This document shows positions 1 through 64,000 of a stretch of 64,000 bases of DNA, piece after piece. The notes beneath the pieces were generated by a model. That model was not told where the DNA came from and did no database searches. It was given only the letters and a program-made list of their open reading frames with translations. The stretch's first letter is position 1, and each line of letters begins with the position of its first letter. The DNA lies in the IMG/VR virus record IMGVR_UViG_3300031951_000022, positions 93,713 to 157,712 of that record; one strand, given 5' to 3'. This stretch comes from a virus. Position numbers and translations under genes: made by a program.

Positions 1-3000
1 GAAAAAGCAGCCCAGGCTAAAGGTGATTTTAGTTTGGTTGCTGAGTCGCTCGCTAAAAGTAAATCAGAAAAAATAGAAAATACTATTTTAGGTAAAGTTT
101 ATGATGCTGTTGAAGATGGCTCCAAAGAACTTTCTTCTGCAACAAGGATATCTACAGGAGGAGCATCAGAAGCTACAAGAATTTTAAAACAGTCTAATAT
201 AGATAATGTCATTGGTAATATTTATGAAGCTATTATTAGTAATGCTGGCTCTCCATATAACGAAAAGGATAGAGACTCTAGCAACGAAGCTTTCGATTTT
301 CCGTCGGGGTTGGGGTCTGTTGCTTCAAATTTTGGTTCTGGTAGATTAGCTAAAATTATTACAGACGCTAAAACAAGATTTACCTCTGGGAATATATCAT
401 CATTTCTTAATAAAGTAAAGAATTTTGAAAGTAAAAAACTATCTAAAGAAGTAGAAGCCATCTTAGATAGACCAGATATTTTATCAGGATTTAGTACGCG
501 AGAGCTAGCAGATAAAAGAGCTTCTAGTGCTAGGTCTGAAGTAAAAAGATTGGTTGATACCAGGATACAAAGAAGAGCATCTGGTGGGTCCATATCTGGC
601 GAAGACACTGTTCCTGCCATGTTAACCCCCGGCGAATTTATAATTAATAAAAAAGCAGCAAAAAGAATTGGTTCATCTAGTTTACATAATCTAAATAGGG
701 CAGATAGAATTGGATACAATAAGGGTGGTGCTGTAGGACATATTCAACATTTTGCTAGTGGCGGTGGAGTACAAAAGTTTTTTGCTGGTGGGGCTGTTGC
801 CGGTGTGAGAATGTTATTCACATCTATGCCTAGAATTATACAAGGTTTTCAAAGACTATCTACTTCTGTTCAAACAAGTTCTAAAGGCTTGACCATGTTT
901 GGTCAAAAGGTTACCAAGCTAGATGTTGGTATACCTCGCACTGGTAGTGGCACAGCTAGAGCCGGCGGGTCTAGTGCTGGCAGAAGAAATTTCGACAATC
1001 AAGGAGCCGGTGTTCCGCAAAACAGAGACATTGGCACCGCTGGATTATTGGCTTTGACTGCTGGAGGCGCCGCGGTTGAAGGTTTATCTAGTGGTATTGG
1101 TGGCTCAACCGGAGAAGTTATTAGTGCTGTAGGTAACGACGTTTTAAATTATTCTGCTATTGGAGCAACTATAGGATCTATGGTTCCCGTGGTGGGAACG
1201 GCAGCAGGAGCGGCAGCAGGAGCATTAGTTGGTTTAACTACAGGCTTATTTAAGTCTACAAAAGCAGTAAATGAATTCAATCTAGAGCTTGCTACAAATA
1301 AAAAGAACGCAGCCGCAGACGCATCAGATGCTAGTATTGCAAAGTTTGCTAAAACCGGATCACAATTAGACAAGGGTAATGCTTTATTGGACTTTAGTAA
1401 AACGATGAAAGCCGAACAAGAATTGGCTACCCAAAAGGGTGGTCTTAGAAAGATGACCACACAAGAGAACGTACAAGTGCAACAAAGAGGTGCTGAGCAA
1501 GCTATAGCTATACTTTCAGCAGAAATGTTGAATACGGGCCAAACGCTGGAACAAGTACAAAAGGCTATGGATCCAGCTTTGTTTGATAGTTTAAGTATAG
1601 AAATAGCCGAAGCTCAGTATGATTATATTGAAGCACAAAAAAGAATCAATCAAGAGTTTCAAGACGCAGAAGGAAACGAAGCTAAACAAAGAGATATTAA
1701 AAAACAAGGACTAATAGAACTTAAAAAAATTAGAGATAAAAATGTACAACTGCTCTTAGCAACTGCCGACGCAGAAGTTAAAACTAGAGAGAATGCTAAA
1801 AAACAAGCTGAAGTTAGAAAAGTAGTTGAATCTTTATTAGATAAATATCGTAAGATATCTGCAAGCCTTGAAAGATTTGGAGATGAGATAGAAGCTATCA
1901 AGGAAAGCGCAGCTAACTCAGTTAAAGGTTTTCAGGGACAAGCAGAATTCAATAATGTTGACAGATCTAATGAGAAGACTCTTGGTAATCTTAGTGCATA
2001 TTCTATGGCAGAGGTTGCAAAGGTTGCCAACCAAGTTGGTAATTTAGCTGGAGGTCAAACAGGACAAGAATTAAGCAATAATATACAGTCAGCAAAAGTA
2101 GCTCAAGATATTTTGCCTGGAATTTTACGAAATACTATGGCAAAAGATTCTCAAGGGGTTGTGGATGAGTTAAAAGCGGCTTTTGCTAAGGAAAAGATTC
2201 CGTTCCCTGACTTTTTAGCTAAAGATATTACCTCTGTATTAGGAGATGAAAGTGTTAGCCGTCAAGGAAAAAGCTTTAGTGAACTAGCCGACGACCCATC
2301 TTTACTTAATAATCTAAGCAAAGCAATGGGCGTCTCATTAGAAACTGCTACCTTATACTTGAAAAAATATAATGATGCCCTACAAGCTGCTCTTACAGAG
2401 ATTAGTAATAGTTATGCTAAATCTATGGCAGAGGCGGCAGAATGGCAATCTAAAGCATCAGATATTAGAGCCAGATCTCGCATTGAATTAGACCAAGCAC
2501 TAGGAAAAAATATTAGTTTGGAAAGAATGAATGAGCCATTTGATCAGAGAATCAGAGGATTAACGGGAGATGTGGTTTTCGGAGGCAGCACCAATCCAGC
2601 AGAAATTGCGAGAGGTATGAGAGACTCTATAGCTGCAAAACCAGGAGAAGAAAAAAAACTACAAGACTTATTAGCAAAAGACCTAGCTATTGACCCCAAC
2701 AACGAAGCAGCTAAAAAAGCATCCACAGCAGCTATTGTTAATCAAACGAAAGCTTTGGCTAATCAAAATAATGGTATTAATAATGCTCGTAAAGCACTAG
2801 AAGAATTAGCTAATGATAGCAGCGCAGCGGCTAATGCGTTAACAAAAATTCAAGAAGTCCAGAGAGTGTCTCAAGGAGCTACAAACTTTGCTCGCAAAGC
2901 ACTAACAAGTGATAATGAGCAACTAGCAGAAATGAATGACGCATTAACCGCATATACTAAGATTGTATCTGGACAAGCTACCAAAGACGAACTGAATTCT

Positions 3001-3792
3001 TTACCTTTTAGACAGCAAGGTTTTGAAGGTATGGATATGATTAAGGATTTAGTTCCAGAAAGCATGGGTAGGCGCATTGAAGCTCAAATGACCAGACAAA
3101 TGATCGAAGCTATGCCAAATGGACAAGAGCTTCTTAATAAGCCTATGGCTCTTCGTCCAGACGGAGAAAAAATTACTTTAGGTGGAGCGCTAGATAATGC
3201 CGCATCTGGTATAGATCCAGTACAACAAAAATATATTGACGCATATACAGAAGCAACATCTAGACAAGCAGAAGCAGCAGATGAACTAGGTAAATCGGCA
3301 GTCTCTGTTGCTCAAGTTTTTGAAGGTAAGATGGTAGAGATTCTAAATAGAATTGGACAAACAATGGGCGTAAAAGACGGAGTTCCGGCTATACCACAAG
3401 CTGGCGGTGCCGCCGGAGCACCTATTCCTTTTGGCGCCCTCCCAGCAGCAGCACCCAATAATGGTGGACAGGTCGCAAATAATGGTAATGCAGTAGCTAA
3501 TATACCCGGTTTCGGCCCCATCACAGTAGATGATGCCGCTAAACAATTTGCTCAAAGTATTAGCTCTGGATTTGAGGCATTTGGTACTTATGTACAAGCC
3601 CTGTCCGGTATTAAGTTGCCAGAAAAAATTGAACTATCTGGTAATCATGTTGTAGACGTTAGAATCACCGGAGCGGCTGCTTTTGATGCTCTAAAGAAAG
3701 ATTTTACAAATATGATTTCTGTAGAAGTTAGTAAGGCTATGAATCAGATATGGAATCAAACTGGCGGTGGAATAGGAAGCGCCCCAAAATAG
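1..3792 (+). CDS. Tail tape measure protein, C-terminal part (frame open at window start)
   Basis: Long Ala/Gln/Lys-rich helical protein with GGSISGEDTVPAMLTPGEFIINKKAAKRIG and FASGG motifs typical of tape-measure C-terminal regions; frame 1 is open from base 1; precedes tail genes. Confidence 0.8.
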   Translation, partial: EKAAQAKGDFSLVAESLAKSKSEKIENTILGKVYDAVEDGSKELSSATRISTGGASEATRILKQSNIDNVIGNIYEAIISNAGSPYNEKDRDSSNEAFDFPSGLGSVASNFGSGRLAKIITDAKTRFTSGNISSFLNKVKNFESKKLSKEVEAILDRPDILSGFSTRELADKRASSARSEVKRLVDTRIQRRASGGSISGEDTVPAMLTPGEFIINKKAAKRIGSSSLHNLNRADRIGYNKGGAVGHIQHFASGGGVQKFFAGGAVAGVRMLFTSMPRIIQGFQRLSTSVQTSSKGLTMFGQKVTKLDVGIPRTGSGTARAGGSSAGRRNFDNQGAGVPQNRDIGTAGLLALTAGGAAVEGLSSGIGGSTGEVISAVGNDVLNYSAIGATIGSMVPVVGTAAGAAAGALVGLTTGLFKSTKAVNEFNLELATNKKNAAADASDASIAKFAKTGSQLDKGNALLDFSKTMKAEQELATQKGGLRKMTTQENVQVQQRGAEQAIAILSAEMLNTGQTLEQVQKAMDPALFDSLSIEIAEAQYDYIEAQKRINQEFQDAEGNEAKQRDIKKQGLIELKKIRDKNVQLLLATADAEVKTRENAKKQAEVRKVVESLLDKYRKISASLERFGDEIEAIKESAANSVKGFQGQAEFNNVDRSNEKTLGNLSAYSMAEVAKVANQVGNLAGGQTGQELSNNIQSAKVAQDILPGILRNTMAKDSQGVVDELKAAFAKEKIPFPDFLAKDITSVLGDESVSRQGKSFSELADDPSLLNNLSKAMGVSLETATLYLKKYNDALQAALTEISNSYAKSMAEAAEWQSKASDIRARSRIELDQALGKNISLERMNEPFDQRIRGLTGDVVFGGSTNPAEIARGMRDSIAAKPGEEKKLQDLLAKDLAIDPNNEAAKKASTAAIVNQTKALANQNNGINNARKALEELANDSSAAANALTKIQEVQRVSQGATNFARKALTSDNEQLAEMNDALTAYTKIVSGQATKDELNSLPFRQQGFEGMDMIKDLVPESMGRRIEAQMTRQMIEAMPNGQELLNKPMALRPDGEKITLGGALDNAASGIDPVQQKYIDAYTEATSRQAEAADELGKSAVSVAQVFEGKMVEILNRIGQTMGVKDGVPAIPQAGGAAGAPIPFGALPAAAPNNGGQVANNGNAVANIPGFGPITVDDAAKQFAQSISSGFEAFGTYVQALSGIKLPEKIELSGNHVVDVRITGAAAFDALKKDFTNMISVEVSKAMNQIWNQTGGGIGSAPK

Positions 3793-3804
3793 GATAGATA
3801 ACAC

Positions 3805-5541
3805 ATGAATAATATTTCTGTTTATTATTGTAAAGCTAGCGAATCTCCTGGATCATCACATAGATTATCGCCGGCCCCAACCATATCTATTAGTCCAGAA
3901 ATTTACTATGCAAATGATAATGTAATTGGCTATACTTATGCTATTACTCTTAATGGCTATGCTAATGCTCTGAGATTAGATCTGGATCCAGGGTCTACTG
4001 ATTTTGGCTTAGAGCCAACCGTTGAACATATAGGACATATTAGAGAAGTATTCAATACTAATGGTGGTACTTTATATATTAAGGATGGATCTAGAAACAT
4101 TATTGTGGCTAAAGGTGCCACTATTAAAAATATTCAATTTGATACATCTGAGAATAGATGGGTAAATTATGCCCCATATACTGTAGAAGTTGAGTTTAAT
4201 GAAGTTGATTTTATCGGTTGTTCTAATAACTCAGCTGTTGCCTGTAATAGTAGTTTTTTTCATTCTCCTCACCAAAGCGCGACTGTTACAGCAGATAATT
4301 TGGTAGATATCAAAAAACATAAAATTAAAGAGTTTAGTGATAAATGGTCATTTACTGTAGAAAATGAAATTTACGATAATTATAATGGATTTTTAAATTC
4401 TTTTTTTAATGTGTCTTATACAATATCAGCAACAGGCAAAAATTATTATGTTGGTGATAACTTGGTACCAGCTTGGCATCAAGCTAAATTATTTGTACAA
4501 GAAAGATTACAAAAACAAGTTTTAGGACTATTGAATGGCGTTTTACAAATTACCCCTCTTAATATAGATGCTTGTGCAGCTTCGGGAGATATTTCTAGTT
4601 TACACAACGTAGATACTTCTGCCCCAAGAGCTGGAGGATTATTGCAAAATCTCAACACTTTGAGAGATGGTGTTACTAGAACATTTGATATTTATAACGA
4701 ACAAATTTCTTGTGATACTTCGGAAGCGGAGGGCACATTTAGTGTAACCTATAATGCCTTAGTTAAGCGTAGCGATCCCGCTTTGAGTCCTTCGGCAAAT
4801 GCCGCTATTTTCACTTATAATAAAAATATTACAGTAACTGATGATGATGGATTAAATGCTACTATTAATCTACAAGGCACAGTACAAGGACTAGTTAGAG
4901 GAGGATTTATATATTATAATAATGACTATGTATTACCATCTACTGGAACAATAGTTATAAATGTCGATAGCGCAGAAACTAAATATAGTAATGCTGTGGC
5001 TTATTTTAATGCCAAGATAGGTACAGCAACTGATTTGTTACAATCATTTAAAGCTTCGCTCAATATTACCAAAAGACAACTATTGCTCAAGGGTCCAGAC
5101 GGATATCCTTCGCCATCTTCTTTTATTTTGGAACATAGCTATCATGATGGCTCTATTGGCATTACCGCTGTTTATGATAAGTCTCAAACAGAAAATGCTG
5201 ACAGAGGATACTATACATTATCCATAGTAAGAAATGATCCTGTAGAACTTATACAAGAGTTTGTTATTCCTGGCAGAATACAAGGACCATTAATTCAAAG
5301 ACTTAATGCTTTAACATCTAAAACAATAGCTATTAATATTGAAGGGGCCGATAGGTCGAACAAAATTTGTAACACGATAAACAACCTAGATCTATGCAGT
5401 CTTTACCCAGCTTTTAATATTCCTAATTATACTCAACTATTACAAGACAATGATATGTGGATCAAAACTAAAGAAGACTATACAATGAATATTGTAGATG
5501 GTTCGTTTAGTATTGCTCTGGAATATACTTCTAAAGGATAA
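3805..5541 (+). CDS. Putative tail/baseplate structural protein (paralog A)
   Basis: 578 aa beta-rich protein right after tape measure; AGGA SD; collinear motifs shared with next gene. Confidence 0.6.
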   Translation: MNNISVYYCKASESPGSSHRLSPAPTISISPEIYYANDNVIGYTYAITLNGYANALRLDLDPGSTDFGLEPTVEHIGHIREVFNTNGGTLYIKDGSRNIIVAKGATIKNIQFDTSENRWVNYAPYTVEVEFNEVDFIGCSNNSAVACNSSFFHSPHQSATVTADNLVDIKKHKIKEFSDKWSFTVENEIYDNYNGFLNSFFNVSYTISATGKNYYVGDNLVPAWHQAKLFVQERLQKQVLGLLNGVLQITPLNIDACAASGDISSLHNVDTSAPRAGGLLQNLNTLRDGVTRTFDIYNEQISCDTSEAEGTFSVTYNALVKRSDPALSPSANAAIFTYNKNITVTDDDGLNATINLQGTVQGLVRGGFIYYNNDYVLPSTGTIVINVDSAETKYSNAVAYFNAKIGTATDLLQSFKASLNITKRQLLLKGPDGYPSPSSFILEHSYHDGSIGITAVYDKSQTENADRGYYTLSIVRNDPVELIQEFVIPGRIQGPLIQRLNALTSKTIAINIEGADRSNKICNTINNLDLCSLYPAFNIPNYTQLLQDNDMWIKTKEDYTMNIVDGSFSIALEYTSKG

Positions 5542-5545
5542 ACTT

Positions 5546-7381
5546 ATGTCTACATATAGCCCAGATGTAAAAATTTATTACGGACCCAAAGATGCTGATC
5601 ATAGATTAATTCCGGCCCCAGATGTAGCTATTTCTCTGGAATTAGATTATAGTAATGATACGGTTATTGGTTATAAATATATTATTACTTTAACTGGAAT
5701 TGCTAGTGGATTAGATTTAAGAAATGTAGCCTATGGAGGTAATATACCAGAACCTTCAAGCTATGGGATAGGAGCCATAACAAATCAGATTCATATCTTG
5801 CGTAAAATTCTTAGTCAAAATGGAAATATTTTACATATTGTTCATGGAGATACTGAAGACCATATCCTTAAAGCCAAGGGTGGTATTTTAAGATCTTTAC
5901 GCTTTGATGAGTCCTCTAATAATTGGACCCATTTTGCTAATTATACTGCCACCATAGAGTTTACGTCTCTAGATCTACTAAACTATACTGAAGACTGCTC
6001 TTCATTATTTTTGGATGGGGCGACTTATTCTGCTAATGATACCGGTATCACTAATATTGCTACATATAAAATTAAGAGCTTTACAGATAGCTGGAAGCTT
6101 TCATTTGACGAAACAGAAGCATTTAATCGTGTTAAAAATATAGATACAGGTTATAATCTTAACATTAACAATAGTAGCTTTAACATAGAGTACTCCATCT
6201 CTGCTACAGGTAAGCATAATCATGTTTATACTGATGAGGAAACCGGGGAATCTAAATTATTGCCAGCTTGGGAACAGGCTAAGAACTTTGTGCAGTACAG
6301 ATTATACTATCAAGTTATTAATCTTCTGAATGGCGTTCTTAAACTCTATGATAATGCCTGTACAAGCACAGATACTCTTTCGACTGTAAATATTCCGGGC
6401 ACAACAGCGGCTGGATTATATTCTGGTTTGAATGATTTAGACTATAATATATTTAATGAACAAATTTCTTGTGAAAGCTCAGAATCAGACGGCACCTTTT
6501 CTGCTACATATTCAGCGGTTGTGAAAAGTAAATTTGGTAATTTAAATTGGAGTAGCGTTAATACAAAACATACTGTAAATAAAACTGTTACTCGTACAAG
6601 CTCTCAAGAAGATCCAAATAATGTATCAATATCAGTTAATGGCTCTATAGAGGGTTTGATTCCTGGGGGTTTAATTAGGGCTCCTAAGCCACTCGCATTG
6701 CCTGATGGCGGAGCTTTTTTAATATTTAATGGCTCTACTCTCTCAAAGTATACGTATGCTAAACTTTTATTAGATCAAATTTATAGTGATAATGATTATA
6801 ATGGTGGTATTGGAGATACTGGAAAAAGAGACTTAAGACCATTTTTTAAAAATGCTTTAGGAATAGTATTACCAGCACTAAATGAAAACTGCACTATAGA
6901 CCCAGGAGTTCCAGAACCAGCAGATCCTCCGCATCCAGTATCATTTAACTTGACACATGACTATAATAGTGGTATTATTACATATGATGTTGAATATAAT
7001 AGTAACAATCTCGGAGGTCGTAAGTATAGAGACGTTTCTATTCAGATTACTAATCCTAACAAGGTGATAGCTGTATTCAGCATACCTAATAGCTTGGCTT
7101 GTGCCAGAACACAAGAGTTGGGAACATATACGGCTAAAACAGTTAGTGTGACTGTACAAGGAAGAGACTATAGTGAAATGGGTCAACCCACAGAACTTAA
7201 CTTAGTAAATGAATGGATGTCTGGTGGGTGGTGTATAGATGAAGCATACCTACCTATCGCCTTACCAATGTTAAATAATGCGATATTGACCCAAAAACAA
7301 TATACAAAAGACCCAATCACAGGAGCATTTACAGTTAATTTGACGTATATTTGCGATAATCCAGGATGTTATATAGCTTAG
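5546..7381 (+). CDS. Putative tail/baseplate structural protein (paralog B)
   Basis: Start taken at ATG 5546 (MSTYSPDVK) with AAGGA SD; shares HRLxPAP, YxISATGK, PAWxQAKxFVQxRL, NEQISC with 3805..5541. Confidence 0.6.
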   Translation: MSTYSPDVKIYYGPKDADHRLIPAPDVAISLELDYSNDTVIGYKYIITLTGIASGLDLRNVAYGGNIPEPSSYGIGAITNQIHILRKILSQNGNILHIVHGDTEDHILKAKGGILRSLRFDESSNNWTHFANYTATIEFTSLDLLNYTEDCSSLFLDGATYSANDTGITNIATYKIKSFTDSWKLSFDETEAFNRVKNIDTGYNLNINNSSFNIEYSISATGKHNHVYTDEETGESKLLPAWEQAKNFVQYRLYYQVINLLNGVLKLYDNACTSTDTLSTVNIPGTTAAGLYSGLNDLDYNIFNEQISCESSESDGTFSATYSAVVKSKFGNLNWSSVNTKHTVNKTVTRTSSQEDPNNVSISVNGSIEGLIPGGLIRAPKPLALPDGGAFLIFNGSTLSKYTYAKLLLDQIYSDNDYNGGIGDTGKRDLRPFFKNALGIVLPALNENCTIDPGVPEPADPPHPVSFNLTHDYNSGIITYDVEYNSNNLGGRKYRDVSIQITNPNKVIAVFSIPNSLACARTQELGTYTAKTVSVTVQGRDYSEMGQPTELNLVNEWMSGGWCIDEAYLPIALPMLNNAILTQKQYTKDPITGAFTVNLTYICDNPGCYIA

Positions 7382-7388
7382 GACTATT

Positions 7389-9011
7389 ATGAGTGATATT
7401 ATTACACAACCAATTAAGTTTTTAGGGGCCACAGTATTATCTTTTAATGCTACTTTAGGCTTCGGTTCTACCCAAGAAACAACTATTAATGTTGATTTAG
7501 TGGAAGATTGTGCAAACGGAGATTTATTTTATCCTAATAATGGATTAATTTTTGTTGGAGGTCCAGTATACTTTAGTGCTGGCGCTTTTAATTTTGGTGG
7601 TATTCTGACTAATTGGACAGTATCTCAGGGTGGAGGTGGGAAAACGTTTAATGTTAGGGCTGTAGACCCAAGGTCTCTTTTGGAAAATTCTGTAGTTATT
7701 ATTGATACATATTTAGGTCCGCCAACTCAAGGAATAAATTATTTTAATGTATATGCTGGTTACGAATCTCCTGTTTTAAATGGCAACTGTCAATTTTTTG
7801 GTAGTTCTCTGGGTAATGAAAGAGGTATGCCATATCAGGCTATAATTAGTAAACTTCAACAGATGAACCCAACTATATACTCACCTACTGGTTATGCTTT
7901 TACTGTTAATTTTAGTTCTTTCCCAACAGGCTTACCAGAATACTATAGAGTTCCAGGACCACAAATCACCCTACTGCAACTTCTTCAAGACGTTTGTGAC
8001 ATTCTAGGATATGATTTTTATGTAGACTTATTGCCGGGAGGCATTATTAGTGTTGGATTGGTTAATCTTAGACAGCAACCCACTAGTTTCAACAGCATAA
8101 TTTCCGCATACAATGGAATTGCCACGGATCTTTCATATGGTCAAGAGTTGAGAAATGAAAAAACCAGAACAGTATTGTTTGGTGAAAAACAACATTATTT
8201 AGCTCCTATAGATAAATTTAATTTCTTTTTTGGAGAAGATCTAATTAATAATGAAATGGTTCCCGTTATTCCATTTAGAGAAGATTCTTGTGGCTTTTGG
8301 ATCAATAAAAAAGTGGATTCATTAAACGCAGCTCTTACTAGGCCACTACCAACTAATGGCCCCTATGAAATTTCAGAACTAGATATTCGTGCTGCACTAT
8401 CGTCTTATAAGCTATGGAAAAATAGAGTTTTAACAGCTACTATCCCAGGATCTTTTAATGAGGCTATAAGAGCCAACTGGCCAGAGGCGGCAGAAGACCT
8501 ACGGGCGGCTGGTCAAGTATTAGCTAATGGTGGAGACGCGATTAAGGCAACAGAAAATCCTCAGCGAGGATTTGTTGATCAAATGCAAAATGCTCGTAAA
8601 CCAGCAGCTAAAAGTAATAAGCCAGAATTTTTAAATGATCTAGAAAAAGTATTTAATTTTGTGAAAAATCTTGGTAGTACATATTATGGCAAACAATTTT
8701 TTGTACCTTTAAACCAAAGAATTTGTTATTATAGAGGAGATGATTTTCAAGAAATTATTTTCTCAGACGTTCCAACCAACGATGGAGGCTGGGTAGAAGA
8801 AGGAGTTCCAGTGTTGGGGTTAGCAGATCCCGAATTGTCTGCTTTTAGAGAAGAAGATAATAGGGTAGGATGTTTTGCAGTTTTTGCTTTCAATGCCGCA
8901 GAAGCACCCATACCAGAAACCTCAGAAGAAGATACTAGTACTGGACCCGTATCTATCCCTGATGATTCTGTGTTTAATGATGGCAGTATTCCCCCAGAGC
9001 TTCCCTCTTAG
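7389..9011 (+). CDS. Putative tail/baseplate hub-like protein
   Basis: 540 aa, tail-module position, AGGA SD. Confidence 0.5.
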   Translation: MSDIITQPIKFLGATVLSFNATLGFGSTQETTINVDLVEDCANGDLFYPNNGLIFVGGPVYFSAGAFNFGGILTNWTVSQGGGGKTFNVRAVDPRSLLENSVVIIDTYLGPPTQGINYFNVYAGYESPVLNGNCQFFGSSLGNERGMPYQAIISKLQQMNPTIYSPTGYAFTVNFSSFPTGLPEYYRVPGPQITLLQLLQDVCDILGYDFYVDLLPGGIISVGLVNLRQQPTSFNSIISAYNGIATDLSYGQELRNEKTRTVLFGEKQHYLAPIDKFNFFFGEDLINNEMVPVIPFREDSCGFWINKKVDSLNAALTRPLPTNGPYEISELDIRAALSSYKLWKNRVLTATIPGSFNEAIRANWPEAAEDLRAAGQVLANGGDAIKATENPQRGFVDQMQNARKPAAKSNKPEFLNDLEKVFNFVKNLGSTYYGKQFFVPLNQRICYYRGDDFQEIIFSDVPTNDGGWVEEGVPVLGLADPELSAFREEDNRVGCFAVFAFNAAEAPIPETSEEDTSTGPVSIPDDSVFNDGSIPPELPS

Positions 9012-9032
9012 TTTTAAATAAGGACTATATTT

Positions 9033-12000
9033 ATGGCTGGAATTAACTGCGGCAAATTAGATATAACTAATATTAATGATGATGATGTTATTGCCATTAA
9101 TAATAAGGCATGGGTTAGGGGCGATGTAGACGAAAAGGTTTATATATGGGACAATAAAGCTTGTGTTGTTATTAAATTTAATGATGCTTGTACAGCTACT
9201 ATATGTAATGATCAAACAGACGTAAATAAGACATTGATGTTGTTGTCTAGTGCTATTGAAGTATCAAAAGAATCTGGAGATGGAGAGTCAAGCCCTTCTC
9301 CGCCAAACGTAGACGAAGACAGTGCTAATGAAGAAAGAGAAGCTAAGTCTATTTGTGGAGTTGAATTAGACAAACTAAAAGAAGCCCAAAAAGCTTTAGA
9401 TTCATCTAGTATTAACGACAGAGGATATCAGGGTGCTGCCGTTATGCCGATTGGTGCTGTGGTGCCTATGAGATCCAATGTTCGCACCTACGGACCATAT
9501 GCGTCTGCTAATTTCGGCAGCAGCGCCGGTGGAGTAAATGTAGAGGTTAATACCGAACTATGCCCTTGGGTTTTCGGTTCTATAACAGCCATGCATGCTG
9601 CTGGCTCTTCTTTAGTATCTAATGCGGATGTTGGTCTAACCAGAGCTGAGACAGGATCTATAACCATACAAGGACTACCCGATCTCATAGGTCTAGGCGC
9701 TACTGTTGTTAGTGGAGGACCAAATCTTACAGGATTAAATGTTAGTTTTGGCTCATCTGGTATTACGACTAATTATGAGTTTAGAACATATACTCCTAAA
9801 TTTGGTGGATTAAATAGGCATTATTTAGAAAAATTCAAGAGCATTGCTAAAAATAGAGTAGAACAACTAAGATTTTTGCGCAACAATCAAATTTTACAAA
9901 ATAAAATTCGTAGAAAACTTAAAAATATAGATCGCAACAATAATAAAGCTGGCGGAATATTAGACAAAGACGAAGGATCTAAAAATTCGCTACAACGAGT
10001 CTTAATGGGAGAAATATATAATTGGCAAAATGATGACGGAAGTATAAGTCAAAGAACTGTAGTAGGAACAAACGGCCTAGCTAAAAGTGTAGCAGAAATG
10101 ATGTATGACTATGAGAAAAAAGCATACGTTAGTCTAGACGCCCTTTTCGGTCCTGTATCATTATATGGCGACGGTCAATTGCCCAGATATGCTAATCCAA
10201 ATCCTCTGGAACACAAAAAGTCTAGCATAGGCGCCCAACCACCATTTGCTAAATATGGTCAATGTTATGGCTCATTGAATTTAGATCAATATAATATAGA
10301 CTTAACACAACAATATTTAAATCCTCTAACTAATAATTTTGGAGATAATGATCATCACCATACTGGTCCTGGTGCCGGCCACGTTATAGATGTGGTTGGT
10401 AGAAATAGCGAAGTGCCAGACAATGGCGTTATCACCAATATGTATTCTCCAGACGATTCTAGCAGATACTCCAACGATTATCGCTTTTTAGCCATGAGAG
10501 GACCATTAGTTTTACATAGTTGGGGATATGACTTAGATGGTAAACCAATACCCAATGCTGCTGATGATGAAAATGCTACGAAGGCAGGAACATTCAAGAC
10601 AGATCTCTTAAAAGATCAATTTTTGAAAGATTGGCTCAAGAAGCCCGCAACATGGCCAGCTGCTCCTGTTGACCTTAGATTTGATAGAGAAAGAGGATTA
10701 TGGGTTAGTCCACAGCCATACAAAATTGTGGTAGCAAAAATAGTTACTAAAATTAATCCGTTTCAAGAAGGTCGTGGGGTGTTGATTAATTATGGTAAAA
10801 AACTATTTGATCAAACTGGCGCAGAAATTCGTGCAGATGGTGAAGGAGAGTGTGAGAATACAGAAAAACAAGAAGAATGGGTATTAGTTAATCTAACTGA
10901 TTGTCAAGAGCCAAAATATTGGTGCTGTACAAATGGACAAGACGAATACTCTAACTTACTATATAAGTGTGTTAGAGAGGATGACTATAATTTTTGTGGT
11001 GCTGCTAATTCTGTTAGTGGTCCATATGATACTCCTAGCTGTGATGGTGGGTGTGATGGTGGAGAAAATTATTATTGTTGTACTAATGGCACAGACGAAG
11101 AAGGCAATCCTTTATATAGATGTTTAAGAGATAATGATCCTGCATTTTGTGGTGTGGATAATGCTGTTGGCGGACCATATTTTGATGACCCCAACTGTGA
11201 TGCTGGTTGCGGACCACAAGGCAGTTCTTCCTCTTCTTCCTCTTCTTCCTCTTCTTCTAGTATAGACCTATGCAATCCTCCATGCGCTCAAACGATTACA
11301 GTATTAACTAGTATTTCTTTGAGTTCTGGTGGATTAGTTGCCGGAACTGCCTCAGTTAGAGTTTTAGATTATACTCCTACCGCGCCTATTCTTATTGCGG
11401 CTACCGCTTGCTCTGGAACAGGAAGTAGTAGTAGCAGTAGTAGTTCTATGTTTAGCGGATATTATTGTTGTACTAACGGTACAGATGAGCTTGGTAATCT
11501 TTTATATGAATGTATAGCCGATAATGATCGAGCATTTTGTGGTATTGCAAATGCTGTTAGTGGCCCATATGAGGATCCGGCGTGCGGAGGTTGTGGCGTC
11601 GAGAGCAGTAGTAGCAGCAGTAGTAGTAGTAATCCCTGGTATTGTGTATCAGACAATGGAAGTGTATGCTTTTGTAAGGATGATGGTGGTCAACGACCAG
11701 AAGATCCACTATATGAGTTAGAATCAGAATGTATTGCTGTCTGTTGTGAATCTAGCAGTAGCAGTAGTAGTAGTAGTAGTCTTCCTTCTAGTAGTTCTAG
11801 TAGTATTAGTAGTAGTTCTAGTAGTGGTCCCGAGCCGACACCTCCAGACGGAGATACTCAGCAGCCAATGATTAAGCTTGTTGATCGTATTGGTAAAGGA
11901 CATAATGCTGGCGAATTAGTTTATGCTTACTTTGATGCGGAAAATAATGTATATATTGTCTTACAAAGACATAAAGAGCTTAATACTGCAACTATTTATG

Positions 12001-12170
12001 GCGAATTTAGATACGGATACTTACAAGTAGAAGGTATGGCTGGTGTTGATCCTTTAGATAATATAACTATAGGTTCTACTATTCCAGTATTTGATAGATT
12101 ATATTTACAGAAAACTGAGGAAGATTGTTTTAGAAAAGGCGTAGCGGTTAAGTTTACACAATCAGAATAA
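9033..12170 (+). CDS. Large putative tail protein with Cys-rich repeats and poly-Ser linkers
   Basis: 1045 aa, AAGGA SD; C-terminal part has 3 YxCCTNGxDE...FCG...GPY repeats and 4 poly-Ser tracts. Confidence 0.6.
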   Translation: MAGINCGKLDITNINDDDVIAINNKAWVRGDVDEKVYIWDNKACVVIKFNDACTATICNDQTDVNKTLMLLSSAIEVSKESGDGESSPSPPNVDEDSANEEREAKSICGVELDKLKEAQKALDSSSINDRGYQGAAVMPIGAVVPMRSNVRTYGPYASANFGSSAGGVNVEVNTELCPWVFGSITAMHAAGSSLVSNADVGLTRAETGSITIQGLPDLIGLGATVVSGGPNLTGLNVSFGSSGITTNYEFRTYTPKFGGLNRHYLEKFKSIAKNRVEQLRFLRNNQILQNKIRRKLKNIDRNNNKAGGILDKDEGSKNSLQRVLMGEIYNWQNDDGSISQRTVVGTNGLAKSVAEMMYDYEKKAYVSLDALFGPVSLYGDGQLPRYANPNPLEHKKSSIGAQPPFAKYGQCYGSLNLDQYNIDLTQQYLNPLTNNFGDNDHHHTGPGAGHVIDVVGRNSEVPDNGVITNMYSPDDSSRYSNDYRFLAMRGPLVLHSWGYDLDGKPIPNAADDENATKAGTFKTDLLKDQFLKDWLKKPATWPAAPVDLRFDRERGLWVSPQPYKIVVAKIVTKINPFQEGRGVLINYGKKLFDQTGAEIRADGEGECENTEKQEEWVLVNLTDCQEPKYWCCTNGQDEYSNLLYKCVREDDYNFCGAANSVSGPYDTPSCDGGCDGGENYYCCTNGTDEEGNPLYRCLRDNDPAFCGVDNAVGGPYFDDPNCDAGCGPQGSSSSSSSSSSSSSIDLCNPPCAQTITVLTSISLSSGGLVAGTASVRVLDYTPTAPILIAATACSGTGSSSSSSSSMFSGYYCCTNGTDELGNLLYECIADNDRAFCGIANAVSGPYEDPACGGCGVESSSSSSSSSNPWYCVSDNGSVCFCKDDGGQRPEDPLYELESECIAVCCESSSSSSSSSSLPSSSSSSISSSSSSGPEPTPPDGDTQQPMIKLVDRIGKGHNAGELVYAYFDAENNVYIVLQRHKELNTATIYGEFRYGYLQVEGMAGVDPLDNITIGSTIPVFDRLYLQKTEEDCFRKGVAVKFTQSE
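10917..11825 (+). repeat. Intragenic Cys-rich repeats (x3, about 50 aa) and poly-Ser tracts
   Basis: Repeat starts near 10917, 11070, 11460; Ser runs near 11221-11260, 11423-11446, 11603-11630, 11751-11825. Confidence 0.9.
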
Positions 12171-12188
12171 AAGCAAAAAGGCAACAAC

Positions 12189-13169
12189 ATGGTATGTACT
12201 ACATTAACGCCGACACCATCATATACTGGAGCTATTACTCCAACGCCAACAAGAGCTAGTACCCCCACGCCCACGCCAACTCTAACCAGAACGGCTACTC
12301 CTTCTAATTCTCTACCTCTTTCTCCTACGCCATCTTCTGGAGATCCTAATACTTGGCTAACGCCAACCTTTGTTGCTGATGTTCCACCCACTTCAACACC
12401 AGCTCTCTCTAGTACACCAGCATTAACGCCATCCAATTCTCCCACCAGAACATCTAGTAGAACACCAACAAAGACAGTTTCTATTACAAGAACTAATACT
12501 CAGTCTCGCACAGCAACAAGAACACCTTCTTCCACGAGAGGTTCCACTCCCACCCCTACGTCAACTGTGTCGATGACTTTTACTCCAACTAAAACCTTAA
12601 CAGGGTCACTTACTAGAACTCCAACTAAAACACCAACTCTTAGTAAAAGCTTAACTCAGACTATTACCCCTACTAGAACTATTGGAGGAACTGATACTTC
12701 TCCAACACCCACACAAACAGCATCGTCTACTAGACCCTTTACTCCAACACCCACAAATAGTAACACCCCCACTAAATCTAGTACTCCAGGAGCTAGTCAA
12801 ACTCGTACTCCTAGTCTAACGACATCTTATAGTCGCACTGTTACTGCTAGCGTAAGCGAATCCTCATGTCCAGTGCCACCAATTAGTACAGGAACTTTGA
12901 CACCAACCCCAACAAATACTACAACAGCATCAAATACTAGAACAATTACTCCAACTAGAACAGGAACTAGAGCACCAACACCCACACCAGTAATAGCTAG
13001 TCCAACACCAACACCAACACCAACATATACCCCCACACAAACCGGAACTAATACTAGAACCCCCACTATAACTAAAACACAGACCAGAACCATTACTCGC
13101 ACAGCATCAAACACACCAACACGAACACCAACACGAACACAAACACGGACTCCATCACGATCTCTATAA
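12189..13169 (+). CDS. Thr/Pro/Ser-rich mucin-like protein
   Basis: 326 aa almost wholly TPTPT/TRT repeats with varied third codon positions; AAGG SD; co-oriented with tail genes. Confidence 0.7.
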   Translation: MVCTTLTPTPSYTGAITPTPTRASTPTPTPTLTRTATPSNSLPLSPTPSSGDPNTWLTPTFVADVPPTSTPALSSTPALTPSNSPTRTSSRTPTKTVSITRTNTQSRTATRTPSSTRGSTPTPTSTVSMTFTPTKTLTGSLTRTPTKTPTLSKSLTQTITPTRTIGGTDTSPTPTQTASSTRPFTPTPTNSNTPTKSSTPGASQTRTPSLTTSYSRTVTASVSESSCPVPPISTGTLTPTPTNTTTASNTRTITPTRTGTRAPTPTPVIASPTPTPTPTYTPTQTGTNTRTPTITKTQTRTITRTASNTPTRTPTRTQTRTPSRSL

Positions 13170-13172
13170 TAA

Positions 13173-13988
13173 TTATGTTGATGCTTTAATTAATATGTTT
13201 TTACTCCTCATACAATGAACAATGTTTGACTTAATTGGAAACTTATCTCCTGTCATATAATCTTCAAAAGTCCAGTCTGCATATTCTGGAAGCTTATTTC
13301 TCCAATAGCCAGTCCAATCACTAGCCCATAGCCAACTGGTTTTTTCTAAGGTTCTTTCTTCTGGGTTTTGCATGCAATGACCTAAGAAGGCCAAAGACAC
13401 CTCTTCTGTAAAATTATAGTAGCCCTTCTTTTTCGCATAAAAGAAAAAATTAAGTCCAATATTATAAAATTCGTCTATATAATTTTTATCAACTATCCAA
13501 AATCCAGCATTAGTATTATAGATCTTATCTAACTTTAAGCCAGTTTCTTCATACAATGGTTTATATTTTTCCACAGGACAACCCCACCAATCTTTTCTTT
13601 TAGCATTGGGTGAGGTAATTTCGTTCTCCATTTGAGCAAAAATTTTATGACCATCCATCATATGTATAAAATCGCCCGGATGATTAACAAAATAATTGTC
13701 GGCGTCTAAAAAAACATAATAGTCATAATTTAAACTGCTAACTTGTTCTTTGAGAAAGTGAAACTTAAACATATATAGGGATTTTTCAAAAGTACCACAC
13801 TTATGAACATTGGCCCCGTTTATATGTTCCATATCTGTCCATATGTGAAAGTCCTCTTGTACTCCACAGTCTCGGGCTGATTTCACCATTGTTTGTGCCA
13901 TTTTGGCATGGTGTCCATCAGCAACTGTCCAATAGCAAAATGTTTTATTTGCTATATCCTTTGAAGTTTTTAAATCCATACTCTCCAT
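13173..13988 (-). CDS. Glycosyltransferase, GT-A fold (GT8-like)
   Basis: YVFLDAD DxD motif, YNTNAGF, EE motif, C-terminal IVH. Confidence 0.6.
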   Translation of the reverse strand: MESMDLKTSKDIANKTFCYWTVADGHHAKMAQTMVKSARDCGVQEDFHIWTDMEHINGANVHKCGTFEKSLYMFKFHFLKEQVSSLNYDYYVFLDADNYFVNHPGDFIHMMDGHKIFAQMENEITSPNAKRKDWWGCPVEKYKPLYEETGLKLDKIYNTNAGFWIVDKNYIDEFYNIGLNFFFYAKKKGYYNFTEEVSLAFLGHCMQNPEERTLEKTSWLWASDWTGYWRNKLPEYADWTFEDYMTGDKFPIKSNIVHCMRSKNILIKAST

Positions 13989-14637
13989 TACCTCTTCTTT
14001 CAGCCTTATTTACCATGAATGTATCTTCCCATCCGAATAATGTATGAAAAGTTCCAGATGTTTGAAGCAATAGGTCCCCCAGCAACATATCTCCATTTCT
14101 TTTAATCATGTTTCTATCTGGGTAATCATATTTTCTTAAATATTCACACCTACCTACCCATAACCCACCAACGGGGAAAAAGCATGTGCTTGGCTGGGTA
14201 GGATGTTTAATTCCTTTGTACCAAGATCTGCTTTTTAAAAAATCTATATACAATGCATTTCTGCCATTAACATGAGGAAAACCCAACACATCAACCGGAT
14301 GGTTTTGTATTTGCTCATTTAGCGTTTGGTCCCAATTTGGTTTTCTGATATAGCTATCATCATCAAACCATATCATATATTCAGTATCTACTAAATCTAA
14401 TAACATTCTGAACATAGGATCTTTATTAATATTAACATTACAGTCAATTAAACTACTAATTTGAGCAGTATCTAGAAGATGTCTATAGTATTTTTTAGTC
14501 TCATTACAGCACTCACTCAAACCAACATGAATTTTTAGTGGTAGTGTTTTATGTTGTAAGATAGAATCTATACATTTTTTAGATATATCATAATAATTGC
14601 CATAACAACATATTAAAACTTCAAATTTATTATTCAT
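13945..14637 (-). CDS. Glycosyltransferase family 2-like
   Basis: N-terminal VLICCY...CIDSI, MIWFDDDS. Confidence 0.65.
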   Translation of the reverse strand: MNNKFEVLICCYGNYYDISKKCIDSILQHKTLPLKIHVGLSECCNETKKYYRHLLDTAQISSLIDCNVNINKDPMFRMLLDLVDTEYMIWFDDDSYIRKPNWDQTLNEQIQNHPVDVLGFPHVNGRNALYIDFLKSRSWYKGIKHPTQPSTCFFPVGGLWVGRCEYLRKYDYPDRNMIKRNGDMLLGDLLLQTSGTFHTLFGWEDTFMVNKAERRGNGEYGFKNFKGYSK

Positions 14638-15250
14638 ATTTGTACTTAATTAGCCATGCTACTGTTTGTAATAGGTCTTGCATATATGGTTTAAGATTTT
14701 CTTTTTGAGATATGTCTATTATATGAGAATCTTCTATTTCTAGCCAGTTCCATATTTGGTCTTGCATATGTTCTTTAAAAAAGCCTAAGTTTGGAGAATA
14801 GTCGTGGGCCATAATAATATCGCCCATCTTTAACAGCGGGGCTAGTATATTATACTCACACCTTTTACATCCGCCATCACATAAAACTAATGTTAAACCA
14901 TCTTGTCTTATAAAAGAACGAATTTCATCTTCTGCTTTTTTTGTAATAAAAGACGTATTCTCATAATCGAATAAGTTTTCTGTTCTAACATCCACAGCCT
15001 TGTTTACTACTAGTGGCTTTAAAAATTCTTGGTCATTAATATCATAAGTACGAATAATATTCTTGTGAAGATTTAATTCATCCATAATATCTCTTAACAT
15101 TAATGTCAGCCCACCATGAAATGTTCCAATTTCTAATATTCTGGCTGGAGTTATTTCTGCTAATAGTTGTTTAAATACTTGTGGCGTATTTCTGTGCTGG
15201 CTCATAAATAAATAGCCATAAGCAAAGCCACCCTCTACTGTGTCTGTCAT
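14630..15250 (-). CDS. Class I SAM-dependent methyltransferase (CmcI-like)
   Basis: ILEIGTFHGG motif I, TYDI, VLCDGG, IMAHD. Confidence 0.75.
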   Translation of the reverse strand: MTDTVEGGFAYGYLFMSQHRNTPQVFKQLLAEITPARILEIGTFHGGLTLMLRDIMDELNLHKNIIRTYDINDQEFLKPLVVNKAVDVRTENLFDYENTSFITKKAEDEIRSFIRQDGLTLVLCDGGCKRCEYNILAPLLKMGDIIMAHDYSPNLGFFKEHMQDQIWNWLEIEDSHIIDISQKENLKPYMQDLLQTVAWLIKYKYE

Positions 15251-16231
15251 TTATAAGTCCTCTAAAGTAAATTTTGACAATATATAATCTATATTATTGT
15301 TAGGGTTGCAGTTTTTTAAATACCATTGTCTAGCATTATGACTAACAAACTCAAGATAATCATAGTTATTTTTGATTAAATTCCAATAGTATTCCACATA
15401 GTCGCCAAAATTTTCGTATTGTGAATACCAAGGATTGCCATCCCAATATTTACAGGCATGAAAACAATTAACATAATGATAGTTTGAAATTAATGGATCA
15501 GGATAATTAATATCTAGGTGTGGTCTTAGAACAGGAACACCCACAGCAAAACACTCTATATCCCTATTACATATCTCAGTTCCTCCAGGTAGACTTAAAG
15601 CAGACCTATTCTCAGACAGTTCTTTTAAGTACTCAAGATAGTTTAGATTATTAGATTCTTTATTTTTGTCGATAATTCTGATAGATGGATCGGATATAGT
15701 TCTAACCATATCTTCTCTAAAATGCCACATATATCCACGAAAATGCAATAGACCCCGAGTCTGCTTAACATTTCTTTGGGTGTATATCTCATTAATTTCG
15801 TTATAAAAACTATCATAATATGGAGCATAGAAAAAACTATGATATTTATTAGTAATATTCAGAGGACAATCAATGTCAGGATTATCAGCCTCTACTGATC
15901 TAAAATTAAAATAATCAATATAGTTAAAACCACCACAATAAAAAAACTTATGCATTTTAGATGGATTCCAACCTAAATGCTTCATAAAGTGATATTTCCA
16001 ATTATCAAAAAATGATACTATGATATAGTTTTGCGTATCAGGATTAATAATAGAAAAATTCATACAGCTATATATACTGCCATATCCATTGTTCTCATAG
16101 GATGGATCATTATGAATTTCAAAGGTATGTTGCGGAAACCGTGTCTCTATAGTTTTATAAAGCTTTTGAAAAAAAGAAGTTACATAATAGTTAGGAATAT
16201 CTCTAAATTGATGACGTATATGGTATTTCAT
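15251..16231 (-). CDS. Putative glycosyltransferase (GT-B-like C-terminus)
   Basis: LHFRG...YLKEL...ALSLPG...CNRDIECFAVGVP; start at ATGA overlap 16231. Confidence 0.55.
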   Translation of the reverse strand: MKYHIRHQFRDIPNYYVTSFFQKLYKTIETRFPQHTFEIHNDPSYENNGYGSIYSCMNFSIINPDTQNYIIVSFFDNWKYHFMKHLGWNPSKMHKFFYCGGFNYIDYFNFRSVEADNPDIDCPLNITNKYHSFFYAPYYDSFYNEINEIYTQRNVKQTRGLLHFRGYMWHFREDMVRTISDPSIRIIDKNKESNNLNYLEYLKELSENRSALSLPGGTEICNRDIECFAVGVPVLRPHLDINYPDPLISNYHYVNCFHACKYWDGNPWYSQYENFGDYVEYYWNLIKNNYDYLEFVSHNARQWYLKNCNPNNNIDYILSKFTLEDL

Positions 16232-17505
16232 ATATTGCCTACAATTGGTTCTGACCACCCCTTACTTACGCTGTGAGGCCATACCAACCAGCTGTGTGGC
16301 TTTTCTTTAGTTTCAAACCATCTCCAAACTTTACAATATCCATCAGGGTCTTTTTTCATTCTTTCAATTTCATCTATATCAGCATCTTGTCTAAACATTT
16401 CTTGGCCATTTTGATCTTTAAATGCTACCGCCCAGAAATCATAGTCATTTTCTGGAACTTGATCATATCCTAGATCAATACAGTGCTTAAACATGTATAC
16501 TAAGCTGGCCTCAAAGTCTTCATCAGAGATTTTCATATTATCAAGCTTAGGAGGCTTATGATCTAAAACATCTAATGTAATAGCTCTATTTTTAAAACTA
16601 ATACCAGCATACTTTTCATAATCAGACAATGATCTTTCATTACCAAAATCATATATGCCAAAGTCTATATCTTTGATTTCGCCGTCCATACCAAATAATT
16701 TGCGATTCCTTGAATGACACTGGTTATTTCTGTCTATCCATTTTTGATCATCGTCCCATTGCTTACTTCTTCCTTTTCTAGTATATTCATGCCAACAAAT
16801 TACCTTATTTGGATAGAATAAATCATACCCCTTAGTAAAAGCCCTAGCGGCAACGTTGATCTCTTCACCATGAAAATAATAGTAAGGATCATGCTTAACC
16901 TCTTGAGCAAATTGACCGATAGAAAACGCAAAGTGGGCGCTGTAAAATCTGCCGGGAATAGGCTTTGTTATATCTTCTATCTCTGGTTGTAAACTAGTTG
17001 GTAAAAAGAATATGGCGCCTTCTGGTATAAATCTATCAAAAGTCATTTTCCATGGCTCTTGTATTCTAGCAGCCGGATCGTTGTCAGGATCAAAACTTGG
17101 GATGTATGTTGTTATTAGTGGTTTAGCATGTCCGTCCGCCTGAAGTTCTGAGACCATATTAATGAGCATTTCATCCCAGTCTTTAACAAATCTATGATGA
17201 CTATCTAGCTGTAATGTATAATCTTCATTTGAGTATAGTGTTTGAATAAGATTTCTAGCCCAACAAACACCCTGAGAATCTCTATAGTCTATATCTAGTA
17301 TTTTAAATCTACTATCTTTTTTAAATTCGTCTAAACTATCCCAACTATCATCAGGATGATGTTGCCAAGCTATACCGAATCTTAGATTCTCTGGATATTT
17401 GGCACTTTCTATTAGGTTGTGCAGGGTAGGTGATAGTTGAGGATCTCTATATGAGGCGATTTGTATAAAAATAGTACTAGTTTTCTTTTCTTTCTGTTGC
17501 GCCAT
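16228..17505 (-). CDS. GlcNAc transferase, Gnt1/GT60-like (polypeptide alpha-GlcNAc transferase family)
   Basis: IFIQIASYRDPQL, GVCWAR, LQLDSHHRFVKDWD, FHGEE, AFTKGYDLF, WHEY. Confidence 0.8.
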   Translation of the reverse strand: MAQQKEKKTSTIFIQIASYRDPQLSPTLHNLIESAKYPENLRFGIAWQHHPDDSWDSLDEFKKDSRFKILDIDYRDSQGVCWARNLIQTLYSNEDYTLQLDSHHRFVKDWDEMLINMVSELQADGHAKPLITTYIPSFDPDNDPAARIQEPWKMTFDRFIPEGAIFFLPTSLQPEIEDITKPIPGRFYSAHFAFSIGQFAQEVKHDPYYYFHGEEINVAARAFTKGYDLFYPNKVICWHEYTRKGRSKQWDDDQKWIDRNNQCHSRNRKLFGMDGEIKDIDFGIYDFGNERSLSDYEKYAGISFKNRAITLDVLDHKPPKLDNMKISDEDFEASLVYMFKHCIDLGYDQVPENDYDFWAVAFKDQNGQEMFRQDADIDEIERMKKDPDGYCKVWRWFETKEKPHSWLVWPHSVSKGWSEPIVGNI

Positions 17506-19105
17506 AATAATGAACTCTTCTGTGTGTAATAGGACTTGCTAATAAAATTGCGGGCTTAACTTCTTTTTGTTTAGTTAGAGTATAAATATGGCTCATCCAT
17601 GTTTGTTCATAAGGATGTTGCCATTTGGTATCCATAAAGCACTTCTTATTGCCTTGCTGACTTATTATATGTGGCCAATTAGAATAGTAAATCTCACCAT
17701 CAGCATATGGTATACCATTTAAACTTTTAATATTATTGAATTGGGTTGGTGGCTTGTGTTGTAAGTCTTCAAAATACTCTACTCTCAAAGACTGTGGTAC
17801 ATTATGCCAACTCCATTGTTCTCCGTTATGACCATAAAATTCACTAAAGCTAAACTTTATAAAATCATAATTCTCTTTATTCATAATTTTAATAAGGTTA
17901 CTATATAGACTATTTATTGTTTTAGAAAAGCCAAAATTACAAAATCCTTCATACTCCAACAACATATCATCCTCAAAGAAGAACATAAAATCAGCACCAC
18001 TTTCCGCAAAGTGTTCAGCAGCCAATTGTCTACCCCCACAAATACCAATGTTGCCGGGCCTTATCTCTATGAAGTTATATTCTGCGACAATTTTATCATA
18101 TTCATCAAAGAATTTATTTTCAGTAGAATTATTAATTAGTATTTTATTAGTTTTGTCTAGAAAATCACGATCATATTCTTCAAAAGAAGACAAGACCATC
18201 CTTACCTGTTCAGGCGAATTAAAGGTTAAGATATACAGGTTTGTTTGATTGGTTTTGACCTTAATACGAGAGTCCTGTAGCTGCTCAAAGAAATAATAGA
18301 CCAAACCATCACCCTGAATTAATTCATAGTGGTAGGTTGATGGGTCTAGATATGTCATTATTGTGAAAATGCTCTCCTCTGTACCCATGTATCCGTCATC
18401 TAGGGTGTCATTTAAGAGTCTATAATAAAGATCATTGGCTGGAGATATGCTGTTTTTAGACCCGCCAAAAAACCCTCCGCGTACCACCCTAGTAATATTA
18501 TCTGTTTGGCCATATTGTTTCATTCCATTTATATTAAATCCATGAATCTCAGTATCTGTTTCATATGGAAAAGCTATAAACAAGAAATTGTCTGATATTT
18601 TAATAAGATTATTAATAACTACAGGATTTTGAAAATATCCTAAGCTCATAGTATTGCTTAATCCACCATCTATCCAATAAAAATAATCACTATTAAATGG
18701 ATCAAAACACTTAGCGTTATGTAGCAAAAACATCTTGCTCATAACCATAGGATTATAATATTCTAAAGATGCCTGCGTACTATCCTGTAACCAACCAACC
18801 TGATTATACCATTCTGGATTATTTCTTATGTTTTGTACTTTATTAAAGAATGGAAAAAAAGATCCAGCAAAATCTTGTTTTGTATGATAATATATGCGAG
18901 TATTATGCTTCGACCTATGCTGCCACACAATATCTTCTAATGTTGGATCAATAAAAACAATTAGATTATAGTCTTTAAGGTCCGCTAGAAGTTGAATGAA
19001 GTGATGAATATAGTGGTCAAAACTTCTTTGCCAGCCCGGTTTGGATTTGTCTCTATCCAAGTTCCAAATACCAGTGACAAAACAAATATTATGTTTTTTT
19101 TGCAT
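17477..19105 (-). CDS. HtrL/YibB-like glycosyltransferase fused to a second GT-A domain
   Basis: VTGIWNLDR...RSFDHY...MSKMFLL...PFNSDYFYWIDGG...GGFFGG...GTEES; C-terminal domain with FFEDDM. Confidence 0.7.
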   Translation of the reverse strand: MQKKHNICFVTGIWNLDRDKSKPGWQRSFDHYIHHFIQLLADLKDYNLIVFIDPTLEDIVWQHRSKHNTRIYYHTKQDFAGSFFPFFNKVQNIRNNPEWYNQVGWLQDSTQASLEYYNPMVMSKMFLLHNAKCFDPFNSDYFYWIDGGLSNTMSLGYFQNPVVINNLIKISDNFLFIAFPYETDTEIHGFNINGMKQYGQTDNITRVVRGGFFGGSKNSISPANDLYYRLLNDTLDDGYMGTEESIFTIMTYLDPSTYHYELIQGDGLVYYFFEQLQDSRIKVKTNQTNLYILTFNSPEQVRMVLSSFEEYDRDFLDKTNKILINNSTENKFFDEYDKIVAEYNFIEIRPGNIGICGGRQLAAEHFAESGADFMFFFEDDMLLEYEGFCNFGFSKTINSLYSNLIKIMNKENYDFIKFSFSEFYGHNGEQWSWHNVPQSLRVEYFEDLQHKPPTQFNNIKSLNGIPYADGEIYYSNWPHIISQQGNKKCFMDTKWQHPYEQTWMSHIYTLTKQKEVKPAILLASPITHRRVHYYGATERKEN

Positions 19106-19529
19106 TTTTAATAGCTTTCTTAACCAAAATCCTTCCGGCCATATCAATAAACGGTAAGCCTCTTTTGGTCGCTTCTTCTTTTAACCATCCCACGATAGTA
19201 TCAATATTATTTTCACACCATTCTATTCCATTAGTATCCATTAGTAATGCTTTTTTATTACATGAGCAATTAGGAGTTGCTTTGATTCCAATTTTACCTA
19301 AAAGTTTTTTTAATTCTGTGCCGACGCCAGAGATAGGGGTTTGTGGATTTGGTGAAATCTTTGTTTCAGAGGATAGTCCTGGCTTCGGCACACTTGGGTA
19401 AGCCGGATGCGTCTCGTCCACCGTGATCTTGTTGCCTTCTGCGCTGACGATGCAGGGCTGGACTTGTTCAAGCGTGTAGCCGCGCTGTCGGCAGATCGCC
19501 GCTAGCTGATTCTTGCTCGTGTGGATCAT
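19089..19529 (-). CDS. Hypothetical protein (GTELKKLL...CSC...WC type)
   Basis: Start at ATGA overlap 19529; 5' part GC-rich, 3' part AT-rich. Confidence 0.6.
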   Translation of the reverse strand: MIHTSKNQLAAICRQRGYTLEQVQPCIVSAEGNKITVDETHPAYPSVPKPGLSSETKISPNPQTPISGVGTELKKLLGKIGIKATPNCSCNKKALLMDTNGIEWCENNIDTIVGWLKEEATKRGLPFIDMAGRILVKKAIKNAKKT

Positions 19530-20872
19530 GGCGGCAGGAATGAAATAACAGGGTCTAGTTGTCCATCGCACCCGCTAGAGCAGGCGCAGCCATCGCCGGG
19601 CAAGTCGCCGCACGCTTCAGGGCGAGGACCGTCAACGTTGATATCAAAGCCCCCGCCCGGCTCGACAGGGAAATACGGCGAAAACCCAGACCACTGCACG
19701 ACTTGAGCATCTCCTACGGGGCAGCCGTCCTCGTCATTTTCCCACCGGAGGCAGACAGTCCGCGTGCGTCCGAAAAGCGCTCTTGAGCTTACAAACTCAC
19801 TACCTGGAGGCTTTCGGCAAACGAAGCAAAAGTATCGAATCGTTGCCGTTACATAAGCCACGCCATCGCACCAGACAACTGGCCCAACGTTAGCAATCGA
19901 AACAGAGCTTTCTGTACCTTCTGGCGCATCGTCGCCGGGATCGAAAGGATTTTGGCCTGAACAAAACAAATCACCTTGCGCGCACACGGTTCCGAAAAAA
20001 TCACCAAATGCCCCTTGGTTTCTAGTCGGTATTGCTATAGGCCCGCTTTCGAGATTGTTAATGCCCCAATCGACATACATAAACTCTGGAATTTCGCATG
20101 GCGGTCCACCTGACTCGCACGGGCCGTAGCATGCTTCCACGCACTGCCCATCTACGCATGGTCCTTTAATACATTCTTCTGGTAGTGAAGAGATAATGTT
20201 TGGATCGAATTCACACACGCTTCTAGTAATTGTATTTCCACTACAAGCAAACACAATACCATTAATAGGCCCCCAAGGGGCTATATTAATCGCTCCAGGT
20301 TTTAATTGACATAATGGAAACTGATTAGGATTTGAAAAGGGGGAACATAAAACTGGAGCATTCTGCTCTCCATAAGGAGTAGCACACTCGCTAGTCACTA
20401 CATAAGCACCATCTGCTGGGCCATTATAACTATCATTGCAACAACGAGCAGTGATATGCGGAGGAACGACATCCCAGTATCCATCAGGCTCTTCTTCTGA
20501 CGGAGGTCTTAACTGTACCACCTCTCCTGAATACGGAATAACATCACAAAATCCAGCGGCTTGCAGAGCAGTTACGGCACCATTTAGACTTACACCATCT
20601 TCATAGTTATAAACAAACCCACCAAAGGGTCCAGGCTGCCATCCAGTACATATTGCGTTAGTTGCCGATCTTAGTTGCTCTAAGCACGCCTGTGCGCATG
20701 CTTCACTAAAATTAAAATCGCAATTAATAGTAAAATAATCGCAACTTTGATTTGTTGGAAGGTATATTATATCACACACACACACGGCGTCTTTACAACA
20801 ACAGCTGTTAGTGGTTGCTAGTTTATTATCGACCAATAATAAACCACCATTATATAGTATAAGCGGAGACAT
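19526..20872 (-). CDS. Cys-rich hypothetical protein, possibly virion-associated
   Basis: 448 aa, many Cys, N-terminal LLLVDNKLATTNSCCC; mosaic GC content. Confidence 0.55.
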   Translation of the reverse strand: MSPLILYNGGLLLVDNKLATTNSCCCKDAVCVCDIIYLPTNQSCDYFTINCDFNFSEACAQACLEQLRSATNAICTGWQPGPFGGFVYNYEDGVSLNGAVTALQAAGFCDVIPYSGEVVQLRPPSEEEPDGYWDVVPPHITARCCNDSYNGPADGAYVVTSECATPYGEQNAPVLCSPFSNPNQFPLCQLKPGAINIAPWGPINGIVFACSGNTITRSVCEFDPNIISSLPEECIKGPCVDGQCVEACYGPCESGGPPCEIPEFMYVDWGINNLESGPIAIPTRNQGAFGDFFGTVCAQGDLFCSGQNPFDPGDDAPEGTESSVSIANVGPVVWCDGVAYVTATIRYFCFVCRKPPGSEFVSSRALFGRTRTVCLRWENDEDGCPVGDAQVVQWSGFSPYFPVEPGGGFDINVDGPRPEACGDLPGDGCACSSGCDGQLDPVISFLPP

Positions 20873-20881
20873 TATTATCCT

Positions 20882-21202
20882 TTATTTATCTTTAGTCCAC
20901 TTATGCCAGCCTTTGTTGGGTAAATAGTTACCATCATCATCTTTACGCTTAGGAAATAGAGTGCCACCCTTTTTGTGTTGGCCAAAAGCTAAAATAGCAC
21001 CACAATCCGCACAGCGTAGTTCGTAATAGTCATTGCCTTCTACACTTCGCACAACAAAGCGCAAATTAGTGCTACTGCATAGACCACACTTTTCTTCAGC
21101 AAAAATTTCTTGTATTAGAGCCAATTCCTTAAAAATTTCTTTTTGACCAGAACCCTCTAATTCAAATTCAAGCTTGTCTCCAACCTTATATTTAACTTTC
21201 AT
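20882..21202 (-). CDS. Zn-ribbon hypothetical protein
   Basis: CGLC...CADC; GGAG SD. Confidence 0.6.
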   Translation of the reverse strand: MKVKYKVGDKLEFELEGSGQKEIFKELALIQEIFAEEKCGLCSSTNLRFVVRSVEGNDYYELRCADCGAILAFGQHKKGGTLFPKRKDDDGNYLPNKGWHKWTKDK

Positions 21203-21215
21203 CTTTTAGACTCCT

Positions 21216-21905
21216 CTATTTCCAGCCAGGATCATACCCAATAACATCTTGAGGTATATCGTTGCTTTGTTGATATGATGATAGTGTGGTAATAGTTTTT
21301 ACAGCATCATCGTATGATATATTATAGATATTCTTGGAGTCTATAGCAAGTTTATCTAATAGTTTGATAATATTAATATTTAGTCTTTTACCAAATACAT
21401 CAAAGAAATTTATTTGTGTACTATTAATTTTACCAATATTATTTTCCTCTAAATGATGGGTATCAATATCTTTTGCTAATTCTTCTGCTGCTACTACCTT
21501 GCGTAGTTTAAGCGCTCTTCTTAATGCTCTTCCTTCGGCTCGTGTTTCTGCTACTGCCACTGGATGATTACGATAAATTTTATCACAATTTCCCCAATAA
21601 ACATCAGCAGCACCACTTACGGTTTTGACCACATTATTATTTAAAACATACTTAATGGAGTGTACAACTGTTGCTCTGCGTTCGTTTTCCATACTAGGAG
21701 ATTGAACAACAGAAGAAGTAGCCTCAATTACTGTGCAATCTAGGGCTATTTCCAAAATTCTTCTCAAGCCATCTGTAGTAGGATTGCCAGCAATTTTTTC
21801 GTCATCACTCAATAAACCCAATACATAGTCGGTCCATTCTAGATCATTAATATTTGGGATAGTGATATTATCATCAGCTTCAACGTTCTTCTTGGGTCTG
21901 CCCAT
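21216..21905 (-). CDS. Hypothetical protein, possibly Rad52/Sak-like single-strand annealing protein
   Basis: AVAETRAEGRALRRAL helix resembles SSAP motif. Confidence 0.4.
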   Translation of the reverse strand: MGRPKKNVEADDNITIPNINDLEWTDYVLGLLSDDEKIAGNPTTDGLRRILEIALDCTVIEATSSVVQSPSMENERRATVVHSIKYVLNNNVVKTVSGAADVYWGNCDKIYRNHPVAVAETRAEGRALRRALKLRKVVAAEELAKDIDTHHLEENNIGKINSTQINFFDVFGKRLNINIIKLLDKLAIDSKNIYNISYDDAVKTITTLSSYQQSNDIPQDVIGYDPGWK

Positions 21906-21906
21906 C

Positions 21907-22698
21907 TTAATCTCCTAATTCTATATATCTATGATCAATGTCGGGAAATTTGTTTTTAACGGCCTCAATAGCTTTGTGCAGGGTGTTGTATAATACTCTG
22001 GCTCTAGCTTTAGAAAAGTCCTTCTTTTGCTTAACTCTTATCAACACTAGGCCCTTACCTAATATTAATCCTGTCTTTTTATTATCATATCCTTTGTTTC
22101 TTTTTAAAGCTTCGTCTCCCCATACTGGTTCAAAGTGGGAGGGTCCATCAACTTCGATAGCTATGTTTAATGTAGGCAGAAATAGGTCTATTTGCAACTT
22201 TGTATTTAGTAAGCTTTGCTCTTTATGAAAATCAACCTTATACCCATCACCCAATAGCTGTTTTAACAGAAAATCTTCTAGCTTAGATCCGTGCTTACTA
22301 GCATGTCTAACAGCAGAATTAGCCTGTTGTAGTATTTCTTTTTTAACATCTTCTGGCAAATTTTCCCAATTTTGTCTAGCTTTTTCTTGTCTCTTTTTCT
22401 TTGTTTTAGAGTCTAAGGTTTCCCATGCCTCCATAACGCCGTCTCCAATTTTGTCTTTAACGTCTTGTGGGCGTGGTTTTCCTTTGGTTGGATGCGTTGT
22501 TTTACCAGAGGATAAAGCATTTTTTTGAGCTTCGCTCTTATCTCTGATGCTAATTTTAAATTTTATAGCATCCCGTCTAATTTTATTAGCATATGTATCA
22601 TACTTATCTGCTATGTCTCTAAAACTGTTTTGATTATTTTGATATTCTTGATATAGCAGATCTTTTTTTTGCTTTTCTGACAAATCATTATACTTCAT
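21907..22698 (-). CDS. Vsr/DUF559-like PD-(D/E)XK endonuclease with NUMOD3-like segment
   Basis: IDLFLPTLNIAIEVDGPSH...YDNKK...LIRV; KGKPRPQDVKDKIG. Confidence 0.7.
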   Translation of the reverse strand: MKYNDLSEKQKKDLLYQEYQNNQNSFRDIADKYDTYANKIRRDAIKFKISIRDKSEAQKNALSSGKTTHPTKGKPRPQDVKDKIGDGVMEAWETLDSKTKKKRQEKARQNWENLPEDVKKEILQQANSAVRHASKHGSKLEDFLLKQLLGDGYKVDFHKEQSLLNTKLQIDLFLPTLNIAIEVDGPSHFEPVWGDEALKRNKGYDNKKTGLILGKGLVLIRVKQKKDFSKARARVLYNTLHKAIEAVKNKFPDIDHRYIELGD

Positions 22699-23062
22699 AT
22701 TTTTGCATTAGCTCCATTTTATCATTATCGTATTTCAAAATTTGTGTGTTTTTTAATAACGAGATATCTAGCTTATGTTCTAGTGCGTCCTTAAAGTCTA
22801 GCAACAAGACATAGTCATTTGTTAATAAATTATTTTTATTCGCTAAATAATCTTCTACGTTCAGGAAAATTATTTGGCCTGGATAAAATGTCATATAGAA
22901 AGTAGAAAGTATCGCGGTATCTACTAATAGGCCCGACGCTATATCGTCACTAAATATTAAAAAGTCCACAAGCTCATCCGAAGATTTAAAAAAAGCCTTC
23001 ACACGACGAATAATATCAATTTGAACGTTCAGAGCCGACGAGTACACTGCAATAGAAGACAT
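22688..23062 (-). CDS. Hypothetical protein
   Basis: 124 aa ORF tightly packed in operon. Confidence 0.55.
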   Translation of the reverse strand: MSSIAVYSSALNVQIDIIRRVKAFFKSSDELVDFLIFSDDIASGLLVDTAILSTFYMTFYPGQIIFLNVEDYLANKNNLLTNDYVLLLDFKDALEHKLDISLLKNTQILKYDNDKMELMQKYEV

Positions 23063-23066
23063 CGTT

Positions 23067-23705
23067 TTATACCTTATTTAGTGTTGGTGTTTTATAGTCT
23101 GCAAAAAATGGTCTAATTGTTTGTTTCATGTCTATTATTTTGTTGATGAGTTCAAATATGAAGTTGTTGTGGTTTTGAGTATTTATTATTAATTCTTTTA
23201 GCGCTCTGGTTGTTTCTTTGTTGAAAAAATAAATTTCTGGTAAATAATTGTCCAGATCATATGCTATATTTTCTATCTTATTGTTCATTATCACACAACC
23301 AAGCTTGCTTTTTTGTTTATTGTTTATAAATATTTGTGATCCACTTTTGTCAGAAAAATTTTGAAAACTTTTTTGATGTAAATAATTATCTCCAAACATA
23401 ATAATAGTATCGCCAGTTAAATACTGATTGGCTAAATACAGACTATATGCATTATTATACTTCTCATAATTATGGTTGGCTATCATGTTTAGGTCTTGAT
23501 ATGCTCCATGATTTTTGTTTAGAAAAGAGCACAGCTTTCTACCATCAAAACCATAAACATAATGAATCCTACACTTAGGAAACGAATGTTTGATAATCTT
23601 ATATTGCTGCTGAATGATTGTTTTGTTATTAACTTTAATTAATCCAACACACCCCTTGGATTTCATTCGTTTTTGAAATTTATCACCTATAATAATAACA
23701 TTCAT
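23067..23705 (-). CDS. Degenerate nucleotidyltransferase-fold (LicC/GlmU-like) protein
   Basis: MNVIIIG...KRMKSKG..GLIKVNNKTII, YVYGF, NHNYEKYNNAYSL, IMFGD; lacks the GxGxR signature. Confidence 0.6.
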   Translation of the reverse strand: MNVIIIGDKFQKRMKSKGCVGLIKVNNKTIIQQQYKIIKHSFPKCRIHYVYGFDGRKLCSFLNKNHGAYQDLNMIANHNYEKYNNAYSLYLANQYLTGDTIIMFGDNYLHQKSFQNFSDKSGSQIFINNKQKSKLGCVIMNNKIENIAYDLDNYLPEIYFFNKETTRALKELIINTQNHNNFIFELINKIIDMKQTIRPFFADYKTPTLNKV

Positions 23706-24454
23706 ATTATTTGATATGCGGACTTATTCGCTAGGATATTTTCTTTACCAGCAACCCCAAATCTATATACTCCTCCACCAAATACTACACAACTATAGTT
23801 CTGATTAGAGGCAACAATAAAAGACTCTAATTTATGATGTACAATATTATTGGCGCCATTAATAGTCTCTTTAATATTTGTGTCATAATTATCTATAGAT
23901 ACTATAAACCTATACTTTGGATTAATAACAACAATATTGTGTAGAATTTCCATGTCTGATAGTTCTTTATCTAACATGCTTTGAATTCTCCAGGCATATT
24001 TAATGTTGTATTTGTTAATAATATTTTCAATATTAGCATATGTGAAGTGGTCGCTGTTGCTTTGATGACGAATAAAGATAATTTTTTGTGGCAAAGTGTC
24101 GCAGTTGGAGATTTGCTCACATATATTGTCTAGGTTCTCTAAGCTCATATTTCTTAGGCTAATCACGGCTAGATAGTGTAGCTTATTGGTGGCATGGAAC
24201 TTATTAACCTTTTCTTCCATAGAAGCATCTTCCATATCAAATTGCTTAAACCATTTAGGTTCTCTATATCCTAGGCACTTTTTATCGTTGATAATATAAA
24301 ACTCTTTATCATCATCGTATGCTTCTATTACCAAGTTTTCCTGTTGGTATTGGTCTAAATATTGTAAAGCGCAGTTTGTTTGAGTAATATTATCATATAG
24401 TGCATATGTGCAATTTTTACAAGAAGTATGAATTGTATTTATAGATGGAATCAT
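23702..24454 (-). CDS. Hypothetical protein with N-terminal CxxC
   Basis: 250 aa, ATGA overlaps at both ends. Confidence 0.55.
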   Translation of the reverse strand: MIPSINTIHTSCKNCTYALYDNITQTNCALQYLDQYQQENLVIEAYDDDKEFYIINDKKCLGYREPKWFKQFDMEDASMEEKVNKFHATNKLHYLAVISLRNMSLENLDNICEQISNCDTLPQKIIFIRHQSNSDHFTYANIENIINKYNIKYAWRIQSMLDKELSDMEILHNIVVINPKYRFIVSIDNYDTNIKETINGANNIVHHKLESFIVASNQNYSCVVFGGGVYRFGVAGKENILANKSAYQII

Positions 24455-26103
24455 AGAAAATCTTCTTTCTTTATACTATCAGGATGTGTTCTCATTGTTT
24501 CGTACACAATTTTATTATTAAGATGACCCTCTAGTGCTTCTACAATATTCTGTTTAGTAAGGCTCATAATTGATCCATTTCTAGCTACTAGTCCAGAAAC
24601 AGCGTCTCTTATCAATACTTGAATATGGGCAGTGTTTATTAGGGATGGCTCGTTAATGACATTATGACAAATATATTCAATAAACTCTTTACTATTTAAG
24701 CCAGAAGGCACCTTCATTGATGAGTGTTGCGCCTGTTTAACATTAGGACTATCCCAGGCCACTTTGGACTTAATGTCTATACTGTCAAAACAAGCATCCC
24801 ATACCGCATATACATGATCCCAGGTATATTTGCTAATACATGCTTGTCTAATTTTTGTGCTATTATCTAAACGTATTGTTTGATCAGTATTAACAAAGAA
24901 ATTGTACATAATGTTGGTAGTAGCATCAATATCAGGATAAGCTCTATCTGCATTAGTCTCCATTTCTCTGAACATTCTAATGACCGGAATTTTAATGCCT
25001 TTTAATGATTCGCACACCTCAGACATGGCACTATAATCAACAGAAGCTATTTGTACTCCGCAAGCCGCAGCCTCAACCTGTGGCATACCAAAGCCTTCGC
25101 AAATAGCATATTGAATATACAAATCAAATAAGTTGTATATATCATTTAGGTCTCTTGTGGATATGCCGTGTACAGGACTAGAAACTGTGGCCGTATGATT
25201 TCCACAGCTTTTACACATAGCTAATCCATTGTGAAACTTAGACGGAAAAAATTTCTTACAATGACGACAGTGATATGTGAATAGTGCTTTATCTAGTACT
25301 CCGTATTCAAGAAGTATAGATGGAATATCCCAACCATTATCTTCTGGATAGGACGTGTGTAAATAAAGATATGTTTTGTTACATAGTTCTATTTGATTAT
25401 TAGCTTTGAGTGCTTCTAAATATTTCTTAAAAGCTAACACTAGATCAGGAATAAGTTTCCGCTTTTGGTTTCTCATTACTGTGCCAATTATATTATAATC
25501 ATCACCCAAATGCTTAATTTTGTGAGCTTTTTTATCTACTATAGGATAAAATTCTTCTGGATTAATACCAGCATTAGCTATTTGCGGAAATAGATTAATT
25601 TTATTACCACAAGACTTAAGCAGGGTTTGTTTGGCCCACTCTGTATATGGTATTACTACATCAGCATTAGAAAATGTAAATAGCCAATCATTTTTCGGAG
25701 GAGCTGAATCTGTGGCAGGCATAATCACCCAATTAAAGTGCTTTTTATATGGGCTTGCTTCTTGATATGCGAACATCCAGTAATCACGAATGTCAAAGAC
25801 TATATGCGGCTTAAAGTCTGCCAAACAGCGATTAAACCTCCATAAACCAAATTGGTTAATATTATTAGACTTATACTGTTCTTGTCTAGGGTCATTAGCC
25901 TGAACAGCATTTGGATAAACTTTCCAAGGAATATCTTTAATGGCAGGATTAGCAGTATCACAATAACAAGCCATTTCAGCGACTTCATATTTGCCGCTAT
26001 TATGAAGACGAGTTAAAAGTTCTTTACCATAAATAGAGTAGCCGGTATTTAAACCGCTAAAGTCATTGACTGTGAGAATTCTTTTTTTTGTTAGTTTACC
26101 CAT
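24451..26103 (-). CDS. Glycosyltransferase family 4 with Zn-ribbon insertion
   Basis: RNQKRK, EGFGMPQVEAAACG, CRHC...CKSC. Confidence 0.85.
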   Translation of the reverse strand: MGKLTKKRILTVNDFSGLNTGYSIYGKELLTRLHNSGKYEVAEMACYCDTANPAIKDIPWKVYPNAVQANDPRQEQYKSNNINQFGLWRFNRCLADFKPHIVFDIRDYWMFAYQEASPYKKHFNWVIMPATDSAPPKNDWLFTFSNADVVIPYTEWAKQTLLKSCGNKINLFPQIANAGINPEEFYPIVDKKAHKIKHLGDDYNIIGTVMRNQKRKLIPDLVLAFKKYLEALKANNQIELCNKTYLYLHTSYPEDNGWDIPSILLEYGVLDKALFTYHCRHCKKFFPSKFHNGLAMCKSCGNHTATVSSPVHGISTRDLNDIYNLFDLYIQYAICEGFGMPQVEAAACGVQIASVDYSAMSEVCESLKGIKIPVIRMFREMETNADRAYPDIDATTNIMYNFFVNTDQTIRLDNSTKIRQACISKYTWDHVYAVWDACFDSIDIKSKVAWDSPNVKQAQHSSMKVPSGLNSKEFIEYICHNVINEPSLINTAHIQVLIRDAVSGLVARNGSIMSLTKQNIVEALEGHLNNKIVYETMRTHPDSIKKEDFL

Positions 26104-26112
26104 AATTGTTCT

Positions 26113-26155
26113 AAATAGAAGTCTCTAGCACCATTAAGATACTAGAGACCCTATT
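26113..26155 (-). terminator. Putative intrinsic terminator after ssb
   Basis: Minus-strand stem GGUCUCUAGUAUC/GGUGCUAGAGACU (13 bp with G-U pairs) then UCUAUUU. Confidence 0.6.
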
Positions 26156-26182
26156 CAGATTCCTTCTTTTTTTAGTGTTAGA

Positions 26183-26563
26183 TCAGAAAGCAACTGTTTC
26201 TGTTTCATTCTCAGTTGCCGAGCTATTAGCTCTTTGCGTCTTTACAATATGACCAAAATTATTCACTCTGATCTTTATCGTACTATGCTTAACTCCGTCT
26301 TTTTCCCAGCTATCATTCCTTAATGAGCCTTCGACCATAATTAGATCGCCCTTCTTAAAAGATGCGGCTACGGTCTCGGCGGCACTATCCCATGCTTCAC
26401 ACTGAACAAAAGATGTAACCTTGTCCTGTGTGCCGTTAGCCTTCTTAAACTCTCTGGAAACAGCAACGGTAAAATTAACAACTGCTGTTTTCTTATCTCC
26501 AGATGTTACAAAGCGTAGTTCTGGATCACGAGCAAGATTACCACGAAGCATTACAATATTCAT
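26183..26563 (-). CDS. ssb: Single-stranded DNA-binding protein
   Basis: MNIVMLRGNLARDPELR, VEGSLRNDSW, acidic tail ending in F. Confidence 0.95.
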   Translation of the reverse strand: MNIVMLRGNLARDPELRFVTSGDKKTAVVNFTVAVSREFKKANGTQDKVTSFVQCEAWDSAAETVAASFKKGDLIMVEGSLRNDSWEKDGVKHSTIKIRVNNFGHIVKTQRANSSATENETETVAF

Positions 26564-26612
26564 ATCAATCGTCTCCTTTTAAAAGTAAATTACCAAAGTA
26601 CCAACGTATCTT

Positions 26613-26640
26613 ATTATAAAAAGTGGGGCGTAGGTGTCAA
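26613..26640 (-). promoter_or_regulatory. Sigma70-type promoter upstream of ssb
   Basis: TTGACA (26640-26635), 16 nt, TATAAT (26618-26613). Confidence 0.75.
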
Positions 26641-29036
26641 GTTCTAGCTACGTAAGCCTTGTCTACAATAAGGCCATCTCCGCTCTTAGACTTTGACCCC
26701 TTAACAATAATAATATTTCCGACGAACAACAGGTTTTTGTATTCGCTATATTTTTCTGGAAAAAACACGATAGAGTCAATAGATCCCGTGGTGTCCGTCA
26801 TTGTAACGAAAGCCATTTCTGCTCCAGGATTTTTACCGGTTTTGGTTTTCGTAACATTAATAAAGTCTATCTCTCCACCAAGTATAAGATTGTCTTTTTG
26901 TGTTGTGGTTTTCAGTTCTTTGCAATTAATATTAGTCATACTAATATCATACATATCAATCTTAGAACAAGTAATAGAACAACCCAGCAACACATCCTCA
27001 GAATCTGCTAACCACTCAGGACTATCGTCTAGAGAATAAGGAGGATTATTTAATGACACTATCATATCTTGGATATTGCTTTTGCGGTTTTTATTAATTC
27101 TAGGCAGTCCTAGCAGAAACTCTAGACAGCCCTTTAAGTCTTTAAAAGAGACTAGATGCACACTGATATGCTCTATCTCTTTTTTGGTTAAGCTGCTAAT
27201 TAAATTATATTCAAATAGCATCTTATTGCGAGTCATAGGCAAAAAGCTTAAAGCTCCACTTTGTATCAAAGCCTTTGCTGCTGTAGAATTAATATTGTTT
27301 AATACCAAAAATAAAAACTCTAACCATGTTGTTTTGGTCAAGTCCATTTTAGATATTATAGATATTAGCTTATCATATACTGATTTGCCGACACCCTTAA
27401 TGTCTGTTAATCCAAAATATATAGTATTATTTTTTAAGATAAATAGCTCATTTTTGTTTCTAATATCTGGAGTTTTAACCAATACGTCCATTTCATTGGC
27501 GTTTTGAATTAACTCCTTAATTTCTGCTTGAGGATCTATTTTATCCTTAGCAAATCTTAAATATGATGCAAAAAAGATTTTGGGGAAGTGTGCTTTAGTA
27601 TAGGCGGATAGATATGCATTAATAGCATAGCTTACTGAGTGAGACTTATTGAACGAATATCTTTGACTCTTTTCGATCCAACTAAAAATCTGTTCTGCCT
27701 CATCAACTGTTACAATGCCTAGCTTTTGAGACCCCTCCAAGAACTTACTTTTGACCTTTGCCATTTCTTCCGGTTTTTTCTTACCAATAGCCTTTCTTAA
27801 CATATCTGCTTCTTGCAGATTAAATCCAGCTATAGCCTTAGTTATTTCCATAGCCTGTTCTTGATATACCATTTCCCCATAGGTGTTTTGCAAAGAGTCT
27901 TTCAGAGCTTCGTGAAAATAGTCCACAGACTCTAATCCATTTTTTTTGTCTATATAATGATTAGATACTGTTTTACCATCTCTCACAGCCTCAAGACAAT
28001 TATGAACTATTACATTACCAGCAATAAAATTGTGGTGGGGCGACTCCATAGATATATCATAAACCTTTTTATATCCAGTGCTAATTTTATCTATATAAGT
28101 AGCCCATTTACAGTCATCGCTATAAGATAGTCTATATTTTTTTCTTGCTTCTATAATAGTATCTATATCAATATTACCTTCTGAATATTCTCTATGATGG
28201 TTTGGACATAAATAACAAAGATTTTCAACATCATTATTGGTATGTCTATTTCCTTCAAGGTGATTAACATCTAAAGATCCTTTATCCCAATCACAAAAAA
28301 CACATCTGTATTCATAGTTTTGATAACATCTTAATTTATATGATTTAATACCATCAATATTATCAATACTAATTTTTGAAGAATGTCTGGATTTAATCTT
28401 TTTCTTTAATTTTTTGGTTCCGTTTTTCTTTCTTATAACCAATATCCTCATTCCGGGCTTCATATCTTTAAGCTCTACCCATCCATTAGGAGTTAAAAGC
28501 TTATGGTCATCTGTACATTCTACTTTATACCAATTGTATGGTAATGTATTAGTTTTTCTTTCATTAGTCTTTATCTTGATCTTGAAACATTCTTTAATAC
28601 CACTATCAATAATATCTAATATTTTGTTTGAAACTAATTTTTTAGACTTTTCATCATACGATATAATTCTGTCATATTGACGATCTTTAAATAGTTTTTC
28701 TATTGAAATAGTTTTATTTCTTAAACGACCATCGGTATGAGTATAATAGCCTACTAAGATCTTAGTATCTCCAGCAATACACCCAGGTCTCATAATACTA
28801 ATCAGGGCAGAAAGCTGCTCTATGTTTTCTGGCTTTAGTTTTTTAGCCATAGACCTTCCCAGTCTAGACTCTAGCTGAAAACAACCCTTGGTATTACCGT
28901 CAGATATAAGATCCCACGTTCTTTGACATTCCAGATTAATATTTTCTATAGAAGAATCGAACTTTATACTCAGTCCATTATTCTGCTCTACTATATCAAA
29001 GGAACATCCACAAGGGTATTGGTATTTTTTAGACAT
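26637..29036 (-). CDS. dnaE: DNA polymerase III alpha, C-terminal subunit (split DnaE), intein-containing
   Basis: GCFQLES, RPG, YQEQAM, ADMLRKAIGKK, YSFNKSHSVSY, GLTDIKGVG, C-terminal OB fold MAFVTMTD. Confidence 0.95.
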   Translation of the reverse strand: MSKKYQYPCGCSFDIVEQNNGLSIKFDSSIENINLECQRTWDLISDGNTKGCFQLESRLGRSMAKKLKPENIEQLSALISIMRPGCIAGDTKILVGYYTHTDGRLRNKTISIEKLFKDRQYDRIISYDEKSKKLVSNKILDIIDSGIKECFKIKIKTNERKTNTLPYNWYKVECTDDHKLLTPNGWVELKDMKPGMRILVIRKKNGTKKLKKKIKSRHSSKISIDNIDGIKSYKLRCYQNYEYRCVFCDWDKGSLDVNHLEGNRHTNNDVENLCYLCPNHHREYSEGNIDIDTIIEARKKYRLSYSDDCKWATYIDKISTGYKKVYDISMESPHHNFIAGNVIVHNCLEAVRDGKTVSNHYIDKKNGLESVDYFHEALKDSLQNTYGEMVYQEQAMEITKAIAGFNLQEADMLRKAIGKKKPEEMAKVKSKFLEGSQKLGIVTVDEAEQIFSWIEKSQRYSFNKSHSVSYAINAYLSAYTKAHFPKIFFASYLRFAKDKIDPQAEIKELIQNANEMDVLVKTPDIRNKNELFILKNNTIYFGLTDIKGVGKSVYDKLISIISKMDLTKTTWLEFLFLVLNNINSTAAKALIQSGALSFLPMTRNKMLFEYNLISSLTKKEIEHISVHLVSFKDLKGCLEFLLGLPRINKNRKSNIQDMIVSLNNPPYSLDDSPEWLADSEDVLLGCSITCSKIDMYDISMTNINCKELKTTTQKDNLILGGEIDFINVTKTKTGKNPGAEMAFVTMTDTTGSIDSIVFFPEKYSEYKNLLFVGNIIIVKGSKSKSGDGLIVDKAYVART
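27999..28781 (-). mobile_element. Intein (261 aa) with HNH endonuclease domain in DnaE-C
   Basis: Starts CIAGDTKI after RPG; block B CTDDHKLL; ends VYDI...HNFIAGNVIVHN/C; internal CVFC...NHLEGNRHTNNDVENLCYLCPNHH. Confidence 0.9.
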
Positions 29037-29730
29037 TTTCGTTCTTGGTGAAGGCGTTCTTAAACTTAATCTTTTGTCCCAAATTTCTATGTAACTTTAA
29101 AAATCTAATAATTATTTCAGCGGTATCTCTAACGTCCTTTAAGGCGTCGTGGGCACCTTCTTTGGAAATTCCGAAATAATCTCGCAAACTATCAAGAGTG
29201 TAGCTTTTTAAGTCATTATTATTTTCGAACCAATAAAAGATTAAATTCATACCATCAATAACATCTCTTGGATAAAAAATATCTGTTCGCCCTTCCTTAT
29301 TTAGGTTGCCGTACTTATTACTAAGCCGATCAACAATATGAAGGTCGAATCTGTTGATATTGTATCCCGCCGCAATAGGAGCGCTAAATTGGCTTTTCTT
29401 AGAACTTCTGGAATGATATTTATCCAGATAGTTAATAAACATCTTCCATGAGTGTTCTTGTTTTGGATATTGATGCCAAGCCTTTAAAACATCATCTTGG
29501 GAACACCCCTTAACTTTAGAGTGAAATTCCAAAATGTCGGTTTCGTATCTATGGTCTTTGTTATTTTCTAGAACTTCTGGCTTGAAATGCATATTAAATT
29601 CTGACCCATCAATAACCTCTAATTGTAGAGGATCTATCATAAGTGCAGCAATTTGTACAGGACTGCAAACCCTAGGATCAGAACCGTCTGTTTCAAAATC
29701 AAAAACGCAAATCTTATTATAGTTGATCAT
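29029..29730 (-). CDS. dnaQ: DEDDh 3'-5' exonuclease (DnaQ/epsilon-like)
   Basis: VFDFETDG, GYNINRFD, AHDALKD. Confidence 0.85.
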   Translation of the reverse strand: MINYNKICVFDFETDGSDPRVCSPVQIAALMIDPLQLEVIDGSEFNMHFKPEVLENNKDHRYETDILEFHSKVKGCSQDDVLKAWHQYPKQEHSWKMFINYLDKYHSRSSKKSQFSAPIAAGYNINRFDLHIVDRLSNKYGNLNKEGRTDIFYPRDVIDGMNLIFYWFENNNDLKSYTLDSLRDYFGISKEGAHDALKDVRDTAEIIIRFLKLHRNLGQKIKFKNAFTKNENV

Positions 29731-29902
29731 TTACTTCTACTTCTACATTGGGTGATAGAAACGTTGTATTCTTTTCATTTGCTGTTGCATGAGCATTGAT
29801 TGATCGACAGCAGCTTACTTTTACTGTTGCAGTCTTCTTATATTCAATACCTTTGTGTGTGAATGTTTCGCCTTCTGCAATTTCTGAAAACTTCTTAATC
29901 AT
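29717..29902 (-). CDS. Small hypothetical protein
   Basis: 61 aa, ATGA-coupled to dnaE-N stop, GGAG SD. Confidence 0.6.
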   Translation of the reverse strand: MIKKFSEIAEGETFTHKGIEYKKTATVKVSCCRSINAHATANEKNTTFLSPNVEVEVNDQL

Positions 29903-31783
29903 ATTTCTACTCCTTCTATTAAGAGATCTTGTATTGTCATAATCTTATCTAACATCGCTACGCCTAAAACATCAAATTTAATAATACCAATAGCTTCTAG
30001 GTCTTGCATTTCCATTCCGGCAATTAGCTGATTATTTTTACTATCAAAAACCATAGGACATAATTCGCTTAATGGCTCTGAACTAATAGCAATACCAGCC
30101 GCGTGTTTGGACTGATTAGACTTAGTTCCTTCTAATCTAATAGCCTGCTCAAACCTTTTTGCCAACGGCCCCTGTAGTTCTCCTTTGTCGTCAATATAGC
30201 ACCACTCCTTGAGCTTTTCAGAATTATTTTCTAAAGCCCAACGAATAATAGATGCCTCTCCAGTTTCTTCTTTCATTTCTTGTAGTTCATCTGCAATCTT
30301 AGCTTCATCTGGAATATTTTTAGTAATACGATTCATTTCTTCAAAACTAATATTACCATATACTCTTAATACGTCCTTAAGAGCACCTCTTCCCTTGATG
30401 GTGTTAAAGGTAACCATTTGAGATACTTTATCATGACTATACTTATCTTTGATATATTGAATAATTACTTCACGCTTATTAATAGGAACGTCAACATCAA
30501 TATCTGGCATACTAATACGATCTTTGGTGTTTCGGCCAGAATTATAAAATCTATCAAAGAATAGGTTGTATTTGATTGGATCAATACTGGTAATACCTAT
30601 TAGATATGATACCAGACATCCAGCCGCACTTCCTCGTCCCGGTCCCGGAAGCCACCCACTTGTTCGCACATAATTTACAATATCTTGTACTATCAAAAAG
30701 TAGCTACTTAAATTCGCCCCCTGTAAAACATCTAGTTCATATTTGATTCTATCTACATATTGTTGTTGATCGTCTTTTGGTATGATATTAGCAATTTTTT
30801 CTTTCCAGCCCTTACGACAAAGCTCTCTAAGATATTCTGCGTCATCAAAACCTTTCGGACAATCAAATGGAGGTAGTTTAGGCTTGCTTAGGATATCATA
30901 TTCTTCTATAAGACTAGCCACATATTGTGTGTTTGCTATTTCTTCTTCTGTATGCAAGGCTGCCATTTCTTCTTGAGAAAGAATATGGTAATTATCTGAT
31001 GTGAAAAAGCATCCCATAGGCACATCTTCGTCATTACTAATCTTACGACTAATTTCTGGAAATGTAGTTTTCAAATTGTTACAGAGCAAAATGCGCTGAT
31101 CAATAGCGTCCTCTTTACGACAATAATGTGCGTCTGGAGTACAAATAACTTTTGTATCTGTTTGCTTACCAATTTCTCTAATAGCTTTTGTAAGCTCTTT
31201 TTGTACGGTTAGATTTTCGGCATCCATTAGTTGGGCCTCTAAAAACACACCACTAAAGTGCTTCTTAAGATCTAAAACATGATTCTTTCCTAGCTCTAGC
31301 CAGTTTGGTTTGAGTTGATAATTATCCAGAATAGTGTCAGCTAGGGTTGATCCTAGATGTCCGGTGATAGCAATTAAATTACCGTCATTTAAAGCATAGA
31401 GGCTTTTTAGGTCTAGTCTAGGCTTATGATAATAATTCTCCGGTCTATTGGATTCTGATACTATACGAACGAGAGTTTTCCATCCATCATAGTTTTTAGA
31501 CAAAATTAGAAAATGGCTTAATTCTTTATTATGCTTTTCTTTAATGGTTGGATCATTGTCGCAAATATAAAGCTCACAACCAAGAATCGGCTTAATGCCA
31601 GCCTGTTTCATTGCCATATAAAATTTAACAGCACCGGCAATATTACCATGATCTGTGATAGCACATGCTGTTGCTCCAATCTCTTTGCATCTTTCTGCCA
31701 TTTGTTCTGGTTTAGATAGTCCATCCAAAAGTGAGAACATAGCCCACTTAGGAATGGACATGAAGCGGTATATAGTTGCTCAT
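29899..31783 (-). CDS. dnaE: DNA polymerase III alpha, N-terminal subunit (PHP + palm); frame interrupted by a 10-nt insert at 31741-31750
   Basis: TDHGN, GCE, DAHY, GPGRGSAAGCLVSY, PDIDVD, KHAAG, IKFDVLG; upstream 11-codon frame MSNYIPLHVHS (31783-31751) supplies the missing HxH motif; 624 aa if the insert is skipped. Confidence 0.9.
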
Positions 31784-31791
31784 GTCCATCC
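31719..31791 (-). other. Structured candidate recoding element (10-nt coding gap plus alternative hairpins)
   Basis: UCC UAA GUGGGCU AUG; 15-bp hairpin 31719-31759; competing hairpin 31751-31791. Confidence 0.65.
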
Positions 31792-32100
31792 AATTTTCTC
31801 CTTGTTGGCTACGACCTTCTCACATAATTTAATAAATATATGTAAAGGAAAGTCTAGTTTCATTTTATTAATATCTTTTTTGACCCACCAAACATTATTT
31901 TTGACGTATCCTTTAGAACTATCAATTCTATCTAATGACCCGTCTTTGTCAAGATCAATTTCTTCGCCTGTGATGGCACACTTTTTATTCTGGGTTTCTG
32001 TATAAAGTTTCCACAAAAATTCAATGGGTATGTAGCTATTCAGCCGAGCCAGGAGCCTTGTACTTTCCAATAGTATATCCCGGAACTGTGTATTCGTCAA
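31780..32100 (-). pseudogene. Free-standing HNH-type endonuclease, apparently N-terminally truncated
   Basis: FLWKLY..QNKKCAITG...SLDRIDSSKGYVKNNVWWVKKDINKMK; only the nuclease core present; ATG lies inside the upstream gene. Confidence 0.65.
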
Positions 32101-33079
32101 CTACATTTTCCATCCCCTTGAGTTGAATATCATGCTTAATTTGTTCGCACTTGGTCATTGCTGTATCAACAGAACACAACTGACCATCTCTATACTCAAG
32201 GATTGGTAGAACATGACTATTTTGAAATGTTGTTTTACCAAAATGACAAAGCTTATTACATTTCCAAGACTTATTTAATTGAGGGACTTTAGTGCTTTTA
32301 ATTGTTTCAAATTTTTGCCTAATCATATCTTCTGTTTTGGGCAGGTCGTTCTTATCGTAGCATATGCTAAATGCTCCGCCATCATTAATGAAATTAATTG
32401 TGAATATGATATGTTCTATTTTTGGATACAGCTGACTTACAGCATAATGATAAATTCTTAATTGGGGGTCATTATGTAATTTTGCTAAGGTTTTTTCTTC
32501 GCCAGTTGCCCAATCTAATCTACGACCAGTTTTCCAGTCTACAATTTCAATAGTATTATCGTCAATAGAGGTAATAAGGTCAATAGTGCCTTTAATAGCC
32601 AATTGTCCTTCTAGAATTTCTCCATCAATATTGTATTTATAATTAGCCCACGGCTTATTGATCACAATATCAAAGTGCTGCTCTGGCTGTAGTATGTTTC
32701 TCAACCTAGGGTCAAAGGATTTGTTGTGGTCTGTGATTGCTTTATAGCACCACTTGTGGCAGTCTTTAAAATCTTTAACATCCCACTCATGGTGTTTAAA
32801 CTGGGACGTATAATAATCATAGACCTGTTCAATAATATGGTCTAAATTATACTTGTCAACACTAATGTCTCCAAGAATATCGTCATTATATATTTTTTGA
32901 TTATTCTGTGTACATAGCTTAATATGGGCTAATATTTCTAATACCTTATGACAAATTGTGCCTTTATCGGCTTTAATTCCAGATGGCGAACGTATACCTA
33001 GGACATATTCAATAAAATACTGTTGAGGACACATAGAGTGTGTTCCATAAGAACTGCTTCTTAAATATGTGATTATAAT
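32036..33079 (-). CDS. Cas4/RecB-like PD-(D/E)XK exonuclease
   Basis: CPQQY, GTICHKVLE, KGTIDL, IVDWKTG, QLRIYHYA, C-terminal Cys cluster; probable ATT start at 33079 (first ATG 33034). Confidence 0.85.
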   Translation of the reverse strand: MIITYLRSSSYGTHSMCPQQYFIEYVLGIRSPSGIKADKGTICHKVLEILAHIKLCTQNNQKIYNDDILGDISVDKYNLDHIIEQVYDYYTSQFKHHEWDVKDFKDCHKWCYKAITDHNKSFDPRLRNILQPEQHFDIVINKPWANYKYNIDGEILEGQLAIKGTIDLITSIDDNTIEIVDWKTGRRLDWATGEEKTLAKLHNDPQLRIYHYAVSQLYPKIEHIIFTINFINDGGAFSICYDKNDLPKTEDMIRQKFETIKSTKVPQLNKSWKCNKLCHFGKTTFQNSHVLPILEYRDGQLCSVDTAMTKCEQIKHDIQLKGMENVVDEYTVPGYTIGKYKAPGSAE

Positions 33080-33714
33080 GGTAGTATTCCTTGATTTTGA
33101 AGAAAGGTCAAAATTGTATTGTTTTTTTGTTCAAGTGTCATATTAGAGTTATCTAATACTAGACTAAATCTTGTCCAATCATAATTATCTGGATCTAATG
33201 CTCGTTCTGGTTCAGAGTCTGAGTTGAATATGTCTTTGGTTAGTCTGATAACTATTCCATTATTATCTAATACGCTATTTACCTCATTAGGGAAGCGATT
33301 GTCTAAAATAATAGCCAAATCATGCTGCTCTCTATATATCTTTGATATAGTAGCATCCACCCAAATATTACCGTACATTTTACGAAAAATTTCAGTGCCA
33401 ATAACCTCCATTACCTGTCGCCCAGTAAGATAGTCATTAGTAACCATGTCATTATAGTGTTTTTGCTGAATCTCTATAGGCATATCTGACCAACGAATAT
33501 TGGTTAAAGTATTCTTATCCTCGTCTGTACCATAGCACTGCTCATGTGTTAATCCTAGCAGATTCATACAGATGTCTTGTTTTAATGGATCAGCAAAGCT
33601 ATATAGCTTGCAAGAAATTGGTAGGAAATTTTGCTTAATAAACTTTTCTACAAATTCCCCTGAAGTACTTTTGCCAGATTGTTTTCTTCCAGAAAAGGCT
33701 AAGATTTTTGTCAT
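33073..33714 (-). CDS. Deoxynucleoside monophosphate kinase
   Basis: SGRKQSGKST, SFADPLK, RQVMEVIGTE, DNRFPNE. Confidence 0.85.
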   Translation of the reverse strand: MTKILAFSGRKQSGKSTSGEFVEKFIKQNFLPISCKLYSFADPLKQDICMNLLGLTHEQCYGTDEDKNTLTNIRWSDMPIEIQQKHYNDMVTNDYLTGRQVMEVIGTEIFRKMYGNIWVDATISKIYREQHDLAIILDNRFPNEVNSVLDNNGIVIRLTKDIFNSDSEPERALDPDNYDWTRFSLVLDNSNMTLEQKNNTILTFLQNQGILPL

Positions 33715-34856
33715 ACAATACTTTCTAAGTAGGTTTTGATTTCTGTATTAATTTCTTCCTTGCTCATTTCGCCAACGTCTGATTTGCTGATTTGCGGAAT
33801 AAAAATTCTGTATGTATTCTGACACTTATTTTTGATTTGTTCTGCTGCTTTCCGTCCAGCGTCATCGTTATCTGTAAGAATAATAAGGCTCATAGCTCCG
33901 GAAGAATCTAATAGTATTTTTTGTCTATCGCTTAAAGAAGACCCAAACATAGCAACACTATTGTGTATACCATTTTCTTCTAGTCTCCAAACATTACCCG
34001 GACTTTCAACAATAATCGCAATGCCGCTTTTTAAAATATGCTCTTTAGCAAACCAGAAGTTATACAAATAGTTTTGACTCTTAAAGTCAGCATTATGCTT
34101 CCACTTGGGAAACTTCCATGAGTTCTCCGATGTGGGGCAAGGATTGGATGAACTGTGATATGCTTTGCAAGCGGGGCATTTTTCATATGTGCTACGGCCT
34201 GTGCATCCTACCATGAAGTCATAATTATTATCATAGATCGGAACCACCACTCTGTCACTCATCTCCTTGCCTTCTTTGGTACATAATCCAACATCATACT
34301 TGTTTAGTACTTCTGCTGAATAGCTTCTATCTATATAGTATTGGGCAGGAATGGCTAGGGACTTAACAATCTGACTTCTCTTAACTAGATTTGTACTTTG
34401 TACCGGCTGATTCTGTAAATAATTAACAACGCTTGTGAACTGTCTTTTTTCTCTATCTGTCTTGGAGATTTTTATGCTGTCCAAGTCTTTATTGATAAAG
34501 CCCGTTGCAAAATCTACGGCTTCCTTAAATGAACACGTTGTGTTACCGGGTTCTCTCCAACCATATTTTTGATTAGAGATTATTCCCCTGATGAATCCTA
34601 TTACAGAACCCTTAAAGGTTTTTTCACATCCGTGTGTGCGACACTTCCAGTTGCCTCTATAGTTGTCTCCTTCTGGATATAGATTTAATGCCGAGATATT
34701 ATCTCCACCATGAATAGGACAGGACATGGTAATCATTTTATGATTAAACTTAAATTCTAAACCAAAATGTTCCAGCACAGACTCTATATCGTCGCAAATT
34801 TCATCGCAAACTACTTTGAGTTTTGCCTGATCATTCAAAGGGGATTTCTTCTTCAT
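33711..34856 (-). CDS. dnaG: DNA primase (Zn finger + TOPRIM)
   Basis: CPIHGGDN...CRTHGC, IVES, TDNDDAG, SDVGE. Confidence 0.9.
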   Translation of the reverse strand: MKKKSPLNDQAKLKVVCDEICDDIESVLEHFGLEFKFNHKMITMSCPIHGGDNISALNLYPEGDNYRGNWKCRTHGCEKTFKGSVIGFIRGIISNQKYGWREPGNTTCSFKEAVDFATGFINKDLDSIKISKTDREKRQFTSVVNYLQNQPVQSTNLVKRSQIVKSLAIPAQYYIDRSYSAEVLNKYDVGLCTKEGKEMSDRVVVPIYDNNYDFMVGCTGRSTYEKCPACKAYHSSSNPCPTSENSWKFPKWKHNADFKSQNYLYNFWFAKEHILKSGIAIIVESPGNVWRLEENGIHNSVAMFGSSLSDRQKILLDSSGAMSLIILTDNDDAGRKAAEQIKNKCQNTYRIFIPQISKSDVGEMSKEEINTEIKTYLESIV

Positions 34857-36285
34857 TAGAGTAGTCATCTACTATAAAGCCTTCATTATTAGTTTTAACG
34901 TTGTTTACAATTTCTAGTCTCGTTCTACCTTCTGTAATCTTAGCACACCAACCCTTCATGAAACAATTAATATAATCGTTATCATCCAAACCTCCTCCGT
35001 GACGACTAATAACCGGGATTAATTTTCTATTACCATTATCGGAACCATCTTCCGCTATTTCTTCGTCGCTCTTACGTTTGAAAATACTAAAATTGCTACA
35101 TAACCATATAATACGATCTGATCCGCTTGCAGAGTCAGTACTTTCTTTAGTTATACCGTCTCTGTTTAACTGAATAAAGGCCACAATAGGCACCTTATAT
35201 CTTACAGCAAAATTATGTAGACTGGTCATCATAAAGCCTAATACCTGATATTCTTTCAAGTCTTGACTAATACCAGCGCTATCCATGAGTTTTAGATAGT
35301 CATAAAATATAACACATTCTTTAGCTGTTCCGTCATCATTTAAGCCAACCTCTTTTACAAGCCATCTTCTCATAATCGCCAGCTGATCTTCAAATGGCTT
35401 ACCGGCTATACTTTTATGATATAGCTTCATGTTCTTTAGTTCTTGTACAGATTTACTTATTTTATTTTTCTTGTCTGGAGATTCAGAGAACTTTCCAGTT
35501 TCGATAACATTAATTTCTATCTCGCTCATCATAGCTAATAATCTGTGAATATGATCTTCTTTATTCATTTCTGTATCCATGTTTAAAACAGGAATACCTA
35601 GGGAAGCAATATTTTTACCCATATTATCTGACAATAGTGTTTTACCGGTTTTGGGTCTAGCTCCGATAACATTAATAGTTCCTTTTCTTAATCCTCCCCC
35701 TATTGCCTGATCATAAATGGGAAAGCCGGTAGGAATACCTACTTGATCGATCTTATTTTCTTCAAGGTTCTTAATATATTCTTCTACAGTAGCCCCAATT
35801 TGTTCGGGTCCAGAATCAGCATCATTAAGCAGTGAAGTGAAGTTAAAGATGCTATCTTCCGCTATTGCGATAATTGAAGATATGGGTTCATTACCACTAA
35901 CGTCTAAGATTTTATCTTGTGCTTGTTCTAGTTGTTTTCTCAGGAGTCTTGCGATTTCTAGCTTGCGAATTTTTGCAGCAAATCTTCTAACATTCTCTAG
36001 ACTTACTGGAAAATCCATAATAGCCTTGAGATGCTGTGTCTCTTCTTTTTTAGACAAGATATGAGAGACACCAATTTCCTGGGCTGTAGAATATATAGAT
36101 GCAATATCAATTGTGTTAGTATTATTGTCACATAACGTTTTTAAACATTTATAAATGATACTATTACTATCAATAGTAAAAGAGCTTTCCTGAATAATAT
36201 CTGCTATATCCAAATAAGCAGCATCTCCATATGTACAAATACCAGCCAAAACCGCTCTTTCTGCGGCGGGATCACACAAAATCAT
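34831..36285 (-). CDS. dnaB: Replicative DNA helicase
   Basis: AERAVLA, GIPTGF, GARPKTGKT, YDYLKLM, QLNR; start at TAATG 36285. Confidence 0.95.
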   Translation of the reverse strand: MILCDPAAERAVLAGICTYGDAAYLDIADIIQESSFTIDSNSIIYKCLKTLCDNNTNTIDIASIYSTAQEIGVSHILSKKEETQHLKAIMDFPVSLENVRRFAAKIRKLEIARLLRKQLEQAQDKILDVSGNEPISSIIAIAEDSIFNFTSLLNDADSGPEQIGATVEEYIKNLEENKIDQVGIPTGFPIYDQAIGGGLRKGTINVIGARPKTGKTLLSDNMGKNIASLGIPVLNMDTEMNKEDHIHRLLAMMSEIEINVIETGKFSESPDKKNKISKSVQELKNMKLYHKSIAGKPFEDQLAIMRRWLVKEVGLNDDGTAKECVIFYDYLKLMDSAGISQDLKEYQVLGFMMTSLHNFAVRYKVPIVAFIQLNRDGITKESTDSASGSDRIIWLCSNFSIFKRKSDEEIAEDGSDNGNRKLIPVISRHGGGLDDNDYINCFMKGWCAKITEGRTRLEIVNNVKTNNEGFIVDDYSNEEEIPFE

Positions 36286-36662
36286 TAGCCTGCTCCTGTT
36301 GAACACTTGTTGCACTTATATCTTTCTATAGACTCGATCAACATTGGTGCAACTTTGTCTTTTTTTCCGCAAACACGACACTGCACCTTGATATGTTCAA
36401 ATGGTGGCTTTCTCTCTGATGGTGGAGGCTTACGGATTTTCTTATCAATCTCCACATCTTCTTTGCACATGTTAAACTCAGGCATCCTACTGAATTTGTT
36501 CAAAGACTTTTTCTTTTTGGGTTGAGTAGCGGTTTCCTTCTTCACCCTCGTTTTTTTGGGCTGTGTAGTTGGAGTTATATTTTGTTCAGTTTGTGGTTCT
36601 TCTACAAGGCCACGCTGTAATATTGCTATTAGTTGTTTAATATCATCATTATTAAGACCCAT
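36285..36662 (-). CDS. Zn-finger hypothetical protein
   Basis: CRVC...CNKC. Confidence 0.6.
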   Translation of the reverse strand: MGLNNDDIKQLIAILQRGLVEEPQTEQNITPTTQPKKTRVKKETATQPKKKKSLNKFSRMPEFNMCKEDVEIDKKIRKPPPSERKPPFEHIKVQCRVCGKKDKVAPMLIESIERYKCNKCSTGAG

Positions 36663-37140
36663 GTTTCACCTTTGTTTTTTGAACTGACAAGATAATATCC
36701 GACAGGTTTTTTAACCCATTAGCCAAATAAGATAGTCTGTCGCTTCTTTGCTTGGCGTATTTCTTAATATTATTCACAGATTGGGCCTTGTCATTATGTT
36801 TAATAGCTTGTCCAGATTTTTCTAAATAGCCATAGCCTTTATAATTATTAATCTCATCTGCTATTAAATCTTTTAATGTTTCGTCTGCCCAATTGTATCT
36901 AGCTATTTCTCTATTAATTGTTCTTTGTGTATGAAAACTAAATTGGCCTAACCGATATGCTATTTGAGCACAATCTTCTGGTGTGAGCTTTTCTATTGTA
37001 TCTCTACTCATCGTTAAATATTGATTAAGTTCATCAGACGGCATAGTATCATCCTTATAGGTAGAAAAGCCTATGGACTGCTCATATTCATCTAATATTT
37101 CGTCCCAATATTTTACTTCGTCTTTCGCTGTTTTAAGCAT
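36652..37140 (-). CDS. Helical hypothetical protein (UvsY-like position)
   Basis: Coiled-coil-like, between recA and dnaB; start at 37140. Confidence 0.5.
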   Translation of the reverse strand: MLKTAKDEVKYWDEILDEYEQSIGFSTYKDDTMPSDELNQYLTMSRDTIEKLTPEDCAQIAYRLGQFSFHTQRTINREIARYNWADETLKDLIADEINNYKGYGYLEKSGQAIKHNDKAQSVNNIKKYAKQRSDRLSYLANGLKNLSDIILSVQKTKVKHGS

Positions 37141-37540
37141 TGGAAATCCTTTCAAGCCAGATATCCGGAGATTCATTATAGGCTAATGATAAATATGTTA
37201 TATTGTTAATGTCGCACCACTCTTCTTTTTCTCTATCTCTCTTTTGGGCCTTCAAAAAGTTTAATACCGTACTGTGATAGAATGATATAAACTTATAATG
37301 TTGCTCACCATGAACTTCAAAACAAATCTTTTTAAGTGGAATATAAAAGTCTAAATATAGAGTCTCGTTTTTTCTTAAAGGTATTGGTACTTCCTCTAAT
37401 GTTTGTAGGGTAGGATATGCTAATTTAATTAATTCTCTAGCCTTAAGATGCAAGCTAGACTTATTTGCTATGTTACCCTTGGCCATATTTCCCGTTAATA
37501 GCCAATTATGAGAACCACCATCTAAATCTTTTATTAGCAT
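37133..37540 (-). CDS. Small DUF559/Vsr-like endonuclease
   Basis: LYLDFYIP...FEVHGEQHY...QKRDREKEEWC. Confidence 0.7.
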   Translation of the reverse strand: MLIKDLDGGSHNWLLTGNMAKGNIANKSSLHLKARELIKLAYPTLQTLEEVPIPLRKNETLYLDFYIPLKKICFEVHGEQHYKFISFYHSTVLNFLKAQKRDREKEEWCDINNITYLSLAYNESPDIWLERISNA

Positions 37541-38547
37541 TTTATGCCCATTGTATCCTTAACAGTTTTCACTAAATCATGATACGCTTTAGGATTCTCT
37601 AGTAGATAGTGTCTAACCTTTTCAGCTCCCTGAAATTTAGGCTTATCTTCTAAAGCAGTCAAAGTATACCAAGCACCACCTTTGTGAATGATACCCATGT
37701 CTGAGGCTAGTGTAATAGCTTCCATATATTTGTCAATACCCTGACCATATCTGATATAGCTTGTAATATTTCCTCCGGGTGGCCCTAAAGCAGAACATGC
37801 TACTTGCCACTCTATCTCTTGTCCTATTTGAGTACTATCGGCACTTAGAGTCCAAGGCTTGAAGGTTTTGGCTCTTAGCTTAATGTCTGTCTGATAGGCG
37901 ATAGCCTGACCGCTCTTCTCCTTAAATTCTGCACCATATCCTGTAGGATTACCCATTAGGTGAGTAATGCCAATAACAATATTTTTATTTACTGGAATAA
38001 CATTAGCGACCTTACGACAAAACTTAGCCAATAGTTTTGCTCCATCTGCTCTTTGCATCTTATCCATTTCGCTAGTAATTTCTGCTTCTGTACATAGTGC
38101 AGAGTAAGAGTCTATGATGAGTACGCATCCCGGTATCTCATTAATAATTTTTTCTGCAATCTGTAAATATTCTTCGCCGTGCAGAATCTTACCTTGTTGA
38201 CTACCGATAACGTGAAATCTATCTAAATCTAATCCGGGTATTCCTTCTAGATCTCTTTTTTTCAGTCTACCTTCAATATTTAGGTAGTACACTTCTCTTG
38301 GACTTTTCAAACCTCCTTGATATTCTGGTTTTTGTGCTGTAGCAGCGAAGTCTAGTGATGTTGTGGTTTTGCCGCATTTTGGTTGTCCGGTTAAGATAAC
38401 AAAACTACCTTCTGGTATGCCGCCATTCAAAATAATATCCAATGATGGACTAACAGGAATAATAACATTTTTACGATCAACAATGGCATTACCCGTTAGG
38501 ATAATATCATCTCCAAAGTTTTTTACCACATCGTCTTTAAGACTCAT
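37534..38547 (-). CDS. recA: RecA/UvsX-like recombinase
   Basis: SLDIILNGGIPEG, GQPKCGKTT, IIDSYSAL, GAWY, KFQG. Confidence 0.9.
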   Translation of the reverse strand: MSLKDDVVKNFGDDIILTGNAIVDRKNVIIPVSPSLDIILNGGIPEGSFVILTGQPKCGKTTTSLDFAATAQKPEYQGGLKSPREVYYLNIEGRLKKRDLEGIPGLDLDRFHVIGSQQGKILHGEEYLQIAEKIINEIPGCVLIIDSYSALCTEAEITSEMDKMQRADGAKLLAKFCRKVANVIPVNKNIVIGITHLMGNPTGYGAEFKEKSGQAIAYQTDIKLRAKTFKPWTLSADSTQIGQEIEWQVACSALGPPGGNITSYIRYGQGIDKYMEAITLASDMGIIHKGGAWYTLTALEDKPKFQGAEKVRHYLLENPKAYHDLVKTVKDTMGIKC

Positions 38548-38962
38548 TATCTAATCCCTTTAATTTAGAAATAATATTAGGTTTGACTTTTTGACCACCA
38601 AATTTTACATTATCAGAACGTTGTAGGTTCAATGACAGGTCTTGATTTTCATTACTTAGTTTGATCTGTTCTTGTTCTATGATAGCTGGTAGGTGTGGTG
38701 CTCGCAGAGAATATATTTTTGAAGCCTTGGGATTATTCAAGGCTCTAATAATAGCGGTTTCTGGATATTTTTTTAATAGTTGATACGCAGAAGCTATTTG
38801 ATTCCTATAATATTTTTCCCATTCTTTAGCAACCCAGAATCTATAATGTAGATCCTTCTTATCCTTTTGTGCCATCTTTTCACAGATTAGCTCTGTGATA
38901 TATTGGGCAGCAGATACGCTTTTCCCATTAGAGTACTTAGACGGATATTTTTTATTCGACAT
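38537..38962 (-). CDS. Hypothetical protein
   Basis: 141 aa in operon. Confidence 0.6.
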   Translation of the reverse strand: MSNKKYPSKYSNGKSVSAAQYITELICEKMAQKDKKDLHYRFWVAKEWEKYYRNQIASAYQLLKKYPETAIIRALNNPKASKIYSLRAPHLPAIIEQEQIKLSNENQDLSLNLQRSDNVKFGGQKVKPNIISKLKGLDNES

Positions 38963-38975
38963 ATTCTAACTATTA

Positions 38976-39299
38976 TCAATCTCGCGGCCTGAAGATATAG
39001 CTTTGTGTTCTTTGCTTATGAGCATCCATATTCTTGATAAACTCATCAGAAAGCTGTGCGGCGCTCTCTGTCATAATACTTACTGTATTATTTTTCTTTG
39101 CTGATGTTTGTCTAATCATTAAGTCTTTAGTATGATCTTTTTTAGCCTTAGACGTTTTTTTGGTTTTACCAGCTTTGGCTATGACCGATTCTACCTGAGC
39201 TAAAGAAACCTTCAACTCTGTTGCAATATCTGATACTGACTTGTTTTGATCATACAGATACTTGATGGCGTATTCTGTTGTTTTAGATAGTCTGGGCAT
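38976..39299 (-). CDS. Putative HTH DNA-binding protein
   Basis: SVSDIATELKVSLAQV. Confidence 0.55.
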   Translation of the reverse strand: MPRLSKTTEYAIKYLYDQNKSVSDIATELKVSLAQVESVIAKAGKTKKTSKAKKDHTKDLMIRQTSAKKNNTVSIMTESAAQLSDEFIKNMDAHKQRTQSYIFRPRD

Positions 39300-39691
39300 T
39301 ATGATAACTCTCTTTCGGCATTATTAAGCCAAGCTAGATTTTTGGTGGTTAAAAAATTAAGGTATAGATCAAAGATTTTTTGGTTGACTTCTTTGAATTC
39401 AAATTGCTTTCTACCAATTTTCGATAAGAATTTGGTATTTTTGCCTTCGCTGTATAGTCCGATTGGATTATAAATCTTACCATATGTACCAATCTTGATA
39501 TAAAATCTGGTAGGCTTATCATCTGTGCGAACAGACTTGGCAACCACCTTGTTGTTTTCTGTTTTTGATTGTGGGCGATCATTATCATCTAAGAAATCAT
39601 GATCACCTAGTATAGTAAAGTATTCGTAGTGCTTTTCTGATGGTTCTCTGTTTTTTTGAAAAAACATAAAATCCGATGTTAGCTTGGCCAT
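39299..39691 (-). CDS. Hypothetical protein
   Basis: 130 aa, coupled overlaps. Confidence 0.6.
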   Translation of the reverse strand: MAKLTSDFMFFQKNREPSEKHYEYFTILGDHDFLDDNDRPQSKTENNKVVAKSVRTDDKPTRFYIKIGTYGKIYNPIGLYSEGKNTKFLSKIGRKQFEFKEVNQKIFDLYLNFLTTKNLAWLNNAERELS

Positions 39692-40026
39692 ATTGTTTTA
39701 GTGCCTTTCTTCATTCGTGACATTCCTTTTGGTAGAGGCTTATCATCTACCGATTCTTTATAGCTATTATGTTTTTTATGTAGTTCTACCTTTTGATCGT
39801 CGCTAAGTCTGTCTCTGTTTCTGTTGGCTAGATCGCCTATCGTCTTTAGTTCGCTGTCAGACTTCTTTACAGAAGCACTTAATGTACTAACGTCTTTTAT
39901 ATAAAGCCTGTGTGTTGTTTTCTTATTGCATGAGATGCAATTAGGACTTTCAACATAGTCTTTTATATGAAAAAAAATTTCGAAGTCAGTATCGCACGAC
40001 TCGCAATGATATGAATATGTGGGCAT
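39679..40026 (-). CDS. FmdB-family Zn-ribbon protein
   Basis: MPTYSYHCESC...FE...CISC; start at TAATG 40026. Confidence 0.8.
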   Translation of the reverse strand: MPTYSYHCESCDTDFEIFFHIKDYVESPNCISCNKKTTHRLYIKDVSTLSASVKKSDSELKTIGDLANRNRDRLSDDQKVELHKKHNSYKESVDDKPLPKGMSRMKKGTKTIWPS

Positions 40027-40610
40027 TATAGTGAGTATGATTCTGGTAAATAAACTGTCCATTCCCTGGGTATATCTGTTCTTATCTTAGATAGGTGGTG
40101 AGCTATAGGCAAGTATTTGATACTTTTTTGGGGCGTTATTGGTAAATTTATTAGTGGCATATTGGCTTGCTTTGGTGTTCTGTTGCGTTTTTTTCTGTTG
40201 CACGTAATACATGCTGTTACTATATTGGTCCAAGAGGTTGGTGTTCCTATATTATGATTCCATAATGACTTAGGTATAACGTGGTCGTATGTTAATTCGT
40301 TCATGTCTTTGGAAACACCACAATATTGACACATATAATTATCTCGTATAAATAAATTCTTACGAGAAAACTTTACCCTATAAGAGTTAATCCTATAGTA
40401 TTTATTAGTTTTAGCTACTGCCGGTATGGGATACTTTTTATTATTAGTACCCATTATATAGTCATTTTTATAGAAGTCTATAATTTCTATGGTTGCGATT
40501 TGTGAGCTATCATTTTTCATAGACCAAATAATAGCCTTCTTCCAGTCAATAACTGTTAGAGGACTATAATCAGCATTTAAAACTAAGCATTGACTATTTT
40601 GGTTGTCCAT
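40026..40610 (-). CDS. HNH endonuclease (McrA-like)
   Basis: LVLNADYSPL, RDNYMCQYCG, TYDHVIPKS, WTNIVTACITCNRKK. Confidence 0.9.
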   Translation of the reverse strand: MDNQNSQCLVLNADYSPLTVIDWKKAIIWSMKNDSSQIATIEIIDFYKNDYIMGTNNKKYPIPAVAKTNKYYRINSYRVKFSRKNLFIRDNYMCQYCGVSKDMNELTYDHVIPKSLWNHNIGTPTSWTNIVTACITCNRKKRNRTPKQANMPLINLPITPQKSIKYLPIAHHLSKIRTDIPREWTVYLPESYSL

Positions 40611-41325
40611 TTTCGTAAGTGTCTAAGCGTCCAAGAATTTTGCCTATAATCGGATGTCTAACAATATCAGAAACATCCAAATATGATACTCCTATCCCCT
40701 CTACATTATCTAAAACGTTTGTCATAGTGTGAAACCCACCCTGCAAATGTCTATTTAGGTCTGACTGGCTAACGTCTCCAGTCAAAACCATCTTACTGTT
40801 TGTGCCAAGTCGTGTCAATAACATTTTTAGTTGATCGTATGAAGCATTTTGACATTCATCCGCCACTATAAAGCTGTCATGAAAATTACGACCTCTCATT
40901 AAGCCAAGAGGTACAATCTCGATCTTATTGTTGGTCTTAAGACTAGCATATAAAGCACTAGAGATAAAGTGGTTTACTTCGTCTAGTAAGGGCAATAGAT
41001 ACGGATGTAATTTTTCTTCTGCTGTTCCTGGTAAATACCCGATTTTTTCTCCGGACTCTACTACAGGTCTGGTTATAACTATCTTTTTGACCTTATTATC
41101 TAATAAATATTCCAAGGCCATACCAATAGCTATGTGTGTTTTACCACTACCAGCCACACCTTGACAAAAACTAATATAGTTTTCTGCTATAGTTCTAATA
41201 TATTGTTTTTGATTTTCTGTTCTTGGTTTTAATCTATTGCGGTAGATATCTCCAACCGGCTGAATATCATTAGTCAAATCAATAACTTTAGGTTTTTTCT
41301 TAATGTTTTTGCTTTTTTTTCTCAA
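40594..41325 (-). CDS. phoH: PhoH-like ATPase
   Basis: GVAGSGKT, RPVVE..EKIGYLPG, MRGR, DECQN, GDVSQSD. Confidence 0.95.
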   Translation of the reverse strand: MRKKSKNIKKKPKVIDLTNDIQPVGDIYRNRLKPRTENQKQYIRTIAENYISFCQGVAGSGKTHIAIGMALEYLLDNKVKKIVITRPVVESGEKIGYLPGTAEEKLHPYLLPLLDEVNHFISSALYASLKTNNKIEIVPLGLMRGRNFHDSFIVADECQNASYDQLKMLLTRLGTNSKMVLTGDVSQSDLNRHLQGGFHTMTNVLDNVEGIGVSYLDVSDIVRHPIIGKILGRLDTYENGQPK

Positions 41326-41349
41326 GATATTTCCTTTACGGATAGTGGG

Positions 41350-44300
41350 TTAAATTAGACATGCACCGCCAGCGCAACTAATTTCCTCTATCCCGGTCGT
41401 GTTATCCTCTGTCTCAGCAAGTTGCGTATAATCAACCTTCTTAAAACTATTGAATAAATCACAATAGATCTTCCAATTATAGACGTCTTTCATGCAGTAT
41501 GTTAAACGTCTAATGTCGCTGTCGAAATATTTACCAGCAAAATTTTTCATTTTGGTCATAAACAGGAGCTTGTCTTGGTTGTCATTATCTTTAGCTTGAT
41601 TTAAGCTGACATAATCACAAGCCGCCCACAAGTTGTTGTTAAAGGCATTTAGAGCAAGCTCGATTAAACCGGAACACCACAATGCTGCGTCACCGTACTC
41701 TTTAACAATTTCACGACTAGTATAAACCGTTGTGAAAGGAGCCTGTGGATAGTCTTTATCTCCGCTTTGAGGAATTAATGATATGCCAGCAAAATACTTA
41801 CGATTATCATAAATATACTTTGTAACATCATCCCATTCATCTGGCTTAACCGTTACAGTGTTGCTAACATTATGACTTAGATAGTCTTGAGTACATAATG
41901 CTCTATTCTTGCCCGAGTTCACCCAATTCTTTTGCGTTTCTTTGACAACCTCCAACATTTCCACCGCTGGCAATTGATTTTTAAGCTTGGCTCCGTCTGG
42001 TACTTCTATTGGAAATTTAATAACCTCATCTGTGTTATTAGCTGACCAAGAAGATTTTTCACAGGCTTGTGGATTTAACTTCTTAAAGTGTTGGTATGGT
42101 GCTTCAAGAATATTGGACTGAACATGTCTAATATATCTCTTAGCGTGGTGTGGATGAATACCTGAGCTTGTGCCTAACATACTAGAAGATGTGCCTTCTG
42201 GCTTTAAACATGTTACTCTAGCGGCTTGATTGATGTCGATTTTCTTTGCTAGAGCCTTATTGGTGTCAACAGCAATTTTTGCACCCTTTGTAAGCACCTT
42301 TTCTGTTAAGACTAGATCATGCTTTTCCATAGTTCCTGTTAAGGATACTCCTAATAGGGCTTCTCTTGAAAAGATTTTTTCACTAACATCTCCTAAGTAC
42401 TCTAGCTTAGTAAAACCAGCCTGTAAAGTACCGATGATTGCTGCTGCTTTGCATCTTTCATAAAAGTCATCTTCATCAATAACGCTTGAGCAGTTAATGG
42501 TGGATAGGTTGCATCCTTGCCATCCACTTTTGCCACTTTCTTCATCAACTGGCCACATACCAATTTCTACACAAGGATTAAAAATCATTTCTGTGGATTC
42601 GCTCCAAATGAATCCTGGCTCACCAAACTCCTTGACGCTTTCCATTAATGTTTGGAATTCTTCAAATGTGGTATCGTTTTTGAGTAATAGGGCGGAGTTA
42701 TTACTACGTGCTCTTTGTGGATTTTCCATATACCAATTGCCAGTTTTAGCCTTAGCCATTTCTTCATCGTCTGGACTAAATAACGCTAAACTAGCAGAGC
42801 GACGAACACCACCACTTAATACAGCATCACTGCTATGCATTACAATATCATAAGCATCAATTGGCCTGAGTCTTTTTTGACCATTAGCAACACAACGATC
42901 TAATAAGGTTCTAATTTTTTCTAGACCATGTTGTAGTGGCTCAAATCCTGGAGCCTTACCTACGCCAGAGCTTAATGAAGATCCCTTAGTTCTGATATTA
43001 GAATAATCGAATACAACGTGTGTATTTTTATACTCCTTAAAATCCTCAACAGGCTTGCTAAAGTATGAGCTTAATAGTGCGCCTAGAGCATCAGCCCAGC
43101 CTTCGATACTATCGTCTACTACATATTTTGTGCCAACTCCTTCTTTTACATTATGTTCTAGTGTTGGTAGTTTAGCCACATGATGCTTTTGTACACTGAA
43201 TCCTGTACCACTACCACAGAGTAGTAGCCAAAAACACTCTTGGAAAAATCTTAATCTATCACAATAACTAGAAGTACAGTTTCCTGTTGTTAAACCATTT
43301 GCTAATACAAAACTATGATCCTCTTCTACTTCTAAACACCATACATGATCATATACTTTTGTATTCTTAATATTTGTTACCTTAAATTTAGCACAACTCT
43401 TTCCTCCAATATTATTAATTATACGGAATTTAATGGTATATGGTCTTGTACCAAAATTAGTTACTTGACCAGTTAAATCGGTTTCAGAAACTATGAAAAC
43501 ACCAGCAATAGGAAAACATTTTCTGATAAATTCAATATGATCCAAATTACTAGATTGAATATTTCTATAGATATTTTTTGTGTAATTTGTATTTAGTTCT
43601 CCATCTGCGTCTAAATATCCTCTTACAAATGCTCTAATTAATCTTGGTTCATCTTTTTCTGGATTTGGGGCAGTCTTAAGATAAGTGCCAGTATACGCCA
43701 TAAAGTCACCATCTAAACTTAATGATGAACTGTTTTTAAATCCAAGTTCTTCAAATCTATATTTGTATTTTATTTGATCTCCACATAATCTTACCATACT
43801 ATATTTATATGTACCATCTTTGTATTTAACTTTTGTGCCGTCTCCGTAAACATAGCCATAAGCCCAATAAAGTCTTTCGTCTGGCAAAGCATTATCGTAG
43901 TCAAAATCATTAAAAATATCCGGTACTGCTAATAATTCATCTCCAATATTTAAATCTTTTGTTTGTTTCTTTTGTAGTGTTCCATTAAGAAGCCAATCAT
44001 GACCACTAGTGGTAAGTATTTTAGTATCATCACTATTATGTCTAGATATTGTTACTTCTATTAATTCTTGATTTCCTCCGCTAACAACTTTTGCTCTCTT
44101 CCACATACCAGTATGTGTTAATACTGTTATTTCTTGACCATTAGAAAAATCAGCAAAAGATACGACACCTTCTGAAGATACAAATTTTGTATTCTTATGA
44201 AAACAATTATAGATTTTAGCATGACGTTTTAATATAGGTTCTCCACCAAACTGTAAGGCTCTTTGACTACCTAATACCTTTTTCTTGTACATCATATCAT

Positions 44301-44469
44301 AGGCCCAGTCTATATCGGCCTTGATATCGCAATCAGCATACTTTGTATGCATCATGTTTTTAACTCTCTCTACGGCCTCCTTCCAAGTTTCTCGTCTGTT
44401 TTTATCTTCTAACCAACGAGCATACTTGCTAACAAATGTATAATTTTGTAGTTCTTGAAGGGCCGACAT
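41350..44469 (-). CDS. nrdJ: Class II (B12-dependent, monomeric-type) ribonucleotide reductase, intein-containing
   Basis: GGVRRSA, NPCVEI, GCNL, KPEGTSS, C-terminal CAGGAC. Confidence 0.92.
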   Translation of the reverse strand: MSALQELQNYTFVSKYARWLEDKNRRETWKEAVERVKNMMHTKYADCDIKADIDWAYDMMYKKKVLGSQRALQFGGEPILKRHAKIYNCFHKNTKFVSSEGVVSFADFSNGQEITVLTHTGMWKRAKVVSGGNQELIEVTISRHNSDDTKILTTSGHDWLLNGTLQKKQTKDLNIGDELLAVPDIFNDFDYDNALPDERLYWAYGYVYGDGTKVKYKDGTYKYSMVRLCGDQIKYKYRFEELGFKNSSSLSLDGDFMAYTGTYLKTAPNPEKDEPRLIRAFVRGYLDADGELNTNYTKNIYRNIQSSNLDHIEFIRKCFPIAGVFIVSETDLTGQVTNFGTRPYTIKFRIINNIGGKSCAKFKVTNIKNTKVYDHVWCLEVEEDHSFVLANGLTTGNCTSSYCDRLRFFQECFWLLLCGSGTGFSVQKHHVAKLPTLEHNVKEGVGTKYVVDDSIEGWADALGALLSSYFSKPVEDFKEYKNTHVVFDYSNIRTKGSSLSSGVGKAPGFEPLQHGLEKIRTLLDRCVANGQKRLRPIDAYDIVMHSSDAVLSGGVRRSASLALFSPDDEEMAKAKTGNWYMENPQRARSNNSALLLKNDTTFEEFQTLMESVKEFGEPGFIWSESTEMIFNPCVEIGMWPVDEESGKSGWQGCNLSTINCSSVIDEDDFYERCKAAAIIGTLQAGFTKLEYLGDVSEKIFSREALLGVSLTGTMEKHDLVLTEKVLTKGAKIAVDTNKALAKKIDINQAARVTCLKPEGTSSSMLGTSSGIHPHHAKRYIRHVQSNILEAPYQHFKKLNPQACEKSSWSANNTDEVIKFPIEVPDGAKLKNQLPAVEMLEVVKETQKNWVNSGKNRALCTQDYLSHNVSNTVTVKPDEWDDVTKYIYDNRKYFAGISLIPQSGDKDYPQAPFTTVYTSREIVKEYGDAALWCSGLIELALNAFNNNLWAACDYVSLNQAKDNDNQDKLLFMTKMKNFAGKYFDSDIRRLTYCMKDVYNWKIYCDLFNSFKKVDYTQLAETEDNTTGIEEISCAGGACLI
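43279..44205 (-). mobile_element. Intein (309 aa) with LAGLIDADG endonuclease in RNR
   Basis: Starts CFHKNT after IYN; TSGHDW; YGYVYGDG and RGYLDADG; ends VWCLEV..HSFVLANGLTTGN/C. Confidence 0.92.
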
Positions 44470-44470
44470 A

Positions 44471-44608
44471 TTATCTCCTATTTAAAAGTGCAAGAAATCC
44501 GAGAATGACAATACTTTTGAAAGACATGTTAACCATTTCTGTATTGTCCATTATACTATAATAGATGTGTAAAAACAATATCATATAAAACGCAGTTTGA
44601 TAGATCAT
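44471..44608 (-). CDS. Small hydrophobic protein (45 aa, not in ORF track)
   Basis: MIYQTAFYMILFLHIYYSIMDNTEMVNMSFKSIVILGFLALLNRR; ATGA-coupled, fills the gap before nrdJ. Confidence 0.55.
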   Translation of the reverse strand: MIYQTAFYMILFLHIYYSIMDNTEMVNMSFKSIVILGFLALLNRR

Positions 44609-45072
44609 AATACACCAGTCAATTCCCTTAGCCAAGAAAGATCTGGCGTTACATAATTTATTTTGATACCGCTCATACTAACAAATGTATCAAATCTTTT
44701 TTGTGCTTCTTCATCAAAAAGGTGTGTACCATGATTATCGCTCATAAATACGGTTGATACGCCTTCTTGCCACAAGGCCATAATACAGTCGCAGCAGGAT
44801 TGTCCTGTAACATAAGCTATTCCATTATCTGGTCTAACAACACAATTAGACAAAGCATTACGCTCGGCATGTATCATCCAAGGATATTTTAGTGGCCTAA
44901 CATTAGGTAGGTCAGTATCCTTGAGTCCGCGAGGAAAGCCATTATATCCCATCCCCAACACTCTGTTGTGATTATCTGTAATAACACAACCATGTTGAGT
45001 TTGAATATCGTGACTGCGTTGCGAAACAACTTTCGCAAGTCCTAAAAAATAATCTGTCCAGATTGGGCGCAT
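44605..45072 (-). CDS. dCMP deaminase
   Basis: MGYNGFPRG, HAERNA, CxxC. Confidence 0.9.
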   Translation of the reverse strand: MRPIWTDYFLGLAKVVSQRSHDIQTQHGCVITDNHNRVLGMGYNGFPRGLKDTDLPNVRPLKYPWMIHAERNALSNCVVRPDNGIAYVTGQSCCDCIMALWQEGVSTVFMSDNHGTHLFDEEAQKRFDTFVSMSGIKINYVTPDLSWLRELTGVL

Positions 45073-45076
45073 TTAA

Positions 45077-45328
45077 TCAGTTAGATTTTTCTAATAGTTT
45101 TTTATAAAATACTAATGAAGCAATTGCTCCAGCAACACCCATTATTATGCCCGCCGGTTGAAGTGGTGTCATACCCAGCAGATAGGTTATTATACCTCCA
45201 GCGTATGATCCTGCAACCCCTAAAGATATTGTTTTCCAAAAACCGAAATTCTCTTCGCCAGGAACTATACTCTTGGCAATACTACCAACAAATAATCCGT
45301 ATACACACCATATCATAATACTAAACAT
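45077..45328 (-). CDS. GlsB/YeaQ/YmgE-family membrane protein
   Basis: GLFVGSIAKSIVPG...LGVAGSYAGG...GVAGA. Confidence 0.8.
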   Translation of the reverse strand: MFSIMIWCVYGLFVGSIAKSIVPGEENFGFWKTISLGVAGSYAGGIITYLLGMTPLQPAGIIMGVAGAIASLVFYKKLLEKSN

Positions 45329-45713
45329 TGGCTGCCTCCATCAGTGTTTTAAGTTCATCTTCACTAAGATTTTCACCTGTATTTAAAATAGCGTTCATCA
45401 GGTCCACACCATAAGCTTTGTATGCGTCTGGCGTGAGTTCTCTCTTGATTGCTTTTTTTATAGTTCTTTTGGTAAACCACGATCTGCGCATGGCGGTTTG
45501 TTTAATTTCGGAGCCGAAATAGTCATACTGTTGATTTTTATTTAGCAAAGAGCGCAGCTTGCTTTTGTTGCATTCTTGTAGCACTCTAATAACAGTTAAT
45601 ATAATACTGATAATCATTAATATAGCAATAACACTACCACACTTTTCAGTGCCATGATCAGGCACCTGCAATAAAACTTTTTCAGCAATATTTTTTAGTT
45701 TAATGTTATTCAT
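45321..45713 (-). CDS. Membrane protein
   Basis: One TM (VIAILMIISIILTVI); start at ATGA overlap 45713. Confidence 0.6.
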   Translation of the reverse strand: MNNIKLKNIAEKVLLQVPDHGTEKCGSVIAILMIISIILTVIRVLQECNKSKLRSLLNKNQQYDYFGSEIKQTAMRRSWFTKRTIKKAIKRELTPDAYKAYGVDLMNAILNTGENLSEDELKTLMEAANV

Positions 45714-46021
45714 TTTTGAAATACCTTTGTTTTGCAACCATTTTCGTCGCAAGATTGTTGGGGTGTTGCGGTTTTGGGCTGTTGCTTATCTGGTTCGCAA
45801 TAGCCGCAATTCACTTTTGTAATGTCGTCTCCACTAATATACCAACCCTTACCCTTACACACTGGACAATCTTTTCTTTTATATTTGTCAGATACTTCTG
45901 TATTTTGAGCTTTAATAATACCACCCACAACAGTAACGACAGATGTGGTGGAACCTTTATATCCATAATCCCCAAAAACCAAAAGAGACCCTATTAATGT
46001 AAAGGCTAATAATTTATTCAT
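45710..46021 (-). CDS. Signal-peptide protein with DnaJ-like CxxCxGxG motif
   Basis: Hydrophobic N-terminus, CPVCKGKG...CGYC. Confidence 0.6.
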   Translation of the reverse strand: MNKLLAFTLIGSLLVFGDYGYKGSTTSVVTVVGGIIKAQNTEVSDKYKRKDCPVCKGKGWYISGDDITKVNCGYCEPDKQQPKTATPQQSCDENGCKTKVFQK

Positions 46022-46178
46022 CTCTTCGTCTCCATCTTGGCTTGCGTTTTTTTTCTTCTGGTTTTGGTAGGTCTATATCTTCAAGAGACTGTGGGGCAAA
46101 AATTTTAATTAAACCAAGAACAAAGCTGGTAATAATACTTATTAACCTGTTTAATACAATTCTATCTAAGATTCTCAT
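46014..46178 (-). CDS. Small membrane protein (54 aa, not in ORF track)
   Basis: MRILDRIVLNRLISIITSFVLGLIKIFAP...RKPRWRRRDE; overlaps both neighbours. Confidence 0.6.
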   Translation of the reverse strand: MRILDRIVLNRLISIITSFVLGLIKIFAPQSLEDIDLPKPEEKKRKPRWRRRDE

Positions 46179-47101
46179 AAATAATCCTCAAAACCATAAG
46201 AGGGTAGTTTTTGCACAGGGAATCCGTCAAAATTACTAAAAGCATAGCTGCCATCTTGAGCTAACATTCCAGCAGCAACTTCTGCACGAATTAAAAAAGA
46301 ACCATCTGGGATTGGACCCCAATCTGGGTGTCCACCATCATTCCATTTACCCCAACTATTTTGGACCAAGAATAATGGCTCACTACCAGTATCGTCACAC
46401 GCTATCCAAGCCATACAATGAGCCCAGCTACCACTAGGATTAGCTATGCCCTTCTTATCTCTCTTGTGAGTAAAACCATAATTAGAACAGACGGCTAATC
46501 CATAACCGTTAGCTAATGCGTCTCTGGCTTCTTCAATAGTTTTAATTAATGATACCGTTTTAATTTGGTGATCATTAGCTAAATCTATAACCTTATCTGG
46601 TAGACCTCTACCACCCCATCCTGCTCCTAAATTACCATTATACTTACTTAAATCAATAACGCCTTTATAGTCCTTACGTACTAAAACGCCACCAATTTTA
46701 GATACAAATTCTGCTGCTCTAGAACAACTCATTCCTTGTCCAGCCCAACCTCTGGCTCCATAAATAGCTTCTGTTGCGCCTCTTGCTATCCAAGACTCTC
46801 TTTCTCCATCGATATCTATCTCTACGGCTCTACTAATATCGCAAGCATTACGTGTTCCGTGAGACACACAATCTCCTGTTGTTTGTCTTTCGTTATACGG
46901 ATTTTTGTCAAACTTCAACACACTCTTGTATGGGGTAGATAGTTTACCTTTACCGCTATTCTTAATTTTTTTACTAGCGGCTCCAAATAATGGATATTTA
47001 GAAGTTTCCATTAAATGATCAAAAATCTGTTGTTCCCAAATACAACCAGAAAAACCTTTGCGATAATTATTATAGAGTTCTTGTGGAGATAATCTTGCCA
47101 T
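46175..47101 (-). CDS. Papain-like (C1-type) cysteine peptidase
   Basis: QTTGDCVSHG, AHCM, VQNSWG (Cys-His-Asn triad plus oxyanion Gln). Confidence 0.85.
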   Translation of the reverse strand: MARLSPQELYNNYRKGFSGCIWEQQIFDHLMETSKYPLFGAASKKIKNSGKGKLSTPYKSVLKFDKNPYNERQTTGDCVSHGTRNACDISRAVEIDIDGERESWIARGATEAIYGARGWAGQGMSCSRAAEFVSKIGGVLVRKDYKGVIDLSKYNGNLGAGWGGRGLPDKVIDLANDHQIKTVSLIKTIEEARDALANGYGLAVCSNYGFTHKRDKKGIANPSGSWAHCMAWIACDDTGSEPLFLVQNSWGKWNDGGHPDWGPIPDGSFLIRAEVAAGMLAQDGSYAFSNFDGFPVQKLPSYGFEDYL

Positions 47102-47604
47102 TATTTACTCCCCTCATAGCAAGCCCATGCTAATGCTTTGAATCCATCCACAGCCTTTTCTCTTAGTTCTTCGTTTAATAAAACGTGATCGTCTCCAATA
47201 GCTTCTATCACAAGAGACTGGGCTGCTTTAGGAAGATCAGGATATTTACCTTTGATATCTAGCTGTAGCATTAAACCAGCAAGTCTATTTGCTTGTCTAA
47301 TCTCATCAGTATTTTTAATGACTTCATTCTCATTAGTTAGTGAAATTAATGTAGCCATATCATTATACAACCCGGCTAGTCTTTTAGCGTCCATTCTTCT
47401 ATCTGCACTAATAGATAGTGCCTGAATAACGTCGTTAGCCTTTACTCTGAGTTCAGGAGTTTTGGGTTCTGGTAAATTAAGCTCGTCTACTACCACAACC
47501 TGTGGCTTGGGACCAAGAGGAATATTAATATTCTCTAGACTGGGCTTAAATATACCAATTGCCACTAAAACAGCTGCAACTATTAATAACCATTTATTAT
47601 TCAT
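47101..47604 (-). CDS. Membrane-anchored hypothetical protein
   Basis: N-terminal TM, Pro-rich linker. Confidence 0.6.
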   Translation of the reverse strand: MNNKWLLIVAAVLVAIGIFKPSLENINIPLGPKPQVVVVDELNLPEPKTPELRVKANDVIQALSISADRRMDAKRLAGLYNDMATLISLTNENEVIKNTDEIRQANRLAGLMLQLDIKGKYPDLPKAAQSLVIEAIGDDHVLLNEELREKAVDGFKALAWACYEGSK

Positions 47605-48005
47605 ACAATATCCTTTCCCTTACCCTTTGCACATACAACTGGACTAATATACGGAAACATCTCATCAGCCACTCTTACAGCCTCTTCACAGCCGCTTTGA
47701 AAAGCCAAGTCTCTAGTTTGTTTCCACGAGACAATTAACTTGAAAAAGATGTCCTCTTTATCTGCTTCGGTAATAACCACTGGCTTAACAGGTGGGACCA
47801 CTACTGTATCCGCAACTGTTACTTGTGGCTTAACATTATTTAGTACAGACTTTGCACGACCAATAACAGATGCTAATAATGTTTGAATGGGACTAAGTTT
47901 ATTTTTAAACATAACCCATACAACCAAACCCACACCCGCATATAGGGCCAAGTCTGTTGTGCTTAAACTACTACTAAACTGATCGAAACTTTCTGTAAAG
48001 TTCAT
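47601..48005 (-). CDS. Membrane protein
   Basis: TM LALYAGVGLVVWVMF; GAGG SD. Confidence 0.6.
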   Translation of the reverse strand: MNFTESFDQFSSSLSTTDLALYAGVGLVVWVMFKNKLSPIQTLLASVIGRAKSVLNNVKPQVTVADTVVVPPVKPVVITEADKEDIFFKLIVSWKQTRDLAFQSGCEEAVRVADEMFPYISPVVCAKGKGKDIV

Positions 48006-48015
48006 ATTAATCCTC

Positions 48016-48438
48016 TTATTTTTCAGAAATCTTTGGTGTCACATTTTCTGCATTAGGATCACTATCTTTGCTTGGAAAAACACCAGTATCTTTGAATGTT
48101 GTTACCATAGCATCGATTGTTGATCCTACTAGTATCATCAAAAACGCTTTGACATACTTATGTATAATAGGTTCTACAAGAGTTGGAACAAAGGGAATAT
48201 CTATCACAATAAATACGCTGTCATAAAACCTAGATAAAATTTCCATCGCCACCGCTTTTTTATCTTTACCAGCTACGCCAACAGCGGTTACTTCAATAGC
48301 CTGAACGATTTTGGCTACGGCTAATTGTAAAACTTTCCACGCTTGTGATACTGCGACTATTCTAACTTCCTTGAGGGCGTTTTTTGCTTCTAGGATTAGG
48401 CTTTCGAGTTCTGGTTTTAGTAGTTCTAATAATGTCAT
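48016..48438 (-). CDS. Hypothetical protein
   Basis: 140 aa, GKDKK motif, AGGAG SD. Confidence 0.6.
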   Translation of the reverse strand: MTLLELLKPELESLILEAKNALKEVRIVAVSQAWKVLQLAVAKIVQAIEVTAVGVAGKDKKAVAMEILSRFYDSVFIVIDIPFVPTLVEPIIHKYVKAFLMILVGSTIDAMVTTFKDTGVFPSKDSDPNAENVTPKISEK

Positions 48439-48721
48439 CTTTTTTTCTCCTGTTATTAACGGTATTGGCTACTTCTCTTTCTTCTGTTGATGCTGTGTTC
48501 CACCAAGTTTGCTTAATGGCATTTCTACTGCTTATATATTTGTATAGCAGTGTGAGCTGCCCAATGATTAGTATTAGAGCTTCTAGTCCTTTGCTTGTTT
48601 CTTGAATAAGATCTTCTTTTTGGTCTACGTTATCCAATAAGCCTACTAGGTATAGTCCACTAAAAACAAAGCTGACTAATGTAAACCAAAATTCGCTTGT
48701 TCTATAACCGGGCTTAATCAT
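48362..48721 (-). CDS. Holin-like membrane protein
   Basis: KPGYRTSEFW, two TMs, basic C-terminus. Confidence 0.5.
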   Translation of the reverse strand: MIKPGYRTSEFWFTLVSFVFSGLYLVGLLDNVDQKEDLIQETSKGLEALILIIGQLTLLYKYISSRNAIKQTWWNTASTEEREVANTVNNRRKKDDIIRTTKTRTRKPNPRSKKRPQGS

Positions 48722-48732
48722 TAATACACCCT

Positions 48733-49053
48733 TTATGTTCTTTCGATTCTTTCTTCTAAAGCTTCTAGGGTTTTCCCCAGAGTTGCTATCTGAACTTTAA
48801 GTTCGGTCATTACTTCTGTGTTACGCTGCAAAGCCATAGACAAAGCTGCTTGAGTTTCTTTGTTTACGGCCAATCTCTCCATTATAAATTGACGGTCTTG
48901 TAAATAAGGAGATTTTGTTTCGATCATATCTGCAACTTCCGCTTTGGTTGCCATATTTTTCCCTATAGTAAACCAAAAACCAAGCATAGTGACTATAATA
49001 CCAATGCTTGTTGTTGCAAGACTTTCCCAAAAATGTATTATAGTATCACTCAT
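48733..49053 (-). CDS. TM plus coiled-coil protein
   Basis: Start MSDTIIHF 49053 with AAGG SD. Confidence 0.6.
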   Translation of the reverse strand: MSDTIIHFWESLATTSIGIIVTMLGFWFTIGKNMATKAEVADMIETKSPYLQDRQFIMERLAVNKETQAALSMALQRNTEVMTELKVQIATLGKTLEALEERIERT

Positions 49054-49074
49054 AGATTGTTGCCTTTCTAAGCG

Positions 49075-49128
49075 AAAGAAAAAAGCCACCATACCTGTTA
49101 CAGTATCATGGCTTCTTCCGTTATAGCC
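49075..49128 (-). terminator. Putative intrinsic terminator
   Basis: AAGCCAU-GAUAC...GUAU-GGUGGCUU followed by UUUUCUUU. Confidence 0.55.
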
Positions 49129-49151
49129 TTTAAAAATTAGTAAATAATTAA

Positions 49152-49721
49152 TTAGTAATTAGTTTTAGCCTTGTAGTTATCGTTATATGGTGTGGTGTTG
49201 CCACGCATATATGTTAGTTCGCCAGGGACGGAGCCGGTTGGCGTTGCGGCTTCGTCTGTTGCGAAGGTGTCTACTTGTACTTGTGGATAACCAGCATCAA
49301 ATGTGTTGGTTACTCTGTTGTACTTGTTTTGTCTAATAGCTGAAGTAAACTTACGAGTACGAACAACCTCTAACTTATTTATACTACGAATAGTATCTCC
49401 ATCATTACCGGTTGTTTTGATAGCATTGTTGCTAACACCGGCTAGTTCTGATGTGATAAGACTGGAAATTGGCTTGACATGATTGTGGGCAAATTCTCCA
49501 GCAGATACTGCCTTACTGGCGTAGTCTTGAAGAGTTGTTACGTCCTCAACAACTACTGAACCAAACACACCCACTGAGGGTGTTGGAGTGGCAACACTAT
49601 CGGCAACACCAGAGATAACTGATCCATTGGCCTTGATTGTGCCATTAGCGTTATTAACCTCTAGATAAGAACCGTAGCCGTTGCCTGTTAAAGATGAATT
49701 ATTGACTTGTACTGTGGCCAT
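49152..49721 (-). CDS. Hypothetical, likely virion protein
   Basis: Gly/Asn/Thr-rich, GGAG SD, bounded by a GGTGTATTA motif and a terminator. Confidence 0.55.
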   Translation of the reverse strand: MATVQVNNSSLTGNGYGSYLEVNNANGTIKANGSVISGVADSVATPTPSVGVFGSVVVEDVTTLQDYASKAVSAGEFAHNHVKPISSLITSELAGVSNNAIKTTGNDGDTIRSINKLEVVRTRKFTSAIRQNKYNRVTNTFDAGYPQVQVDTFATDEAATPTGSVPGELTYMRGNTTPYNDNYKAKTNY

Positions 49722-49775
49722 TATGCTACTCCATAATAATTATTGGGAAACTGCCGTTATCCAGATAATACACCA

Positions 49776-50438
49776 CTATTTGTCTTTGTGTACAGAATTA
49801 AATCTCATTAGGTTCTTTAGACTGTTTATAGATGTTGTTCTTAGTCCAAAAAGGCCGGATTTATTGATGGTGTCAAAATGTTTATCTGTCCATATATTGC
49901 CGGTAGACAAAACATTCAAATCTTTTGAGTTTTGATGCAGAAAAATGGAAGCTAGGATATTATCGGCTAAATTATCTATAAAATAGCCACTAGATGGATA
50001 AACGTGAGTGATATTGAACTGATCAAAAATTTCACATATTTTTTTGAGACAGTGGTGGTCGAATACTCTATATTCTAGTATATATCTAATTTCTATGCTA
50101 TTAGCAGCTGTATATTCTTGTATAAGCTTAATATCTTCTCTAATTTTTTCATATTTTCTATTGGTCGCTAGATTTTGTGGCATAGAAACATCTATTGCCT
50201 TGGCCCCCATCTTATGGGCCTGTTCTATAGCAAATCTTCTGGTTTTAATATCAGATATACCCAAAGGATAATCAATCAGACAGGAAAGAGTAGTGTCACT
50301 TGGGATGATATTTTTGTGTTTTAATAGATAATATGGAAGAGTAATACTATTTATAGGATACTTGCAGACCTCGACCAAGAGGGATTTCGCTTCTGCATCA
50401 GTAATATCTGTATGGATAACAGCGAAATCAATATACAT
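49776..50438 (-). CDS. DeoC-like aldolase fold, catalytic lysines absent
   Basis: IDYPLG, GAKAIDV, RYILE; VYPSSG replaces FIKTSTG. Confidence 0.7.
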   Translation of the reverse strand: MYIDFAVIHTDITDAEAKSLLVEVCKYPINSITLPYYLLKHKNIIPSDTTLSCLIDYPLGISDIKTRRFAIEQAHKMGAKAIDVSMPQNLATNRKYEKIREDIKLIQEYTAANSIEIRYILEYRVFDHHCLKKICEIFDQFNITHVYPSSGYFIDNLADNILASIFLHQNSKDLNVLSTGNIWTDKHFDTINKSGLFGLRTTSINSLKNLMRFNSVHKDK

Positions 50439-50439
50439 A

Positions 50440-51114
50440 CTATTTTAGTTTCTTTAGTAAATTTTTAATGTAGTCTATATTTGGATATTTTTTTGTACCT
50501 AAAACACCATCTGCAAAACCATATCTTACAGCCTCTTCTGACGTCAAAATCCAATCTCTTTTTGTGGCTAATTGCGTCACAATATGTTTTCGTGCAATCA
50601 TTCTTTTCCAATTTTTTTCTTTACTAATACTACTATTTATACACCTATCGGTAAAGATATCTATCATCTTTTCGCTTTCTTTTTCGCTCCATTGCACTGT
50701 GCTTAGGGCTGCTTTATGTTCATTATCAATACTTAAAGACCCATAGTGTATAAGAAAGTTGGTATTCGAACTCAATATTCTTAAATCGGCCGCTTGCAGC
50801 AAAACGCTGCTGCTAGATTCTACCTTAGCATAAGCGACAATACATACTTTACTTTTACTATTTTTTATGTTGTCGTAAATGCCAAGACAATCTTGCCAAT
50901 CTCCACCCGGTAAGTGCATATGTACTAAGATAGGGTCTAAAGATATAGTGTTTAAATATCTTAGATTTTTTTCAAAAAGAATAGCGGATCTATAGTCCAC
51001 ACCAGACTCTTCGTTTTCAGAAGAAAAGTAAGAATGTAAATATAGTTCTCTATTTTCTATATCAATATTATAATCATGAATATTGCTGAGAGTATTATTA
51101 TTGTTGATTGTCAT
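50440..51114 (-). CDS. clpP: ClpP-like serine protease
   Basis: LPGG, ESSSS (Ser), LIHYG (His), RDWILTSEEAVRYGFADGV (Asp). Confidence 0.85.
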   Translation of the reverse strand: MTINNNNTLSNIHDYNIDIENRELYLHSYFSSENEESGVDYRSAILFEKNLRYLNTISLDPILVHMHLPGGDWQDCLGIYDNIKNSKSKVCIVAYAKVESSSSVLLQAADLRILSSNTNFLIHYGSLSIDNEHKAALSTVQWSEKESEKMIDIFTDRCINSSISKEKNWKRMIARKHIVTQLATKRDWILTSEEAVRYGFADGVLGTKKYPNIDYIKNLLKKLK

Positions 51115-51544
51115 ATGTTTTGTCTAGTGTAGAATAAATGGTGTCATTTATTAGCTTCATTGTTTCTGAGTCCGTAAAACATTTACCGATAGCTACACGA
51201 AATCTATAGCGTGTAAAAATGTCTAAAATTTCTACGCCGTCACATTTTTCTATAATACTTTTGATTGGTCCGGTAATACTAAAGTTGGTGTGGCCGAGCC
51301 AAAAATTAAAAATTTTACTGGATGCCGTATGTTCATTGTATGGAATTAATCCTAATGGACTTGCGATTACTCTTACAGGTTTGTTATTAGACGTTTTAAC
51401 GATTTCGTCTCCGTCTTCTTCCTGCATATCATCCATCAGGTCTTCTATATCATGAATATCATTATTGTAATCTCTCCATTTGGCTTCGTCAGTATCTTCT
51501 CCAAACGGATCCATCCATTTTTCCCACATTATTAATGGTTTCAT
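51098..51544 (-). CDS. Hypothetical protein
   Basis: WEKWMDPFG, FNFWLGHTNF, GVEILDIFTRYRFRVAIGKCF. Confidence 0.6.
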   Translation of the reverse strand: MKPLIMWEKWMDPFGEDTDEAKWRDYNNDIHDIEDLMDDMQEEDGDEIVKTSNNKPVRVIASPLGLIPYNEHTASSKIFNFWLGHTNFSITGPIKSIIEKCDGVEILDIFTRYRFRVAIGKCFTDSETMKLINDTIYSTLDKTYDNQQ

Positions 51545-51546
51545 TT

Positions 51547-51942
51547 TTATCCTTTATGTCCGATGTTTTGATAAAATTGAGACGGAGACACAATAGGGTC
51601 GTTATTTTTATTAGTCTTATTACCGTCTGCCTGTTCTAGTGTCTGTCCATATGCGTCTATTAGATTGTGCCAAGTCAATATCGACTTTTCCATAAAATTA
51701 ATACCGCTAGTGTTTTGAGCAGCAAAATCTGACAATAGGTTTAATATCGTTTGACACAATCTTCCTTCATTTAACATAAATAGCATGTAGGCGAATTGCT
51801 CTGCATCTGTGGTAGAAGCATTGGGTAGTTGCATATCTACTACTATGGTGCCATTTTTTTGAACGCTGATAGTTAGTTGATTATCTGTTTCTTCTTTAGG
51901 TTGAGTTTTAAATAAACCTTGAATATACTTAATAATATTCAT
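51547..51942 (-). CDS. Hypothetical protein
   Basis: 131 aa in operon. Confidence 0.55.
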   Translation of the reverse strand: MNIIKYIQGLFKTQPKEETDNQLTISVQKNGTIVVDMQLPNASTTDAEQFAYMLFMLNEGRLCQTILNLLSDFAAQNTSGINFMEKSILTWHNLIDAYGQTLEQADGNKTNKNNDPIVSPSQFYQNIGHKG

Positions 51943-52331
51943 TTAAGTTTTTGTATGACCTCTAATAAAGTATTTGTATATTCATTTGATTCAAGAAAAT
52001 CAAACTCGTGCCAAAAAGCGTTGCTATTAATATTCTCTGTATATCCCACCACAAAACCATAGACAACATCAAGTGTTTGTTCTTGTGTATTTGCTAGAGG
52101 CATATTATGCAATGATATCAGCTGCGGTAATAGCTCTAACTCATTAACAAAAATATATTGCTTAAGATACTGAACAAGATTGTAGTCGATCTCCTTGATA
52201 TTTTCTGAGCTAAGTTCTAGACAAGGAAAACTAATTTTTTCTTTATCTATAGATAATACGAATTTTTTATTAGCAGAAATATCGGCAGCAAATAGTACAC
52301 AGTGTATTCTTACCTGATATAAGTCACTCAC
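51939..52331 (-). CDS. Hypothetical protein, possibly degenerate Nudix fold
   Basis: Strand order V..VLF...KFVL...SFP; no Nudix box. Confidence 0.35.
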   Translation of the reverse strand: MSDLYQVRIHCVLFAADISANKKFVLSIDKEKISFPCLELSSENIKEIDYNLVQYLKQYIFVNELELLPQLISLHNMPLANTQEQTLDVVYGFVVGYTENINSNAFWHEFDFLESNEYTNTLLEVIQKLK

Positions 52332-52983
52332 CTGTTACGCTCCTGATTGTTTCTATAGCCTTATTTAAACCTTGTCTTACAGCTTCTCTAGTAATACCGT
52401 ATTTTTGACCAATCTTCTCAAAAGTATAAGACTCAAAATAATATAGCTTGATATAGTCTTTTTGTCTAGTGCTTAGGCAGTCTAGCGATAAGAGGTTATC
52501 GATTAGTGTTTTTAGGTTTTGTTCATTTTCCTTAGCTATCATAATATCTTCTGGAGACATAGACCTATTATCCTGAGTTAAGCTGTTTACTGCTCCAGAA
52601 TCATCATTCTCGTTCAAAACATGATCTAAGGAATAGACCTTTTTAAACTTTTTGTTCTTTTTGTGTTCTTTAGATACATAGGTTTGTATAGCCCATAAAG
52701 CACACTGGTTTCTGTAGGAATACTTGGTTTTCTTAGTGCCTTTATTGTTCTTATAGTTTTCGTCCCATCTCCAGTCCGCCATCATAATGGCACTAGCTAC
52801 AGAAGATATGGCGTCTTCATCCTTGAGCATCTTAGAAGACAGTCCTTGATAAAACTGGTTGGAGAACTTAGAAATAGACTTCTTAGCCAACAACATATAA
52901 GTGTCTAGACTATCAAAATGTAATTCCTGATGATTTTTATACGCTATTTTTTGATTACCAATTCCATTCAGCTGTAGTAACAT
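52324..52983 (-). CDS. Phage sigma70-family sigma factor
   Basis: Region 4 LSTRQKDYIKLYY..YTFEKIGQKYGITREAVRQ; YSLD. Confidence 0.85.
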   Translation of the reverse strand: MLLQLNGIGNQKIAYKNHQELHFDSLDTYMLLAKKSISKFSNQFYQGLSSKMLKDEDAISSVASAIMMADWRWDENYKNNKGTKKTKYSYRNQCALWAIQTYVSKEHKKNKKFKKVYSLDHVLNENDDSGAVNSLTQDNRSMSPEDIMIAKENEQNLKTLIDNLLSLDCLSTRQKDYIKLYYFESYTFEKIGQKYGITREAVRQGLNKAIETIRSVTGE

Positions 52984-53050
52984 ATTTATATATTTTCCTT
53001 GTGTAAATCCTGTTCATTTTACTATAATTACATTATTATAGTATAAATGA

Positions 53051-53857
53051 TTATTCCTTAGTTAGCTTCTTCCAAGCTTCTGGATCAGGTCTATCCTTAT
53101 CTCCCGGTTTAGCTGGCCTATATTTTTTGCCTTCTCTTTCCTTTTTCTTGCGAATATTATCCCATAAGCCGGGTTTGGATGACTGTGACATCTCCTGATT
53201 AGTATCGACCTTTGCCTCGTCAGAGATTAAGGTTTTATCGTCTTCAGTCAATGGCACATTCATGACAAAATCATGAAGCTGCCCCATACTTTGGCAAGCT
53301 GCGTCAATCTTACCATCTGTCCACGCAGAAGTCAAGCGTTGTGTTACAACCGGGTCCGTCACCCTTTCAATCATAGTACCAGCACAAGAGTGGGCTTGTT
53401 TTAAAGCATTCAGGGCGGCATTGGTATTGTTAAGAGGATCATTGGCTTCATCGTCGCCATATAAATCATCTAAGTTTTTCATTGTAGACGGACCTAGTTC
53501 AAACTGATTAATATCATTATAGCTATCTGCTTTAATCTTAGCCTCCGTCACAAACATAACAAAGTCATGTATAGTTCTCATATAGTCTTCTGTAATAGCT
53601 ATTTTACCCTGTAGCCAACTCTCAGTTAAGTTTTCTCTGATAGCCGGATTCTCAAGAGCCGAGATAATGGACTGACTATGTTGCATAATGGCCCTTAATG
53701 AGCCTACACTCATTTGATAAAAATCGTTTTTATACTCCATCATTTCTTGCTTAGTGGTTTCTTCTTCGTTTTCTTCTACTTCTACAAAGTCACCATCTTC
53801 TGCTTTGCTTTGAAGTTTTTGATTAACAGCACCCAGTATGTCATATATGCGATCCAT
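53051..53857 (-). CDS. Hypothetical protein with internal duplicated domain
   Basis: Two LTxxWxxGKI...M..xHDFVM units; C-terminal PGLWDNIRKKK. Confidence 0.65.
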   Translation of the reverse strand: MDRIYDILGAVNQKLQSKAEDGDFVEVEENEEETTKQEMMEYKNDFYQMSVGSLRAIMQHSQSIISALENPAIRENLTESWLQGKIAITEDYMRTIHDFVMFVTEAKIKADSYNDINQFELGPSTMKNLDDLYGDDEANDPLNNTNAALNALKQAHSCAGTMIERVTDPVVTQRLTSAWTDGKIDAACQSMGQLHDFVMNVPLTEDDKTLISDEAKVDTNQEMSQSSKPGLWDNIRKKKEREGKKYRPAKPGDKDRPDPEAWKKLTKE

Positions 53858-53894
53858 TATTCACCTATTATAAGAAGAAAGTTTTTTCATTTTA

Positions 53895-54560
53895 TTACCA
53901 TGCTTTACACGACCAATATCGTGCTTTCCATTTGGGTCCAGGATTATCACAATTATGTCTTGCTCTAAAGCTTCTACGTCTTTCAGGAATGTTTTTCTTG
54001 ATCTTCATATTCGGGTCACCAAAATTTACTTTAACAACATTACCTTTATCATTTTTGACATAAACGCTGAATTTTTTTGGGCCGTCTGGTGTTCTAAAGG
54101 GTTTGTTTAAAGTAACTTTACGTCCCTGATATTCGGACGCTTTAGCTTCGCCATCATACCTAAGATATCTGCCGTCTTTTTTATAGTTGCCTCTTCTCTC
54201 AAAATAATAGATTTCATATGTGACAGGATCTACATATTGGAATTTGCCTTGTGTTGGTATAACAAATTCTTCTGTTTCTTCTCCGAAATCAACATAATCA
54301 CTATCGCTTGGTGGCACTATTTCAGAAGCCTCTACTAGTTCAACCTCTCCACATTCCGAGCAATCATTGTAAGATAAAGAAAAGCCTAAAATATCTAATA
54401 CGCTAGAGAATAAACCTCCAGCACTCTTGCGAGTCTGACCTAAACAAACAGCCACCCTTTGCTTTTGGTCTGGATAATCTTTTTTCATGGTTTCGTTGCC
54501 CACGCAACGTCCCACAAATTTATCTTTATCTTCGTTTGGTTTTGGCTTTGGTATTGGCAT
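53895..54560 (-). CDS. Multidomain phage hypothetical protein
   Basis: MPIPKP...FVGRC; C-terminal KVNFGDPNM...SFRARHNC...YWSC domain. Confidence 0.65.
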   Translation of the reverse strand: MPIPKPKPNEDKDKFVGRCVGNETMKKDYPDQKQRVAVCLGQTRKSAGGLFSSVLDILGFSLSYNDCSECGEVELVEASEIVPPSDSDYVDFGEETEEFVIPTQGKFQYVDPVTYEIYYFERRGNYKKDGRYLRYDGEAKASEYQGRKVTLNKPFRTPDGPKKFSVYVKNDKGNVVKVNFGDPNMKIKKNIPERRRSFRARHNCDNPGPKWKARYWSCKAW

Positions 54561-55641
54561 AATAACTATTATTCTTTAAAAGTGAAGTTAAAATAATATC
54601 AGCAGTACGATCCCAATTGTAATATTCAGCCGTTTTAATACCTTCTTCGTTGGTATCTATACGATTATTATACACATATTTCATATAATGTGCAGTTTGA
54701 TCAATCTCGTCCTCACCAAGCTTGGCCCAATTTCCAAAACCATTAAACCATTTACCATCATTAGCCGGTTCTGTTTCTGATACGTGTATTAAATACGAAT
54801 TTTTATCATTACAATATTCTGTATGAGCAGAATAATTTGTCGCTATAACAGGTTTATTCATAGCCATGCTTTCTAAAATTTCATTATTCCAACCTTCTGC
54901 CCTAGAAATAAACACCCCACAATCACAGTTGAAAATAAATTCAGCCAGATGATATTGGGTAGGCAATCTACCAAAGATTTTGATCTTATCTTTAAGCTTA
55001 CATTGTTCCACTAAGCCAAACCAGTAATCGTTTTCTTTTTCTGTCAAAAATGGATTAAATGGTAATAACCACAACTCCACATTATCTTCTTCCGTAAAAG
55101 CTCTTTCAAAAGCCTTTAATAAAATGTCTTGAGATTTTCTATGTTCCCATTTGCCTATATGAAAAAATGTATAGTTGGGTTTTTCTACTCTGATTTTGTT
55201 TGGTACAGAAAATACCGACATGTCAACTCCGAGAGGAGCTACATAAACCGGCTTTTTAACGCCATTATCTAATAGAACTTGCTTACTCCAATTAGATGCG
55301 GTAAAAATATAATCAGCATAATTAAGATGATGTACTTCTTTTTGGGTTAATCGGTCTATTTCAAAAAAGGGAAATACATAATAATGTCCATTACCAACCT
55401 TTAGAGATAGGTCGTATTGATGCCAAATCTTTAGGCATGGGGCAGAGTAGTCAAAAGTGTGATTGTTGTTTAATAGCTTATTAATAAGAACCTTATCTTC
55501 TTCTGAGTTAACCTCTATATTAGACCCTATGGGAAATACAGAGAGATTTAGATCAAGCTTAGATAAAGACTTAACGATATTTAGCGAAGTAATACCGTAA
55601 CCTGTACCATTAATGGGGCAATTAATGCTTAAGTTTTTCAT
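54526..55641 (-). CDS. Glycosyltransferase family 4
   Basis: TGYG, GKWEHRK, SRAEGWNNEILESMAMNKPVIATNYSAHTEY. Confidence 0.88.
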   Translation of the reverse strand: MKNLSINCPINGTGYGITSLNIVKSLSKLDLNLSVFPIGSNIEVNSEEDKVLINKLLNNNHTFDYSAPCLKIWHQYDLSLKVGNGHYYVFPFFEIDRLTQKEVHHLNYADYIFTASNWSKQVLLDNGVKKPVYVAPLGVDMSVFSVPNKIRVEKPNYTFFHIGKWEHRKSQDILLKAFERAFTEEDNVELWLLPFNPFLTEKENDYWFGLVEQCKLKDKIKIFGRLPTQYHLAEFIFNCDCGVFISRAEGWNNEILESMAMNKPVIATNYSAHTEYCNDKNSYLIHVSETEPANDGKWFNGFGNWAKLGEDEIDQTAHYMKYVYNNRIDTNEEGIKTAEYYNWDRTADIILTSLLKNNSYYANTKAKTKRR

Positions 55642-55648
55642 AATATAT

Positions 55649-56794
55649 TCAGACTCCTAATGTTGGGTTTTTATTGGAATGAATTTGATTGACTCTACAA
55701 AACTGCCCGCATCTTGACATATGCTTAATCGATGATGATCCGATATAACAGCAACAAGACCTAATGCCTCCTAGTAACTCCTGTATAAGTTGACTAGTCG
55801 GGCCTTTATATTTTACTACTATTTTTGTACCTTCGCTAGCCCTATAATTCTTATTACTGTTTTCATACAGATTTTGTGCGTGGTGTGTGCTCATGCCATA
55901 ATATGTAAATTGTGCCTTTCTGACTTCTGATCCGCCAGGATCTAAAGGTTGCCACCACTCATCAAGAACGTTTCCTGAGTTGTCTATAATAGCTCTACGA
56001 TATTCATAGTCCCATTCCCCTTCACAACTATCACTACCAGCAAAATATCCTCCTAACATTACAAAATCAGAACCGGAACATAAAGCCTTGCAAACATCAC
56101 CAACATTCTTATGACCACCGTCTGAACAAATTAATCCCAGTTTTTTGTCTCCGTTTTGAAGCCCATGTGCTACATACGCATTTTCTAAACAACAAGACAG
56201 TTGGGGCAAACCACACCCTGTTAAGAAGCGTGTGGTACAAGCAGACCCTCCACCGATTCCTGCCTTCACAATATCGACACCGCCATAAAGTATTAGTTCT
56301 TGTGTAGAAGATGTGTTAGTGACATTTCCTGCGATAATAATACTTTCTGGAAAATTATCTCTAACTTTTTTACAGTATTTAACAAATACATCCATATGTC
56401 CGTTGGGAACATCTATACATATATTTGGTTGTATGTCTGTTTGTTTTTTAAAGTCTAATAAATGATTAAGGTCGCTTTTTTTATACCCAATAGAAACAAA
56501 GGTATAGTCTAAGTTTTGTGGGTGTGTTTTAAAATAATTGACTAGTTGTTCTACTGTATGATATTTATGTAAACATGCTATCATTTTATGATTTGCTAAG
56601 TCTATAGCCATATTAAAAGAGCAGAAGCTCATATTAGCACACATTATGGGGATACCGGTCCAAATGCGTGGTGAATGATAAAAATAAAATGTTCGTTTCA
56701 AATCAATCTCTGATCGGCTTGTTAGCGTTGATCTTTGAGGCACGATCAACACATCATCAAAATCTAATTTGGTTTCATTAATTATCTTTTGCAT
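55649..56794 (-). CDS. guaC: GMP reductase
   Basis: LDFDDVLIVPQRSTLTSR, AGNV, GIGGGSACTTR, DGG, YGMS, YRASEG, GGIRSCCCYIG. Confidence 0.9.
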   Translation of the reverse strand: MQKIINETKLDFDDVLIVPQRSTLTSRSEIDLKRTFYFYHSPRIWTGIPIMCANMSFCSFNMAIDLANHKMIACLHKYHTVEQLVNYFKTHPQNLDYTFVSIGYKKSDLNHLLDFKKQTDIQPNICIDVPNGHMDVFVKYCKKVRDNFPESIIIAGNVTNTSSTQELILYGGVDIVKAGIGGGSACTTRFLTGCGLPQLSCCLENAYVAHGLQNGDKKLGLICSDGGHKNVGDVCKALCSGSDFVMLGGYFAGSDSCEGEWDYEYRRAIIDNSGNVLDEWWQPLDPGGSEVRKAQFTYYGMSTHHAQNLYENSNKNYRASEGTKIVVKYKGPTSQLIQELLGGIRSCCCYIGSSSIKHMSRCGQFCRVNQIHSNKNPTLGV

Positions 56795-57011
56795 CTAACT
56801 TCCTTAAATATTCATCAGTATTATAACAAGAAATATGTTTATTATCATCGAACCCAACTTCGGTTACGCAGATTTTTTCATGCGAAGTTAAGCCTCTTCC
56901 TTTAAAGTATTTTAATGTAGCTAAAATAGCACCTCCATGATCAATAGCATCAATAATAAAATAAAGCTGGCCTGAGCGCACATAATATTTTGGCATTGTG
57001 GTTTTTTCCAC
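56778..57011 (-). CDS. Hypothetical protein
   Basis: MPKYYVRSG type small ORF. Confidence 0.55.
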   Translation of the reverse strand: MEKTTMPKYYVRSGQLYFIIDAIDHGGAILATLKYFKGRGLTSHEKICVTEVGFDDNKHISCYNTDEYLRKLDAKDN

Positions 57012-57026
57012 GACTATTAAAATTAA

Positions 57027-57557
57027 TTAAACATCAAAAAATTGCCAGCGTCGATACGGTTCTATATTTTCGTCTGTATTTATGTGTATTAAATAAGACT
57101 TTAGGTCATTCCAGCAAGAAAAAACCATTTGATGGGGGATGGTTCCAAAAATCCAGTCGGGAGTGTGTTTTTTCCCTTGTTCCATATGTATTAGAATAGG
57201 CTTTTTAGATCTATTCGCCGTAAAAATTTCTTCGTAAGTGCCACACGGATGAATATCTAGATCTAGATTTACTATTAAAAAATCACTAATATCTACCAGT
57301 CTAAGATCCACTCTACGAATCACTTTCATCATCTCAGAAAGTTCATCATATCTTTCTTTTTGTTTTAGTTTAGTTTTTATCACATGAGAGTCCTTATCTT
57401 CTAAGCCTGTGTTCGTAGGCTTAGTAATAGGATTAAATACTACCACCCCCATGTTTTCTAAAAATGGGGTGATGTTATCTCTCCATGTGGCGCCTCTATC
57501 GGCAACTCTATCCATTGCACCGGCCAAATATACTCTTTGATTTTTTAGTCTATTCAT
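57027..57557 (-). CDS. Nucleoside 2-deoxyribosyltransferase / nucleotide N-glycosidase family
   Basis: VYLAGAM, FNP, DLRLVDISD, GTYEE. Confidence 0.8.
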   Translation of the reverse strand: MNRLKNQRVYLAGAMDRVADRGATWRDNITPFLENMGVVVFNPITKPTNTGLEDKDSHVIKTKLKQKERYDELSEMMKVIRRVDLRLVDISDFLIVNLDLDIHPCGTYEEIFTANRSKKPILIHMEQGKKHTPDWIFGTIPHQMVFSCWNDLKSYLIHINTDENIEPYRRWQFFDV

Positions 57558-58089
57558 TTTTATAAATCCAGCACCCCTGCATGACTTTAATTTTATCCTC
57601 TCCAAATTTTTCGTTGACAGCTCCTATAACACCATGCCAATAAGGACAATAATCATGGCCAGCAATATATCCATTCTTTTTGACTTTTGGCAGCCACGTT
57701 GCAATATCTTGTTTAACCGAATCATAGGAGTGGTCCATATCAATAAAAACAACATCACAAGAGCTATCTTTAAATATTTTTGCTGCTTCTGTTGCTGGTT
57801 TTCTGATAGGTGTAAATTTTCTACTGCCCATATTGGCTAGAAATTGAGCATAAATATCTGTGTTTTTAGCTATTTTATGGGTAGAATCTTGTTCACTAAT
57901 GGATCCTCGCCAATGATCCACTATATAAATAGAAACAAGTGGGCTGGCTATGTCACATAAAAACGACGAGCTTTTACCTAACCATGCGCCACACTCTACA
58001 AATGTACCATGACCATTGATGGTAGACAATAAAAACCTATAAACATCTTCAAAACCAAACCAACCATCTATATCAGCAGAAGTTTGCAT
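57550..58089 (-). CDS. SAM-dependent methyltransferase (Methyltransf_24-like)
   Basis: VECGAWLGKS, VFIDMDHSY, IAGHDY. Confidence 0.88.
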   Translation of the reverse strand: MQTSADIDGWFGFEDVYRFLLSTINGHGTFVECGAWLGKSSSFLCDIASPLVSIYIVDHWRGSISEQDSTHKIAKNTDIYAQFLANMGSRKFTPIRKPATEAAKIFKDSSCDVVFIDMDHSYDSVKQDIATWLPKVKKNGYIAGHDYCPYWHGVIGAVNEKFGEDKIKVMQGCWIYKNE

Positions 58090-58094
58090 ATTGA

Positions 58095-58628
58095 CTACCT
58101 TAAATAATTATAATACGATATATAATGATTAATAGTTAAAATAGGACCATTTTGGGCACACTGTTCAGCATAAAGCCCATCATGAATATATGTATTTTCG
58201 ATATGCCTGACCAACTTATTATATTTCCATCTGACAAGATAACAAGCTGTGTCGATTTCATAAATTTTTGGAGCAAACGAAGGGGCAAGTCTTATCGATT
58301 CATCCTTATTGACCTGTCCCCAACACATAATAGAAAAATCATATTCTAAATATGGTCCAATGGTTTTGTATAAGTTGGGATGTATGATATTGTCGTCGTC
58401 GTGAAATAATATTAAATCATCGTCTTTAAACGGATAATTATCTAACACATAATTTCTTGCTTTAATGCCCACAAATCCAGTATCCAAACACTGCAAAACA
58501 GTTGCACTATTAATATTAATAGTATCTGATATGGAATGGCAGATGATCCATCTACTTTGTGGGGGTATTGTGTGTTGTATTATGGATAGATTTTGAGGAC
58601 GAGAGCATGGCGTAATTATATACAACAT
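58095..58628 (-). CDS. Small GT-A glycosyltransferase (GT2/GT43-like)
   Basis: IITPCSRP, RN, FHDDDN, IDTA. Confidence 0.7.
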   Translation of the reverse strand: MLYIITPCSRPQNLSIIQHTIPPQSRWIICHSISDTININSATVLQCLDTGFVGIKARNYVLDNYPFKDDDLILFHDDDNIIHPNLYKTIGPYLEYDFSIMCWGQVNKDESIRLAPSFAPKIYEIDTACYLVRWKYNKLVRHIENTYIHDGLYAEQCAQNGPILTINHYISYYNYLR

Positions 58629-58634
58629 AAGACC

Positions 58635-58775
58635 TTACCACGGATCTACAAAGAGAAAGGTGAAGAGATTATTTGATTGTTTAACTCCCGGAATATGGCC
58701 GCGTCTGGTTTCAGACATTTCTCGCAAACCAGAGTATATACCCAAACACAAGCTTAGTATGTAGATGTAAAACAT
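58635..58775 (-). CDS. Small protein (46 aa, not in ORF track)
   Basis: MFYIYILSLCLGIYSGLREMSETRRGHIPGVKQSNNLFTFLFVDPW, right after a consensus promoter. Confidence 0.5.
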   Translation of the reverse strand: MFYIYILSLCLGIYSGLREMSETRRGHIPGVKQSNNLFTFLFVDPW

Positions 58776-58781
58776 AGACTT

Positions 58782-58810
58782 ATTATACAGTAGAGCGATA
58801 GGCTTGTCAA
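58782..58810 (-). promoter_or_regulatory. Consensus sigma70 promoter with extended -10
   Basis: TTGACA (58810-58805), 17 nt, TATAAT (58787-58782). Confidence 0.85.
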
Positions 58811-58821
58811 TACGTTATGTC

Positions 58822-59685
58822 TTAAAAAAGCATAATTTGTGATGGATTAATTCTTAAATCAAAATCTGGTAATAGACTATAAAGATTTTTATGAAAACAC
58901 ACATGTTCACAATCATAACCTTCATATTTACCAGACAAAAAGGCGCTACTCTTATATATGGTACTGCCACCAAAAGCACTATTAACTTTGATCGGCGGAC
59001 TACCTATTGGTGGTTGCCACAGACCAAACCATAACATAGGATCATAGTGATAGTACTCATACTGAGCCTGTAAATCCTCCCACCAACTACCACGATACGC
59101 CCAGCAATCATAGTTCCATAAATTTTGGTGTCCTAGTGTATGAATAAACTTTATTTCAAAAGAATTACCTGCTATGGCTTTGATTTGATGTTCTTGTTGC
59201 ATCCAACCAAATGAGTTCATGAGACCATCTAAACTAAATTTTTGAAAATCCAAATCTATTACTACAACATAATCAACATCTTCATAATTTTGTTGTATAT
59301 ATTCTATACAAAAGTTTCTGTGTTTAGCTAGGGCGGATGTTCTGTTTTGAGACTTTAGTAAGGAAGGGTTTTCTTTGGTGAATGCCGCTAGGTCTAGTTT
59401 TTCAGAAACATAATTGAATCCAGAAATTGTTTTGTGTAGTAATTCAAGTTGTTCTGGCGTGTTGTCTGAAGAGTCGTTCTCATAAACAAAGTAGGAGAGT
59501 TTACCGCAGGTGGCTCTGATCTTATCTAATTGCTCTATGTTAGTTTTGAGACTGTTAGATAAATTTCTAGCTAGTCCAGCGAATATAATATGCTTATCTT
59601 TTAAATAATTTTGCCCTGCTTCTATGTATTCTAGATACTTAGACTGAAATTCGGGTAATACTGCAAATAGTGGTTTGGATAACAT
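58822..59685 (-). CDS. Glycosyltransferase, CAP59/GT69-like
   Basis: VYENDSSDNT, LAKHRN, IDLD, YDCWA, VNSAFGG, CEH. Confidence 0.7.
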   Translation of the reverse strand: MLSKPLFAVLPEFQSKYLEYIEAGQNYLKDKHIIFAGLARNLSNSLKTNIEQLDKIRATCGKLSYFVYENDSSDNTPEQLELLHKTISGFNYVSEKLDLAAFTKENPSLLKSQNRTSALAKHRNFCIEYIQQNYEDVDYVVVIDLDFQKFSLDGLMNSFGWMQQEHQIKAIAGNSFEIKFIHTLGHQNLWNYDCWAYRGSWWEDLQAQYEYYHYDPMLWFGLWQPPIGSPPIKVNSAFGGSTIYKSSAFLSGKYEGYDCEHVCFHKNLYSLLPDFDLRINPSQIMLF

Positions 59686-60329
59686 TATATGTTGATTTGT
59701 TGAAGGATGTTTTTCATTGCGCTATATCTATTCTTAAAAGAAGTAGCATGAAAAAAACGAGTATCATCAGGAATTTTTCTTGCGTCATTAATATGTGGAT
59801 TCCACACATAGTCTAGTTGCTGCCATAGGATATTATCGGCATTTGGAGACATATCTATAACTGATTTATCTGGATCAACACCAAGTAAAGATAGCATAGC
59901 AGCTTGTTCCCACCAACACGATGAACGTCTAAAGTCATTTAGAGGCCATAATTTATGAAACCAAGATAAGCAACTTTTATTTAAAGGCCATACTCCACAA
60001 TTAGGTACATAGCCGTCATCGGTTTGATGTACTACTAGTCCTGTATCTTTTTCTGGTGGTAAATCATCCATAATATCTTTATCAAACCGACAAATAATAA
60101 TATCAGAATCAATCCATAAAACCTGATCGTATTTATCAAATAATTGTCCAATAAGCTCTATTTTCCACCACGAAGGATGTCTTTTTTTAGTTTCTTCACT
60201 AAAATAGCTTAGACTAGGAATAAACAAATCATAATTATGGTTATGACTATAAATATAGAAGGTTGGTGCAGCCAGACTTAGTAGTTGGGCATGTTCGCCA
60301 AAACCAAAAGAACACAATACTTTTTTCAT
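59685..60329 (-). CDS. Glycosyltransferase, GT34 (MNN10/GMA12)-like
   Basis: WWKI, LWIDSD, NCGV, WEQAAM, FFH; start at ATGA 60329. Confidence 0.75.
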   Translation of the reverse strand: MKKVLCSFGFGEHAQLLSLAAPTFYIYSHNHNYDLFIPSLSYFSEETKKRHPSWWKIELIGQLFDKYDQVLWIDSDIIICRFDKDIMDDLPPEKDTGLVVHQTDDGYVPNCGVWPLNKSCLSWFHKLWPLNDFRRSSCWWEQAAMLSLLGVDPDKSVIDMSPNADNILWQQLDYVWNPHINDARKIPDDTRFFHATSFKNRYSAMKNILQQINI

Positions 60330-60859
60330 TTTTGATAAACCAAGACCGTTTGACGCCCCCAAATATCCTTGATTAATTCTTGAATAAAAGACCAATCACC
60401 CCCTGCTAAACCACAGCCAAACTTGGGCGCATGTATTTGAGCTTTATTTTCATTGGGATCAAAAGATGTTTGTATAAATTTAGCTACCTTAACCATGCAT
60501 TGTGTTAAGGCATAGTAGTTAAGAGGTCTAGGATTAGAATTACAAATCACACCATTTTGAGCAATCATATTAGCAAAAATCAGCTTGTGTCCATATGTAG
60601 GGTCTTTATCTACTTCTACAAACTGCACATATCCTAATGAGGACTGAGATCCTAACAGATGATAGTTCTGCTTGACTATAGGATAGTGTTTGGCTACTCC
60701 AGCCGCAAATCCTGCTCCGAACAAATTAATATTATTGCACACATGGGGTACTATTACACTATAGCCATTATTGCCTTGACGAACATAATGTCCTACATGA
60801 TCAAATAAATCGCCATTAACAATACGAATATGGTCAGCGTGTTTTGATATAGTTTTCAT
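60326..60859 (-). CDS. Macrodomain protein
   Basis: GDLF, HVCN...GAGFA, ANMIAQ, PKFGCGLAGGDW. Confidence 0.88.
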   Translation of the reverse strand: MKTISKHADHIRIVNGDLFDHVGHYVRQGNNGYSVIVPHVCNNINLFGAGFAAGVAKHYPIVKQNYHLLGSQSSLGYVQFVEVDKDPTYGHKLIFANMIAQNGVICNSNPRPLNYYALTQCMVKVAKFIQTSFDPNENKAQIHAPKFGCGLAGGDWSFIQELIKDIWGRQTVLVYQK

Positions 60860-60878
60860 GCGATAGCCACTCCTGCGT

Positions 60879-60907
60879 TATAATAGGATAGGCAATCGCT
60901 CAGTCAA
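60879..60907 (-). promoter_or_regulatory. Possible sigma70-type promoter for the macrodomain/GT operon
   Basis: TTGACT, about 16 nt, TATTAT, then AGGAG SD. Confidence 0.5.
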
Positions 60908-60917
60908 CTCATAAAAA

Positions 60918-61136
60918 TTAAGGAGCTGGAACTACAGGAGTAATTACAAAAACCCCATTATAAAATTTGTCTCCATACTTATCGTCAATGTCGCTAATAA
61001 CTGGAGTATTATGTTCGTATGTGTCTAAAACAGATCTTCGGCCAGTTTTACTGCAAGATACTACTGCTAAACCATTTCTAATAGTTGTTGATGATGTAAC
61101 AGCATTAGTAATATCTGTGTAGGGTCTAGTTGGCAT
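60918..61136 (-). CDS. Small hypothetical protein
   Basis: 72 aa, AAGGAG SD. Confidence 0.6.
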   Translation of the reverse strand: MPTRPYTDITNAVTSSTTIRNGLAVVSCSKTGRRSVLDTYEHNTPVISDIDDKYGDKFYNGVFVITPVVPAP

Positions 61137-61201
61137 TATATGCTCCTTAAATAAAAATAAATGGCTAATTATAAGTTATTTTTCTATCTTGTGATACACC
61201 G

Positions 61202-62104
61202 TTAGCTGTATTTATGATAAACTAGTTCTAAATTTATGGGAGTTAAAGAATATCCTTGATTGGATGATAACCTGTTTATTGCCTCATTAATTGCATTGTA
61301 ATGAGTAGTCATAAAGGGTCCAGCGGTGGGACTCAGCCAAGTGCTTATTAACACTAATTCATTGTCTATAATTAGAAATATGGGATTGCCGCTATCTCCG
61401 ACAATAATAGTTTCAGACCATTCTGGGTATGGATTTACTCCTCCGCTTGGACCGCTCATATTGTCAAAATTAATAAAGGTGCTTATGGTAGTAATAGTTT
61501 TGACCAAAGCCTTTTCTTCTTGATCTAACCCCACAGAAAGTAGACCGAATAGTTCAGATCCATTAATGTTTAAAGCCTGAATATAATCTTTATAGTTAGG
61601 CGGTAAAACTTTTGCTATTTTTATATTACTCGGAACGTCATTATCCAACAGTCCTATAGCTATATCGTTTGGAGCAAAATCATAGGCTATTAAATTTCTT
61701 CTAATTGCATTATTGTTTTCATCAACAAATATTATTGGGGTTCCACCGTTGGGCAGTATGGCCGTTGTAAAGTGCGTTGCTTGTATAAAGTGCCTGGTTG
61801 TGACTAGGGTTCCAGCGCGTTGCCACCAGTTTGCACCACTTCGTTGCGCTGGACTAAAACAACTTATATTTGAAACCCCATTGATCCAGCAGTTAGGATT
61901 ACGAACCCACGTTCCGGCATCACCAACTCCACCATAAGGATTTTGAGATGAATAAACTAGACGATCAGTAGCTGGGTTTTTACCAACCAATCTGTTTGCT
62001 GTACTAGAATTAATATGGTTATAAATAACATTTTTATCTATAGGAAGAAGATTATATCGTAATTTGTTATTATATAATTTATTTCCCCTAGTATAAAATG
62101 GCAT
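61202..62104 (-). CDS. Trypsin-like serine protease domain protein
   Basis: GTLVTTRHFIQATH (His), DIAIG (Asp), GDSGNP (Ser). Confidence 0.75.
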   Translation of the reverse strand: MPFYTRGNKLYNNKLRYNLLPIDKNVIYNHINSSTANRLVGKNPATDRLVYSSQNPYGGVGDAGTWVRNPNCWINGVSNISCFSPAQRSGANWWQRAGTLVTTRHFIQATHFTTAILPNGGTPIIFVDENNNAIRRNLIAYDFAPNDIAIGLLDNDVPSNIKIAKVLPPNYKDYIQALNINGSELFGLLSVGLDQEEKALVKTITTISTFINFDNMSGPSGGVNPYPEWSETIIVGDSGNPIFLIIDNELVLISTWLSPTAGPFMTTHYNAINEAINRLSSNQGYSLTPINLELVYHKYS

Positions 62105-63228
62105 TAGGCTACTCCTAATAAACCGCAGCCGTTGACTCCTCGTTTCAAAGGATATGGGGTTCTATTTTGGAATGTTACGGTTCCTTCGTATGTAGCTCCA
62201 GCCGATGTTGGATAGGCGAAAGAACTGTCGTTGAACGTGGCGTCGCCATTGACGGCGCCGCTGTTGTACGAAGCGTTGTTGAACGTGGCGTCTCCATTGA
62301 CAGTGCCGAAGTTGTTGTACGAATAGTCGTTGAACGTGGCGTTGCCGGCGATGGTGGCGTTGAAGTTGTTGTACGAATTGTCGTTGAACGTGGCGTCTCC
62401 ATTGACAGTGTCGTTGTTGTACGAACTGTCGTTGAACGTGGCGTCGCCATTGACGGCGCCGCTGTTGTACGAAGCGTTGTTGAACGTGGCGTCTCCATTG
62501 ACAGTGCCGAAGTTGTTGTACGAATAGTCGTTGAACGTGGCGTTGCCAGTGACAAAGGCACTACCGTCGTTCCACGAACTGTTGTTGAACGTGGCGTCGC
62601 CATTGACGGTGCTGTAGTTGTACGAACTGTCGTTGAACGTGGCGTCTCCATTGACAGTGTCGTTGTTGTACGAACTGTCGTTGAACGTGGCGTCTCCATT
62701 GACAGTGCCGAAGTTGTTGTACGAATAGTCGTTGAACGTGGCGTTGCCGGCGATGGTGGCGTTGAAGTTGTTGTACGAATTGTCGTTGAACGTGGCGTTG
62801 CCGGAGACGGTGCCGTTGTTGACCGCATAGCCGTTGAACGTCGCATCGCCGGTAACGGTGCCGCCGGTGGCCGCATAGTCATTGAACGTGGCGTCGCCAT
62901 TGACGGTGCCGCTGCTGTACGAATTGTCATTGAACGTGGCGTCTCCATTGACAATGCCATCGTTGACCGCATAGCCGTTGAACGTCGCGTTGCCATTGAC
63001 GGTGATGGTAATGCTGAAAACAGCGTAGTCGAAAGCAGGGTCATTAAGCGTCAGGTTCGCCACCGTTGGCGCACTGCCGCCGTTCGCATTGCACGTTGCA
63101 CTCAGCACAACGCTATCGCTGCTAGACGGTAGGGCAGAAGCCTGCGTGGTGAACGCATCGTCCGTCCACCAGTTGCCTAGAGTTGCCCAGTTGGTATTGA
63201 CCGCAGCGTTGTAATACAGAGTTGCCAT
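62104..63228 (-). CDS. Beta-helix repeat protein (GDATFNDxSYN repeats), fibre/adhesin-like
   Basis: About 16 tandem 16-18 aa repeats; N-terminal WATLGNW; GC-rich. Confidence 0.75.
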   Translation of the reverse strand: MATLYYNAAVNTNWATLGNWWTDDAFTTQASALPSSSDSVVLSATCNANGGSAPTVANLTLNDPAFDYAVFSITITVNGNATFNGYAVNDGIVNGDATFNDNSYSSGTVNGDATFNDYAATGGTVTGDATFNGYAVNNGTVSGNATFNDNSYNNFNATIAGNATFNDYSYNNFGTVNGDATFNDSSYNNDTVNGDATFNDSSYNYSTVNGDATFNNSSWNDGSAFVTGNATFNDYSYNNFGTVNGDATFNNASYNSGAVNGDATFNDSSYNNDTVNGDATFNDNSYNNFNATIAGNATFNDYSYNNFGTVNGDATFNNASYNSGAVNGDATFNDSSFAYPTSAGATYEGTVTFQNRTPYPLKRGVNGCGLLGVA

Positions 63229-64000
63229 TATATCATCCCCAGTATGTTAGAGTTGTTGATTCCGTATCTTAGTCGAGTTCCAAAGACTGTTGTTCCTATT
63301 GTTGTTTCAACTGTTGTATATGAGGCGTCGTTGAAGGTGGCGTTTCCATTGACGGTGCCGTAGTTGTTGATCGAACTGTCGTTGAACGTGGCGTCGCCGG
63401 AGACGGTGCCGAATTCGTTGCTCACAGTGTCATTGAACGTGGCGTCTCCATTGACAGTGCCGCTGTTATTGTACGAATTGTCGTTGAACGTGGCGTCTCC
63501 ATTGACAGTGCCGAAGTTGTACGAACTGTCGTTGAACGTGGCGTTGCCGGCGATGGTGGCGTTGAAGTTGTTGTACGAATTGTCGTTGAACGTGGCGTCT
63601 CCATTGACAGTGTCGTTGTTGTACGAACTGTCGTTGAACGTGGCGTCGCCATTGACGGCGCCGCTGTTGTACGAAGCGTTGTTGAACGTGGCGTCTCCAT
63701 TGACAGTGCCGAAGTTGTTGTACGAATAGTCGTTGAACGTGGCGTTGCCAGTGACAAAGGCACTACCGTCGTTCCACGAACTGTTGTTGAACGTGGCGTC
63801 GCCATTGACGGTGCTGTAGTTGTACGAACTGTCGTTGAACGTGGCGTCTCCATTGACAGTGTCGTTGTTGTACGAACTGTCGTTGAACGTGGCGTCTCCA
63901 TTGACAGTGCCGAAGTTGTTGTACGAATAGTCGTTGAACGTGGCGTTGCCGGCGATGGTGGCGTTGAAGTTGTTGTACGAATTGTCGTTGAACGTGGCGT
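62326..64000. repeat. Direct repeat of at least 473 bp (62326-62798 = 63528-64000)
   Basis: Read-through comparison found no mismatch at offset 1202. Confidence 0.85.
63228..64000 (-). CDS. Second beta-helix repeat protein, 5' end outside window
   Basis: Frame of ORF 63228..63425 stays open to the window edge with the same repeats; ends RYGINNSNILGMI. Confidence 0.75.
   Translation of the reverse strand, partial: ATFNDNSYNNFNATIAGNATFNDYSYNNFGTVNGDATFNDSSYNNDTVNGDATFNDSSYNYSTVNGDATFNNSSWNDGSAFVTGNATFNDYSYNNFGTVNGDATFNNASYNSGAVNGDATFNDSSYNNDTVNGDATFNDNSYNNFNATIAGNATFNDSSYNFGTVNGDATFNDNSYNNSGTVNGDATFNDTVSNEFGTVSGDATFNDSSINNYGTVNGNATFNDASYTTVETTIGTTVFGTRLRYGINNSNILGMI

Follow-up and report, generated by a model that had tools for sequence, protein, structure and literature searches.

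A stop-initiated gap of 8–12 nucleotides in phage dnaE: a probable programmed translational bypass carried by a homing-endonuclease cassette

The dnaE gene of an uncultured phage, on the minus strand of the 64,000-nt stretch of DNA analysed here (the window), is broken after 13 codons by 10 bases that open with a stop codon, and the same stop-initiated gap is found at the same codon in 58 distinct sequence contexts from independent viral and metagenome contigs. From the comparison of these sequences we consider it probable that ribosomes cross the gap by programmed bypassing over a short distance, a 'stop-hop', and that a homing-endonuclease cassette carries the device. The comparison shows the gap to be real: its position is fixed, its length and frame vary, both its flanks are under selection on the protein, and it lies within co-varying structure and is linked to the nuclease gene; we infer the hop, how efficient it is and what each hairpin does.

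The gap and the mini-ORF at the 5' end of dnaE

An earlier note on this DNA had described a 10-nt stop-containing gap within the PHP motif of dnaE, and the minus strand reads exactly as claimed. The codons ATG AGC AAC TAT ATA CCG CTT CAT GTC CAT TCC (31783..31751) are followed by the gap TAAGTGGGCT (31741..31750), which begins with the stop TAA (31750..31748) and ends with the proposed landing triplet GCT (31743..31741), and directly 3' of it ATG TTC TCA CTT TTG GAT GGA begins at 31740. The reading frames on either side stand in a +1 relation. The take-off codon TCC (31753..31751) is the last codon of a 13-codon mini-ORF, MDMSNYIPLHVHS (31751..31789, minus strand), which encodes the first PHP strand with its HxH metal ligands. 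The ATG at 31783 that the note had taken as the start is present, yet it is probably 6 nt too far downstream to serve as such, and the likelier start is the ATG at 31789 (ATG GAC ATG AGC ...). All relatives start with M-D/G-M/V, and a Shine-Dalgarno sequence, AAGGAG (31798..31803, minus strand, identified by sequence), is located 8 nt 5' of ATG 31789. An AAGGAG-like motif precedes the ATG by 7–9 nt in every gap-bearing relative, and Shine-Dalgarno motifs are enriched upstream of genes in this phage.

From the resume codon ATG 31740 the frame of the N-terminal part of dnaE runs to a stop at 29899 (29899..31740, minus strand) and encodes the remainder of the PHP domain and the polymerase palm. 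In the downstream ORF as a whole (29899..31761, 620 aa), Pfam recognises a PHP domain (1.3e-30) and a DNA_pol3_alpha domain (6e-73). As the PHP match starts at profile position 8, the first PHP strand is absent from this ORF, and HxH comes solely from the mini-ORF; annotation pipelines can be expected to miscall the start of such polymerase genes and to lose the HxH motif. The dnaE gene is also split at another place, with a separate DEDDh exonuclease gene between its halves.

Upstream, a truncated HNH-like homing-endonuclease gene (31780..32100, minus strand) is left as a 106-aa remnant that matches the PHROG profiles endonuclease (1.6e-14) and HNH endonuclease (1.6e-11), and its TGA overlaps the second ATG of the mini-ORF. 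Such remnants measure 59–106 aa, and intact versions of 242–254 aa are present in L002, L047, L093, L084 and L124, that of L002 matching the same profiles at 1.4e-22 and 3.1e-19. Sequence searches with the endonuclease against Pfam and PDB gave nothing significant. Its AlphaFold model (pLDDT 84.6) has PacI, Cas9 HNH and Gme HNH as its best PDB matches, all weak (E = 0.05–0.3), and the protein carries a SLDRID…N…N motif with Arg at the place where His might be expected. In raw counts that ignore shared ancestry, the endonuclease gene adjoins 8 of 39 gap-bearing loci as compared to 1 of 59 gap-free loci. Between the window and L047 the cassette is 90–92% identical and the gene body ~72%. We read the cassette as linked to the nuclease, patchy in the phylogeny and bearing signs of transfer and decay; the gap appears to travel with the adjacent HNH-like homing endonuclease and probably protects against it.

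Variation, selection and RNA structure among relatives

Defining a variant as a distinct combination of take-off codon, gap and resume codon (n = 39), we find gaps of 8 nt in two variants, 9 nt in eight, 10 nt in 13, 11 nt in 14 and 12 nt in two; all three frame relations occur, and none of the loci examined has a longer gap at the dnaE site. The relatives hold 31 distinct gaps, each with the stop first. In 39 of 39 variants TAA, TAG or TGA stands directly 3' of TCY, and all three stops are used. The sister alleles L100 (11 nt) and L108 (12 nt) differ by a one-base indel inside the gap. Some 60 relatives, at 69–85% amino-acid identity, have a contiguous gene (…HxHS-x-Y/F-SLLDG), and among them are the insert-free alleles encoding HVHSxFSLLDG that the earlier note had expected. 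The many independent contigs with variant gaps rule out an assembly error, and recurrence at one codon on this scale goes well beyond chance. Gap-bearing alleles form 13 separate clades that require at least 12 changes on the DnaE tree. Among GenBank phages megablast found no close relative, and tblastn found only relatives of ≤34% identity whose alignments run from residue 9 on and do not cover the gap. Bacterial genomes gave one true match, on a contig from the bin of a Chitinophagia MAG, and 22 further matches that were due to chance. Our literature search found no publication describing a gap in dnaE.

The codons for Y-x-P-L-H-V-H-S vary only synonymously across 26 distinct gap-bearing versions, with five Leu codons and two each for Pro, His, Ser and Tyr in use upstream of the gap. 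Downstream, the resume (x) and Y/F codons differ mostly by third-position changes or by swaps among the residues of gap-free alleles. In 27 gap-bearing and 57 gap-free proteins alike, the D of SLLDG and the motifs TDH, GCE, SH, GH and PDAH show no variation. Gap-free relatives never have extra residues at the gap position. The two frames flanking the gap together encode one protein that is contiguous in gap-free relatives and under selection on both sides; both flanks are, by this measure, apparently translated. In addition, the synonymous sites of S-L-L-D-G are frozen, and this in gap-bearing alleles only. A recent block transfer was considered as the reason and rejected, since conservation ends right after GGA(C).

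The take-off codon of gap-bearing alleles is TCY without exception, whereas at the corresponding position AGY occurs as well in gap-free alleles. The last gap triplet is TCN in 27 of the 39 variants, ACT, GCT or GCC in 11 and TTT in one, so that the landing triplet is a non-Ser triplet in 12; its middle C is kept in all but TAAGTGTTT. The GCU of the window matches tRNA-Ser at only two of three positions. Before the last triplet C is nearly missing (2 of 221 gap bases), and reading from the stop, the first C met is the central base of the landing triplet in 28 of 31 gaps. We regard the last gap triplet as a candidate landing signal. Alternatively, base-pairing constraints could keep C out of most of the gap and hold the take-off codon at TCY. 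A Shine-Dalgarno-like role of GUG(R) within the gap was set aside, as only 1–4 nt separate this motif from the landing triplet downstream of it, and pairing with the CAC of the Ser-Leu codons accounts for its conservation.

Two hairpins are predicted around the gap. The 5' hairpin (31751..31791, minus strand; -19.0 kcal/mol, z = -6.7) pairs GGAUGGACAUG of the start-codon region with CAUGUCCAUUCC of the His-Val-His codons and the take-off codon, making the entire mini-ORF one stem-loop, and the same fold is predicted in every relative. Across 39 sequences its outer stem reaches 99.1% pairing and shows covariation (GC:21 / AU:16). The inner stem is poor in the MAFFT alignment, with 64% of cells paired, and individual folds show it in every sequence. 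The 3' hairpin (31719..31759, minus strand; -18.1 kcal/mol, z = -4.6) consists of stem 1, in which GUCCAUUC (31759..31752) pairs with GGAUGGAC (31726..31719), and stem 2, in which AAGUGGG (31749..31743) pairs with CUCACUU of the Phe-Ser-Leu codons (31735..31729). Stem 2 opens on base two of the stop and closes within the landing triplet, which extends into the loop; the resume codon is in the loop. With the landing triplet in or next to a hairpin that starts at the stop, this hairpin would have to melt for landing. In relatives the 3' hairpin is 98.8% paired with covariation present, and at least six versions of stem 2 are compensatory, changes in the gap being offset by synonymous exchanges of Ser and Leu codons. 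The minimum free energy per nucleotide is -0.33 in gap-bearing as compared to -0.13 in gap-free alleles, with ranges that do not overlap.

A proposed stop-hop and its rivals

We propose that translation starts at ATG 31789 and runs along the 13 codons of the mini-ORF through the first PHP strand (…PLHVHS), which would bring peptidyl-tRNA-Ser to UCC in the P site and UAA into the A site. A fraction of the ribosomes would escape termination, the tRNA letting go of its codon and, once the mRNA has moved on by 10 nt, re-pairing with the xCU triplet at the gap end. Decoding would then restart at AUG UUC UCA… to yield a single DnaE chain with the normal HVHS-M-FSLLDG spacing. One likely signal is the hairpin opening inside the stop codon, a counterpart of the take-off stem-loop of T4 gene 60. 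The other is the hairpin of the whole mini-ORF, the 3' arm of which would be within the ribosome at take-off. Refolding of this 5' hairpin behind the ribosome could pull 9–12 nt of mRNA through, and the hairpin of the whole 13–15-codon upstream ORF may act as a spring on ribosome exit.

The earlier note had proposed that the polymerase is made by recoding, in one of three ways. The proposal is supported by the relatives, and because their gaps of 8–12 nt fall in all three frames, the hop is the only route offered that fits them all. A hop from UCC to GCU resuming at AUG, the first of the three, also agrees with the landing triplet having C as its central base in 38 of the 39 variants. For the window allele alone a +1 shift adding KWA, or a start at ATG 31740 or 31761, is formally possible.

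In one rival account ribosomes would terminate at the gap, release the mini-ORF peptide and reinitiate at a nearby start codon, ATG 31740 here, giving a split protein; the 13-residue peptide would either complement the PHP barrel non-covalently or be dispensable. The resume codon is indeed ATG here and an in-frame GTG occurs in 8-, 9- and 12-nt variants; the gene is already split at another site, and homing endonucleases are known to leave split proteins behind (bioRxiv 10.1101/2022.08.31.505936). In 23 of the 39 variants, however, no ATG, GTG or TTG is in frame between the stop and the resume codon, ahead of the conserved x-Y/F-S codons, so reinitiation is not general. Moreover, the HxH strand is held by protein-level selection, and reinitiation gives the conserved NCN triplet and the C-free gap no role. 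We judge such a split product improbable.

Lineage-specific recoding is, in our estimate, just as improbable. Here 10-nt gaps would be read by a +1 shift, 8- and 11-nt gaps by a -1/+2 shift and 9- and 12-nt gaps by readthrough, so that the PHP motif would gain three or four residues. In the window allele the +1 frame is open (MSIPKWAMFS...), 11-nt alleles have open downstream frames, and the arrangement of a shift-prone codon with a stop next to it in the A site is reminiscent of prfB. Yet this account needs three mechanisms for one cassette, with single-base indels switching between them in sister alleles. The +1 relation holds only for the 13 of 39 variants with a 10-nt gap, and two of these, TAAGTGAACT and TAGGTGATCT, have the +1 frame closed by TGA. 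A slippery heptamer that could serve a -1 shift is lacking, and extra residues of the kind required never occur at this place in gap-free relatives. A suppressor tRNA is rejected, as none of the 10 tRNAs encoded by the phage is a suppressor (nor does any of them serve Ser UCN codons), and so is an altered genetic code, as ORFs of the phage end in TAA, TGA and TAG. With gaps of 9 and 12 nt in frame and two 10-nt variants closed by TGA, no single frameshift can be general; the +1 shift adding KWA that the earlier note had listed is thereby confined to the window allele as a possibility.

Removal at the RNA level, where 8–12 nt are cut out as a micro-intron or by an endonuclease and a ligase rejoins the ends, strikes us as very unlikely. 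The hairpins could present cleavage sites, and boundaries can be drawn such that T + CN always restores a Ser codon. Against it, 8–12 nt are too short for a self-splicing core, and no Rfam family matches positions 31200–32300 and no known ribozyme or RNA family fits. The cassette 5' arm followed by the gap has about 50 viral and 28 metagenome matches, whereas the arm without the gap was found in none of 2.9 million viral contigs and none of 241 million metagenome records, which may not be RNA-derived. Removal also leaves the stop directly after the Ser codon and the Ser-like triplet unexplained. The micro-intron put forward earlier consequently lacks support.

Least likely of all is a tolerated lesion, in which a scar of the endonuclease or of mobile DNA kills the first PHP strand and DnaE made from an internal start suffices together with the DEDDh exonuclease: a separate exonuclease gene does lie between the dnaE halves and E. 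coli-type DnaE works with a degenerate PHP site, yet PLHVHS is maintained in the mini-ORF through purely synonymous changes, the other PHP ligands are all invariant, 13 clades have kept the strong Shine-Dalgarno sequence along with the hairpins and the landing triplet, and many variants have no start codon.

Comparison with known systems

To our knowledge, very few natural systems of efficient programmed bypassing exist. We lean towards the view that the dnaE gap represents a second, independent phage bypass family, with a hop of 8–12 nt from UCY to xCN that two hairpins drive or gate, spread by an HNH-like homing endonuclease for which the gap serves as self-immunity. If true, a non-homologous family in another essential gene would mark endonuclease-plus-bypass cassettes as a recurrent evolutionary solution, and the truncation of dnaE by gene callers in a widespread freshwater phage group would be accounted for. 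It would also offer a minimal system of ~110 nt in which to ask what take-off hairpins do and what the mRNA contributes by refolding behind the ribosome, and its dozens of natural length and sequence variants would be a ready-made mutational series on ribosome sliding.

The +1 frameshift of prfB (RF2) likewise happens at a shift-prone codon near the beginning of an essential gene, with a stop waiting in the A site. Its geometry is fixed at +1 and it has an upstream Shine-Dalgarno-like stimulator, whereas the dnaE family covers all three frames and some of its +1 frames are closed. The short 'stop-hops' of E. coli reporter constructs (Weiss et al. 1987, cited in PMC10732093) resemble the proposed dnaE hop in that peptidyl-tRNA crosses a stop to a similar codon a few nucleotides downstream. 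They are low-level laboratory events that lack dedicated RNA signals, in contrast to the conserved natural device that the dnaE site would be. The mitochondrial 'byps' of Magnusiomyces capitatus are GC-rich inserts of 27–55 nt, many per gene (PMC10732093; bioRxiv 10.1101/2022.08.31.505936). In the accounts cited, they share with the dnaE gap that they are mobile, initiated by a stop or an unassigned codon, skipped by ribosomes and tolerant of imperfect take-off and landing matches, and they differ in residing in a yeast mitochondrial genome and in being described without an endonuclease cassette.

In the terminase gene of Streptomyces phage phiHau3, 10-nt blocks are bypassed (Antonov et al. 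2023, PMC10732093); peptides measured by mass spectrometry in E. coli pointed to a bypass and not to frameshifting, though the case is only partly validated. The likeness extends to the very short (10 nt) gap, the essential phage gene and the proposed 5' stem-loop and nearby landing codon (PMC10732093). However, the A site of phiHau3 holds a rare UUA 'hungry' codon as opposed to the stop of dnaE, sensing of the host cell-cycle stage was proposed and an endonuclease cassette is not reported (PMC10732093), and only a handful of examples stand against dozens of natural variants in dnaE.

The precedent for a bypass joined to a homing endonuclease is T4 gene 60 with its MobA HNH cassette (Manning & Atkins, bioRxiv 10.1101/2022.08.31.505936; Wills et al., bioRxiv 10.1101/2024.12.09.627546), a cassette called 'unique' in 2022 (bioRxiv 10.1101/2022.08.31.505936). 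Both gaps have a stop directly after the take-off codon, a stem-loop starting in that stop and another stem-loop upstream; a landing triplet able to pair with the same tRNA would be a further likeness, the one in dnaE being putative. Both interrupt the metal-binding motif of an essential replication enzyme and are patchily distributed among related phages, and in both a free-standing endonuclease, HNH-like in the case of dnaE, adjoins, often decayed or lost while the gap persists. Unlike the ~50-nt gap in a topoisomerase large-subunit gene, the gap in dnaE is 8–12 nt long, and the take-off codon is Ser UCY rather than Gly GGA. The dnaE site is only 13–15 codons from the start, so that the 5' hairpin contains the start codon, which it does not in gene 60, and the nascent peptide of 13–15 residues is much shorter than the gene 60 signal peptide. 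This 5' hairpin is strongly conserved in dnaE alleles and not in relatives of gene 60. The landing triplet is beyond the take-off hairpin in T4 and immediately after the 5' arm of the hairpin in dnaE, where landing, unlike that in T4, would require the hairpin to melt. No sequence homology between the two is evident. Given its different host gene and gap length, the dnaE gap is an analogue, not a member, of the T4 gene 60/MobA family.

The interrupted 5' end of dnaE in the window and its relatives

The 5' end of dnaE reads on the minus strand as a mini-ORF, ATG GAC ATG AGC AAC TAT ATA CCG CTT CAT GTC CAT TCC (31789..31751), a gap opening with a stop codon, TAAGTGGGCT (31750..31741), and a resumed frame, ATG TTC TCA CTT TTG GAT GGA (from 31740), confirming the earlier note's reading of a stop-containing 10-nt gap inside the PHP motif. 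The start proposed there, ATG 31783, is better placed at 31789, as AAGGAG lies 7-9 nt upstream of the corresponding ATG in all gap-bearing alleles; SD motifs are enriched upstream of this phage's genes. The ORF that an annotation would report (620 aa, 29899..31761, minus strand, N-terminal start MSIPKWAMFSLLDG) is offset by +1 from the frame of the mini-ORF piece upstream and includes a Pol III alpha domain, and since its Pfam PHP match runs from profile position 8 on, it lacks the first PHP strand. As a whole dnaE consists of two genes (26637-31761, minus strand), an N part of 620 aa with PHP and palm and a C part of 799 aa with fingers, HhH, OB and an intein; as relatives likewise end near residue 620, the split is family-wide. 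Between the halves lie a 61-aa ORF (29717..29902) and, at 29029..29730, a gene for a DEDDh/RNase T-like exonuclease that matches PHROG 'DNA polymerase exonuclease subunit' at 5.4e-23. The source record is an IMG/VR virus of 157.7 kb and 36% G+C, for which no close relative was found among GenBank phages.

A protein search of viral contigs yielded 80 loci of 69-85% amino-acid identity. About 70 of them carry an uninterrupted M-(K)-N-Y-I-P-L-H-x-H-S-x-F/Y-S-L-L-D-G, so that the predicted insert-free alleles encoding HVHSxFSLLDG do exist, reading HxHSx(F/Y)SLLDG contiguously, and nine carry an insert at the identical place, directly after the Ser codon. DNA-pattern searches of viral and metagenome contigs brought the total to 58 distinct contexts and 39 distinct variants, a variant being a distinct combination of take-off codon (the Ser codon before the gap), gap and resume codon (the first after it). 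Because the 58 contexts are all different and were assembled independently, assembly error is excluded.

In all gap-bearing alleles a mini-ORF of 13-15 codons, M-D/G-M/V-x-x-(x)-Y-x-P-L-H-V-H-S, ends in a TCY take-off codon that is followed directly by TAA, TAG or TGA. The gap measures 8 nt in two variants, 9 in eight, 10 in 13, 11 in 14 and 12 in two. Its last triplet, the proposed landing triplet, is TCN in 27 of the 39 variants and ACT, GCT or GCC in 11, with C as middle base in 38; C accounts for 2 of the 221 gap bases preceding this triplet, and the first C of the gap is the triplet's middle base in 28 of 31 gaps. The resume codon is CAY, ATG or GAA, followed by Y/F-S-L-L-D-G. The sole gap without the middle C, TAAGTGTTT (9 nt; locus L164, IMGVR_UViG_3300024518_002703, near 13967), has a GTG in frame, and its allele carries Val GTT rather than GTC. 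The sole match among 185,579 prokaryote genomes (L157, RFVO01000077.1) is an 8-kb contig in the bin of a Chitinophagia MAG, which either hints weakly at the host or is an artefact of binning.

Coding constraint and RNA structure around the gap

Ahead of the gap, the codons for Y, P, L, H and S differ by synonymous changes only across 26 distinct versions (Leu has five codons in use; Pro, His, Ser and Tyr have two apiece), and the position after Y is I, V, T, A or S, much like in gap-free genes. The HxH of the PHP metal site can only come from the mini-ORF. At the seven other ligands (D of SLLDG, H of TDH, E of GCE, SH, GH, and D and H of PDAH) no variation occurs among 27 gap-bearing and 57 gap-free proteins, and therefore the complete metal site is under selection. 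ORF length is normal in all readable full-length gap-bearing genes (stop codon inside the fetched locus). From these substitution patterns we infer that both flanks of the gap are translated.

The whole mini-ORF folds into a 5' hairpin (-19.0 kcal/mol, z = -6.7 in the window), in which the start region (G)AUGGRCRUG pairs with CAYGUCCAU(UCC). Its outer stem is 99.1% paired across 39 distinct sequences and includes one covarying pair (GC:21 / AU:16) that ties codon 3 (GUG/AUG) to a silent CAC/CAU exchange in a His codon; the inner stems vary in sequence, yet form in each member. In the 3' hairpin (-18.1 kcal/mol, z = -4.6; 98.8% paired across relatives), stem 1 pairs GUCCAUUC with GGAUGGAC, and stem 2 joins stop codon bases 2-3 and the next 4-5 nt to the Ser-Leu codons together with the third base of the Y/F codon before them. 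Stem 2 occurs in at least six compensatory versions among gap-bearing alleles (AAGUG:CACUU; UAGUGA:UCACUA; UAGCGA:UCGCUA; GAGUG:CACUC, with a UGA stop; UAGAGAA or UAGGGAA:UUCUCUA; UAAGGAAA:UUUCUUUA), in which changes in the gap are matched by synonymous Ser/Leu codon changes, and the observed pairing was reached in 0 of 2000 shuffles of partners. As stem 2 pairing constrains the Ser/Leu codons, S-L-L-D-G third positions are frozen (93-100% conserved in gap-bearing versus 53-81% in gap-free alleles), and this conservation stops directly after GGA(C).

When 91 nt are folded together, the take-off codon has the 5' hairpin on one side and stem 2 on the other; stem 1 and the 5' hairpin compete, as both use the His-Val-His segment. 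Gap-bearing alleles have a folding energy of -0.33 per nt and gap-free alleles one of -0.13, and the two ranges do not overlap. The 5' arm joined to a gap-free junction gave 0 matches in either collection, viral or metagenome, and no Rfam family matched the cassette region (mini-ORF, gap and hairpins). One gap-free allele, MNYTPLHVHS-E-YSLLDG (L201, IMGVR_UViG_3300021379_000892, minus strand near 2123-2139), has no 5' arm but does have nucleotides resembling those of the cassette, GTCCATTCT … TCACTTTTGGATGGAC, and may represent precise gap loss or the ancestral target sequence.

Probable programmed bypass, and other readings of the gap

Comparison of the alleles makes it probable that ribosomes hop the gap in dnaE by programmed bypass: if the retained tRNA-Ser re-pairs at the xCN triplet, every variant would yield the canonical HVHS-x-Y/F-SLLDG spacing. 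For the window's allele alone, a +1 shift adding KWA or a start at ATG 31740 is possible. Reinitiation after the stop cannot be general, as 23 of the 39 variants lack any ATG, GTG or TTG in frame ahead of the conserved codons. Nor can a single frameshift mechanism serve all the alleles, since all three frame relations occur among them and sister alleles differ by 1-nt gap indels (11 nt in L100, 12 nt in L108); a nearly identical cassette has a 10-nt gap in the window and an 11-nt gap in L047, and the +1 frame is closed by TGA in two 10-nt variants, TAAGTGAACT and TAGGTGATCT. An altered code or suppressor tRNA was rejected, as the genetic code is standard and no UCN-decoding or suppressor tRNA is among the phage's ten tRNA genes (Leu-UAA, Lys, Glu, Ile-UAU, Ser-ACU, Trp, Asn, Gln, Thr and Arg-UCU; G000:C1 13672-57554, outside the window).

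If ribosomes do hop, the 5' hairpin would at take-off have its 3' arm (9 nt, with an inner arm at about -15..-10) inside the ribosome or at its exit. To zip up, the hairpin would need some 9-12 nt of mRNA to emerge from the ribosome, a stretch that matches the gap length. This idea is modelled on gene 60, where pairing of exiting mRNA was proposed as the driver of forward bypassing (bioRxiv 10.1101/2024.12.09.627546). Stem 2 starts in the stop codon, as does the take-off stem-loop of T4 gene 60, and may hamper release-factor access; the stem 1 conformer would release the start codon for initiation.

The adjoining endonuclease gene and known bypass systems

Directly upstream of the mini-ORF lies a 106-aa remnant of an HNH-like endonuclease (31780..32100) whose PHROG matches are to the endonuclease, HNH and endonuclease VII families (1.6e-14). 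An intact endonuclease of 242-254 aa is found at the same place in L002 (2218-2979, plus strand), L047, L093, L084 and L124, and remnants of 59-106 aa in the window, L004 and L094/L106. About 110 relatives, none with a name, belong to the family, for which Pfam has no model; the best PDB matches of its confidently predicted structure (pLDDT 84.6) are PacI, Cas9 HNH and Gme HNH, all weak. Its members have four conserved Cys, an invariant S..RID…GY…N..W…N..K block with Arg in place of the His that is usual in HNH enzymes, and a weak HTH signal in the N-terminal part. The gene adjoins 8 of 39 gap-bearing versus 1 of 59 gap-free loci (Fisher p = 0.002, shared ancestry ignored). The only gap-free case with a nuclease remnant directly upstream of dnaE (82 aa, 55% identical to the window's) is L012/L013, probably one allele fetched twice, in which the gap may have been lost after cassette arrival or the insertion history may have differed.

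On a DnaE tree of 84 tips the gap-bearing alleles fall into 13 separate clades; the gap state needs at least 12 changes there, versus 23 with shuffled labels. The cassette of the window is 90-92% identical to that of L047 and 94-99% to that of L002, whereas the gene bodies are about 72% and 77% identical, respectively.

Full-text literature searches found no published description of the dnaE gap device; it comes nearest to T4 gene 60 with MobA and to the phiHau3 terminase with its 10-nt blocks (PMC10732093). The MobA/gene 60 element is described as a mobile cassette of the same pattern, patchy and nuclease-linked, whose nuclease decays while bypass is retained (bioRxiv 10.1101/2022.08.31.505936). 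The dnaE gap differs in host gene, gap length, take-off codon and landing-site position, and in being located at the extreme 5' end of its gene. It would work like T4 gene 60 and the phiHau3 blocks but is a member of neither family.

Follow-up and report, generated by a model that had tools for sequence, protein, structure and literature searches.

To our knowledge, programmed ribosomal bypassing is known from three sources: a single phage gene family (T4 gene 60), the terminase of a Streptomyces phage, and one lineage of yeast mitochondria. In T4, the nuclease gene mobA and the 50-nt bypass sequence of gene 60 form a cassette, and among Topo2L homologues repeated gains are seen, along with decay of the nuclease while the gap is kept (Manning and Atkins, 10.1101/2022.08.31.505936; the T4 cassette is also attributed to Bonocora et al. 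2011, as cited there). The 5′ stem-loop of the T4 element lies 9 nt behind the P-site codon (10.1101/2024.12.09.627546). In the terminase gene of Streptomyces phage Hau3, ribosomes bypass 10 nt, as shown by mass spectrometry in E. coli with a stop codon opening the gap (PMC10732093). The byps of Magnusiomyces, as summarised in 10.1101/2022.08.31.505936, are mobile inserts of yeast mitochondria that ribosomes skip. On the nuclease side, free-standing endonucleases often cut at a distance from their own gene (PMC2988022), and PacI, which has a tyrosine in place of the catalytic histidine, is placed in group 20 of the His-Me finger nucleases (PMC5714182).

Here we describe a short coding gap in dnaE of an uncultured phage. 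The window (the whole 64,000-nt stretch of DNA that was analysed) makes up the final 64 kb of a complete genome of 157.7 kb. The gap breaks the PHP motif of dnaE between the HVHS and MFSLLDG codons, and deleting its 10 nt restores the HxHSxFSLLDG spacing. Literature searches turned up no description of this dnaE gap. The features of the locus are as follows; loci of related phages are given L-numbers.

32036–33034, minus: Cas4-like PD-(D/E)XK exonuclease gene (Pfam PDDEXK_1, E 3.5e-19), the host flank 5′ of the cassette
32024–32035, minus: 12-nt leftover of the 5′ spacer of the cassette, resembling the start of the L082 spacer
31780–32023, minus: start-less 3′ remnant of the nuclease gene, 80 codons (96% amino acid identity to residues 159–238 of L004/L081)
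31798–31803, minus: dnaE Shine-Dalgarno (SD) sequence, assigned from sequence, inside the last nuclease codons (N-K-E)
31751–31789, minus: dnaE leader ORF of 13 codons, start at 31789, last codon the take-off Ser TCC (31753–31751)
31754–31789, minus: RNA hairpin H1; the arm with the start codon (31789–31781) pairs with the HVH codons (31762–31754)
31741–31750, minus: coding gap, 10 nt, TAA stop first; putative landing triplet GCT at 31743–31741
31729–31749, minus: RNA hairpin H2; the gap (31749–31743) pairs with the F-S-L codons (31735–31729), landing and resume codons at the loop
31719–31759, minus: alternative helix H3; 31759–31752 pairs with the L-D-G-L codons (31726–31719)
29899–31740, minus: resumed N-terminal dnaE gene, PHP and Pol III alpha core (Pfam PHP, DNA_pol3_alpha)

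Several aspects of this arrangement recall mobA/gene 60. A free-standing His-Me nuclease gene overlaps an element-encoded N-terminus, a homologous region replaces host codons, gains are repeated, and the nuclease decays while the gap stays. As in gene 60 itself, a stop comes right after the take-off codon, a hairpin opens at the stop and a stem-loop lies on the 5′ side. The T4 5′ stem-loop propels the slide (10.1101/2022.08.31.505936); H1 of dnaE would lie 5–12 nt behind the P site at landing, close to T4's 9 nt. The host gene, however, is dnaE rather than the topoisomerase large subunit, and insertion is at its 5′ end, leaving the gene unsplit, whereas the T4 element splits the topoisomerase gene with CTE and NTE. 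Gaps measure 5–12 nt in dnaE versus 20–50 nt in T4-type elements, and take-off is from Ser after 13–14 codons as opposed to Gly or Asp after about 45–46. Unlike in T4, many landings are near-matched, and the stop hairpin draws its 3′ arm from coding sequence beyond the landing site. The nucleases apparently differ in their active-site motif, a predicted PacI-type D-R...Y here and canonical HNH in MobA. Judged on these features, the dnaE cassette appears to operate in the manner of mobA/gene 60 without belonging to that element: the two differ in the gene invaded, the insertion site, the size of the gap, the take-off codon and, apparently, the type of nuclease.

Hau3 shares gaps of 7–10 nt and local RNA structure, but its bypass is triggered by the rare codon UUA, in another gene and with no nuclease, whereas dnaE has a true stop and a mobile cassette. 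Magnusiomyces byps are likewise mobile and skipped by ribosomes, but they are 27–55 nt long, have an unused codon instead of a stop, and have no linked nuclease. With PacI, the dnaE-linked nuclease shares D-R for D-H, a Tyr in the loop, an Asn in the helix and a preceding Cys motif; unlike PacI, it is 238 aa long, has an extra N-terminal HTH and Cys-rich beta domain, and apparently behaves as a homing rather than a restriction enzyme.

Results

The dnaE gene and its surroundings

In gap-free phages, the stop of the Cas4-like gene normally overlaps the dnaE start. In the window, the 12-nt spacer leftover, directly after the Cas4-like stop at 32036, lies at the deletion described below, and the nuclease stop codon (31782–31780) is followed by 29 nt and then the gap. 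The most likely dnaE start is the ATG located 8 nt downstream of AAGGAG, at 31789, rather than 31783; gene callers place the starts of gap-bearing polymerases wrongly. The N-terminal dnaE gene is single-copy and, other than the gap, dnaE is intact. The complete genome yielded no polymerase of family A or B, and no close dnaE was found in cultured phages (best 35%). Assembly error was rejected as the source of the gap: the same gap or a one-base variant of it occurs in L004, L089–L092 and L255, and 77 distinct cassettes were collected.

The polymerase is encoded in two genes, the N half ending at 29899 and the C half at 29036–26637 (minus), with a whole span of 26637–31789. Between the halves lie a 61-aa ORF and a DEDDh exonuclease gene, and no split-intein motif was seen at the break. 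The C half contains an intein with a canonical HNH domain at about 28780–27990 (minus; Pfam Intein_splicing, weak HNH_2), a second selfish element of the same polymerase. Elsewhere in the genome, a tRNA cluster (C1:53464–57554, outside the window) includes the unusual anticodons Ser(ACT) and Ile(TAT) and none for TCN take-off codons, and a GC-rich (51%) repetitive gene runs across the genome ends (window 62001–64000 plus C1:1–1100) against a background of 35% GC. Among bacterial genomes, the only match is an 8-kb contig from a Chitinophagia MAG (L272), with phage gene order; it is probably a mis-binned phage contig, and a weak hint of the host at most.

A predicted PacI-type nuclease

At the same place in L004 and L081 lies an intact gene for a 238-aa nuclease, 96% identical to the remnant over the shared part, which supplies the intact homologue that the first-pass annotation of this DNA had called for. 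DNA homology to the intact gene of L004 begins at 32023 and continues at ~95% identity through the gap. Missing from the window copy are the spacer, the start codon and the first 158 codons, which encode the HTH and Cys-rich beta domain; a comparison of 823 with 276 nt suggests a deletion of ~560 nt. Because the start codon and DNA-binding domains are lost, the window copy cannot home. The first-pass annotation had likewise noted no obvious DNA-binding N-terminus. A TTG at 32100 was rejected as the start of the remnant, since the first 26 codons from there are an alternative frame of the Cas4-like gene.

The remnant keeps all invariant core residues and gives a PHROG endonuclease match (E 1.4e-14). 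Invariant in the family are C173, D189, R190, Y197, N201 and K213. A family profile matches PacI (PDB 3LDY) weakly (E 0.005), with D-R and Tyr aligned, and Foldseek returned only weak HNH-domain matches, PacI among them (E 0.18; 14% identity in the structural alignment); a PDB search with a single nuclease sequence gave no match. We therefore classify the protein, by prediction, as a free-standing His-Me finger nuclease of PacI type (D-R...Y...N) and not as canonical H-N-H. Since the D-R-Y-N set is invariant in the family, the missing His is not decay; decay in the window consists of the 5′ deletion. The first-pass annotation had described a degenerate HNH gene next to the gap. The core with the motifs it quoted is there, on the minus strand with its stop 29 nt before the gap, and the gene is indeed a truncated remnant, but its predicted active site is of PacI type and not a canonical H-N-H. 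Whole nuclease genes have dN/dS values of 0.06–0.28, indicating purifying selection, and we infer that they encode active nucleases.

The top 30 phage matches of the nuclease include no T4-like record. A 151-aa ORF at C1:22154–22609 of the genome (outside the window) is weakly similar to the nuclease core (E 0.003–0.04). Related PacI-type nucleases (29–55% identical) lie 5′ of the Cas4-like gene in L100, L148, L152, L029 and L272, and those of L100, L148 and L029 form a separate clade on the tree. In L003, where 595 nt separate the Cas4-like gene from dnaE, the intergenic site holds a different gene, a canonical HNH one, and dnaE has no gap; this HNH gene appears to be a second invader of the same spot. 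In L267 and L270, the Cas4-like gene is broken near codon 170–186 by about 860 nt, perhaps an intron or intein.

Co-occurrence and mobility of nuclease and gap

A protein search blind to the gap found it in 15 of 80 related dnaE loci. When the nuclease was searched for instead, all 14 dnaE-adjacent matches (10 distinct) had the gap, and the nine nuclease homologues picked by protein search (46–68% identical) all lie directly 5′ of a gap-bearing dnaE; two remoter homologues (36–39%) sit at other places. About 35 metagenome pattern matches outside dnaE were dropped as chance. The 63 distinct gap cassettes comprise 9 with a whole nuclease, 5 with a 3′ remnant of 34–80 codons and 49 with none. The link is therefore one-way: the nuclease implies the gap, and the gap does not imply the nuclease. 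Co-occurrence across related phages, which the first-pass annotation had proposed as a check, thus holds in one direction.

The distance from the Cas4-like gene to the HxH codons is at least 41 nt in all 63 gap cassettes versus 17–23 nt in 34 of 40 gap-free loci. The 3′ tip of the nuclease gene is always spared by decay and is present in nuclease-less cassettes too. It persists because its N-K-E codons are the AAGGAG of dnaE and the codons that follow are an arm of H1. These patterns suggest that the nuclease decays from its 5′ end by deletions and that the window represents a half-decayed stage.

One exception is seen. In L017/L019, a start-less remnant of the same nuclease clade lies directly before dnaE with no SD, leader or gap. 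The motif there reads M-L-S-L-L-D-G, with Leu for Phe, and the remnant sits on a long branch; the gap of L019 may have been lost after the nuclease decayed. L007/L008 have Leu at the same motif position and no nuclease. The Leu alleles of both pairs are possibly resistance alleles or a revertant.

At all loci the cassette lies between the Cas4-like gene and dnaE. The travelling unit consists of the nuclease, a new ribosome-binding site, a leader of 13–14 codons, the gap and 25–90 nt of dnaE, and its DNA is 93–99% identical between phages that are ~75% identical elsewhere. L002 and L027, for example, are 99% identical in the cassette versus about 75% outside; between the window and L004, identity is 95% across the 120 nt preceding the motif and 93% across the first 60 nt beyond the gap, with both flanks at 58–83%. 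On a quick polymerase tree with many open forks, the gap is scattered, requiring 19 state changes, at least 7 of them forced by strong branches. Between gap-bearing L089 and L003, its gap-free sister, identity is 63% over the 30 nt where dnaE resumes and rises to 97–100% at 90–180 nt. The co-conversion tract would accordingly end 25–90 nt beyond the gap, the pattern that homing from a nearby cut should leave. Patchy spread at a fixed site with co-conversion of flanking DNA is the signature of a free-standing homing endonuclease, and nuclease and gap very probably form one mobile cassette. The co-occurrence, patchy tree and co-conversion uphold the earlier proposal of an independent analogue of mobA plus gene 60 in a C-family polymerase.

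What the gap does for the cassette is less clear-cut. The gap itself might block nuclease cutting by disrupting the target, as the first-pass annotation had proposed; we regard this proposition as evenly balanced. The cassette also recodes codons either side of the gap, with GTC and TCN fixed in gap alleles and mixed in gap-free ones, so recoding alone could give immunity. A different reading retains the cassette and the hop, and has immunity come from these rewritten synonymous positions or the cut site lie elsewhere, leaving the gap as a hitch-hiker or a control on polymerase level. The frequent cutting of free-standing endonucleases far from their own gene would accommodate it, as would L017/L019, where a remnant of the same clade and the F-to-L change are found with no gap. 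However, a whole nuclease of this clade was never seen without the gap, the end of the co-conversion tract places the cut nearby, and the L019 remnant, being start-less and on a long branch, is compatible with later gap loss. We consider this reading rather unlikely, though it is the strongest of the alternatives.

Reading of dnaE across the gap

Among the 77 cassettes the gap is 5–12 nt long, mostly 9–11, and falls in all three frames, which eliminates stop readthrough and a fixed frameshift. No gap longer than 12 nt was found in viral contigs over the lengths scanned, which stop short of 68 nt. The gap opens with TAA, TAG or TGA in 77/77; most search patterns required a stop, but stop-first gaps are also found in 15/15 loci from the unbiased protein search and 9/9 from the nuclease-first search. 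The leader has 13 or 14 codons in 73/73 cassettes, and 71/73 have an SD-like motif 6–12 nt 5′ of the start, which is kept after nuclease loss.

The landing triplet is TCN in 48/77 cassettes and something other than Ser TCN in 29, including the window with GCT. In all 45 distinct gaps, the last triplet matches the take-off Ser codon at 2–3 positions counting wobble: the window pairs take-off TCC with landing GCT, and the rare take-off TCG goes with TCG in L169 and ACG in L269. Most neighbouring triplets almost never match the take-off codon; matches are frequent only at offsets +2 and +4, where the triplets are out of frame and share bases with the resume His codon. There is no consistent mini-SD before the landing site. 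L038 and L169, whose gaps of 6 and 7 nt are the shortest that are matched, have lost H2 together with part of H3 while keeping H1, the stop and an exact landing codon, so that by sequence they look like natural minimal 'stop-hop' versions.

Three helices are predicted around the gap. In H1, the first three codons pair with the HxH codons; core pairs are present in 72–73 of 73 cassettes with A-U/G-C covariation, and a scan leaving H1 bases free turned up fully compensated H1 variants with HCH (L268, L269, L271). The leader folding energy is −19.2 kcal/mol in gap alleles versus −4.5 in gap-free ones. In H2, which opens at the stop, the gap is base-paired to the Y/F-S-L codons, and three different pair types occur at the third position of the Ser codon. 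Watson-Crick pairs number 293/348 in H2 versus a shuffled-partner mean of 248 and maximum of 266 (5000 shuffles; the statistic ignores kinship). H3 is complete (8/8 pairs) in 66/73 gap cassettes versus 1/40 gap-free loci; it lengthens H2 and is mutually exclusive with H1, the energies of H3 and H1 being about equal. A P1-like helix in the window was discarded, as it is not kept by compensation in relatives.

Traits of the bypass class are thus present, namely a stop directly after take-off and conserved stem-loops at and 5′ of take-off with compensatory changes. Several features count against bypass: 29/77 landing triplets, that of the window included, are not Ser TCN, no consistent mini-SD precedes landing, the T4 nascent-peptide signal is far longer than the leader here, and the start codon is hidden within H1, which calls for an explanation of initiation. 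On the sequence evidence as a whole, programmed ribosomal bypass of the gap is nonetheless likely.

Alternatively, nothing is joined: translation of the leader terminates at the stop and that of the polymerase begins anew downstream, so that the polymerase does without the first PHP strand or receives it in trans. The window does have an ATG directly after the gap, 33/73 cassettes have an in-frame NTG before the Y/F codon, and a separate DEDDh proofreader could make PHP activity dispensable. But the other 40/73 have no such start, all other PHP ligand motifs are kept (56/56 gap alleles), and matched landing triplets would go unexplained. Moreover, the resume codon is His in 53/73, and this codon and the Y-x-P-L codons of the leader vary synonymously in unpaired loops, which argues that both sides of the gap are read as protein. 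Re-initiation is improbable.

Marginally less probable again is removal of the gap from the RNA as a micro-intron, by a trans-acting ribozyme or a nuclease-ligase. Phage group I introns have a stop just inside the insert, as here, and the RNA at the gap is structured; furthermore, a cut placed one base into the Ser codon restores an intact motif in 75/77 cassettes, and the genome contains an RNA-ligase-like ORF (an unannotated guess). Yet no fixed register combines an intact motif with a terminal G (best 39/77), and an Rfam search of the window gave no match, so neither a ribozyme nor a group I catalytic core was detected. Longer versions, of 29–56 nt, were not found in viral contigs, gaps of 5–7 nt are too short for a bulge-helix-bulge intron, and third-position covariation of take-off and landing triplets would be left without a cause. 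Finally, that remnant and gap are chance neighbours, or dnaE a pseudogene, is very improbable and largely refuted: 49/63 gap cassettes lack the nuclease and related nucleases occur at other sites (L093, L094, L100, L148, L274), but nuclease-less cassettes retain its 3′ tip, one high-identity tract spans nuclease and gap, the nine homologues were independent picks, and the polymerase gene is otherwise intact and single-copy.

Discussion

The account that we favor combines homing, immunity, bypass and nuclease decay, and taken whole it is reasonably probable, somewhat less so than bypass by itself. A homing endonuclease of PacI type would insert between the Cas4-like gene and dnaE, swapping the first 20–45 dnaE codons for the element's own version, which by comparison has a ribosome-binding site in the last nuclease codons, a 13–14-codon leader, a stop-first gap and recoded flanks. 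The intact enzyme probably cuts gap-free alleles near the PHP motif, and recombination would then copy the cassette into them; immunity of the resident allele would come from the gap, the recoded codons or both. During translation, the ribosome would pause with peptidyl-tRNA-Ser on the take-off codon while H2 masks the stop. H1 would then refold behind the ribosome and push it about 10 nt forward, and the tRNA would re-pair at a matched or near-matched triplet, whereupon decoding resumes and DnaE is made. H1 reaches as far as the take-off codon and therefore cannot close completely until the ribosome has advanced by about the length of the gap. Closure of H1 may in this way set the narrow range of gap lengths and permit near-matched landing. 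After spread, 5′-end deletions would erode the nuclease while its 3′ tip stays.

More tentatively, as an idea that we hold to be somewhat short of probable, the cassette may represent a minimal bypass device independent of T4, in which hairpin refolding measures a slide of 5–12 nt with nearly no nascent peptide and no exact landing match. A PacI-type homing endonuclease, against which the device also shields, would have carried it from replicase gene to replicase gene across a large group of uncultured aquatic phages. The H1/H3 switch over the start codon may in addition gate the polymerase level.

If bypass is correct, these phages carry an unrelated bypass family in an essential replicase, with more than 70 natural variants in about 90 nt of RNA. 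An element of ~90 nt is small enough for complete mutagenesis and for ribosome structures. Its variants would test directly whether the slide is driven by a hairpin that refolds behind the ribosome, and how little re-pairing by the tRNA suffices for landing. The locus also points to a homing role for PacI-type nucleases, and suggests that a nuclease plus a coding gap is a recurring route of selfish elements into essential genes.
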